DNA of 24,000 nucleotides from an uncultured Clostridia bacterium. Lineage in GTDB: Bacteria > Bacillota > Clostridia > Oscillospirales > Acutalibacteraceae. Of the stretch, positions 1-24,000 are shown in pieces. The stretch is from contig CALWIP010000023.1 in NCBI GenBank assembly GCA_944380775.1, positions 170,633 to 194,632 on the forward strand, in the 5' to 3' direction. A model generated the notes under the pieces. It saw nothing but the letters and a program-made list of their open reading frames with translations, did not search any database and was not told the origin of the DNA. The translations under genes were made by a program, and so were the position numbers. Positions within the stretch are counted from its first letter, which is position 1. The number at the start of each line of letters is the position of its first letter.

Positions 1-536
1 CGCGCGTGGCGCACCGCCGCGCGGCTGATCTCCACCGGGTCGCCGTTCCCCTGTTCAAACACCGGGGCGCCCGCCTTTGAACCGACCACCTGCAGCTGTT
101 TAATAGCCGCCGGCCGGTAGACGTCGCCCGCGACGAGCAGCGGCCGGCGCCCCTGGCTTTTGAGCCAGTAGGCCAGCTTGCCGGCATGGGTGGTCTTGCC
201 GGCGCCTTGTAGGCCGCACAAGAGGTAAACCGCCGGCGGCTTGGGCGGCGTGGCAAGCCGCGCCTGGGCGCCGCCCATGAGCGCGGTGAGCTCTTCGTTG
301 ACGATCTTCACGACCATTTGCGCAGGGGTCAGGCTTTCCATGACCTCCGCGCCGATGGCGCGCTCCGTCACTTTATTGGTAAAATCTTTAGCGACTTTGT
401 AGTTGACGTCCGCTTCCAGCAGCGCGAGCCGGACCTCGCGCATGGCGGCCTTTACATCAGATTCGCTCAGCTTCCCTTTGGCCTTCAGATTTTTGAACGC
501 CTGCGAGAGCTTTTCTGCCAGCCCTTCAAACGCCAC
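1..536 (-). CDS. ffh: Signal recognition particle GTPase Ffh, N-terminal part (gene continues past the left edge)
   Basis: Minus-strand translation from GTG (534-536) reads VAFEGLAEKLSQAFKNLKGKGKLSESDVKAAMREVRLALLEADVNYKVAKDF...AVYLLCGLQGAGKTTHAGKLA, i.e. the Ffh N domain and GxxGxGKT P-loop. It is absent from the ORF track because the window edge truncates it. It lies directly downstream of ylxM, as in Firmicutes. Confidence 0.9.
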   Translation of the reverse strand, partial: MAFEGLAEKLSQAFKNLKAKGKLSESDVKAAMREVRLALLEADVNYKVAKDFTNKVTERAIGAEVMESLTPAQMVVKIVNEELTALMGGAQARLATPPKPPAVYLLCGLQGAGKTTHAGKLAYWLKSQGRRPLLVAGDVYRPAAIKQLQVVGSKAGAPVFEQGNGDPVEISRAAVRHA

Positions 537-562
537 GGCGCACCGCCCTTTCTCTCCGCTTG

Positions 563-928
563 TTATTCTTCGCGCAGCGCCCGGGCAATCTCCCCGATGC
601 GCTGCGCGCGCGCGTCAATCTCCCGGGAAAACAAAAGCCGCCGGTTCTGCGCGCCGATCTCCTCCGCAGCCTGCTGGATTTCCTCCAAGCCGCGCTGGAT
701 CGCCCGGAACCGCCGGGCAAGCCCGAGCCGCTCCTCCATCTCGCGCAGCTGCGCTTCCGCGCGCTTAATCGCGTCGCGCACGCCCTGACGGGAGATTCCC
801 TCGTTCGCGGCGATCTCGCCGAGGGAAAGGTCGTCGTTGTAGTAGTACTCGATGGCCTCGCGCTGCTTCTCCGTGAGCATCTCGCCGTAAAAATCCAGCA
901 GCAGCGAAATTTCGAGATCCTTGGCCAT
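563..928 (-). CDS. ylxM: YlxM/UPF0122 small helix-turn-helix protein
   Basis: The 121-aa product begins MAKDLEISLLLDFYGEMLTEKQREAIEYYYNDDLSLGEIA..GISRQGVRDAIKRA, the sigma70-region-4-like HTH typical of YlxM. The conserved position immediately upstream of ffh supports the call. Confidence 0.85.
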   Translation of the reverse strand: MAKDLEISLLLDFYGEMLTEKQREAIEYYYNDDLSLGEIAANEGISRQGVRDAIKRAEAQLREMEERLGLARRFRAIQRGLEEIQQAAEEIGAQNRRLLFSREIDARAQRIGEIARALREE

Positions 929-970
929 CGCCGTCCCCTCCCTGTAAAGCAGTTCCCTTTACAGTTGTGT

Positions 971-999
971 ATTATACCGTACCGCTCCCCAAATGTCAA
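971..999 (-). promoter_or_regulatory. Consensus sigma70/sigmaA promoter for ylxM-ffh
   Basis: On the minus strand, TTGACA (999-994), a 17-nt spacer and TATAAT (976-971). An 8-bp hairpin CTGTAAAG/CTTTACAG (942-964) follows in the leader, next to the GGGAGGGG ribosome-binding site. Confidence 0.6.
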
Positions 1000-1011
1000 G
1001 AGCCGGCATAG

Positions 1012-1038
1012 AAAAACCCCGGGGTGAAATTCCCGGGG
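1012..1038 (-). terminator. Rho-independent terminator (bidirectional shape) after the 247-aa hypothetical gene
   Basis: A 7-bp GC stem, CCCCGGG (1017-1023) pairing with CCCGGGG (1032-1038). It is flanked by an A5 run (1012-1016) and a T4 run (1039-1042). Read on the minus strand, the stem is followed by TTTTT. Confidence 0.6.
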
Positions 1039-1061
1039 TTTTGGTCAATGAGACGGGAATC

Positions 1062-1805
1062 TCAATTCCCAGCATATTTCGCAAAGAAGTCTTTCAAATC
1101 CTCCGCAAACCGCTCGAGATACGGATCCAGGCCGTCGCCCACCAAGCAGGAAAGGCGGTCCTTTAGTTCTTCCCCTGCGAGGCCGGTCAAGCTCTCCGTC
1201 TGGATCTCAATCCCGGTTTCCCCTACGGTAAGGCCGGTGAGCGCAAGCTCCGTCCCCAAGCTTTCGAGCGGGATGGCAAACTGCGCGGCGTCCCAGCGCA
1301 GCGCTTCCCCGTCCCAAACGGCGCCGCCCGGCAGCCGTTTGGCCGCCCACGCGGCGGCCCACGCCGGGTACACGGGCAGCCGCCCGACAAAGCAGGCCTC
1401 CGGCGCGGCGCAGATTTCGTTTGCCTCCGTGTCCATCCAAAGACGTACGGAAGCGGAGAACGCCAGGCGGCAGCCCCCCTTCCAAACCGGGGCATAGAGC
1501 TCCAGCGCGCCGTTTTCTCCCGCCGAAAGCGTGATTTGCTCGACGGAAATCCCGTCCTCTTGCGGCGGCTGCTTTTCTTCCAGCAGCCATGCAAGGAACC
1601 CGTTCGCCTGCTCCAGGCTGACCTGCGCCGGTTCCCCGGTCAGCGCCGCCGCAACCACCGGCTCCACAAGGCTAAGCGAGGGCTCCGCCGCCGGCTCCCC
1701 GCCGCGGCTGTCCTGGAACGCCAGCCAGGCCGCCGCCCCGCCCGCAGCCAAAAATAAAAGGAGGATGGCCGCTACCAGAATCAGGACCCTTTTTGCGCCG
1801 CTCAT
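1062..1805 (-). CDS. Hypothetical protein with N-terminal membrane anchor or signal sequence
   Basis: 247-aa ORF with an N-terminal hydrophobic helix (KRVLILVAAILLLFLAAGGAAAWLAF). Its ATG overlaps the mutS2 stop (ATGA at 1802-1805), implying co-translation. I recognise no domain. Confidence 0.6.
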   Translation of the reverse strand: MSGAKRVLILVAAILLLFLAAGGAAAWLAFQDSRGGEPAAEPSLSLVEPVVAAALTGEPAQVSLEQANGFLAWLLEEKQPPQEDGISVEQITLSAGENGALELYAPVWKGGCRLAFSASVRLWMDTEANEICAAPEACFVGRLPVYPAWAAAWAAKRLPGGAVWDGEALRWDAAQFAIPLESLGTELALTGLTVGETGIEIQTESLTGLAGEELKDRLSCLVGDGLDPYLERFAEDLKDFFAKYAGN

Positions 1806-4183
1806 TTCAGTTCCACAACCGTCACGCCGGATTCCCCCTCGCCGAACGTGCCGAGACGGAAGGATTTGACAGACGGATGGCGCCGCAGATGATCCTGGAT
1901 GGCGGCGCGAAGGACGCCGGTCCCTTTCCCGTGGATGACCGTCAGAGACGGCACGTTGGAAAGCACCGCCGAGTCGATAAATTGATCGACCGTCATGATG
2001 GCTTCCTGCGCGGTTTGGCCGCGTACATCCACCTCTGTGTGGATCTCCGCGCGCGCCCCGCCCACATTTTTCGTCACACGGCGGCGCGGCGGTTCCGGCT
2101 GTTTCTGCTTCTCTTCAATCAATTTCAGATTTTCCAGCGGCACGCGCGTCTTGATGACGCCCGCCTGCACCAGGACTTTCCCGCCGTCCTCCGGCGTCTC
2201 CAGCACGGTGGCGCGCTTGTCGATGTCGCGCAGCAGCACCGTGTCCCCCGCCTTCAGCGGGCGCGGCAGCACATAGGGGCCGCTTTCCTTTTTATGCACC
2301 GGGTCGGCGAGGTTTTCCAGGTTGCGCATGCCGGCGCGCAGCTTCGCTTTCTCCTCTGCGGAAAGCGCCTTGTTCTGGCGTCGGCGCAATTCGTCCATTT
2401 CATTGAGCATCGCGTCAATTTGCGCGCGGGTGCGCGCCACCAGCTGGGCGGCCTGCTCCCGGGCGCGGGCAAGTTCCCGCTCGCCCTCCCGTTCCACTTT
2501 CTCACGCGCCGCGCGGGCTTCCTCGTTGGCCGCAGCGGCCTCGCGGCGTTCGCGCGCCGCCGTTTCCCGTTCGCCCTCCAGCTTTTGGCGGCTGGCCTCT
2601 AAGCTCTGCACCACGTCTTCAAAGCGGGTGTTCTCGCTGGAAACCAGCGCCTTTGCGCGCTCCACGACGGCGGGCTCCATGCCCAGGCGGGAACAGATGG
2701 CGAACGCGTTCGAACGGCCCGGCACGCCGATGAGCAGGCGGTAGGTCGGCCGCAGCGTGGCAACATCGAATTCGCAGCAGGCGTTCTCCACGCCCGGCGT
2801 TTGCAACGCATAGGCTTTTAACTCGGCGTAATGCGTCGTCGCCGCAATTTTCGCGCCTTTTTCCCGCAGGGATTCCAAAATTGCCGTGGCGAGCGCGGCG
2901 CCCTCCACCGGGTCTGTCCCTGCGCCGAGTTCGTCGAGCAGCACAAGGCTGTCCGGCCCGGCCTGGCGGAAAATGCGGATGATGTTCGTCATGTGCGCCG
3001 AAAAGGTGGAGAGCGACTGCTCGATGCTCTGTTCGTCGCCGATATCGACCAGGACCCGCCGGAACGCCGCGATCTTGCAGCCCTCTCCCGCGGGGATCAT
3101 CAGGCCGCACAACGCCATCGCCGTAAGCAGGCCAATGGTCTTGAGCGACACCGTTTTGCCGCCGGTGTTCGGCCCGGTGATGACCAACGTGTCAAAGCGC
3201 CCGCCGAGCTCGATGTCGGTGGGAACCACTTTTTTCGGGTCGATGAGCGGGTGGCGCGCCCGTTTGAGCAAAATCTCGCCGGAATCGTTGATTTCCGGAA
3301 GCGTTGCCTTCATCCGGTAGGCGAGCGAGGCTTTGGCAAAGATGAGGTCCAGGCCGACCGCCGCGTGGTAGCTCTGGATGATCCCGCCGGCGAAGCTGCC
3401 CGCTTCCGCCGAAAGCTCCGCCAGGATGCGCTCAATCTCCGCCTGCTCGCGCGCGAGCAGCACGCGGATTTCGTTGTTCGCCTCGACCACGCCCATTGGC
3501 TCGACGAAGACGGTCGCGCCGCTGGAAGACGTGTCGTGCACCAGGCCCGGCACGTCGCCGCGGCATTCCGCCTTGACCGGCACGACATAGCGCCCAGAGC
3601 GCATGGTAACAATCGGGTCCTGCAAATATTTTTGGTAAACCGGCGAGCGGATCATTTTATCCAGCTGCTCGCGCACGCGCGAGGAAGCCGCGCGGATCTT
3701 CCTGCGGATAGAGGCGAGTTCCGGCGAAGCCTGGTCCGACACCTCTTCTTCAGACAATACGACTGTATTAATGCGGTCCTCTAAGTACCGGTTCGGCGCA
3801 AGCTGTTCAAAGCGCGGGTCCAGCACGGTGCGCACGCCCTCGCTCTTCGCGCGCCACTCTGCGATTCCGCGGCACGCGCGCAAGAGCCCTGCGATGCGCA
3901 GCAATTCGGTTAGATTCAAAACGCCGCCCGCTTCCGCGCGGCGCAGCGCGTTGGTCATATTCCGCAGGCCGCCAAACCCGGGCGAGCCAAAACGGGCCAT
4001 CAGCTGGTAAGCGTCGTCGGTCTCGTGCAGGAGACGCACCGCGTCCTCCCGGTTTTCCGCAGGGAGGAGCTCCAACGCCTGCGCCGCGGCTTCCTCGCTG
4101 GAGGCCTGCTCTGCAAGCAGCCGCAGCACCTTGTCGAGCTCAACCGCCCGCAGGTTCCTCGTTTCCTGATTGGTTTGTTCCAT
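1802..4183 (-). CDS. mutS2: Endonuclease MutS2 (MutS-family ATPase with C-terminal Smr domain)
   Basis: 793 aa. Walker A motif ITGPNTGGKTV and the DELGAGTDP motif are present. A long coiled-coil Ala/Glu/Arg region is followed by C-terminal Smr (VDVRGQTAQEA...LTVIHGKGTGVLR). Confidence 0.95.
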   Translation of the reverse strand: MEQTNQETRNLRAVELDKVLRLLAEQASSEEAAAQALELLPAENREDAVRLLHETDDAYQLMARFGSPGFGGLRNMTNALRRAEAGGVLNLTELLRIAGLLRACRGIAEWRAKSEGVRTVLDPRFEQLAPNRYLEDRINTVVLSEEEVSDQASPELASIRRKIRAASSRVREQLDKMIRSPVYQKYLQDPIVTMRSGRYVVPVKAECRGDVPGLVHDTSSSGATVFVEPMGVVEANNEIRVLLAREQAEIERILAELSAEAGSFAGGIIQSYHAAVGLDLIFAKASLAYRMKATLPEINDSGEILLKRARHPLIDPKKVVPTDIELGGRFDTLVITGPNTGGKTVSLKTIGLLTAMALCGLMIPAGEGCKIAAFRRVLVDIGDEQSIEQSLSTFSAHMTNIIRIFRQAGPDSLVLLDELGAGTDPVEGAALATAILESLREKGAKIAATTHYAELKAYALQTPGVENACCEFDVATLRPTYRLLIGVPGRSNAFAICSRLGMEPAVVERAKALVSSENTRFEDVVQSLEASRQKLEGERETAARERREAAAANEEARAAREKVEREGERELARAREQAAQLVARTRAQIDAMLNEMDELRRRQNKALSAEEKAKLRAGMRNLENLADPVHKKESGPYVLPRPLKAGDTVLLRDIDKRATVLETPEDGGKVLVQAGVIKTRVPLENLKLIEEKQKQPEPPRRRVTKNVGGARAEIHTEVDVRGQTAQEAIMTVDQFIDSAVLSNVPSLTVIHGKGTGVLRAAIQDHLRRHPSVKSFRLGTFGEGESGVTVVELK

Positions 4184-4192
4184 ATTGTTCTC

Positions 4193-4963
4193 CTATGTTT
4201 TCCGCCCCGGCGCGGCCGGCGCCGCACAGGCGCGGTAAAAGTCCAGCGTGGCAAAGCCGCGCCCCAGCTGGCTGAGGACGTACTGTTCCGCCGCGTGCCC
4301 CAGCACGCACAAGCCCTCCTCCGGCAGCCGGAACGAAAACAGCTTTTCCAGTTCCGCATAAACGGTGTGCCGCAGGGCGGTGGTCACGCCGCGGTTCATC
4401 CGTACGGCGCGGGCCTCGCCCCTGGTAAAGCAGCTCCCGCAGAGCAGGCAGCCCTGCGAAGGCAAAAAAAACATCTCGTCCGCTTCATAGCAGGCGCAGC
4501 GCGCGCAACAGACGAGGTCCGGCTGGTAGCCGGCCAGCGCCATCATGCGCATTTCCACCACAGGCTTCAGCAGCAGCGGGGAACGCGCGCCCGCGCTGAG
4601 AAAATGGAGCGCATTGAGCATCACGCGCAAAAAGCCGTCTGCGGGCGCTTCCTCCGGGGCCAGCGCGCCCGCCAACTCGCAGAAGTACTGCGCCAGCGCC
4701 AGGCGGCTGATTTCCTCCCGCAGGCCGAAAAAAACCTCGACCGGCTGCGCCTCGTCGACGAGGTAGCGCTCCCGCCCACGGTAGAGCGTGAAGCGGGAAT
4801 AGCACAGGAGCTGGGTAGAGGAAGCCTTCCCGCTGCGCAGGCGCTTGGCCTGCCGCGCAAACGCTCGCACCACCCCGGCGTCCCGTGTCAAGATGCTGAC
4901 CAGGCGGTCATTTTCCCCCACGTTCCACTCCCGAATGACGAGCCCGTCCGTTTTGATCTGCAT
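4193..4963 (-). CDS. recO: DNA repair protein RecO
   Basis: The product begins MQIKTDGLVIREWNVGENDRLVSILTRDAGVVRAF (OB-fold N-terminus). It also has the Cys cluster CARCACYEADEMFFLPSQGCLLCGSC (RecO zinc finger). I place the start at the internal ATG at 4963 rather than the ORF-track start at 4987. Its position after era matches Firmicutes synteny. Confidence 0.85.
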   Translation of the reverse strand: MQIKTDGLVIREWNVGENDRLVSILTRDAGVVRAFARQAKRLRSGKASSTQLLCYSRFTLYRGRERYLVDEAQPVEVFFGLREEISRLALAQYFCELAGALAPEEAPADGFLRVMLNALHFLSAGARSPLLLKPVVEMRMMALAGYQPDLVCCARCACYEADEMFFLPSQGCLLCGSCFTRGEARAVRMNRGVTTALRHTVYAELEKLFSFRLPEEGLCVLGHAAEQYVLSQLGRGFATLDFYRACAAPAAPGRKT

Positions 4964-5075
4964 GCGTGCTCCCCTTCCGTGCGGCACAGCCGCCGCGCGC
5001 CAGCCGCGCGTATTCCAAATAAGCCGCCACGCTTCCGGTGGCGCAAAAGGCCTCCCAGGCCTGCTTCTGGTTCAT
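4908..5075 (-). CDS. YqzL-like small protein (55 aa), not in the ORF track
   Basis: Hand translation from ATG 5075 gives MNQKQAWEAFCATGSVAAYLEYARLARGGCAARKGSTHADQNGRARHSGVERGGK, with the stop at 4908-4910. The N-terminal 25 residues resemble the YqzL family (AW..F..TG.I.AYL.Y), which sits between era and recO in Bacillus. The 3' end overlaps recO by 56 nt in another frame. Confidence 0.45.
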   Translation of the reverse strand: MNQKQAWEAFCATGSVAAYLEYARLARGGCAARKGSTHADQNGRARHSGVERGGK

Positions 5076-5163
5076 CCCGGTCCCGTCCTTTCCGCGCTCA
5101 TGCGTTATTCAGTATTCGCCGCGCGGAAAACGGTATGTCAGGAAATATCAGGTCGAACGGCCG

Positions 5164-6081
5164 TCACTGGAAATCGTTTTCCCCGTAGCCGAGGCTGCGC
5201 AGCACGGCTTCCCGGTTGCGCCAATCCTCCTTGACCTTGACCCAGAGCTGCAAATTAACCTTGCAGCCGAAAAATTTTTCCATATCCTCCCGGGCGTAGG
5301 AGCCAACCCGCTTGAGCATGGCGCCGCCCTTTCCAATGATAATCCCCTTGTGGTTGACGCGCTCACAATAGATGGTCGCGTCGATGTCGGTGACGCCGTC
5401 GCCGCGCTCCTTCATGCGTTCCACGGAAACGGCCAGGCCGTGCGGGACCTCTTTGTCCAACAGGCGCAGCAGCTTTTCGCGCACAATTTCCCCGGCAAGC
5501 ACGCGTTCCGGCTGGTCTGTAAGTGTGTCGCGGTCGAAGAAATGCGGGCCGGACTCCGCCAAAGCCTTGAGCTCTTTTTTCAAATCCTGGAGGCCGTTGC
5601 CGTCCAGCGCCGAAACTGGCACGACCGCCCGGAACGGAAATAATTCCGAATATGCGGCGATCTGCGCGAGCAGCTTCGATTTCTCCTCCAAGAGGTCGAT
5701 CTTATTCACTGCCAAAACAGCGGGCAAGCCCTGGCTCTGGAACCGCGCGATCAATTCGCGGTCCGCGGGGGAGATCTTCTGTCCCGCCTCCACCACGAGC
5801 AGGCAGGCGTCCACGCCGGAGACAGACTCCACCACCGAACGCACCATGTAGGAATCCAGCCGGTCGTGCGGCTTGTGCAGGCCGGGGGTGTCCAAAAAAA
5901 CAAGCTGGGTCTCCTCCTCGGTGAGCACACCCATGATGCGCGTGCGCGTGGTCTGCGGCTTGCGGGAGACGATGGCCACCTTCTGCCCTAAAAGGGCGTT
6001 GAGCAACGAGGACTTGCCCACGTTGGGCCGCCCAACAATGGCGAGAAACGCCGTTTTTTCCTGAAGTTCCTGATTAACCAA
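5164..6081 (-). CDS. era: GTPase Era
   Basis: 305 aa with G1 GRPNVGKSSLLN, G3 DTPG, NKID and a C-terminal KH domain (IYCERVNHKGIIIGKGGAMLK). The start is TTG at 6081, preceded by GGAG 7 nt upstream. Confidence 0.95.
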   Translation of the reverse strand: MVNQELQEKTAFLAIVGRPNVGKSSLLNALLGQKVAIVSRKPQTTRTRIMGVLTEEETQLVFLDTPGLHKPHDRLDSYMVRSVVESVSGVDACLLVVEAGQKISPADRELIARFQSQGLPAVLAVNKIDLLEEKSKLLAQIAAYSELFPFRAVVPVSALDGNGLQDLKKELKALAESGPHFFDRDTLTDQPERVLAGEIVREKLLRLLDKEVPHGLAVSVERMKERGDGVTDIDATIYCERVNHKGIIIGKGGAMLKRVGSYAREDMEKFFGCKVNLQLWVKVKEDWRNREAVLRSLGYGENDFQ

Positions 6082-6105
6082 AATGGTTTCTCCTTTTCCC
6101 CCGTG

Positions 6106-6654
6106 TCACGGGTTCTTTTTCTTTTGATGGAACGCGGCGCGCCGCCGGGCGAGGCGGTCCCGGATGCCGGCGGGGCCCCACTGAATGTAAACGAGCGCCG
6201 CTGCGAGCGAGAGCGCCAAGAGCGCGGCGCGCCAAGGCTGCGCCGCAAAATAGAGGACAATCCCCCAAAGCCGGTCCGGCTGCCAAAACAGGCAAACGCC
6301 TACGGCCACTGCAAACAGAGCGCAAACCAGCACGCCGCCCGCCGCCAAGTCCTTGACAATGCGCACCGCCGGGTGGTAGCTGGGCGCCGCGAGATCGGAA
6401 AGTTCCTCCGCAACAGTATTGAACACCTCGGCGCTGATGACCAGCGCGAAGGTGAGGAACAGCAGCGCGTACCGCGCCCGGGACATCTCAAAAAAGAACG
6501 AAAACGCGAATACATACAGCGCCGCCGCCGTATGTATCCGCAGATTGCGCTCGCTATTGACGCAGTAGAGCAGGCCCCGAAAGGCATATTTCAGGCTTTT
6601 CAGGAACCGGGCCCTCTTCTTTTTCCCGTTATTCCTCGTCTTCATCCAAGACAT
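6106..6654 (-). CDS. dgkA: Diacylglycerol/undecaprenol kinase (DgkA family)
   Basis: Small polytopic membrane protein with FLKSLKYAFRGLLYCVNSERNLRIH..AEVFNTVAEEL..VKDLAAGGVL, the DgkA signature. The start is uncertain: ATG at 6654 or 6645, or the ORF-track start at 6678. It overlaps the ybeY 3' end. Confidence 0.8.
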   Translation of the reverse strand: MSWMKTRNNGKKKRARFLKSLKYAFRGLLYCVNSERNLRIHTAAALYVFAFSFFFEMSRARYALLFLTFALVISAEVFNTVAEELSDLAAPSYHPAVRIVKDLAAGGVLVCALFAVAVGVCLFWQPDRLWGIVLYFAAQPWRAALLALSLAAALVYIQWGPAGIRDRLARRRAAFHQKKKNP

Positions 6655-7138
6655 AACTGCTGGTGCTGGGCAGGCCAAGCTGCGCCATGACCTGCTCTTC
6701 CTTTTCGCGCATGCGCACTTTTTCGATGCCGCCCTTCTCGTGGTCGTAGCCGAGCAGATGCAGCATGGAGTGCGCCGTCAAAAAGCCGACTTCCCGCTCA
6801 AGCGAATGGCCGTAACGCTCTGCCTGCTCAACCGCTTTTTCCAGGGAAATGACGATATCCCCGAGGATCTTTGCGCCGGTGTCGTGGTTCTCGTCGTACT
6901 GGCCGTTCTCGCCCATCGGGAAACTGAGCACATCGGTAGGCATGTCTTTGTTTCGGTACTGGCGGTTGAGCTCCTGGATCTGCCGGTTATCGACAAAGGT
7001 GACGCTGATCTCCGCGGAATAGGGAAATTTCTCCAGGCGGAGCACCGCGTTGCAGCAGCGGCGTACCAGCATGCGCAGGCCGGTGGGGATTTTGACTTCT
7101 TTCTGCTTGTTATCAATGATCACACGGATCTTTATCAT
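6629..7138 (-). CDS. ybeY: rRNA maturation endoribonuclease YbeY
   Basis: Contains the H-x3-H-x5-H zinc motif HSMLHLLGYDH and DVLSFPM. I chose the start at ATG 7138 (MIKIRVIID...), one nt after the phoH stop. The upstream part of the ORF-track entry looks non-coding for this gene. Confidence 0.9.
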   Translation of the reverse strand: MIKIRVIIDNKQKEVKIPTGLRMLVRRCCNAVLRLEKFPYSAEISVTFVDNRQIQELNRQYRNKDMPTDVLSFPMGENGQYDENHDTGAKILGDIVISLEKAVEQAERYGHSLEREVGFLTAHSMLHLLGYDHEKGGIEKVRMREKEEQVMAQLGLPSTSSYVLDEDEE

Positions 7139-7139
7139 C

Positions 7140-8099
7140 TCAACGCCTTCCTTCCTCTGCTTTTTCATACGCGCGGATAATATCCTGCACGAGTTTGTGC
7201 CGTACCACGTCCCGCTCGTTGAAGCGGACCTGAGCAATATCCTTCACATCCCGCAGGATGCGGAGCACCTCTTTGAGGCCTGATTTTTTCCCGTCCGGCA
7301 GATCAATCTGGGTGATGTCGCCGGTGATGACCATTTTAGAATTGAACCCCAGCCGGGTGAGGAACATTTTCATCTGTTCCGAGGTGGTGTTCTGCGCTTC
7401 ATCCAAAATGACGAAGCTGTCGTCCAACGTGCGCCCGCGCATGTAGGCGAGCGGCGCGACCTCGATATTGCCGCGCTCAACATATTTCTGGTACGTTTCG
7501 GCGCCCAGCATGTCGAACAACGCGTCATACAGCGGGCGCAGGTACGGGTCCACCTTCTGTTGCAGGTCTCCGGGCAAAAAGCCCAGCTTTTCGCCTGCCT
7601 CAACTGCCGGGCGGGTGAGGATGATGCGGTTCACCTCCTGCGCGCGGAACGCGGTCACCGCCATGGCCACGGCGAGATAGGTTTTGCCGGTGCCCGCCGG
7701 CCCAACGCCGATGGTGATGGTGTTTTGCCGGATTTTCTGGCAGTAATTTTTTTGCCCCAGCGTTTTCGGCTTGACCGGTTTGCCCTTTGCCGTAATGCAG
7801 ATGCAGTCGCCGGCGAGCGTTTCAATCTTCTGTTCCGCCCCCTCGTTGACCAGCGAGATGCAGTAATTCACATTCTGTTCGTTGAGCGCTTCCCCGCGGT
7901 TGACGAGGGAGAGCAGGCTCTCGATGGCCCGCACCGCCTTGCCCACGTCTTCCGGCTCCCCCGAAATTTTGAGTTCGGAGTCGCGGCTGACCACCGAAAC
8001 ATGGTATTCTTTTTCAATCAGTTTGATGTTCCCGTCAAAACTGCCAAACAGCGCGACCGCCTGTTCCATGCGGTCGATATTGATCTTTTGTTCCAGCAT
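7140..8099 (-). CDS. phoH: PhoH-like ATPase
   Basis: 319 aa with Walker A GPAGTGKTYLAVA, then LTRPAVEAGEKLGFLPGDL and FVILDEAQN. This is the PhoH family, in the conserved yqfD-phoH-ybeY order. Confidence 0.9.
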   Translation of the reverse strand: MLEQKINIDRMEQAVALFGSFDGNIKLIEKEYHVSVVSRDSELKISGEPEDVGKAVRAIESLLSLVNRGEALNEQNVNYCISLVNEGAEQKIETLAGDCICITAKGKPVKPKTLGQKNYCQKIRQNTITIGVGPAGTGKTYLAVAMAVTAFRAQEVNRIILTRPAVEAGEKLGFLPGDLQQKVDPYLRPLYDALFDMLGAETYQKYVERGNIEVAPLAYMRGRTLDDSFVILDEAQNTTSEQMKMFLTRLGFNSKMVITGDITQIDLPDGKKSGLKEVLRILRDVKDIAQVRFNERDVVRHKLVQDIIRAYEKAEEGRR

Positions 8100-8223
8100 C
8101 GTGTCCTTTTACTGTCCTACTTTCTGCGTTCTAAATTTTCTCTGTCCCACCCGCGGCGGGGACGCCGCCCGGCCGGGTGATTCCGCTGGGTTGTACCGCC
8201 CGCGCCGCTGCCTTCCTGCTGGT

Positions 8224-8252
8224 ATTATAACACAATTTCTGGGGTCCGTCAC
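8224..8252 (-). promoter_or_regulatory. Possible internal promoter for phoH
   Basis: On the minus strand, GTGACG (8252-8247), a 17-nt spacer and TGtTATAAT (extended -10, hexamer 8229-8224). A GC-rich hairpin follows in the roughly 125-nt leader. Confidence 0.3.
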
Positions 8253-8284
8253 GGGGAAGCGGGGCAAAATATTGCACAAAATTT

Positions 8285-9508
8285 TCATCCTACGTTTGAA
8301 TCCCCCGTCATTTCATCCCCGCCGCCGGTGAAGATCTCCGATTCCACCGCGATATTTTCCAACCCGGTGTATTGCACCTGGAGCCGGTACACGCCGCCCT
8401 GCACCGCGGCCCGTTCTTCCGCCCGCAAAAGCTCTACGCCTTCCCAGGCGTCCGTTTGCGCCTGGATTTCCCGCCACGCCTGCGCCGCGGCTTCCTCTTC
8501 CGTCAGCACGACCTCGCGCTCTTGAAAGCCCTCCCAGCGCTCGATGTAAAGCGATACCGGCAGGGAAACCCCGCCAAAAGAAAGCGTTTCCACACGCGCC
8601 GTGCAGGAATACCCTTCCTGCGGCGCGGGGACGGCCGTCAACGGGAACTGCAGGCTGAAGACGCGCAGGCTGCGGCGTTCGACCGTCTCCCCGGTGGGTT
8701 CCCGTATGGTCTGCCGCAGCGGGACCTCCGCCTCCGCGGTGCGCTGCGTCCGCGCGAGGACCTCGCCCGCCGCGTGGCTCAGGTGGGAGGCGCCGTATAC
8801 GTCTTCCCAAACCCCGCTGATCAGCAGCTGCCCTTCCGCCACGGCGTCCCCCGGGGAAACCGCCGCCTCGCCCTCGGTGGCATGGATGGACACGACCTGC
8901 CCGGCGCGCGCCGCCTTGACATTATAATAGCGTCCGGACTCTTTCACCGGCGGCGTCTCCACACGCTCTGAAAGCGTGATCGTCGCGACGCTCCCACGGG
9001 TATTGACGGAAATCCATCCGGCGTCCGGGTACCGGCGCATCAGCGACTGCTGCAAAAGATCCGGGTCGATATCCCCGCGCGGCACGCCGGGAAACAAACC
9101 GAGCAACTCCGCCTGCGCCAGCAATTCCTGGGCCTGAGGCCCAGAAACCCCCGCCACGTTGACGCTCCAGATGCAGGACGGCATCCAGAGCAGCAGCGCC
9201 GCCGCCAACGCGCCGCCCGCTACAAGCCCTTTGCGCCTCCGGCAGGCGCGCAGCCAAAACGGAAGGCCGTTCCGCCTGGAGACCCGCAGGCGCACCCCGG
9301 CGCGCCGCGCGGGCGCGCGCAGGCCCGCGTACTGCCCCGCCCGGACTGACGCCGAAAAGGCCTCCCCACGCCGCCTCACGCCCCAAAGGCTCGCGCCGGA
9401 GCGGGCCGCCAGGCTAAAGAAGCGCTCCCCTGCGCCGCGCCGTCCCCCTTGCGGAAAGACGGAAAACGTCACAGACCCGAGAAGCCACCGGGCCAAACCT
9501 GCCAGCAT
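8285..9508 (-). CDS. yqfD: Sporulation protein YqfD (stage IV sporulation-type membrane protein)
   Basis: 407 aa. The N-terminus MLAGLARWLLGSVTFSV is followed by one central TM segment (LVAGGALAAALLLWMPSCIW). The region WSVNVAGVSGP...ELLAQAELLGLFPGVPRGDID matches the YqfD architecture. The position between yqfC and phoH supports the call. Confidence 0.8.
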   Translation of the reverse strand: MLAGLARWLLGSVTFSVFPQGGRRGAGERFFSLAARSGASLWGVRRRGEAFSASVRAGQYAGLRAPARRAGVRLRVSRRNGLPFWLRACRRRKGLVAGGALAAALLLWMPSCIWSVNVAGVSGPQAQELLAQAELLGLFPGVPRGDIDPDLLQQSLMRRYPDAGWISVNTRGSVATITLSERVETPPVKESGRYYNVKAARAGQVVSIHATEGEAAVSPGDAVAEGQLLISGVWEDVYGASHLSHAAGEVLARTQRTAEAEVPLRQTIREPTGETVERRSLRVFSLQFPLTAVPAPQEGYSCTARVETLSFGGVSLPVSLYIERWEGFQEREVVLTEEEAAAQAWREIQAQTDAWEGVELLRAEERAAVQGGVYRLQVQYTGLENIAVESEIFTGGGDEMTGDSNVG

Positions 9509-9520
9509 CCGCAGCCCCCC

Positions 9521-9796
9521 TCACCATAAAAATTCAATTCCGGTAAAAAAGCCCTCTACCACCAGGGAATCCGCCGCCAGGCATTTGATCCGCAGGCCGC
9601 GGCCGACAAAACGCACCGCCAATTTCCCCGTGCGCACGCGCACGCTTTCTTCGCTGTATTCCAGGATGCCGCCGCAGCCTTCGACCACCGCTTCCCGGTT
9701 CCCGTTGAGTTCCATATGCGCCCCGCCCATCGGCCCAGGGATTCCCATCCGCTGCGCGAGACCTCGCGCGGCGCCCTGCTCCCGCTTCACCGGCAC
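9521..9796 (-). CDS. yqfC: Sporulation protein YqfC
   Basis: The C-terminal part reads HMELNGNREAVVEGCGGILEYSEESVRVRTGKLAVRFVGRGLRIKCLAADSLVVEGFFTGIEF. This matches the YqfC pattern (PRITLIGN..L.IENHRGILEY.....V). I prefer the in-frame GTG at 9796, preceded by AGGAAGGGGGG, which gives the family-typical ~91 aa. The ORF-track start at 9868 is the alternative. Confidence 0.7.
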   Translation of the reverse strand: MPVKREQGAARGLAQRMGIPGPMGGAHMELNGNREAVVEGCGGILEYSEESVRVRTGKLAVRFVGRGLRIKCLAADSLVVEGFFTGIEFLW

Positions 9797-9911
9797 GCCC
9801 CCCTTCCTGCCGCGCCCGCAGGATCCCCGCGCCGCAGCCCGTTTTCCTAGCGTATGCGCCGGGGGCAAGAAAAATCACCGGGAGACATATACATGCAGGG
9901 AGGTGAGCGCT

Positions 9912-11030
9912 ATGCGAACGATTTCCCTTCCGCACCCCGGCCGGATTCTTCCGCTGGCGGCCGCCCTGGCCGCCGCAGCCGCCCTGCTCGCCCTGCCGCA
10001 GGCCGCGTCCGCCGGCGCGGCGCAGGGCGTGCGCTCCTGCCTGGAATTGCTGGTTCCCACACTTTTCCCGTTCATGGTCCTCTCGGGCTATCTTTCGTGT
10101 TCCGGGGCCGCCCGGCTGCTCGGGCGGCCGCTGGACCGCGTAACCCGCGCGCTGTTCCGTCTTCCGGGCAGCGCCGCGCCGGTTTTCCTCTTAAGCCTGG
10201 TGGGCGGCTACCCCGTCGGCGCGCGGGGGGCCGCTTCGCTGCGGCGCGCCGGGCAAATTTCTGACAGCCAGATGCAGCGCATGCTGCTGTTCTGCGTCAA
10301 CCCGGGGCTCGCGTTCACCGTGAGCACGGTGGGCGCAGAGGCGTTCGGCAGCGCGCCGCTGGGCTGGCTCTTGTTTGCAGCGCAGGCGGTTTCTTCCCTG
10401 CTGCTCGGCGTGGCAGTTAGCTGGCCCGCCCGCAGGGAAACGGAGGTCCCGCCGGCCCCCGACGCGCCGGATCCGCCGGGACAGGCGCTTTCCCAAGCCG
10501 TCGCAGGCGCTTCCCGCGGGATGTTCCAGCTCTGCGCGTTCGTCGTGTTGTTTTTTGTACTCGCATCACTGTTGGAAGCCTCCGGCGTGCTGGAAGCCGC
10601 CGCACGCGCGCTGCATGCGCTTGGCGTGCCTTCCCCTGCGGCGGACGCGCTGGTCCCGTTTTTGCTTGAGGTTGTGAACGGCTGCCGCGTGGGCGCGCAG
10701 GCCGGGGCGGGCCTGCCGCTTTTCGCATTCGGGATCGCCTGGGGCGGCCTCTGCGTCCATTTGCAGGTGTGGGCCGCCGCCGGAGGGCTCCCCGTCCCAC
10801 GCGCAGCGTTCTGGCTCGCCCGCCTGCTGCACGGCGCGTTGTCCGCGGCCCTTTGTTCCCTCTTCCTGCGGTTTTTCCCCGCGGCCCGGCCGGCCTTCCT
10901 CGGCAGCACCGCGCCGGTGCAGGCGCAGAACGCCGCATCCCTCCCTGCATCGACAGCCCTGCTCCTTCTCTGCGCCGTTTTTTTATTTACCTGCGGAAAA
11001 AGTAGAAATTCGGAATCCCCCGTGTTATAA
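9912..11030 (+). CDS. ylbJ: Sporulation integral membrane protein YlbJ (nucleoside-recognition/Gate domain family)
   Basis: ATG at 9912 is preceded by GGAGGTG. The polytopic membrane protein contains LELLVPTLFPFMVLSGYL and SLVGGYPVGARGA, typical of YlbJ. The first 251 codons of ORF-track entry 9159..11030 are antisense to yqfD/yqfC and are not counted. Confidence 0.8.
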   Translation: MRTISLPHPGRILPLAAALAAAAALLALPQAASAGAAQGVRSCLELLVPTLFPFMVLSGYLSCSGAARLLGRPLDRVTRALFRLPGSAAPVFLLSLVGGYPVGARGAASLRRAGQISDSQMQRMLLFCVNPGLAFTVSTVGAEAFGSAPLGWLLFAAQAVSSLLLGVAVSWPARRETEVPPAPDAPDPPGQALSQAVAGASRGMFQLCAFVVLFFVLASLLEASGVLEAAARALHALGVPSPAADALVPFLLEVVNGCRVGAQAGAGLPLFAFGIAWGGLCVHLQVWAAAGGLPVPRAAFWLARLLHGALSAALCSLFLRFFPAARPAFLGSTAPVQAQNAASLPASTALLLLCAVFLFTCGKSRNSESPVL

Positions 11031-11074
11031 TGTGATGAGGAAAACCACGCGTTGAAATAGAAAAGGGGAATAAA

Positions 11075-11311
11075 ATGATTTTTTCCAACCGCTCCAAAAA
11101 GCAGGGATTGTTCGGAGGTTCCGTCGAGCCCGACTGTTCCTATTGCAGCAACCACACCGGCGAAGACGGCGCGGCCGGCTGCCGCTTTCATCTGACGCTG
11201 GAACCCGGCGGTTCCTGCCGGAAATTCACCTACGACCCGCTCCTGCGCACGCCGGAAGCGCCGGCCGGGTTTTCCGGCGGCTCATTCGACCCGGACGACT
11301 TCGCGCTGTAG
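11075..11311 (+). CDS. Small hypothetical protein with four Cys (CxxC...C...C)
   Basis: 78 aa, with a purine-rich ribosome-binding site AAAAGGGGA upstream. Cys residues at 21, 24, 36 and 48 (DCSYCSNH..AGCRFH..GSCRKFTYDP), then an acidic C-terminus. The family is not recognised with confidence. Confidence 0.55.
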   Translation: MIFSNRSKKQGLFGGSVEPDCSYCSNHTGEDGAAGCRFHLTLEPGGSCRKFTYDPLLRTPEAPAGFSGGSFDPDDFAL

Positions 11312-11450
11312 AGGCTTTCCGGAGGGTCCGGCGCTTTACAGTTTTGTAATTTGCTTTTCCCGCACCCCTGCCCGCCGGGCGGGTGGTATGATAAGAACAA
11401 AGAAAACGATTTGTGGCAAACGGCGTTCGCGCCGGGAAAAGGAGGCCGCC

Positions 11451-11939
11451 ATGCAAGCTTCTGTTTTGCGCGCATTCCGCCGCTCGATGGCTGGCGCCAT
11501 CGCTTTTTGCCTGACGGCGGCGCTGTTCTTATCCGTCGGGGTTTTCGGCCTGACGCGCGGCGAGTGGGTGTTCCTCGCAGGCATCGCGGACGGCCTGCTG
11601 CTCCTGCTCCTGGCGTGGTTTGCCGGCCCGGTTTATCAATTCGGCAAGCTCCCCGCGCGCGGGGTCGCGCCGCTGGCCTCGCTGCCCGCCCCGAAAAACC
11701 TGTTCCAATATTGGACGCATTACCGGGCGCTGGACCATGAGCTCGGCCTTCCCAAGAAAAAAGCGGCGGTTTACGCGCCGCTGCTTTTGACAATCCTCGC
11801 CGCCGTCCTGCTGGTTGCTGCGGTGTTCCTCATTGGGAACGCGCTGTTCCCCGCCGGCCCGGCGATGGGCATGGACCCCGGCATGGGGATGGATATGGAC
11901 ATGGGCATGGCCGGAATGGAGGCCGTCGCTATCGGATAG
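11451..11939 (+). CDS. Hypothetical membrane protein with three predicted TM segments and a Met-rich C-terminal tail
   Basis: I chose ATG at 11451 because AAGGAGG lies 6 nt upstream. Hydrophobic segments are AIAFCLTAALFLSVGVFGL, WVFLAGIADGLLLLLLAWFAG and VYAPLLLTILAAVLLVAAVFLIG. The tail reads PAMGMDPGMGMDMDMGMAGMEAVAIG. Confidence 0.6.
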   Translation: MQASVLRAFRRSMAGAIAFCLTAALFLSVGVFGLTRGEWVFLAGIADGLLLLLLAWFAGPVYQFGKLPARGVAPLASLPAPKNLFQYWTHYRALDHELGLPKKKAAVYAPLLLTILAAVLLVAAVFLIGNALFPAGPAMGMDPGMGMDMDMGMAGMEAVAIG

Positions 11940-11945
11940 TCAAAA

Positions 11946-11973
11946 GGGCTGCCCCGCGGGGCGGCCCTTTTTG
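11946..11973 (+). terminator. Rho-independent terminator after the Met-tail membrane protein gene
   Basis: GGGCTGCCC (11946-11954) pairs with GGGCGGCCC (11959-11967) around a CGCG loop. TTTTT follows at 11968-11972. Confidence 0.6.
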
Positions 11974-11976
11974 CGC

Positions 11977-12005
11977 TGGACTTTTCCCCGCCGCCATGAT
12001 ATACT
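11977..12005 (+). promoter_or_regulatory. Promoter driving the structured non-coding region upstream of the RT
   Basis: TGGACT (11977-11982), a 17-nt spacer and TATACT (12000-12005), with TG at 11997-11998 (extended -10, TGaTATACT). The predicted start is near G12012, the first base of the left inverted-repeat arm. Confidence 0.5.
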
Positions 12006-12011
12006 GAACAT

Positions 12012-12204
12012 GCGGACGGGGCGGCAGCGTTTGCCTGCTTTCCGCAGGGGGCCGGCGAGTCGCGCGGCCTATTTTTGTTTGAGCGGCGCAAAGCTCCGCT
12101 TTGCCGGGGAACGCGGTCCTCGACGTGTTCACGACATCTTTCCAGATGTAACCACACGCCTGCGGCCGCCTTCCCGTAGAATTTTTTGTGCCGCCCCGCG
12201 CCGC
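12012..12204 (+). ncRNA. Candidate retron msr-msd non-coding RNA
   Basis: The left arm GCGGACGGGGCGGCA (12012-12026) is complementary to the right arm TGCCGCCCCGCGCCGC (12189-12204), giving 10+4 bp and enclosing 162 nt. G12027 in an AGC context follows the left arm. Local hairpins lie at 12034-12048, 12050-12069 and 12088-12104. A long imperfect hairpin spans 12107-12175. The region sits directly upstream of, and co-oriented with, a retron-type RT. Confidence 0.5.
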
Positions 12205-12283
12205 TTTCTTTATTTAAAACTCTTTTTATAAAAAGTCTCCAGGAAATCAAAAGGGATGCGCATCTGCGCAAGGAGGCAGGGGA

Positions 12284-13309
12284 ATGTCGCCCGAATTGAT
12301 GGCGTTCTGCGCCTATTGCTATCCCGGCCGGGATGAAGAAGGCCTGCGGCGTGCGTATGGCCAAATGATCCGCTTCACCCGCAAGCGGCTACAGACCGGT
12401 TTTTACACCGCGCTGCGCCTGCCAAAGCCCGGCGGCGGCGAACGCGTGGTCTTGGCGCCCAGCCCGGGCCTCAAGCGGGCGCAGGCGGCCGCGGCTTTGC
12501 TGCTCGCGGCGGAACCGGTCTCGCCCTACGCATGCGCCTACCGCAAGGGCGTTTCGCTGCGGGACAACGCCGCGCCGCACACCGGCGCGCCGCTGCTGCT
12601 CAAAACGGACCTGCGGGATTTCTTCGGCAGCGTCCGCTTCCCGGCGGTTTACCGCGCGTTTGACGGCGCGCTGCACCGCGCGCCGCCGCCGTTTCTGGCG
12701 CGCCGCCCGGAGGGGGAACCGTATCCGCTCAGCTTTTTCCTCGCGCGGCTTTGTACCTGCGAAGGCTCCCTCCCGCAGGGTTCCCCTGCCAGCCCCGTGC
12801 TCTCGAACCTGGCGTTTGCCGCCTGCGACCGCCGCATTGCCGCGTACTGCGGGGAACGGGGCATTTCCTACACCCGCTACAGCGACGACCTCACGTTCTC
12901 CGGCAAATTCTCCGCAGAGGCGCTGCTGCGCTTTCTGGACCGCCTGCTCGAGGACTCCGGTTTTTCGCGCCACCCGGGCAAGACGGCCGCCGCCGGCCCC
13001 GGCGCGCGCCACCGGGTAACCGGGCTTTCCGTCTCCGACCGGGTGCTCGCCCCGCGTGAATTCCGGCGTGCGATCCGCCAAGAATTTTATTATATCCAAA
13101 AATTCGGCCTTGCGCCGCATCTGGCCCGCCGGGGCGGGCCGGATTCCCCCGAAGCGCAAGAGGCCGCGCTGGCCGCGCTGCTTGGGCGCGTCTCGTTCGT
13201 CCTGCAAATGGACCCGCAGAACCGCGACTTCCTGCGCTACCGCGCGCTCTGCCTCGGCCCGCTGCGGGACGCCGTCGCCCGCGAATACCGGTACAGGAGG
13301 TTTCTATGA
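12284..13309 (+). CDS. Retron-type reverse transcriptase (RNA-directed DNA polymerase)
   Basis: AGGAGG lies 7 nt upstream of the ATG. Motifs are NAAPH (aa 95-99), LLLKTDLRDFFGSV (motif A), LPQGSPASPVLSNL, YTRYSDDLTFS (YxDD) and HRVTGLSV (VTG). At 341 aa it has no maturase or endonuclease domain. Confidence 0.9.
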   Translation: MSPELMAFCAYCYPGRDEEGLRRAYGQMIRFTRKRLQTGFYTALRLPKPGGGERVVLAPSPGLKRAQAAAALLLAAEPVSPYACAYRKGVSLRDNAAPHTGAPLLLKTDLRDFFGSVRFPAVYRAFDGALHRAPPPFLARRPEGEPYPLSFFLARLCTCEGSLPQGSPASPVLSNLAFAACDRRIAAYCGERGISYTRYSDDLTFSGKFSAEALLRFLDRLLEDSGFSRHPGKTAAAGPGARHRVTGLSVSDRVLAPREFRRAIRQEFYYIQKFGLAPHLARRGGPDSPEAQEAALAALLGRVSFVLQMDPQNRDFLRYRALCLGPLRDAVAREYRYRRFL

Positions 13310-14136
13310 ACATCGGCTGCCATTTGTCCATCGCCAAAGGCTACCGCGCAATGGGCGATCAGGCGCTTGCCCTCGGCGCCAACACGTTTCAATTTTTCAC
13401 CCGCAGCCCGCGCGGCGGCAAAAGCAAAGCGGCGGACCCCGCGGACCTGGCCGCGCTGCGCGCGCTACTGGCAGAGCGCCGGTTTGCCCCCCTGGTTGCG
13501 CACGCGCCGTATACGCTCAACCCCTGCGCAAAGGACGAGGGCCTGCGGGACTTTGCGCTGCGCGTGATGCGGGAAGACCTCGCGCTGCTCGCGCAGCTAC
13601 CGGGGAATTTTTATAACTTCCACCCCGGCTGCCATGTCGGCCAAGGCGTCGAAACCGGCGTCGCGTGGATTGCCGCGCTGCTCAACCAGGTGCTGCCTGC
13701 GGCGGAGGGCTGCGGCGTCCTGCTCGAAACGATGTCCGGCAAGGGCAGCGAGATCGGCGGGCGCTTTGAGGAATTGCGCGAGATCATCAGCCGCGTGGAG
13801 GGAAACGGCGCGCTCGGCGTCTGCCTGGACACCTGCCATGTGTATTCCGCGGGGTACGACCTCGTGAACGACTTGGACGGCGTTTTGACGGAATTTGACC
13901 GCGTGATCGGCCTGCAACGCTTAAAGGCGGTGCATTTGAACGACAGCCTGACGCCGTTCGCCAGCCGAAAGGACCGGCACGCAAAGATTGGCGAGGGTTC
14001 GCTCGGTTTGGATGCGATTTCGCGGATCCTTTTCCACCCGGCGCTGCGGGACCTCCCTTTTGTGCTGGAGACGCCGAATGAATTGGACGGTTACCGGGAA
14101 GAAATCCGCCTGCTGCGCGGCCTTGCGCCCGCATAA
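13306..14136 (+). CDS. nfo: Endonuclease IV (deoxyribonuclease IV, AP endonuclease family 2)
   Basis: 276 aa and collinear with E. coli Nfo. All metal-ligand blocks are present: AHAPYTLN, NFHPGCH, LLETMSGKG, LDTCHVYSAGYD, HLNDS, RKDRHAKIGEG and FVLETP. The ATG overlaps the RT stop (ATGA at 13306-13309), and the Shine-Dalgarno AGGAGG lies at 13295-13300. Confidence 0.95.
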   Translation: MNIGCHLSIAKGYRAMGDQALALGANTFQFFTRSPRGGKSKAADPADLAALRALLAERRFAPLVAHAPYTLNPCAKDEGLRDFALRVMREDLALLAQLPGNFYNFHPGCHVGQGVETGVAWIAALLNQVLPAAEGCGVLLETMSGKGSEIGGRFEELREIISRVEGNGALGVCLDTCHVYSAGYDLVNDLDGVLTEFDRVIGLQRLKAVHLNDSLTPFASRKDRHAKIGEGSLGLDAISRILFHPALRDLPFVLETPNELDGYREEIRLLRGLAPA

Positions 14137-14159
14137 CGGCGAAACAGGGAGGGATGGCG

Positions 14160-15770
14160 ATGAAACGGCTGCAGGGAACCGGGACTTGCGCAGGGTTTGC
14201 AGAAGGCCCCGTGTTTTTTTACCGGCGCGCAACTGCCGGCGGAGGGCCTGGGGGCGGCGGGGAAACGGAAGCCGCGCGCCTGGCGCTTGCCTACCGGCAG
14301 GCGGACCGGCAGCTGGAGGACCTGCGCCGCCTGGCGGAGGAAGAGGCCGGCGCGGAAAGCGCCCAGATTTTTGAAATCCACCGGATGATGCTCGCGGATG
14401 AGGATTTCCGGCAGTGCGCCGCCGCTGCGGTGGAACGCGGCGTTTCCGCCGAAGAGGCGGTTTGGCAGGCGGCGGAGCAATTTTCCGCCCTGCTGGAGCA
14501 GACCGGGGATCCGCTGCTGAGCGAACGCGCCGCCGACGTGCGCGACGCCGCGCGCACGCTGGAAAACGCCCTGTGCGGCGGGGAACCGCCTGCGCTGGAA
14601 TTCCCACAGCCGGTCATCCTGGCGGCGGAGGACCTTTCCCCCAGCGAAACGGTGCGCCTGGACAAACGCCAGGTGCTCGCCTTCCTCACTTCCGGCGGGA
14701 CGGCGCAGTCTCACACGGCGATCCTCGCACGCTCGTTGGGGATCCCGGCTGTGGTGGGCCTCGGCCCCGCGCTCGACGCAAGCTGGGACGGCGGCGACGC
14801 GCTGGTAGACGGGGGCCGCGGCATCGCGGTTCTCTCCCCTGATGCGGAGGCCCGCCGCCGGTTCCGGGAGGGGCAGGCGCTGGCTGCGAAAGAACAGCGG
14901 GAGCTCTCCCGTTTCCGGGACGTGCGTTCCGTCACCCGCAGCGGGCGGGCGGCGCCCGTTTGCGCGAATGTGGGCGCGCCGGGGGATCTGGACGCCGCGC
15001 TGGAGTCTGGCGCCGAGGGCATCGGCCTGTTCCGCACCGAATTTTTCTATCTCTCGCGGGAACAGCCGCCCACAGAAGAAGAACAATTCGCCGCCTACCG
15101 CGAAGCGCTGCGGCGCATGGGCGGGCGGCAGGTTGTGTTCCGCACGCTGGACGCCGGTTCCGACAAACAGGCGGCCTGCCTGGACCTCCCCGCCGAGCAA
15201 AACCCGGCGCTGGGCCTGCGCGGCCTGCGGTTCTGCCTTGAGCGCCCCGGCCTGTTCCGCACCCAGCTGCGCGCGCTGTACCGCGCCGCCGCAGAGGGGA
15301 ACGCAGCTATCATGTTCCCGATGGTGGCGTCCCTCTGGGAATTGCAGGAGGCAAAGGCGGCTGCGCGGGCCGTGCAGGACGAACTGCGCGCCGAAGGCCT
15401 CCCGTTCCGGGAAAAGGTCCCGCTCGGCGTGATGATCGAAACGCCGGCCGCGGCCGTCCTCAGCGCGGACCTCGCGCGCGAAGCGGATTTTTTCAGCATC
15501 GGGACAAACGACCTGACCCAATATGTCCTGGCGGCGGACCGCCTCTCGCCCGCCCTGCGGCGGTTTTACGACCCGCTCCACCCCGCCGTGCTGGCCCTGA
15601 TGCGCGCCACCGTGGAAAACGCCCACCGTGCGGGCATCCCCGCCGGCGTTTGCGGCGAAGTCGCGGCGAATCCCCGGGCGGTCCCGCTTTTGCTGGAGAT
15701 GGGTGTGGACAAGCTCTCCGTCGCGCCGCCGTCCGTTTTACCGGTGCGCGCCGCGGTCTGCGCCTTTTAA
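14160..15770 (+). CDS. ptsI: Phosphoenolpyruvate-protein phosphotransferase (PTS enzyme I)
   Basis: Contains the active-site His block GGTAQSHTAILARSLGIPAVVG, plus GLFRTEFFYL, MIETPAA and FSIGTNDLTQY. I prefer ATG 14160 because of its spacing from GGGAGGG; 14154 is the alternative. Confidence 0.9.
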   Translation: MKRLQGTGTCAGFAEGPVFFYRRATAGGGPGGGGETEAARLALAYRQADRQLEDLRRLAEEEAGAESAQIFEIHRMMLADEDFRQCAAAAVERGVSAEEAVWQAAEQFSALLEQTGDPLLSERAADVRDAARTLENALCGGEPPALEFPQPVILAAEDLSPSETVRLDKRQVLAFLTSGGTAQSHTAILARSLGIPAVVGLGPALDASWDGGDALVDGGRGIAVLSPDAEARRRFREGQALAAKEQRELSRFRDVRSVTRSGRAAPVCANVGAPGDLDAALESGAEGIGLFRTEFFYLSREQPPTEEEQFAAYREALRRMGGRQVVFRTLDAGSDKQAACLDLPAEQNPALGLRGLRFCLERPGLFRTQLRALYRAAAEGNAAIMFPMVASLWELQEAKAAARAVQDELRAEGLPFREKVPLGVMIETPAAAVLSADLAREADFFSIGTNDLTQYVLAADRLSPALRRFYDPLHPAVLALMRATVENAHRAGIPAGVCGEVAANPRAVPLLLEMGVDKLSVAPPSVLPVRAAVCAF

Positions 15771-15808
15771 CCGCAGCGCAACGAAAAGACTTCCTCAACG
15801 CAGGCAAA

Positions 15809-15846
15809 ACGGCCCGCCCCGGAAGACCGGGACAGGCCGTTTTTTA
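15809..15846. terminator. Bidirectional rho-independent terminator between ptsI and kdgK
   Basis: ACGGCC-cg-CCCGG aaga CCGGG-aca-GGCCGT (15809-15840), flanked by AAAA on the left and TTTTT (15841-15845) on the right. Confidence 0.6.
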
Positions 15847-15858
15847 TGCCGGTTACAA

Positions 15859-16881
15859 TTACCGCTGTACGCGGCCGGAGCCGTCGCCGCCGGCCAATTT
15901 TTTGACTTCGTCGACGGAGACCTGGTTAAAATCCCCTTCGATGGTGTGCTTAAGGCAGCTCGCCGCCACGGCGAATTCGATCGTCTCCTGCGGGCCGTAG
16001 CCATTCAGCGCCGCATAGATCAGGCCGCCGCCGAAGCTGTCGCCGCCGCCGACCCGGTCCACAATGTGGATCGGGTAGCTCTTGCTGAAATAGCTCTCCC
16101 CATTTTCATAGAGCATGCCCGCCCAGTGGTTGTCGTTCGCGGAGAGCGACGTGCGCAGCGTGATGGCAACTTTTTGGAAGCCGAAGCGCTCCGCCAGCTG
16201 GCGCGCGACGTCGCGGTAGCCCTCGTGGTCCAGCTTGCCGCCCGTCACGTCAGTGCCCGCCGCCTTGATGCCAAACACGTCGGCGGCGTCCTCCTCGTTG
16301 GAGATGCAGACATCGACATATTCCATCAGGCCGGCCATCACCTGCCCGGCCTTTTCCCGGCTCCACAAGTTCTTGCGGTAGTTGAGGTCGCAGCTCACCG
16401 GAACGCCCAGTTTTTTCGCCGCGCGGCACGCGTCCAGGCAAATGGCGGCCACGTTGTCGCTCAGCGCCGGGGAAATGCCGGTAAAGTGGAACCAGTCCGC
16501 CCCCTGGAAGATTGCATCCCAGTCAAATTCCTCCGGAGACGCCGTCGCGATGGCGGAACCCGCACGGTCGTAGATGACTTTGGAGGGGCGCTGACTCGCG
16601 CCCTTTTCCAAAAAATAGATGCCGATACGGCTGCCGCCCCGCACGATGCGGGAGGTATCCACCCCGTAGCGGCGCAGCGCATTGACCGCCGCCTGGCCAA
16701 TCTCGTGGGACGGCAGTTTCGTGACAAAGCTGGCGTCCACCCCGTAATTTGCAAGGGAGACCGCCACGTTCGCCTCGCCGCCGCCGTAGGTTGCGCCCAA
16801 GCTCTCCGCCTGGACAAACCGGTAGTAGCCCTCCGGCGCAAGCCGGAGCATGATTTCGCCAAATGTAACAACTTTTGCCAT
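15859..16881 (-). CDS. kdgK: 2-dehydro-3-deoxygluconokinase (PfkB family)
   Basis: 340 aa. Starts MAKVVTFGEIMLRLAP, contains GGGEANVAVSLANYG, and has the C-terminal anion-hole motif DRVGGGDSFGGGLIYA. Located downstream of eda. Confidence 0.9.
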   Translation of the reverse strand: MAKVVTFGEIMLRLAPEGYYRFVQAESLGATYGGGEANVAVSLANYGVDASFVTKLPSHEIGQAAVNALRRYGVDTSRIVRGGSRIGIYFLEKGASQRPSKVIYDRAGSAIATASPEEFDWDAIFQGADWFHFTGISPALSDNVAAICLDACRAAKKLGVPVSCDLNYRKNLWSREKAGQVMAGLMEYVDVCISNEEDAADVFGIKAAGTDVTGGKLDHEGYRDVARQLAERFGFQKVAITLRTSLSANDNHWAGMLYENGESYFSKSYPIHIVDRVGGGDSFGGGLIYAALNGYGPQETIEFAVAASCLKHTIEGDFNQVSVDEVKKLAGGDGSGRVQR

Positions 16882-16910
16882 ACAAATCCTCCTGTGCGCC
16901 CCGGCCGGCG

Positions 16911-17873
16911 TTATTTCTTCTGCACCAGGTGTACGCCGAAGCCGCCGATTTCCTCTTTCAGGTAGATCGCGGTCCAGTTGCCCTTTTCGTCGTACTTTTT
17001 CTCGTCCTCAAACGCATAGCCTTTGAGTGTGAGGTAGTTCACGGCGCGCGCCAGGAAGTTGGTACGGATGGCGATGTGGCCGAGACGGCCCGGGCCCTTG
17101 CCCTTCATGACCTCGACGGCCGTGCCGGCGAAGAGCGAGCCCTCTCCCTCCTTTGCGGTGAAGCCAAACATGGCCTCGAAAACCCCGGCGATGCGGCGCG
17201 CTTCTTCCGCCGTTTCGCAGTTGATGCCGACATGGCCAATGGTGAACCCGAGCATCGTCTGCACGGCCTCGCGGGTGAGCGCCTCAATCTGGTCGAACGC
17301 GCCGGCGCGGATCATGTCGTCCTTGACCATCCAGCTGCCGCCGCACGCAAGGATCTTGTTAAAGGAGAGGTAATCGTTCAGGTTTTTCGCGTTGATGCCG
17401 CCGGTCGGCATGAACATCATGTCGTGATACGGCGCGGCGATGGCCTTAATCATCTTCAAGCCGCCCACCTGCTCCGCCGGGAAGATCTTGACGACGTCCA
17501 GGCCCATTTCAATGGCCTGCTCCACATCGCTCGGGTTCGCGCAGCCCGGCGTCACCGGATAGCCTTTTTCTACGCAGTGCTTGACCACGCGCGGGTTGAA
17601 ACCCGGGCTCACGATAAACGACGCGCCCGCCGCCATCGCGCGGTCCGCCTGCTCCGGCGTAAGCACCGTGCCAGCGCCAATCAGCATTTCCGGGTGGGCC
17701 TCATGCATCCGGCGGATGGCCTCTTCCGCCGCATCGGTACGGAACGTGATCTCCGCGCACGGCAGGCCGCCCGCGCAGAGCGCCTTCGCCAGCGGCGCGG
17801 CATCCTTCGCGTCGTCAATCTTAACAACCGGGACAATGCCGATCGCACCGATTTTCTTTAACACTTCATTCAT
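16911..17873 (-). CDS. eda: KDPG/KHG aldolase (Eda) fused to a C-terminal VOC/glyoxalase-like domain
   Basis: ATG at 17873 with GAGGTG 8 nt upstream. The N-terminal ~210 aa form the Eda fold (IVPVVKIDD..GGLPCAEITFRT..GAGTVL..FMPTGGI). The C-terminal ~110 aa (IGHVGINCE...GHIAIRTNFLARAVNYL...GFGVHLV) look like a vicinal-oxygen-chelate module. Confidence 0.85.
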   Translation of the reverse strand: MNEVLKKIGAIGIVPVVKIDDAKDAAPLAKALCAGGLPCAEITFRTDAAEEAIRRMHEAHPEMLIGAGTVLTPEQADRAMAAGASFIVSPGFNPRVVKHCVEKGYPVTPGCANPSDVEQAIEMGLDVVKIFPAEQVGGLKMIKAIAAPYHDMMFMPTGGINAKNLNDYLSFNKILACGGSWMVKDDMIRAGAFDQIEALTREAVQTMLGFTIGHVGINCETAEEARRIAGVFEAMFGFTAKEGEGSLFAGTAVEVMKGKGPGRLGHIAIRTNFLARAVNYLTLKGYAFEDEKKYDEKGNWTAIYLKEEIGGFGVHLVQKK

Positions 17874-17940
17874 TTCGAGCACCTCGTTTTCGGAATCGGG
17901 TTTCATACAGTGGAACAAAGTTCCGCCATCCTTCTCTTTC

Positions 17941-17968
17941 ATTATAATTCTATCAAAAAACATGTCAA
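17941..17968 (-). promoter_or_regulatory. Consensus promoter for eda-kdgK
   Basis: On the minus strand, TTGACA (17968-17963), a 16-nt spacer and TATAAT (17946-17941). The leader contains the palindrome GGAACaaaGTTCC (17912-17924). Confidence 0.6.
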
Positions 17969-18069
17969 GAGGAAATTCCCTTTTTCAGCATTCCGCCAAA
18001 AAAGCCGGGATTCTTTTGACGGCGGCGGCAATGCGCGGGGAAAATTTTGCCGCCGCGCAGCCTTCGCGG

Positions 18070-18098
18070 TTGTTTTTCCCCTCCCGCTGTGCTAAGAT
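18070..18098 (+). promoter_or_regulatory. Possible promoter for the IclR-family regulator
   Basis: TTGTTT (18070-18075), a 17-nt spacer and TGcTAAGAT (extended -10, hexamer 18093-18098). Confidence 0.4.
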
Positions 18099-18178
18099 AG
18101 GGTAAACGGCGCCCGCCGCGCCGCAGCAGGAAGCAGCCACGGCAAAGGCCCGTGCAGGGCCTGGAACAGGAGGGGACC

Positions 18179-18982
18179 ATGCCAGACCGCAAGACCGTAC
18201 AATCCGCAGAGCGGGTCTTCCAGGTACTGGAAGCGCTGGCAGAGGGAGGCCCCGCCGCCCTGACGGTACTGAGCCAGCACCTCGGCCTGAGCAAAAGCAC
18301 CACGCACCGCATGCTCCACTCCCTGGCAGAGCTGGGTTATGTCCGCAAGGAAGAAGCGTCCGGGAAATATTGCCTAACGCTGAAACTGCTGGAAATCTCC
18401 GGCCGCCTGCTCGAACAATTCGACGTGCTTCCTGCTGCGCGGCGGCACCTGGAAAAGCTGATGCGCCTTACGAACGAAACCGTCCATCTCGTGCAGCGGG
18501 AAGGGGACAGCATCGTTTACATCGACAAAGTGGAGTCCGCTGCGAGTTCCATCCGCATGGTGTCGCGCGTGGGCATGCGCCTGCCGCTGTACTGCACCGG
18601 CGTCGGAAAGGCCATCCTCGCGGAACTGCCAGACGCGCAGGTCCGCGAGATCTGGGAAAAAAGCGCCGTCACCGCCTACACGCCGCACACCATCACCACC
18701 CTGGGGCGGATGGCGCGCGAGTTGGCGGAGGTGCGCAAAAAGGGCTACGCCGTGGACAACGAAGAAAACGAGCTGGGCGTGCGCTGCATCGCCGCCTGCA
18801 TCCACGACTACACCGGCCAGGCAAACTATGCGTTCAGCATTTCTGCGCCGGTCTCCCGCATGCCGGACGCCCGCGTCGAAGAGCTCGCGCGGTTTGTCCT
18901 CCAAGTGAAAGCAGAGCTTTCGCTGGAGCTGGGCTATGCGCCCTGCCGCCGCCGCGGGGCCGACGCGCCTTTTCCAATTTGA
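18179..18982 (+). CDS. IclR-family transcriptional regulator (KdgR-like by context)
   Basis: ATG at 18179 follows GGAGGGG. N-terminal winged HTH (VERVFQVLEALA..LSQHLGLSKSTTHRMLHSL) plus an IclR effector domain (VHLVQREGDSIVYIDKVES..PLYCTGVGKAILA). Divergent from eda-kdgK. Confidence 0.85.
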   Translation: MPDRKTVQSAERVFQVLEALAEGGPAALTVLSQHLGLSKSTTHRMLHSLAELGYVRKEEASGKYCLTLKLLEISGRLLEQFDVLPAARRHLEKLMRLTNETVHLVQREGDSIVYIDKVESAASSIRMVSRVGMRLPLYCTGVGKAILAELPDAQVREIWEKSAVTAYTPHTITTLGRMARELAEVRKKGYAVDNEENELGVRCIAACIHDYTGQANYAFSISAPVSRMPDARVEELARFVLQVKAELSLELGYAPCRRRGADAPFPI

Positions 18983-18998
18983 CCACTGGGAGGTTTGA

Positions 18999-19823
18999 AT
19001 GGAGATTCTCGAACTGCTCAAAGCTATTTTCCTCGGTATTGTCGAAGGGATTACCGAATGGCTGCCCATCAGCAGCACCGGCCACATGATCCTCGTCGAC
19101 GAATTCGTCTCGCTCCGCGTCTCGCAGGAATTTAAGGAGATGTTCCTCGTCGTCATCCAGCTCGGCGCCATCCTCGCCGTCCTGGTCCTGTTTTTCCACA
19201 AGCTGAACCCGTTCTCCCCGCGCAAAACGCCAGAGGAAAAGCGGGGGACGCTCTCCCTTTGGGGAAAGGTGATCGCTGCCTGCGTGCCCGCCGCGGTCAT
19301 CGGCATCCCGCTGGACGACCCGATCAACGACCTGTTCTACAATTACCAGACGGTCGCCGTCGCGCTGGTGGTCTACGGCGTGTTGTTTCTGGTCATTGAG
19401 ACCGCAAATAAAACCCGCGCGCCGAAGGTCGATTCCCTCGCGGCGCTCGACTACAAGACCGCGCTGCTCATCGGCGCGTTCCAAGTCCTTTCCCTGATCC
19501 CGGGTACCTCGCGTTCCGGCTCGACGATCCTCGGCGCCATCTTGATCGGCTGCTCCCGCAACGTCGCGGCGGAATTTTCCTTTTTCCTCGCTATCCCTGT
19601 CATGTTCGGCGCAAGCGCCCTCAAGCTGCTCAAATCCGGCTTCGCCTTTACGGCGCAAGAATGGGGCATTCTCTTCACAGGGATGCTTTCGGCGTTTTTG
19701 GTCTCCCTTTTGGCGATTAAATTTCTCATGGGATTCATCCGCAAGCACGATTTCAAGCCCTTTGGCTGGTACCGCATCGCGCTCGGCGCCGTCGTCCTCG
19801 CCTACTTCGGGCTTGCGGCCTAA
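18999..19823 (+). CDS. uppP: Undecaprenyl-diphosphate phosphatase
   Basis: 274 aa with the [14 protein letters not shown] and [10 protein letters not shown] motifs of UppP/BacA. Confidence 0.95.
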
Positions 19824-19857
19824 CCGCGCAGCCATTTGAAAACACCGCATGCAAAAA

Positions 19858-19883
19858 GGCCTCCTGCGCAGGAGGCCTTTTTT
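19858..19883 (+). terminator. Rho-independent terminator after uppP
   Basis: GGCCTCCTG cg CAGGAGGCC (19858-19877), followed by TTTTTT (19878-19883) and preceded by AAAAA. Confidence 0.65.
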
Positions 19884-19894
19884 GGCGCGGGGCA

Positions 19895-19922
19895 TAGAAA
19901 AGCCCCCGGCGGACCGAGGGCT
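19895..19922 (-). terminator. Rho-independent terminator after araD
   Basis: Hairpin AGCCC-c-CGG cgga CCG-a-GGGCT (19901-19922). On the minus strand it is followed by TTTTCT (complement of 19895-19900). Confidence 0.5.
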
Positions 19923-19947
19923 TTCGCAGGCGTCTGAGGCGCCTTCC

Positions 19948-20646
19948 TTATTTCTTCTTCTGGCCGTAGTAGGCGTTTGCACCGTGCTTGCGCAGGAAGT
20001 GTTTGTCCAGCAGCTCTTGCTGCATCGGCGCGCGCCCTTCCGGATGGATGTTCTCGGTATGCCAAGCCATCATGGCCAGTTCCTCGAGGACAACCGAATT
20101 GTGTACCGCTTCGAAGCAATCCTTGCCCCAGGTAAACGGTCCGTGCGAGTTGACGAGCACTGCCGGGATGTAGTCCGGGTTTTTGCCCTGGAACGTCTCG
20201 ACAATGACCTTGCCGGTCTCCAGCTCATACTCGCCGGCAATCTCTTCCGGGGTCATCCGGCGGGTGCAGGGGATCGTGCCGTAAAAATAGTCGCCGTGGG
20301 TCGTGCCGTAGGCGGGGATGCCGCGGCCGGCCTGCGCCCAGATGGTAGCCCAACGGGAATGCGTGTGGACGACGCCGCCAATGTTCGGGAACTTGTTGTA
20401 CAGCTCCATGTGGGTGGGCGTGTCGGAGGAGGGGTTCAGGTCCCCTTCTACTTTTTCGCCCTTCAGGTTCATGACGACCATGTCCTCAGGCTTGAGCTCG
20501 TCATACGGCACGCCGGAGGGTTTGATGACAAACAGGCCCTTTTCGCGGTCGATGCCCGAAACATTCCCCCAGGTGAACACCACCAGGCCATGCTGCGGCA
20601 GCTGGAGGTTTGCCTCGCAAACTTGCTTTTTCAGTTCTTCTAACAT
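19948..20646 (-). CDS. araD: L-ribulose-5-phosphate 4-epimerase (class II aldolase/adducin family)
   Basis: Begins [35 protein letters not shown] and contains [12 protein letters not shown] and [10 protein letters not shown] chose ATG at 20646 because AGGAG lies 9 nt upstream. The ORF-track start at 20655 abuts the Shine-Dalgarno sequence. Confidence 0.85.
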
Positions 20647-20705
20647 GGGTACCATCTCCTTATCTCAGAAATTTCAGGCCATTGCCGTCCTTTGGAAGGC
20701 GCGGC

Positions 20706-20954
20706 TTATTCCTCTCTTCCCAGCAACCAGTCAACAGATACGTTTAAGATATTTGCTAAGGCTGCAAGCTCATAATCAGTCACATACCGGATTTGCCCTT
20801 CCAATTTAGACAAACCCGATGCGTTCATGTCGATCCCGTTTACCTGAAGCTGGGCCAGAAGCTCCTTTTGCTTCATACCCTGGTTCTTGCGCGCCATTTC
20901 CACACGCGCGCCCACCAGGTTCCGGGTCCCGAGAGCTTGTTTGCGTAGTCTCAT
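20706..20954 (-). CDS. XRE-family helix-turn-helix transcriptional regulator (small, single domain)
   Basis: VGARVEMARKNQGMKQKELLAQLQVNGIDMNASGLSKLEGQIRYVTDYELAALANILNVSVDWLL is a Cro/C1-type HTH. I prefer ATG 20954 because GGGGGA lies ~7 nt upstream; 20969 is the alternative. Confidence 0.75.
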   Translation of the reverse strand: MRLRKQALGTRNLVGARVEMARKNQGMKQKELLAQLQVNGIDMNASGLSKLEGQIRYVTDYELAALANILNVSVDWLLGREE

Positions 20955-21073
20955 TTTTTCATCCCCCATCTGTGTCTGCGGAAGTTTCCGCGAGTGAATC
21001 TTTTGCGAATCTTCTGGGAATTCGCAGAGGCCTTATCCTAACCGATGCCTTCCCTATAGAAGTGCACGGGTCT

Positions 21074-21102
21074 ATTATAGTATTGTAGGGAAAAAAAAGC
21101 AA
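21074..21102 (-). promoter_or_regulatory. Promoter for the XRE regulator gene
   Basis: On the minus strand, TTGCTT (21102-21097), a 17-nt spacer and TATAAT (21079-21074). The ~100-nt leader carries two inverted repeats, at 20978-20991 and 21004-21026. Confidence 0.5.
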
Positions 21103-21173
21103 CGGGAAAATCACCTTTTTTCCGCTTTCCTCCGCGAAGAATACGCAGATTCTAAAAAAACTTCCGAAATTGA

Positions 21174-21202
21174 TTTGTTATTTCCTCCGAAGCTTGCTAT
21201 AA
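21174..21202 (+). promoter_or_regulatory. Promoter for pncB
   Basis: TTGTTA (21174-21179), a 17-nt spacer and TGcTATAAT (hexamer 21197-21202). Confidence 0.55.
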
Positions 21203-21335
21203 TGGGAAAAAGATCCCGCGCGGGGACCGGCCCCAGGAGCCCCTCCCCCGCCCGCCCGGCAAACGGGCGGCCGGGCAGTGCGGGAACAAACGGCGCGCCC
21301 TTCGCGCTGCGCATGAGGAAAGGGAAGGATCACAA

Positions 21336-22805
21336 ATGGCTGACCAAGAGAGAGGAAACCAATTCCTGCGGGAAAACATGACCATGCTCACCGACTTTTA
21401 CGAGCTAACGATGGCGAACGGCTACTTTGCCAACGGCTTTGCAGACACCACCGTTTACTTTGACATGTTCTTCCGGCGCGTGCCGGACGGCGGCGGCTTC
21501 GCGATTATGGCAGGCGTACAGCAGCTGGTGGAATACCTGGAAAACCTCCATTTCACCGCGGAAGACATCGCGTTCCTGCGCGCCAAAAAGCTATTCAGCG
21601 AAGATTTTTTGAACTACCTGCAAAATTTTGAATTCAGCTGCGACGTGTGGGCCGTGCCGGAGGGCACCCCGATCTTCCCGGGCGAGCCGATTGTTACCGT
21701 GCGCGGCCCGGTGGTGCAGGCGCAGTTCATTGAGACCATGGTGCTGCTGAGCATCAACCACCAGAGTATGATTGCAACCAAGGCCAACCGCATTGTGCGC
21801 GCCGCCCAGGGCCGCGCGGTGATGGAATTCGGCTCCCGCCGGGCGCAGGGCTGCGACGGCGCGGTGTACGGCGCGCGCGCCGCTTATATCGGCGGCTGCT
21901 GCGGCACAGCCTGCACCATCTCGGACCGCCGCTTCGGCATCCCCGCCCTGGGGACAATGGCGCACAGCTGGGTGCAGATGTTTGACACCGAGCTCGACGC
22001 CTTCCGCGCTTACGCAAAAGAATACCCCCACCAGTGCACCCTGCTGGTGGACACTTACAACGTGCTGAAATCCGGCGTACCAAACGCCATCCGGGTCTTC
22101 CGGGAGGAGCTGCTGCCGCAGGGCTTCCGCCCCGCCGGCATCCGCATCGACAGCGGCGACATCACCTACCTTTCGCGCAAGGCGCGCCAGATGCTGGACG
22201 ACGCCGGTTTTGAAGACTGCAAGATTTGCGCCTCCAATTCGCTGGATGAATATATCATCCGGGACATGCTCATCCAGGGCGCGCAGGTGGACAGCTTCGG
22301 CGTCGGCGAACGGCTCATTACCTCTTCCTCCGAGCCGGTGTTTGGGGGCGTGTACAAATTGTCCGGCGTGGAAACGCCGGACGGCGCCATCATCCCGAAG
22401 ATTAAAATCTCGGAAAATGTCTCGAAAATCACCACGCCGTGCTTCAAGAAGCTCTGGCGCCTGTTTGACCGGGAGAGCGGCAAGGCGATTGCGGACCTGA
22501 TTACGCTGCACGACGAAGTGGTGGACGACAGCAAACCGTATGTTCTCTTTGACCCGGAGCATGTGTGGAAGCGCAAACAGGTGACAAATTTCCGCGCGGT
22601 GAACCTGCGCACGCAGCTCTTCGCCAAAGGGAAAAAGGTTGCGAAGGAGCGCAGCCTGCAGGAGATTCAGGACTACTGCCGCAGCCAAGTGGACACGCTC
22701 TGGGACGAAGTGACGCGCTTTGAAAACCCGCATGAATATTATGTCGACCTTTCGCAGCCGCTTTGGGACATTAAGAACCGGCTGATCTGCGAGCACACGA
22801 TGTGA
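21336..22805 (+). CDS. pncB: Nicotinate phosphoribosyltransferase
   Basis: 489 aa. Contains N-terminal LTDFYELTMANGYF, then EFGSRRAQG, GTMAHSWVQ and IRIDSGD, matching the NAPRTase family. GGAAGGA lies 6 nt upstream of the ATG. Confidence 0.9.
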   Translation: MADQERGNQFLRENMTMLTDFYELTMANGYFANGFADTTVYFDMFFRRVPDGGGFAIMAGVQQLVEYLENLHFTAEDIAFLRAKKLFSEDFLNYLQNFEFSCDVWAVPEGTPIFPGEPIVTVRGPVVQAQFIETMVLLSINHQSMIATKANRIVRAAQGRAVMEFGSRRAQGCDGAVYGARAAYIGGCCGTACTISDRRFGIPALGTMAHSWVQMFDTELDAFRAYAKEYPHQCTLLVDTYNVLKSGVPNAIRVFREELLPQGFRPAGIRIDSGDITYLSRKARQMLDDAGFEDCKICASNSLDEYIIRDMLIQGAQVDSFGVGERLITSSSEPVFGGVYKLSGVETPDGAIIPKIKISENVSKITTPCFKKLWRLFDRESGKAIADLITLHDEVVDDSKPYVLFDPEHVWKRKQVTNFRAVNLRTQLFAKGKKVAKERSLQEIQDYCRSQVDTLWDEVTRFENPHEYYVDLSQPLWDIKNRLICEHTM

Positions 22806-22822
22806 CGGCAACGCCGCGCGCC

Positions 22823-22851
22823 TTGACTTTTGCCGGGAGATCCGATAAAAT
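22823..22851 (+). promoter_or_regulatory. Promoter for RNase P RNA
   Basis: TTGACT (22823-22828), a 17-nt spacer and TAAAAT (22846-22851). This places the start ~22858, at the 5' strand of helix P1. Confidence 0.6.
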
Positions 22852-22858
22852 GAAAAGC

Positions 22859-23205
22859 GCGAGCAGGCCAGACGGCTGCGGGCAGCGCCCGAAAGAGCCT
22901 GCCTGAGGAAAGTCCGAGCTCCACAGGGCAAGAATAACGGCTAACGGCCGCCGGGGGCGACCCTAGGGAAAGTGCAACAGAGAGATACCGCCGCCCAGTG
23001 CGGTAAGGGTGGAAAGGCGAGGTAAGAGCTCACCAGCGCGCGGGAGACCGCGCGGCTCTGCAAACCCTATTCGGAGCAACACCGTGGAGGGACACATGCG
23101 CCGGCCCGGCGCGTCCCGAGGAGGTGGCACTGAGCCGCGACGGCAACGTCCGGCCAAGATAGATGGCCGTCCAAGACAGAACTCGGCTTACAGGCCTGGT
23201 CGCAC
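22859..23205 (+). ncRNA. rnpB: RNase P RNA, bacterial type A
   Basis: Universally conserved blocks are present: GAGGAAAGTCCGAGCTCCACAGGGCA, GGGAAAGTGCAACAGAGAG, GGTAAGAGCTCACCAG and ACAGAACTCGGCTTACAGG. The ends GCGAGCAGGCC (22859-22869) and GGCCTGGTCGC (23193-23203) pair as helix P1. Confidence 0.9.
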
Positions 23206-23209
23206 TAAA

Positions 23210-23240
23210 AGGCCGGGGATTCTTCCCCTGCCTTTTCTTT
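23210..23240. terminator. Bidirectional terminator between rnpB and cysK
   Basis: AGGC-c-GGGGA ttct TCCCC-t-GCCT (23210-23233), followed by TTTTCTTT on the plus strand and preceded by AAAA. Confidence 0.55.
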
Positions 23241-23244
23241 GCGC

Positions 23245-24000
23245 TTATTCGTTTTCAAACAGCGGTGTGGAAAAATACCGCTCGGCCGTGTCCGGCAGCA
23301 CAGTGACAACCGTTTTGCCCGGCCCCAGCTTTTTGGCCAGTTGCAGCGCGGCGGCCACATTGGTGCCGCTGGAGATGCCGCACATCATCCCCTCCAGCCG
23401 CGCGAGGTCCTTCGCCGTTTGGATGGCCTCTTCGTCGGAGACGATGTAGATGTGGTCGTAAATCTCCCGGTTCAAATTCCCCGGGATGAGGCCGTCGCCA
23501 ATCCCCATCTGCAAATGGGTGCCGATATTGCCTCCCGCGAGGATGGCCGCGTTTTCCGGCTCCACCGCCCAAATTTCGATGCCGGGATTCTGCGCTTTGA
23601 GCACCTCGCCAATGCCACTGATGGTGCCGCCGGTGCCGATGCCGGAACAAAAGCCGTGGATCGGCCCCGCCACCTGTTCCATGATCTCCAGGCCCGTGTG
23701 GTGCTTGTGCGCCAGCGGGTTGGCCGGGTTCTCAAACTGCTGCGGGATGAATACATGCGGGTCCTTCGCCGCCATCTGCTCGGCAATGCGCATGCACTCG
23801 GCGATGCACTCGCCGATATTCCCCGCGTCGTGCACCAGTACAACCTCCGCTCCGTAATGCCGCACCAGCTTCCGGCGTTCTTCGCTCACGGAATCCGGCA
23901 TGACGATGACGGTGCGGTAGCCGCGCACCGCGCCGATGAGCGCGAGGCCGATGCCCTGGTTGCCGCTTGTCGGCTCAACGATGACCGTGTCCGCGTGGAT
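23245..24000 (-). CDS. cysK: Cysteine synthase / O-acetylserine sulfhydrylase (PLP-dependent; 5' end beyond the right edge)
   Basis: The minus-strand frame is open to the window edge. It reads IHADTVIVEPTSGNQGIGLALIGAVRGYRTVIVMPDS...GFCSGIGTGGTISGIGEVLK...SSGTNVAAALQLAKK, the CysK/CysM fold-type II PLP signature. Confidence 0.85.
   Translation of the reverse strand: MHADTVIVEPTSGNQGIGLALIGAVRGYRTVIVMPDSVSEERRKLVRHYGAEVVLVHDAGNIGECIAECMRIAEQMAAKDPHVFIPQQFENPANPLAHKHHTGLEIMEQVAGPIHGFCSGIGTGGTISGIGEVLKAQNPGIEIWAVEPENAAILAGGNIGTHLQMGIGDGLIPGNLNREIYDHIYIVSDEEAIQTAKDLARLEGMMCGISSGTNVAAALQLAKKLGPGKTVVTVLPDTAERYFSTPLFENE

Follow-up and report, generated by a model that had tools for sequence, protein, structure and literature searches.

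We identified the stretch at positions 11977-12204 of the window (the whole analysed stretch of DNA, 24,000 nucleotides in length) as the promoter and msr-msd ncRNA gene of a stand-alone, Ec107-like retron (RT clade 2), whose reverse transcriptase (RT) is the product of the ORF at 12284-13309; we put the probability of this assignment at about 0.88. The stretch very probably encodes the template RNA of an "Ec107-like" retron, a kind that has no accessory gene. Since the features of the locus match those of the published stand-alone clade 2 lineage, it is a further member of a described lineage and not a new type of element. A preliminary description, obtained by reading the raw sequence without tools, had proposed a retron msr-msd template RNA at this place, and correctly so: a retron RT gene lies downstream, the RNA is conserved upstream of homologous RT genes, and it is homologous to the msr-msd of Ec107. 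All sequence features listed in that description were found again at their coordinates when the region 11700-13500 was checked. The locus comprises the following features.

11942-11971, plus strand: intrinsic terminator of the membrane-protein gene that lies upstream, AAAAGGGCTGCCCCG/CGGGGCGGCCCTTTT with a T run after it (15-nt arms, 93% complementary)
11977-12005, plus strand: promoter with the -35 box TGGACT, a 17-nt spacer and the extended -10 box TGaTATACT, predicted start near G12012 (motif scan, homologous loci)
12012-12026, plus strand: left arm of the terminal stem (a2), 5' end of msr (MFE fold, inverted repeat, covariation)
12027, plus strand: predicted branching guanosine in an A-G-C context
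12034-12048, plus strand: msr hairpin 1, CCTGC/GCAGG (MFE fold, compensatory pairs, 97.5% of cells paired)
12050-12069, plus strand: msr hairpin 2 with the family-invariant core GCGAGUCGC at 12055-12063 (MFE fold, compensatory pairs)
12088-12104, plus strand: variable hairpin region between msr and msd, GCAAAGC/GCTTTGC or an alternative pairing (about 71% of cells paired)
12107-12175, plus strand: long msd hairpin, predicted template for the msDNA stem-loop (MFE fold, covariation)
12176-12188, plus strand: U-rich unpaired tract up to G12188, the base predicted to be templated first, so that the msDNA would start 5'-CAAAAAATTC... (alignment)
12189-12204, plus strand: right arm of the terminal stem (a1) (MFE fold, inverted repeat, covariation)
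12205-12283, plus strand: spacer between ncRNA and RT with the RBS AAGGAGG (12271-12277), outside the conserved RNA and with same-species differences
12284-13309, plus strand: retron RT of 341 aa with region X NAAPH, catalytic YSDD and region Y VTG (PADLOC, Pfam, motifs)
13306-14136, plus strand: nfo, deoxyribonuclease IV (TIGR00587, 6.7e-78)

The ORF at 12284-13309 is matched by dozens of PADLOC retron RT models and by Pfam RVT_1, and retron RT models also dominate its NCBIfam matches. The best PADLOC model is RT_Ec107-like (4.8e-78, 260.6 bits), followed at a small margin by RT_III-A (3.7e-77, 257.7 bits). When the protein is aligned with its 13 best homologues, H99, the YSDD box (Y199, D201, D202) and G247 form invariant columns, and A96, S200 and V245 are nearly invariant. 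The closest solved structure is that of the retron Ec86 RT (7v9u, E 7e-28). The family is sparsely sampled around the window, and the best relative outside the window's own 90% cluster is 52% identical. Judged by profile score and by its 38% identity over 285 aa (E 1e-59) to the RT of Retron-Eco5 (Ec107), which lies between slmA and pyrE in E. coli, the window RT would group with Ec107.

The related-locus scan, with one genome per species, gave 80 loci, or 81 with the window. The closest loci belong to Anaeromassilibacillus, Caproiciproducens, Massiliimalia, Anaerovoracaceae and other Clostridia, and the remaining ones mostly to AT-rich Bacilli and "Tenericutes" MAGs; gut or rumen is the source of many of these. 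Upstream of the 14 closest RT homologues (420 nt printed for each) the RNA is recognisable by eye. Its elements follow the same order in these loci. A 13-nt arm of variable sequence leads into A-G-C and two hairpins, the second of which has the constant core GGCGAGTCGCC; after a variable stretch come a long hairpin, in which CCTCGCCGTGT...ACACGGCTGCG is conserved, and a T-rich run that closes with TGT and is followed by the complement of the first arm.

As a structure-independent test, 15 sequences were trimmed to the 13-nt arms in register and aligned by MAFFT (alignment A4), since ragged-end input had put several left arms out of register, and a consensus was computed with RNAalifold. A set of 18 sequences had lost the msd hairpin in RNAalifold because three distant sequences were misaligned, and the set of 15 restored it. 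Standard pairs occupy 89.2% of the cells in A4, compared with 33-47% after the 3' partners are slid by 1-3 columns, and 40 of 59 pairs carry compensatory changes on both sides. The conserved structure exceeds chance: none of 500 shuffles matched any of the observed measures. Compensatory pairs were counted in the terminal stem (11/13), msr hairpin 1 (5/6), msr hairpin 2 (7/10), and the lower (9/19) and tip (4/6) helices of the long msd hairpin. The preliminary description had suggested a covariation check on the upstream regions of homologous RT genes, and both structures that it named, the terminal stem and the long hairpin, proved to be conserved with compensatory changes.

A combined regex and stem search for the arms worked well in the GC-rich relatives and was noisy in the AT-rich Bacilli; therefore, a covariance model, R1, was used instead. 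R1 was built from A4, that is, from Clostridia-type sequences with no E. coli sequence among them. It finds exactly one copy in the window (12014-12201, 117.7 bits) and the full-length RNA in 22 further loci outside its training set. The nearest other species (L090) scores 115.7 bits and differs from the window by 16 compensatory pairs. Every R1 match that is paired with the locus-defining RT is on the strand of that RT and about 140-300 nt upstream of it. Overall, 37 of the 80 related loci, as well as E. coli Ec107, have a same-strand ncRNA directly upstream of the RT; in the window this RNA ends 79 nt before the RT start. One of the related loci, L049, has a second RNA and RT unit about 2.6 kb upstream.

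A model-guided alignment of 34 sequences (A8), which was fitted to the R1 structure and is hence biased toward it, has 90.4% of cells paired and compensatory changes in 54 of 59 pairs, including 12/13 in the terminal stem, 17/19 in the lower and 5/6 in the tip helix of the msd hairpin. Three elements are invariant in all 34 RNAs: the A-G after the left arm, the GAGUC of hairpin 2, and the G-U that joins the template to the right arm. The structure is thus kept by compensatory changes across species whose RTs are 35-52% identical. A search of Rfam at gathering and permissive thresholds matched no retron family and returned terminator look-alikes and noise only; the assignment of the RNA is therefore based on our own covariance model and on the match to Ec107.

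The minimum free energy (MFE) fold of 12012-12204 has -94.6 kcal/mol (z = -3.27; 1 of 200 shuffles was equally stable) and recovers the terminal stem, the hairpins at 12034-12048 and 12050-12069, and the long hairpin at 12107-12175. The terminal stem consists of a perfect 10-nt inverted repeat (12017-12026 with 12189-12198, 162 nt apart) and of GCGG at 12012-12015, which pairs with CCGC at 12201-12204. The 5' and 3' ends of the ncRNA are thus paired (a2/a1), as is typical of retrons, by the 10 + 4 bp enclosing 162 nt that had been read from the sequence; the same stem appears in the MFE fold and covaries in the relatives. The residue after the left arm, G12027, had been pointed out as a guanosine in an A-G-C context, and it aligns with a G found in 34 of 34 ncRNAs, E. 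coli Ec107 included. The preceding A is equally invariant, and the following C is present in 31 of the 34. By analogy with retron biochemistry as outlined by Mestre et al. (2020, PMC7736814) in their account of these elements, the 2'-OH of G12027 would prime cDNA synthesis.

As expected of a retron, msr hairpins are followed by a long and stable msd hairpin. Three short hairpins had been proposed in front of it, of which the two at 12034-12048 and 12050-12069 are upheld by fold and covariation. The third, at 12088-12104, is doubtful, as the MFE fold offers another pairing for this segment and the region is variable and poorly alignable. The G-A-G-U-C of hairpin 2, at 12057-12061, is the same in all 34 sequences, Ec107 among them, and this hairpin is probably the element recognised by the RT. 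The long hairpin at 12107-12175 is present in the fold as had been described, and both its lower and its tip helices covary. The G before the right arm is invariant (34/34) and the positions ahead of it are mostly U; cDNA synthesis would, by analogy, be initiated opposite G12188.

The promoter TGGACT-17-TGaTATACT had likewise been noticed in the raw sequence and is indeed present, with the -35 box at 11977-11982, the -10 box TATACT at 12000-12005 and TGa before the latter. It is the sole sigma-70-like site in 11700-12500, where shuffled sequences give an expectation of 0.1 by chance. Among the 15 closest homologous loci, 14 have an extended -10 box (TGnTAnnnT) that starts 13-19 nt upstream of the 13-nt left-arm register. 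Transcription would accordingly begin near G12012. The promoter directly follows the terminator of the upstream gene, and this terminator (11942-11971) delimits the retron unit on its 5' side.

The window was compared with seven other copies of its own species (L083-L089; 99.5-99.8% identity overall). The region 11940-12204, and with it the promoter, shows zero differences among the eight copies. The adjoining 79-nt spacer (12205-12283) has five to six differences in L083-L086, one each in L088 and L089, and none in L087. The variation starts at 12208, just past the right arm. The contrast between a constant 11940-12204 and a variable spacer sets the 3' boundary of the functional RNA where the right arm ends.

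Retron-Ec107 itself was located by comparing the K-12 slmA-pyrE junction with complete genomes, among which we took a genome with the junction split by a "reverse transcriptase family protein". Although R1 was built without Ec107, it matches the Ec107 ncRNA over its full length just upstream of the RT (56.4 bits, E 7e-14). Both RNAs fold into the same architecture, in which the terminal stem is followed by the A-G branch site, two msr hairpins and the long msd hairpin, with G-U where the template starts; they share AAUAGCGUUU at the branch site and an identical GGCGAGUCGC core in hairpin 2. Ec107, too, is without an accessory gene and sits among housekeeping genes with mobile elements absent nearby (PMC6868368). 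The two systems differ in the catalytic box, which is YCDD in Ec107 (PMC6868368) and YSDD in the window RT, and in an insertion of about 14 residues between motifs of the window RT (HRAPPPFLARRPEGEP...), common to its closest relatives only. In addition, the window RNA has the extra variable hairpin between msr and msd (12088-12104), which is absent in Ec107, and its msd hairpin comprises 69 nt, compared with about 90 nt in Ec107, hence the shorter predicted msDNA of about 90 nt instead of 107. The hosts also differ: that of Ec107 is a γ-proteobacterium, whereas the window comes from a GC-rich Bacillota of the spore-former type.

In the part of their classification that concerns clade 2, Mestre et al. 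(2020, PMC7736814) describe a stand-alone msr-msd-RT branch that includes Ec107, name elements of this sort "orphan retrons" and do not settle on a function for them. The passages on this lineage in a 2026 SPIRE survey (10.64898/2026.05.14.725207) report clade2_Ec107like as abundant, with 178 of 192 members in Bacillota, 91% host-associated, and without accessory modules; the Ec107_like covariance model is named there first among the most often detected msr/msd models. A published retron census yielded nothing on the Ec107-like lineage. The window locus agrees with clade2_Ec107like in its best RT model (RT_Ec107-like), in its Ec107-type msr-msd, in the lack of a recurrent accessory module and in its relatives, which are Clostridia and Bacilli with many gut and rumen MAGs. 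We saw no difference of substance; outside its own species the window RT has no relative of more than 52% identity.

Neighbour clustering across the 81 loci found nothing common to all except the RT, and no conserved accessory gene. The flanking genes are varied and apparently unrelated, among them a GH25-type lysozyme, ABC and OPT transporters, a P-type ATPase, a sigma factor and MetRS. The window belongs to the core chromosome and carries mutS2, recO, era, phoH, yqfD, yabP, the retron, nfo, ptsI, pfkB, eda and pncB. PADLOC identified no effector in the window and gave no meaningful match among its other genes, and the effector in the same unit that characterises tripartite toxin-antitoxin or abortive-infection retrons was not found in cis, either in the window or in the relatives.

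Two adjacent genes were considered as effector candidates and rejected. The start codon of nfo overlaps the stop codon of the RT gene (ATGA, 13306-13309), and an identical 4-nt overlap occurs in L090 and L091, whose Nfo and RT are 65% and 52% identical to those of the window, respectively. However, nfo adjoins the RT only in the window's species and in these two loci and is absent beside the RT in all other relatives. It is an apparently co-transcribed neighbour in the window's lineage and no conserved component of the retron, and the overlap shows no functional link to nfo. An AGGAGG sequence lies within the 3' end of the RT gene, ahead of nfo. The upstream membrane protein, taken as a type IV-like 2TM effector, has no PADLOC match, is not conserved beside other RTs, and is separated from the retron by the terminator.

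Two other lineages keep the retron between the same host genes, with RTs that are 51-68% and flanking proteins that are 65-88% identical. Such shared chromosomal sites despite the divergence of the RTs suggest long vertical inheritance. This agrees with a remark by Mestre et al. (2020, PMC7736814) that some retrons may be domesticated.

From these features the following route of msDNA synthesis can be proposed. The transcript starting near 12012 would fold with its 5' end (12012-12026) paired to 12189-12204, which would bring G12027 beside G12188. The RT, made from the same transcript, would dock on the msr hairpins, most likely contacting the hairpin at 12050-12069 through its invariant GCGAGUCGC core. 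It would then prime at the 2'-OH of G12027 and copy leftwards from G12188 through the long hairpin at 12107-12175, halting in or near the variable region around 12080-12105. The product would be a branched RNA-DNA molecule with a hairpin msDNA of about 90 nt. The length was calibrated on Ec107, where, counted from the base before the right arm, the 107-nt msDNA is made up of 8 nt of tail, about 90 nt of hairpin and about 9 further nt. By analogy, the window msDNA would amount to 13 + 69 + about 9, or about 90 nt, and end near 12098, with 82-110 nt as the plausible range; its 3' end probably falls within or near 12088-12104. The 80-90 nt put forward in the preliminary description is thus a reasonable estimate. 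The predicted cDNA copy folds at -20.4 kcal/mol (z = -3.5).

The lack of an accessory gene in the window and its relatives would also suit a decaying relic, in which the RNA and the RT descend from a retron that lost its effector and no longer makes msDNA; the text of Mestre et al. (2020, PMC7736814) on this branch indeed suggests that it lost a PRTase-like partner. We regard such decay as quite improbable, because the RT ORF is intact with its YSDD, NAxxH and VTG motifs, the ncRNA is invariant in the eight same-species copies while the adjoining spacer varies, and compensatory changes maintain its structure across species with RTs of only 35-52% identity. Moreover, E. coli Ec107 is equally effector-less and makes msDNA (PMC6868368). 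Even less credible is a cis-regulatory leader, attenuator- or riboswitch-like, that would control an RT-nfo-ptsI operon and serve as no template for reverse transcription. Such a leader would be expected at the 5' end of an operon, where the RNA apparently lies, and it could draw on the overlap of nfo with the RT stop codon and on a terminator-like hairpin and U run scored at 12160-12179. However, across dozens of unrelated genomic contexts the RNA accompanies the RT gene and not nfo, the RNA is homologous to the known msr-msd of Ec107, and the U run with the G-U ahead of the right arm characterises the template start throughout the family. Among the loci fetched, there was no case of the RNA upstream of nfo or ptsI without an RT. 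An msr-msd template RNA remains our reading of the locus, and the real uncertainty is whether the retron acts in defence through a trans-acting effector or has another role.

Our leading guess, held tentatively, is that the retron is functional and senses phage, with a toxic effector that acts in trans from another place in the genome. In every characterised retron defence system the RT-msDNA complex is coupled to an effector, and effectors in trans were raised for orphan retrons by Mestre et al. (2020, PMC7736814). The same authors report, however, that most orphan-retron genomes are without homologues of known retron effectors. Moreover, the surroundings of the window locus are core chromosome (mutS2, recO, era, phoH and yqfD on one side, nfo and ptsI on the other) and no defence island, and its chromosomal site is constant across species, which is unusual for defence genes. 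A non-defence role of a vertically inherited, domesticated element is a serious alternative. In one version, to which we give a rather low probability, the msDNA would have a housekeeping or stress function, for example in DNA repair or starvation, or host genes such as nfo would have become dependent on the retron promoter. A role of the starvation or DNA-repair type was reportedly once suggested for Ec107.

While the locus adds one more annotated Ec107-like retron, effector-less retrons are an acknowledged loose end of the field, and trans effectors or another role are the options raised by Mestre et al. (2020, PMC7736814) where they treat orphan retrons. The family is well suited to that question: the unit is compact, at about 1.3 kb, its RNA is well defined, and mutations can be directed at invariant positions (G12027, the GAGUC loop, G12188). 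The signs of long vertical inheritance and the operon link to nfo in the window's lineage are further assets. As compact stand-alone units with a defined template, such retrons may also serve as tools for RT-DNA production.

Two other known systems are related to the window retron at the level of the RT. The type III-A retrons combine an RT with a PRTase-like and a winged-helix protein, and the RT_III-A model ranks close behind RT_Ec107-like on the window protein; the scheme of Mestre et al. (2020, PMC7736814), in its part on this branch, likewise places Ec107 next to PRTase-linked RTs. Membership in type III-A was rejected, since the defining PRTase-like gene and the winged-helix gene are absent beside the RT in the window and in its relatives; in the window, the RT gene is flanked by nfo and the gene of the small membrane protein. 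Apart from a housekeeping nicotinate PRTase, about 8 kb away and without a PADLOC match, the window has no phosphoribosyltransferase. Retron-Eco1 (Ec86; 7v9u, 7v9x, 8qbk) is homologous in its RT (E 7e-28) and follows the same general msr-msd logic, but it is a type II-A3 system with an NDT-like effector and an ncRNA of unrelated sequence.

The same host genes flank the retron within each of three separate lineages of related loci (L001, L007, L008 and L025; L010, L011 and L013; and the window with L090, its nearest other species). Across these lineages, RT identity is 51-68% and flanking-protein identity is 65-88%. Diverged RTs between the same neighbors suggest long vertical inheritance of the retron at fixed chromosomal sites rather than mobility.

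On the downstream side of the window retron, an ATGA at 13306-13309 holds both the stop codon of the RT gene and, overlapping it, the start of nfo (deoxyribonuclease IV). An RBS sits within the 3' end of the RT gene, and ptsI begins 17 nt past nfo. The overlap is also found in L090 (1990-1993) and L091 (1688-1691), being retained despite divergence of the other species' RT and Nfo (52% and 65% identical to those of the window). Since a terminator closes the upstream gene, the retron promoter may drive transcription of nfo and perhaps of ptsI as well. This upstream gene is:

11388-11939, + strand, small predicted membrane protein (gene callers put the start at about 11451)

The protein has a repetitive, Gly/Met/Asp-rich C-terminal tail (…GMDPGMGMDMDMGMAGME…) and no family match. 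The retron of L090 is likewise preceded by a gene of comparable size (171 aa).

In the terminator of this gene, the right arm (11955-11965, CGCGGGGCGGC) is perfectly complementary over 11 nt to the right arm of the retron terminal stem (12190-12200), and hence repeats the left-arm core CGGGGCGGC (12017-12025). This repeat could have arisen by chance, the DNA being GC-rich, or could be left over from the insertion of the element; Ec107, a characterized E. coli retron, likewise took the place of an intergenic palindrome.

Among the same-species copies, the 265 nt comprising promoter and ncRNA are identical, whereas the 79-nt spacer that follows, up to the RT start (12205-12283), differs from that of the window at 5-6 positions in four of the other seven copies, at one position each in L088 and L089, and at none in L087. 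The variable positions are 12208, 12209, 12224, 12242, 12254 and 12265. Just 5' of the RBS, the spacer contains:

12257-12270, small palindrome TGCGCA..TGCGCA

Between conserved RT motifs, at residues ~128-150 (12665-12733), the window RT carries an insertion (HRAPPPFLARRPEGEPYP…) that its closest relatives, four or five in number, have as well, but that is missing from the Ec107 RT and likewise from more distant family members.

One related locus, L049 from a Eubacterium sp. MAG, contains two tandem ncRNA and RT units separated by two small ORFs:

1011-1181, ncRNA, with RT at 1195-2169
3630-3768, ncRNA, with RT at 3776-5353

Because of its length (525 aa), the second RT may possess a C-terminal extension.

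The window also contains another RNA gene:

22860-23206, + strand, bacterial RNase P RNA, class A (242.9 bits, E 3e-78)

Follow-up and report, generated by a model that had tools for sequence, protein, structure and literature searches.

A probable Ec107-like retron with no neighbouring effector, inserted directly upstream of nfo in an uncultured Clostridia bacterium

Retrons are composed of a reverse transcriptase (RT) and a folded RNA that is copied into a small DNA. The Ec107 branch of clade 2 has been described as lacking an associated protein, with type III-A as its sister group, and it was left open whether effector-less retrons have unidentified partners in trans or a different mechanism (Mestre et al., 2020; PMC7736814). 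Ec107 replaced 34 bp of an intergenic region in E. coli, with no mobility genes nearby, and its catalytic box reads YCDD instead of YADD (PMC6868368). In SPIRE, the clade2_Ec107like group comprises 192 members, 93% of which are from Bacillota; the group is host-associated and lacks accessory modules (10.64898/2026.05.14.725207). In E. coli, clade 2 retrons rank with the top producers of RT-DNA (10.1101/2024.01.25.577267), and Ec107 was omitted from the defence tests of Millman et al. (10.1101/2020.06.21.156273).

The DNA analyzed here, a 24-kb stretch referred to as the window, comes from the chromosome of a high-GC, spore-forming member of the Clostridia. We estimate a probability of about 0.85 that its ~1.33-kb segment between a membrane-protein gene and nfo is an intact, effector-less retron of the clade 2/Ec107-like kind, consisting of a promoter, an msr-msd gene and an RT gene (Table 1). 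The lineage (clade 2, Ec107-like, orphan and mostly from gut Bacillota) has already been described, and the locus adds a new member to it; the assignment to the orphan branch rests on the locus architecture and not on a tree, as the Ec107-like and III-A models are 3 bits apart. RT_Ec107-like is the best profile for this RT, and the likeness to Retron-Eco5 (Ec107) is drawn from profile and published description. The two share the clade 2 cassette, comprising only promoter, msr-msd and an RT of ~320–340 aa, and occupy ~1.3 kb of a housekeeping intergenic spacer without integrase, prophage or repeats (PMC6868368). Both have a non-YADD box, YSDD here and YCDD in Ec107. The absence of a specifically associated protein (PMC7736814) and the gut-type Bacillota host range (10.64898/2026.05.14.725207) are likewise those of the Ec107-like branch. 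The host, however, is a Clostridia species rather than E. coli, and unlike in Retron-Eco5, the RT stop codon shares nucleotides with the start of nfo, the host gene that follows.

Table 1. Coordinates of the retron and its flanking elements within the window
Feature	Position	Strand	Details
Intrinsic terminator hairpin of the upstream membrane-protein gene	11942..11971	+	15-nt inverted repeat, 0-nt loop, T run
Sigma-70-like promoter of the retron transcript	11977..12005	+	TGGACT, 17 nt, TG-TATACT
msr-msd ncRNA gene (retron template and primer RNA)	12012..12205	+	~195 nt
a1, left terminal inverted-repeat arm	12014..12026	+	pairs with 12189-12201
Predicted branching guanosine G12027	12027..12027	+	in A-G-C directly 3′ of a1
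msr hairpin 1	12034..12048	+	CCUGC-UUUCC-GCAGG; 4/5 pairs covary (helix 2)
msr hairpin 2	12049..12070	+	family-invariant apex GCGAGUCG at 12055-12062
Long msd hairpin, predicted template of the msDNA stem-loop	12107..12175	+	
Conserved UUUG, then a2 (12189-12201)	12185..12201	+	G12188, conserved guanosine of the putative initiation site
Retron RT	12284..13309	+	341 aa, ATG start, YSDD catalytic box, no fused domain
nfo (endonuclease IV)	13306..14136	+	TIGR00587 6.7e-78, 262 bits

The original prediction of a retron-type RT was borne out at the level of the gene and its motifs. The 341-aa ORF is genuine, and a recount of residues on the translation placed all listed motifs at their reported coordinates, including those of the RT palm (D109 at 12608, Q165 at 12776 and Y199-S-D-D202 at 12878–12889). 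An AAGGAGG ribosome-binding site lies 7 nt 5′ of the ATG. RVT_1 (E=4.7e-15) is the only Pfam domain in the RT, in agreement with the claim that no domain is fused to it. The two retron signatures on which the prediction had relied, NAxxH (N95-A-A-P-H99, 12566–12580) and VTG (V245-T-G247, 13016–13024), pair with Ec86 in a HMMER alignment (7v9u): the former with NATPH, and the latter, as RVTGL, with KVTGL. Across 14 aligned family members, H99, D109, Q165, Y199, D201, D202 and G247 never vary, and A96 and V245 hardly do. Because of the Ec86 alignment and this invariance, the NAxxH and VTG matches are, as judged from the sequences, homologous and not chance misalignments. The catalytic residues of the RT are intact. 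The closest relative beyond the RT's own 90% cluster shares just 52% identity. Antisense ORFs on the minus strand of the RT gene (12389–13207) and the ncRNA (11771–12364) were taken as high-GC artefacts.

The class of the RT was judged by profiles, PDB sequence matches and a fold search rather than by a tree. PADLOC ranked RT_Ec107-like first (260.6 bits, 4.8e-78) and RT_III-A second (257.7 bits, 3.7e-77), and the best 25 of the 59 matched models are all retron RTs. NCBIfam retron models scored 130–162 bits, versus 37 for Drt2, 35 for group II and 16 for Drt3a, and the PDB sequence matches were retron RTs without exception (14/14). When an AlphaFold model of the RT (pLDDT 92.7) was searched with Foldseek, the 17 best matches were all retron RTs (TMt 0.39–0.79). 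The low TMt values in this list are comparisons with the 580-aa Ec67 fusion. The E values of group II, DGR and DRT structures were weaker by seven orders of magnitude or more. The closest solved structures are those of Retron-Eco1 (Ec86) and Retron-Eco7 (Ec78), with a TMt of 0.73–0.79; their NAxxH and VTG motifs align with those of the RT, to which their identity is just 26–27%. Profile models and solved-structure sequences thus uphold the retron interpretation, and the structure prediction proposed as a check gave a fold nearest to solved retron RTs. By these comparisons, retron RTs are the nearest kin of the enzyme, and group II, DGR, Abi and DRT RTs are more distant.

The strongest confirmation comes from a covarying msr-msd ncRNA directly upstream of the RT gene. 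The predicted fold has an MFE of -96.1 kcal/mol (z=-3.35), and a covariance model matches it at 12007–12209 with 126.5 bits. In the consensus structure of 13 relatives, 32 of the 54 base pairs show compensatory changes; 91.2% of cells in the alignment are paired, versus 33–50% when the partners were slid, and the covariation is well over shuffle and slide controls. The covariance model places the RNA immediately 5′ of the RT and on its strand in ~40 loci, and 27 full-length matches are not in the seed, with RT identity as low as ~33%. Against Rfam, the ncRNA was unmatched at the gathering threshold or at E≤10, where just terminator-hairpin noise appeared. This conserved, covarying ncRNA has the canonical retron layout, shared with Eco1 and Eco7: a1, a branch G in AGC, two msr hairpins, an msd hairpin, a conserved G and a2. 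The sole promoter-like site between the upstream terminator and nfo ends ~7 nt before it. The original prediction mentioned neither the msr-msd gene nor the 4-nt RT/nfo overlap.

Individual elements of the RNA are conserved as follows. The a1/a2 helix contains 10 contiguous Watson-Crick pairs (12017–12026/12189–12198), and 10 of its 13 pairs covary among relatives. G12027 (G23) is invariant in the 13 relatives, as is the AGC containing it, and at least 90% conserved across 41 aligned hits; by comparison with characterised retrons, it is the likely branch point, whose 2′-OH would prime cDNA synthesis. In msr hairpin 2, the lower stem covaries (helix 3), and GCGAGTCGC shows no change in the 13 sequences and conservation of at least 90% in the 41 hits. 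This hairpin, with its apex, is likely to be the element that the RT recognizes. The msd hairpin (helices 5 and 6) has 18+6 pairs, 12 of them with compensatory changes, and is 93–94% paired. At the a2 border, TTTGT including G12188 is invariant in the 13 sequences, and GT at 12188–12189 is at least 90% conserved in the 41 hits. Conservation of at least 90% across the family is found for AG at the branch site, GCGAGTCG in the msr loop and GT at the border of a2.

The layout suggests how the retron may work. A single transcript would begin at ~12010, and its 5′ part would fold with a1 pairing to a2. The RT made from the same mRNA would bind the msr hairpins, chiefly the one with the invariant apex. 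Primed by the 2′-OH of G12027, it would copy the msd leftwards from ~12187 through the 12107–12175 hairpin, the cDNA presumably starting at 12187/12188. The outcome would be msDNA, a branched RNA-DNA molecule of ~85–105 nt. The branch point and the limits of the cDNA are assigned by analogy with characterised retrons, and msDNA production itself is a prediction. Our best guess for the role is sensing of phage or stress by an RT-msDNA particle, either with no toxin or with an unlinked partner.

The retron is embedded among housekeeping genes. The window encodes MutS2, RecO, Era, DgkA, YbeY, PhoH, YqfD, a Gate-domain protein, Nfo, PtsI, KDG kinase, KDPG aldolase, IclR, UppP, NAPRTase and the RNase P RNA. 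An apparent divergence of PtsI in one related locus (L092) is not real and reflects indels in a long-read contig. As had been stated, the 24-kb window has no integrase, transposase, phage gene or tRNA, and the G+C of the RT region (0.68–0.70) is inside the range of the window (0.52–0.73). In a related genome (L094), the gene order is likewise Gate-domain protein, small Cys protein, TM protein and nfo, but the spacer measures 120 bp and both RT and ncRNA are absent, which identifies the retron as a ~1.33-kb intergenic insertion. The spacer of L094 has its own GC-rich palindrome and T-run, by eye a terminator. The terminator at 11942..11971 is the left insertion boundary and is host sequence outside the retron. 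Searches for target-site duplications or flanking direct repeats returned chance-level short matches only, such as 12/13 nt at 11940 and 12247. The description of the locus as "not an obvious recent island" therefore needs qualification: it is compact, host-like in G+C and free of mobility genes, but relative to L094 it is an insertion. The retron is joined to nfo in all contigs of the same species.

The search for an effector covered the 24-kb window and related loci. The window has no candidate for a cis toxic effector held by RT-msDNA, nor is one conserved among relatives. Against PADLOC, which detected the retron RT models, the other window proteins gave nothing beyond generic P-loop or HTH noise, and both flanking genes (membrane protein and nfo) had no match. 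No conserved partner gene emerged from 87 related loci; the commonest neighbour clusters occur in at most 10 of these and represent housekeeping synteny, e.g. MetRS, MurE and a P-type ATPase. A co-directional gene lies within 100 bp downstream in 37 of 80 family loci. This slot is taken by 30 different gene families without a functional theme; most are housekeeping families, they show no relation to one another, and they include one Ogt and two NUDIX proteins. Within this scope, the retron has no conserved neighbouring gene. Retron-Eco1 and Retron-Eco7 have cis effectors restrained by RT-msDNA (an NDT-like protein and PtuAB, respectively), and type III-A has a PRTase-like effector, in some cases together with a winged-helix protein, whereas no such gene stands beside the RT here; the PRTase-like/winged-helix type is also not conserved in the 87 loci.

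Several proteins were considered as effectors and rejected. The NAPRTase (21336–22805) is an ordinary PncB of three domains that lies 8 kb downstream and has no PADLOC match, and not a type III PRTase effector. The upstream 183-aa membrane protein and 78-aa Cys-rich protein are PADLOC-negative, and both have counterparts in the retron-free L094 (57–60% and 47% identity, respectively). Four of the closest relatives encode a secreted GH25 protein (~770 aa) 3′ of the RT, which was taken as lineage synteny. The family is not uniformly effector-less, since one sub-branch (L056, L004–L006) is linked to WYL, UDG-like (weak, E=0.0011) and metallophosphoesterase genes.

RVT_1 is a generic domain, and weak, partial Drt2, group II and Drt3a matches fall near the YxDD box, as might be expected if the RT belonged to another bacterial class (DRT/UG, Abi, DGR or a group II intron fragment). 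However, this alternative is refuted by the profile, fold, motif and ncRNA tests, and we see practically no chance for it. Models of the rival classes scored 16–37 bits versus 130–260 bits for retron models, and the Foldseek E values were ~1e-11 to 1e-19 for retron RTs but 1e-10 or weaker for group II, DGR and DRT enzymes. Both NAxxH and VTG have aligned counterparts in Ec86, an msr-msd with canonical a1/a2 lies upstream, and an intron RNA domain, maturase, endonuclease, Avd and a template-repeat/variable-repeat (TR/VR) pair are all absent. It is also very unlikely that the locus is a decaying type III-A relic that lost its PRTase effector and now stands idle, even though the RT_III-A score nearly equals that of RT_Ec107-like, PRTase loss on the Ec107 branch was proposed by Mestre et al. 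(PMC7736814), and the window contains no effector. The RT ORF is intact and keeps every catalytic and retron-specific residue, compensatory changes preserve the ncRNA structure, and the RT-ncRNA unit is maintained in hundreds of species (314 confirmed loci among GTDB representatives), the relatives including Anaeromassilibacillus, Caproiciproducens, Ruminococcaceae and many gut Bacilli MAGs. In one lineage, the RT stays between MetRS and MurE while its divergence tracks that of MetRS (r=0.82) and reaches 52% identity, which implies purifying selection.

The junction with nfo bears on a further alternative, in which RT and nfo form a functional pair, Nfo being an effector or msDNA-processing enzyme and the ATGA enforcing stoichiometric co-expression. 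The nfo ATG overlaps the RT stop codon by 4 nt (ATGA), the nfo Shine-Dalgarno sequence is within the last RT codons, and the sequence from the retron promoter to nfo has no further promoter-like site. The same junction recurs in all same-species contigs and in L095, and the sub-branch noted above is linked to repair-like genes. The ATGA overlap is present in all contigs of the species and might, in principle, be functional and not accidental. Nevertheless, nfo is next to the RT in 0/87 related loci, and L094 has the same nfo in the same position behind the same upstream genes without a retron. Nfo is a typical member of its family (TIGR00587, 262 bits), with 65–70% identity to thousands of homologues and no PADLOC match, and tight co-directional packing on unrelated host genes is the rule in the RT family. 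We therefore rejected nfo as the effector and consider a functional pair unlikely. More plausibly, nfo is an innocent host gene now read from the retron promoter, with which it is probably co-transcribed; the retron promoter probably drives a host repair gene. In annotation, the RT is best recorded as a retron RT alongside its ncRNA, with no retron-effector label on nfo.

A bolder reading, to which we give quite slight credence, is that the Ec107-like retrons of gut Bacillota are domesticated chromosomal modules and not defence islands of the toxin-antitoxin type: vertically kept, placed co-directionally before host genes and without a cis toxin. If so, translation of endonuclease IV in the source species would be coupled to the retron promoter and RT, and msDNA synthesis would be co-regulated with base-excision repair, or Nfo would act on msDNA. 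Such a role would fit the UDG-like and phosphoesterase genes of the sister sub-branch and would suggest that orphan retrons function in DNA damage or repair. The locus is a tidy test case, with all cassette parts mapped and a natural retron-free comparator, and the ncRNA signature (AGC branch site, GCGAGUCG loop and G at the a2 border) is open to mutation. Among described retrons, myxobacterial Mx162 and Sa163 are chromosomal, host-like in composition and vertically inherited within their lineage (PMC6868368), as are those in the Bacilli MAGs of this RT family, but they belong to another RT clade, produce far longer msDNA and are now classed with effector-bearing types.

The 341-aa ORF encodes an intact retron-class reverse transcriptase (RT). 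Recounting the residues on the translation placed N95AAPH99, D109, Q165, Y199SDD202 and V245TG247 exactly where the original prediction had put them, and NAAPH and RVTGL were aligned by HMMER to NATPH and KVTGL of the Ec86 retron RT, showing that the NAxxH and VTG matches are homologous rather than look-alikes. H99, D109, Q165, Y199, D201, D202 and G247 are invariant in the alignment with 13 relatives. RVT_1 is the sole Pfam match, which agrees with the predicted lack of a fused domain. Among the 59 PADLOC models matching the RT, the best 25 are all retron RT models, headed by RT_Ec107-like (4.8e-78, 260.6 bits) and RT_III-A (3.7e-77, 257.7 bits). The NCBIfam retron models scored 130-162 bits, below their own narrow equivalog cut-offs, and the non-retron models scored 37 (Drt2), 35 (group II) and 16 bits (Drt3a). 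The 14 PDB sequences matched all come from retron RTs, Ec86 matching at 7e-28. The AlphaFold model, for which the family alignment was the input, has high confidence (pLDDT 92.7, pTM 0.84), and retron RTs fill the first 17 places among its Foldseek matches in the PDB (Eco7/Ec78, Ec86, Eco2, Ec83 and Eco8), with TMt of 0.73-0.79 for enzymes of the same size; group II, DGR and DRT structures rank after them, with E values at least 7 orders of magnitude weaker. The profile, sequence and structure comparisons thus all place the protein inside the retrons, as had been predicted.

Features of the retron locus and of the window (window positions)
Feature	Position	Strand	Remarks
Terminator hairpin of upstream gene	11942-11971		
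Promoter-like site	11977-12005		TGGACT-17-TATACT with TG extension; between terminator and RT
msr-msd element (ncRNA)	directly after promoter-like site		~195 nt; fold -96.1 kcal/mol, z=-3.35
Terminal inverted repeats (a1/a2)	12014-12026 and 12189-12201		
ncRNA parts in order			a1/a2 stem, unpaired AGC, two small hairpins, short hairpin, long hairpin, U-rich stretch ending in G, a2
Long ncRNA hairpin	12107-12175		
RT ORF	12284-13309	+	ATG start behind AAGGAGG; 341 aa
RNase P RNA, bacterial class A	22860-23206		complete; 242.9 bits

The locus also contains the structured RNA that belongs to this RT, together with a plausible promoter. The parts of this ncRNA follow the canonical msr-msd layout, and the closest RT relatives carry a1/a2 repeats of different sequence at an equal distance from the RT. 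Thirteen ncRNA regions align well, and their RNAalifold consensus reproduces the structure; of its 54 pairs, 32 show compensatory double changes. This structure paired 91.2% of cells versus 77.5% in shuffles and 33-50% with slid partners, and its covariation score was 0.444 versus 0.199 and 0.08-0.16, respectively; none of 500 shuffles reached the observed pairing and covariation values. A covariance model built from the 13-region alignment matched about 40 loci, on the RT strand and immediately upstream of the RT. These include loci outside the building set (L017-L020 at 1e-28 to 1e-33 and L003-L006 at ~1e-15) and many AT-rich Bacilli MAGs likewise not used for building. No Rfam family matched the ncRNA.

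Three elements are at least 90% conserved in 41 full-length aligned ncRNA matches: the AG of AGC (12026-12027), the GCGAGTCG apex of msr hairpin 2 (12055-12062) and GT at the a2 border (12188-12189). These are the places where the branching G, recognition by the RT and initiation, respectively, would be expected. By analogy with characterised retrons, the RT would bind the msr hairpins, prime on the 2′-OH of G12027, copy the msd hairpin leftwards from ~12187 and stop near the msr/msd boundary, yielding an msDNA of roughly 85-105 nt. The msd stem is partly invariant in the 13 closest relatives, whose RTs are 42-52% identical (CGTGT/ACACG, 12124-12128 and 12154-12158; ncRNA alignment A3 and window 12143-12189), and this invariance fades across the wider family. 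Since sequence and not structure alone is conserved there, the msDNA may be read sequence-specifically. A perfect palindrome, TGCGCA-TC-TGCGCA (12257-12270), lies between the ncRNA and the RT and abuts the RT ribosome-binding site upstream; it might tune translation of the RT or delimit the processed ncRNA on its 3′ side.

The boundaries of the retron were set by comparing it with the empty locus of a related organism (L094; GCA_944381295.1), whose endonuclease IV gene (nfo) is 76% identical to that of the window and whose gene order is the same (YqfD, YabP, Gate protein, small Cys protein, TM protein, nfo). In L094, the TM gene and nfo are separated by a retron-free spacer of 120 bp with a terminator-like hairpin (L094:3581-3702), and neither an RT (tblastn) nor the ncRNA (covariance model) was found. 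The retron is therefore a discrete insertion of ~1.33 kb, reaching from the TM-gene terminator to the nfo ribosome-binding site. It is present in all same-species contigs (99.1-99.9% DNA identity) and has no flanking repeats above chance. A close parallel is Retron-Ec107 in E. coli, where 34 intergenic bp are replaced by the retron and nothing else hints at mobility (PMC6868368). The window has neither a tRNA nor an integrase, transposase or phage gene, in line with what the original prediction had noted for the vicinity of the RT.

The retron fits the Ec107-like lineage of clade 2 by its profile match, its architecture, its host and the way it is inserted; the one weakness is that the III-A profile scores almost as high as the Ec107-like profile. 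The adjacent PRTase that defines type III-A was looked for and is absent. On the clade 2 branch with Ec107, a PRTase is associated with only 2 of 59 RTs, and whether such 'orphan' retrons have trans partners or work differently was left undecided (Mestre et al., PMC7736814). A 2026 SPIRE survey listed 192 'clade2_Ec107like' retrons, 93% of them in Bacillota, strongly host-associated and without accessory modules (10.64898/2026.05.14.725207). Clade 2 is among the best RT-DNA producers (Khan et al., 10.1101/2024.01.25.577267), and Ec107 was left out of the first defence screen (10.1101/2020.06.21.156273). The window retron is probably a further member of this already described lineage; our analysis supplements the original prediction with the ncRNA, with the limits of the insertion and with the reading of nfo as a bystander.

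The gene downstream of the RT encodes an endonuclease IV (TIGR00587, 262 bits), and the two are tightly packed: the RT stop overlaps the nfo start (ATGA, 13306-13309), and the nfo AGGAGG lies inside the last RT codons. With no promoter-like site or terminator between them, nfo probably now owes its expression to the retron transcript. A partnership in which orphan retrons are tied to DNA repair, here through nfo, appears highly improbable, and the comparative evidence speaks against a functional RT-nfo link and for nfo as a likely bystander. At the 87 loci with RT relatives, nfo never adjoins the RT and lies 4 kb off in only one; all-against-all clustering of neighbors within 4 kb found no family in more than 10 of these loci. 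The recurrent neighbors are housekeeping genes of closely related MAGs (MetRS, MurE, P-type ATPase and transglycosylase), and the co-directional genes just downstream of the RT belong to 30 unrelated families, including Mur ligase, NUDIX, NusB, YchF, Ogt, sigma factor and ZIP. The window Nfo is 65-70% identical to thousands of other Nfo proteins, and the other window proteins gave no defense-model match beyond generic P-loop/HTH noise.

Family-wide covariation, which shows that the RNA structure is maintained, argues for a selected function rather than decay, as does the retention of the retron in place in Bacilli MAGs while the RT diverged. In ten species-level Bacilli/'Tenericutes' MAGs (L022, L025, L027, L034, L053, L059, L066, L071, L075 and L080), the retron has kept a single chromosomal location, flanked in eight of them by MetRS on the upstream and MurE on the downstream side. 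Their RT pairwise identities (52-97%) follow those of MetRS (81-98%; r=0.82), at a pace similar to that of MurE, indicating that an effector-less retron has long been inherited vertically.

Several features of the related loci were also observed. In 83 of L001-L087, the upstream neighbor is co-directional in 62 of 76 cases and the downstream neighbor in 54 of 80, the latter starting no more than 100 bp from the RT stop in 37 loci; family retrons sit within host gene arrays, resembling the RT-nfo pair. In two lineages, L056 (1949-7353) and L004 (951-7062; also L005 and L006), the RT adjoins the same gene set, comprising a WYL/WCX regulator, a ~220-aa protein weakly matching the UDG superfamily (E=0.0011, below the cut-off) and a calcineurin-like phosphoesterase. 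The order in L056 is WYL, ncRNA, RT, UDG-like and Metallophos, followed by a second ncRNA and a 525-aa RT; L004 additionally encodes a protein with a Macro domain and an unknown protein of 464 aa, and its gene set is divergent from the RT. Between the lineages, the shared proteins have identities of 65%, 39% and 67%, and they may form an accessory module of this sub-branch; the window contains no homologues of the set. In L074, labelled a Bacteroides sp. MAG, there is a truncated second RT-like ORF of 161 aa with its own ncRNA match ~4.5 kb upstream of a 532-aa RT (1007-2143 and 5755-7353), resembling the two-copy arrangement of L056. The metagenome contig L095 (1-1420; compared with 12976-14400) is ~100% identical to the window over the 3′ end of the RT and the initial two thirds of nfo, and diverges abruptly from ~13880 to 83%, then 60% and then 40%; this break reflects either a chimeric assembly or a recombination breakpoint that falls within nfo.

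Across its whole length the window carries housekeeping genes (MutS2, RecO, Era, DgkA, YbeY, PhoH, YqfD, Gate, Nfo, PtsI, KDG kinase, KDPG aldolase, IclR, UppP, NAPRTase and RNase P RNA). The classic Firmicute string yqfD-phoH-ybeY-dgkA-era-recO, then mutS2, occupies 5164-9508 on the minus strand, and together with YabP in same-species contigs it points to a spore-forming Clostridia host of ~63% G+C; the closest RT relatives are found in Anaeromassilibacillus and Caproiciproducens. The 183-aa membrane protein upstream (11388-11939), whose start gene callers place at a later ATG (162 aa), matched no family above the cut-off. Its Met/Gly/Asp-rich C-terminal tail, GMDPGMGMDMDMGMAGME, is shared with the L094 orthologue and could bind metal.

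Follow-up and report, generated by a model that had tools for sequence, protein, structure and literature searches.

The stretch of DNA analyzed here (the window, 24,000 nucleotides from an uncultured Clostridia bacterium) carries a retron reverse transcriptase (RT) gene that overlaps the start of nfo, the gene for endonuclease IV, and this arrangement raises the question of whether the repair nuclease is the functional partner of the retron or merely the gene in front of which the retron came to lie. The original prediction put forward both possibilities, the second with an nfo-ptsI operon as the host site and a small transmembrane (TM) protein as a candidate for the real effector. We consider it likely that the locus is an orphan retron resulting from one old insertion upstream of a housekeeping nfo, rather than a new retron-nuclease defense system.

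The RT gene (12284..13309, + strand, 341 aa) is preceded by the Shine-Dalgarno sequence AGGAGG (12272-12277, +), and its product was assigned with family models and a motif alignment. The protein matches Pfam RVT_1 and 59 PADLOC retron RT models, the best being RT_Ec107-like (E 4.8e-78), followed by RT_III-A (E 3.7e-77). It contains the motifs NAAPH, YSDD and VTG, corresponding to the region-X NAxxH, YxDD and VTG motifs by which retron RTs are defined (PMC6868368), and the catalytic columns were invariant in an alignment of eight homologues. For the window RT itself, the RT_Ec107-like model ranked first by only 3 bits over RT_III-A PDLC02942 (260.6 vs 257.7 bits). The deeper relatives P0007, P0012 and P0011, which clustered with the window RT in a neighbor-joining (NJ) tree, scored 384-398 bits with RT_Ec107-like versus 301-333 bits, a margin of more than 50 bits. 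By these matches the RT belongs to the Ec107-like/type III-A RT group, its placement in the Ec107 branch proper being tentative.

Upstream of the RT gene, and in the same orientation, we identified the retron ncRNA (msr-msd; 12012..12204, +) from its inverted repeats, fold and covariation. It is bounded by an a1 arm (12012-12026, perfect core 12017-12026) and an a2 arm (12189-12204, core 12189-12198) that form a 10-bp perfect inverted repeat. Between the arms lie the msr hairpins, in which the motif GCGAGUCGC is invariant, and a long msd hairpin. The ncRNA folds with a minimum free energy of -95.8 kcal/mol (z -3.47). RNAalifold with the sequences of five loci yielded 58 pairs, compensatory double changes occurring in 27, and the ncRNA had no Rfam family match. 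The G directly 3' of a1 (position 12027, +) was conserved in all five aligned ncRNAs and, by analogy with the published retron mechanism (PMC7736814), is the putative branching (priming) residue. A sigma-A type promoter with an extended -10 element (11977..12005, +; TGGACT, 17 nt, TGaTATACT) precedes the ncRNA; the promoter scan gave three sites versus 0.5 expected, and an extended -10 of the form TGnTAnanT aligns with it in L003, L015, L001 and L002. The promoter is presumed to be active. Immediately before it, the intrinsic terminator of the TM gene (11942..11976, +; 13-bp perfect stem and U-run, -26.7 kcal/mol, z -4.05) delimits the retron insertion on its left side, and L004, L020 and L015 have an equivalent terminator 3' of their TM genes.

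The RT stop codon TGA (13307-13309) overlaps the nfo ATG (13306-13308) in an ATGA junction (13306-13309), and the nfo Shine-Dalgarno sequence AGGAGG (13295-13300) lies within the RT ORF, so that the whole junction spans 13295..13309 (+), at the very coordinates originally predicted. The nfo gene (13306..14136, +, 276 aa) is followed by ptsI (14154..15770, +, 538 aa, ATG at 14154), an adjacency that was also foreseen, with a gap of about 20 nt that proved to be exactly 17 nt. Neither the RT/nfo nor the nfo/ptsI junction contains a stable hairpin (z +1.5 and +0.9, respectively), and the expectation that the first strong terminator would lie downstream of ptsI was borne out: a bidirectional intrinsic terminator (15806..15845; hairpin and U6, -24.2 kcal/mol, z -4.11, also detected on the minus strand) separates the convergent genes ptsI and kdgK (PfkB kinase, 15859-16881, minus strand). 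No terminator between the ncRNA promoter and this hairpin was judged effective; a terminator-like match at 12160-12179, inside the ncRNA, is unlikely to terminate transcription because the a2 repeat, a necessary part of the retron RNA, comes only after it, and such matches were overall at chance level (12 found vs 9.1 expected). The window is a core-genome region in which no integrase, transposase or defense genes were found, and its proteins matched no other PADLOC defense families, except for weak wHTH matches of an IclR regulator. Searches with PADLOC and Pfam revealed no recognized effector within about 11 kb. The earlier statement that the retron has no recognized effector was correct, and it agrees with how the Ec107 orphan branch has been described (PMC7736814).

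The nfo product matched Pfam AP_endonuc_2 (175 bits) and, over its full length, the NCBIfam model TIGR00587 nfo (261.8 bits, cut-off 129.65), with the PDB matches 3AAL (E 7e-64) and 1QTW (E 5e-39). All nine residues equivalent to the metal ligands (H66, H106, E141, D175, H178, H210, D223, H225 and E255) were found in the alignment, as had been claimed, and their columns were invariant in 119-120 of the 120 Nfo proteins aligned. The complete set of trinuclear-metal ligands and the model match identify the protein as endonuclease IV, a housekeeping-type AP endonuclease/3'-diesterase. It is most closely related (76% identity) to the Nfo encoded at L004, the retron-free locus, and shares 65-76% identity with thousands of ordinary Nfo proteins from Firmicutes. 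The mean identity to other Nfo proteins was 0.665 for the window and 0.645 for L003, compared with 0.651-0.674 for unlinked Nfo, and the smallest clade of the NJ tree containing both the window and L003 Nfo comprised 44 of the 120 sequences, including Nfo from unrelated contexts. RT-linked Nfo proteins, which would be expected to form their own clade if Nfo were a retron-specific partner, are neither a clade nor accelerated, and by sequence the window protein is an unremarkable housekeeping-type endonuclease IV.

The RT-ATGA-nfo junction was found in three lineages (the window, L003/L020 and L015/L016), all of which share the host synteny yqfD-yabP-Gate-small-TM-...-nfo. In five other RT contexts (L001, L002, L010, L011-13 and L014) the RT is solo, with no nfo nearby, and none of 80 IMG/VR viral-contig loci with a retron RT had Nfo, the TM protein or PtsI within 4 kb of the RT. 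In an NJ tree of few sequences, the nfo-linked RTs were monophyletic (bootstrap 96) and sister to the solo pair L001 and L002 (bootstrap 93), which occupy unrelated sites without nfo. The original prediction had proposed scoring how often RT homologues adjoin nfo; they do so in only one monophyletic subclade with a shared host synteny, which points to one evolutionary event. No protein was common to the neighborhoods of eight related RT contexts, with the exception of nfo in the one syntenic lineage. The C-terminal tails of the nfo-linked RTs are 5-8 residues longer than those of the solo sister RTs, the last few RT codons being encoded by the nfo leader.

A retron-free version of the site was identified in L004 (one relative, on a 5.7-kb MAG contig), with the order yqfD-yabP-Gate-TM-terminator-120 nt-nfo and no RT or ncRNA remnants in the spacer. 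Each of the five proteins that it has in common with the window is the nearest relative of its window counterpart, and the TTATGGAGGAA..ATGA motif of its nfo leader is kept in the RT-occupied loci. A close relative without the RT thus has nfo at the same site, as was to be checked, but not the nfo-ptsI pair, its nfo being followed by a GNAT acetyltransferase gene. A 162-aa protein of unknown family is encoded at this position in L015, and in L020 no ORF starts within 115 nt 3' of nfo. The window PtsI is a genuine enzyme I (three PEP-utilizer domains in Pfam; NCBIfam TIGR01417, 474 bits vs a cut-off of 341.7). Its gene was absent downstream of nfo in L004, L015 and every other locus examined, so its position after RT-nfo is not conserved, and ptsI is a lineage-specific downstream passenger on the same probable transcript rather than a conserved partner.

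The divergence of the RT follows that of its neighbors: the window and L015 RTs are 51.5% identical, with flanking genes at 42-66%, and the dS values for L020 vs L015 were 1.05 for the RT and 1.10 for nfo (dN/dS 0.14 and 0.06, respectively). Although GC content varies by 12 points between the hosts, the GC3 of the RT is host-like, with a value of 0.82 in the window, equal to that of the host genes. These comparisons indicate that the retron has been vertically inherited under purifying selection, which implies some benefit in the absence of a cis-encoded toxin. It would have been lost at least once, in the lineage of L004, if this is the direction of the change.

The history that best accommodates these observations begins with a two-component orphan retron, consisting of a promoter, an msr-msd ncRNA and an RT, that would have inserted, in an ancestor of this uncultured Clostridia lineage, into the spacer of about 120 nt between the TM terminator and the nfo ribosome-binding site. 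The RT frame would have run into the pre-existing nfo leader and come to stop at the TGA formed by the nfo ATG and the A opening the second codon. The nfo gene is now most likely transcribed from the retron sigma-A-type promoter, on an msr-msd-RT-nfo-ptsI transcript that would include ptsI in this genome only, and coupling or re-initiation at the ATGA would allow Nfo to be translated. To make msDNA, primed at G12027, the RT would use the msr-msd fold at the 5' end of that transcript, and Nfo would still be an ordinary repair enzyme and not the retron effector. Our best guess is that the retron has an unlinked partner or an effector-independent role, as proposed for the Ec107 branch.

Alternatively, the RT, ncRNA and Nfo might constitute a genuine, undescribed tripartite retron, with Nfo as an effector released when phage is sensed, a nuclease that matures the msDNA or a protein that reads damage in it, a scenario that we regard as unlikely. 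It would be consistent with the intact catalytic ligand set, the lack of another effector nearby and the conservation in three lineages of the ATGA overlap with the Shine-Dalgarno sequence inside the RT gene. This 4-nt overlap has been kept despite divergence to about 52% RT identity, and a functional operon would look alike; moreover, the equal dS of RT and nfo indicates that they have long traveled together. Nfo works at the 3' ends of DNA and is also a 3'-5' exonuclease (PMC9562005), which makes a trans role in msDNA trimming chemically conceivable. However, the linkage goes back to a single event in one host lineage with shared synteny, no such linkage occurs in the sister and deeper RTs, which are solo, and L004 has kept nfo at the same site without RT and ncRNA, unlike what is seen with toxin-type effectors. 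Independent recurrence, a separate Nfo clade and loss together with the RT were all lacking, as was a cognate, co-evolving effector such as characterizes the tripartite retrons of types I-XIII of Mestre et al. In the literature searched, no link between retrons and Nfo was found, the "endonuclease IV" of the Retron-Eco2 papers being DenB of phage T4. The proposal that Nfo is the functional partner was consequently not upheld. A version in which the retron has been co-opted with Nfo, the ATGA fixing their stoichiometry and Nfo trimming or inspecting msDNA, or msDNA-RT regulating Nfo, seems equally doubtful.

The alternative partner, the small TM protein (11451-11939), is a membrane protein without family assignment, and its gene is adjacent to and co-oriented with the retron in the window and L003/L020, so that it could be compared with the two-TM effectors of type IV retrons. 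Its role as the real effector is nonetheless highly improbable: its gene has a strong terminator of its own before the retron promoter, a 59% identical homologue adjoins nfo in the retron-free L004 as part of the ancestral synteny, and in L015 the TM gene is about 1.3 kb from the retron, with three repeats and an opposite-strand methyltransferase gene in between. The protein was also absent from all the solo RT loci and the 80 viral-contig loci and had no PADLOC match. The original placement of the retron upstream of a housekeeping gene therefore stood, but neither the nfo-ptsI operon nor the TM effector did. It is also unlikely that this site gained its retron independently or in recent times, through an element targeting nfo leaders or by lateral spread between lineages, instead of through one ancient insertion with vertical descent and loss. 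L004, which lacks the retron, falls among lineages that carry it, and Ec107, too, took the place of a short intergenic palindrome, which could point to a preference for sites next to hairpins. Against such acquisition, RT divergence follows the flanking genes with a dS equal to that of nfo, RT GC3 is fully host-like despite the GC differences between hosts, the nfo-linked RTs are monophyletic, and the solo sister RTs sit at unrelated, nfo-less sites.

A single old insertion of an orphan retron thus remains the preferred reading, and it averts a false effector annotation based on adjacency alone. The locus provides a clean natural case of an effector-less Ec107-like retron that has been inherited vertically and retained at a single site of the core genome through deep divergence, with a dN/dS of about 0.14 that indicates purifying selection on such a long-lived element. 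The reason why orphan retrons persist is a question posed in the 2020 classification (PMC7736814), and the retron-free sister locus means that this lineage offers paired genomes with and without the retron in which their maintenance can be addressed. The locus also illustrates how the expression of a housekeeping gene may be captured by an inserted retron. If the co-option of Nfo were true, the retron would be wired to a base-excision-repair enzyme rather than a toxin, and Nfo would be the first candidate partner for Ec107-like orphans.

With respect to known systems, the window Nfo shares its family model and nine metal ligands with housekeeping Nfo proteins (E. coli 1QTW, Geobacillus 3AAL and Bacillus 1XP3) and differs from them only in expression, its leader being occupied by the 3' end of the RT gene. 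The phage T4 "endonuclease IV" (DenB), the trigger of Retron-Eco2, has only the name and a link to the retron literature in common with it; DenB is a phage-encoded PD-(D/E)xK dC-specific ssDNA nuclease, a trigger and not a retron component, and is unrelated to the TIM-barrel Nfo. The type III-A retrons (e.g. Mx162/Mx65) have a closely related RT, and myxobacterial retrons share vertical inheritance (PMC6868368) and host-like codon usage with the window retron. However, the adjacent PRTase-like effector of type III-A, with or without a winged-helix protein, was not found next to the RT in the window or in the eight related contexts. Separately, the window contains a single phosphoribosyltransferase, a pncB-type NAPRTase located 8 kb away, beyond unrelated genes.

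The closest counterpart is Retron-Eco5 (Ec107), whose branch consists of orphan retrons (Mestre et al. 2020, PMC7736814). RT_Ec107-like is the top PADLOC model for the window RT, although the subclade of this RT scores equally well with one RT_III-A model, and both retrons comprise only an ncRNA and an RT, without a conserved associated protein, at an intergenic core-chromosome site without mobile-element hallmarks; Ec107 replaced 34 bp of intergenic region, also without such hallmarks (PMC6868368). These features of the orphan branch were found here together with the solo RTs of L001, L002, L010 and L011-13. Each retron also has a housekeeping neighbor that invites over-interpretation, a pyrE-type phosphoribosyltransferase in the case of Ec107, judged to be possibly unrelated (PMC7736814), and nfo in the window. 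The two differ in host (E. coli for Ec107, a Clostridia lineage for the window), in the catalytic box (YCDD vs YSDD) and in the physical fusion of the window RT ORF to the translation start of its neighbor, and it is for the window retron that vertical inheritance with co-divergence is documented.

The RT gene (12284–13309, 341 aa, preceded by an AGGAGG at 12272–12277) is followed, likewise on the plus strand, by nfo (13306–14136, 276 aa) and ptsI (14154–15770, 538 aa). The coordinates originally predicted were borne out by the sequence, as was the ATGA junction in which the RT TGA (13307–13309) overlaps the nfo ATG (13306–13308), with the nfo AGGAGG (13295–13300) located within the RT ORF. 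The lack of a gap between RT and nfo and the absence of terminators at the junctions also stood, but ptsI begins 17 nt past nfo, rather than about 20 nt; the RT/nfo and nfo/ptsI junctions had no stable fold (z values of +1.5 and +0.9, respectively). Strong terminators, each with a hairpin and a U-run (11942–11976 and 15806–15845), bracket the retron-nfo-ptsI unit, and no terminator or promoter-like site was detected at 12005–15806. This anatomy suggests that RT and nfo would be co-transcribed and translationally coupled.

The RT was identified as a retron reverse transcriptase (Pfam RVT_1), with PADLOC RT_Ec107-like (E 4.8e-78) and RT_III-A (E 3.7e-77) as the best models. These two models were tied for the RT subclade of the window, and the Ec107-like model was decisive for deeper relatives. 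Nfo is an endonuclease IV (AP_endonuc_2; TIGR00587, 261.8 bits against a cut-off of 129.65) matching Nfo structures in the PDB with E values down to 7e-64, and the nine residues equivalent to its metal ligands are complete, as had been anticipated. PtsI was assigned as a PTS enzyme I on the basis of three PEP-utiliser domains and of a TIGR01417 score above the cut-off of that model. Otherwise, the window consists of core genome (ylxM, mutS2, recO, era, dgkA, ybeY, phoH, kdgK, eda, iclR, uppP, pncB and a bacterial class A RNase P RNA at 22860–23206, 242.9 bits), with no defence or mobility genes. The NAPRTase gene (21336–22805) was considered as a type-III-like PRTase effector and rejected: its product is a standard three-domain pncB-type enzyme with no PADLOC match, encoded 8 kb away, with unrelated genes in between.

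A promoter-like site with an extended -10 element (11977–12005, plus strand) lies between the upstream terminator and the RT gene. It is followed, 5' of the RT gene, by a structured RNA of about 190 nt, the fold of which is closed by perfect 10-bp inverted repeats (12017–12026 and 12189–12198), like the a1/a2 repeats of retrons. The single-sequence fold was more stable than those of shuffled sequences (z -3.5), and four related RT genes in other assemblies are likewise preceded by this ncRNA. In the consensus structure of the five loci, pairing was kept through changes on both sides in 27 of the 58 pairs. G12027, directly 3' of a1, is conserved and is likely to be the branching G. No Rfam model matched this RNA at gathering or permissive thresholds. 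In its RT and its ncRNA, the element is a real retron. A terminator-like site within the ncRNA (12160–12179) was dismissed, since a2 is downstream and such matches occur at chance level. The corresponding U-run (GGAAUUUUUUG, 12160–12188), between the msd stem and a2, is conserved in all five ncRNAs, and could modulate read-through into the RT gene. Specific to the window is a stretch of about 70 nt (12205–12271) that separates a2 from the RT Shine-Dalgarno (SD) sequence and contains two small palindromes; it is missing from three related loci (L003, L015 and L001).

The window RT is rare, with 66 matches among 5.8 billion proteins, the closest at 52% identity, and had no exact entry. A contig scan of the GTDB representative genomes, which do not include the window genome, yielded no relative, and the phage and plasmid collections contained no RT with more than 39% identity. 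In the metagenomic contigs, the RT gene context was readable for eight distinct relatives. Two of them have the architecture of the window, including the ATGA overlap: L003/L020 (RT 53% and Nfo 66% identical to those of the window) and L015/L016 (51.5% and 66%). All three lineages share the synteny yqfD(-), yabP(-), Gate-domain gene, small Cys-rich ORF, TM gene (encoding a small membrane protein), retron and nfo. The RTs of L001, L002, L010, L011–13 and L014 are solo, with unrelated, mostly opposite-strand neighbours, and no homologue of Nfo, the TM protein or PtsI was encoded within 4 kb of any of 80 further retron-type RT loci, from viral contigs. In the NJ tree, the nfo-linked RTs were monophyletic (bootstrap value of 96), with the solo pair L001 and L002 as their sister (bootstrap value of 93). 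The RT-nfo linkage, for which recurrence across homologues had been proposed as a check, is thus confined to one syntenic RT subclade, and the monophyly of the linked RTs, their solo sisters and the unlinked state of the other loci indicate a single event in one host lineage.

L005, with a Nfo 90% identical to that of the window, was not counted as an independent lineage: it is identical to the window through the 3' end of the RT gene and about 600 nt of nfo, and then switches (L005:1–1420) to a differing nfo allele and a differing downstream gene. It is probably a chimeric assembly or a recombinant strain. L001, with a solo RT beside a GGDEF-EAL gene, was rejected as a rearranged form of L015, which has a GGDEF-EAL gene after nfo: the products of these two genes are only 27.5% identical. 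In L011 (950–5480), and also in L012 and L013, a solo Ec107-like RT gene is divergent from an operon for two unknown proteins and for WYL, Macro and Metallophos proteins, which could be a defence-type neighbourhood for that RT subclade. The L003 (1180–1200) and L020 RTs have AAG in place of the VTG motif typical of retrons, which is found in the window, L015 and the other homologues.

L004, from an uncultured Clostridia bacterium (MAG GCA_944381295.1), carries TM-nfo without a retron. Its gene order (yqfD-yabP-Gate-TM-nfo) is that of the window, with 120 nt, containing a terminator and a SD sequence, between the TM stop codon and the nfo ATG; the corresponding interval spans 1366 nt (window) and 1340 nt (L020). 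No RT or ncRNA remnants were detectable in L004. Three lineages with the retron and one without it were sampled. For each of the five proteins shared, L004 was nearer to the window than the other two relatives were, its identities exceeding those of L015 for YqfD (57% vs 55%), YabP (72% vs 64%), Gate (52% vs 48%), TM (59% vs 42%) and Nfo (76% vs 66%), and its Nfo was the nearest neighbour of the window Nfo among 120 sequences. In the nfo leader of L004 (TTATGGAGGAATTTATGA), one can recognise the sequence that encodes the last RT residues at occupied loci (L015 counterpart, TTATGGAGGAAACTATGA), and the C-terminal tails of nfo-linked RTs are 5–8 residues longer than those of their solo sisters. 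The RT frame therefore runs through the ancestral nfo leader, up to a TGA made up of the ATG of nfo plus the A that opens its second codon. The L004 nfo contains an in-frame TGA (L004:4476–4535; ..ETPNELE*YAAEIRLLRKEW..) where all other Nfo have Gly, and the frame stays open for 16 more codons. Sequencing error, nonsense mutation and recoding are possible causes.

The RT identity between the window and L015 (51.5%) lies inside the 42–66% span of the flanking genes. Between L020 and L015, dS was equal for RT (1.05) and nfo (1.10), with dN/dS values of 0.14 and 0.06, respectively. The GC3 of the window RT gene (0.82) is that of host genes (0.79–0.83) in a 63% GC genome, the relatives being at about 50% GC. 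Together, the flank-like divergence, equal dS and host-like GC3 indicate that the retron already occupied this site when these lineages parted and has stayed there, and the dN/dS values that it is under purifying selection. The simplest history, under the topology ((window, L004), L015), would be that the L004 lineage lost the retron.

The linked Nfo proteins are 65–70% identical to thousands of Firmicutes Nfo and are no faster-evolving (mean identity to the rest of 0.645–0.665, versus 0.651–0.674 for unlinked Nfo, in a set consisting of the top matches to the window). The original prediction had suggested checking whether they form a clade of their own, and they did not: the smallest NJ clade to include both the Nfo of the window and that of L003 takes in 44 of the 120 sequences, some of them from MurJ-nfo-response-regulator and PadR/nfo/DUF134 contexts. 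By these measures, the linked Nfo are ordinary. Only in the window is ptsI the gene after nfo; its position is taken by a GNAT acetyltransferase gene in L004, and in L015 by a gene for an unknown protein of 162 aa. The TM gene (11451–11939) has its own terminator, is retained without the retron in L004 and is absent near other RTs; a metagenome scan with its product recovered just one further contig, from the L003 species. In L015, it is parted from the retron by three direct repeats of about 120 bp (L015:4450–4720) and an opposite-strand methyltransferase gene (4802–5563), which are inserted after the TM-gene terminator, ahead of the retron promoter. The TM gene is not a credible retron partner. 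Its product carries at the C terminus a Met/Gly/Asp-rich tail (MGMDPGMGMDMDMGMAGM), conserved in character in L004 and L015, and has no family match above threshold. Between the Gate-domain and TM genes, the window (11075–11311), L015 and L004 encode a conserved Cys-rich protein of 71–78 aa (CxYC...C...C) without family assignment.

We consider it probable that a two-component retron was inserted once, long ago, into the stretch separating the terminator of the TM gene from the ribosome-binding site of nfo; as a result, nfo, and here ptsI, would be passengers of the retron transcript. We regard a functional partnership between Nfo and the retron as very unlikely. In its favour, the RT/nfo overlap has been kept for a long time, and the action of Nfo on 3' ends of DNA could in principle extend to msDNA. 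However, overlap retention is also expected once nfo expression relies on the retron promoter. The alternative originally proposed, a retron lodged upstream of a housekeeping nfo, holds in its core, without the nfo-ptsI operon and the TM effector attached to it. The long vertical retention of the retron, with no effector in cis, suggests that it works with an unlinked partner or in a role independent of effectors.

Literature searches for retrons with Nfo or an AP endonuclease, and for effector-less retrons by wording, returned nothing relevant; the "endonuclease IV" of the Retron-Eco2 papers is phage T4 DenB, a PD-(D/E)xK nuclease unrelated to the window Nfo. The published retron classification includes RT branches without an associated protein, notably that of Retron-Eco5 (Ec107), which adjoins a housekeeping phosphoribosyltransferase that is perhaps functionally unrelated, and leaves undecided whether such retrons have trans effectors or another function (PMC7736814). 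Ec107 replaced a 34-bp palindromic intergenic sequence, without the hallmarks of a mobile element, and myxobacterial retrons display vertical inheritance and a host-like codon bias (PMC6868368). The window element matches this picture of an orphan, vertically inherited retron, and is a further case of a described type, an orphan retron of the Ec107-like/III-A-related kind.
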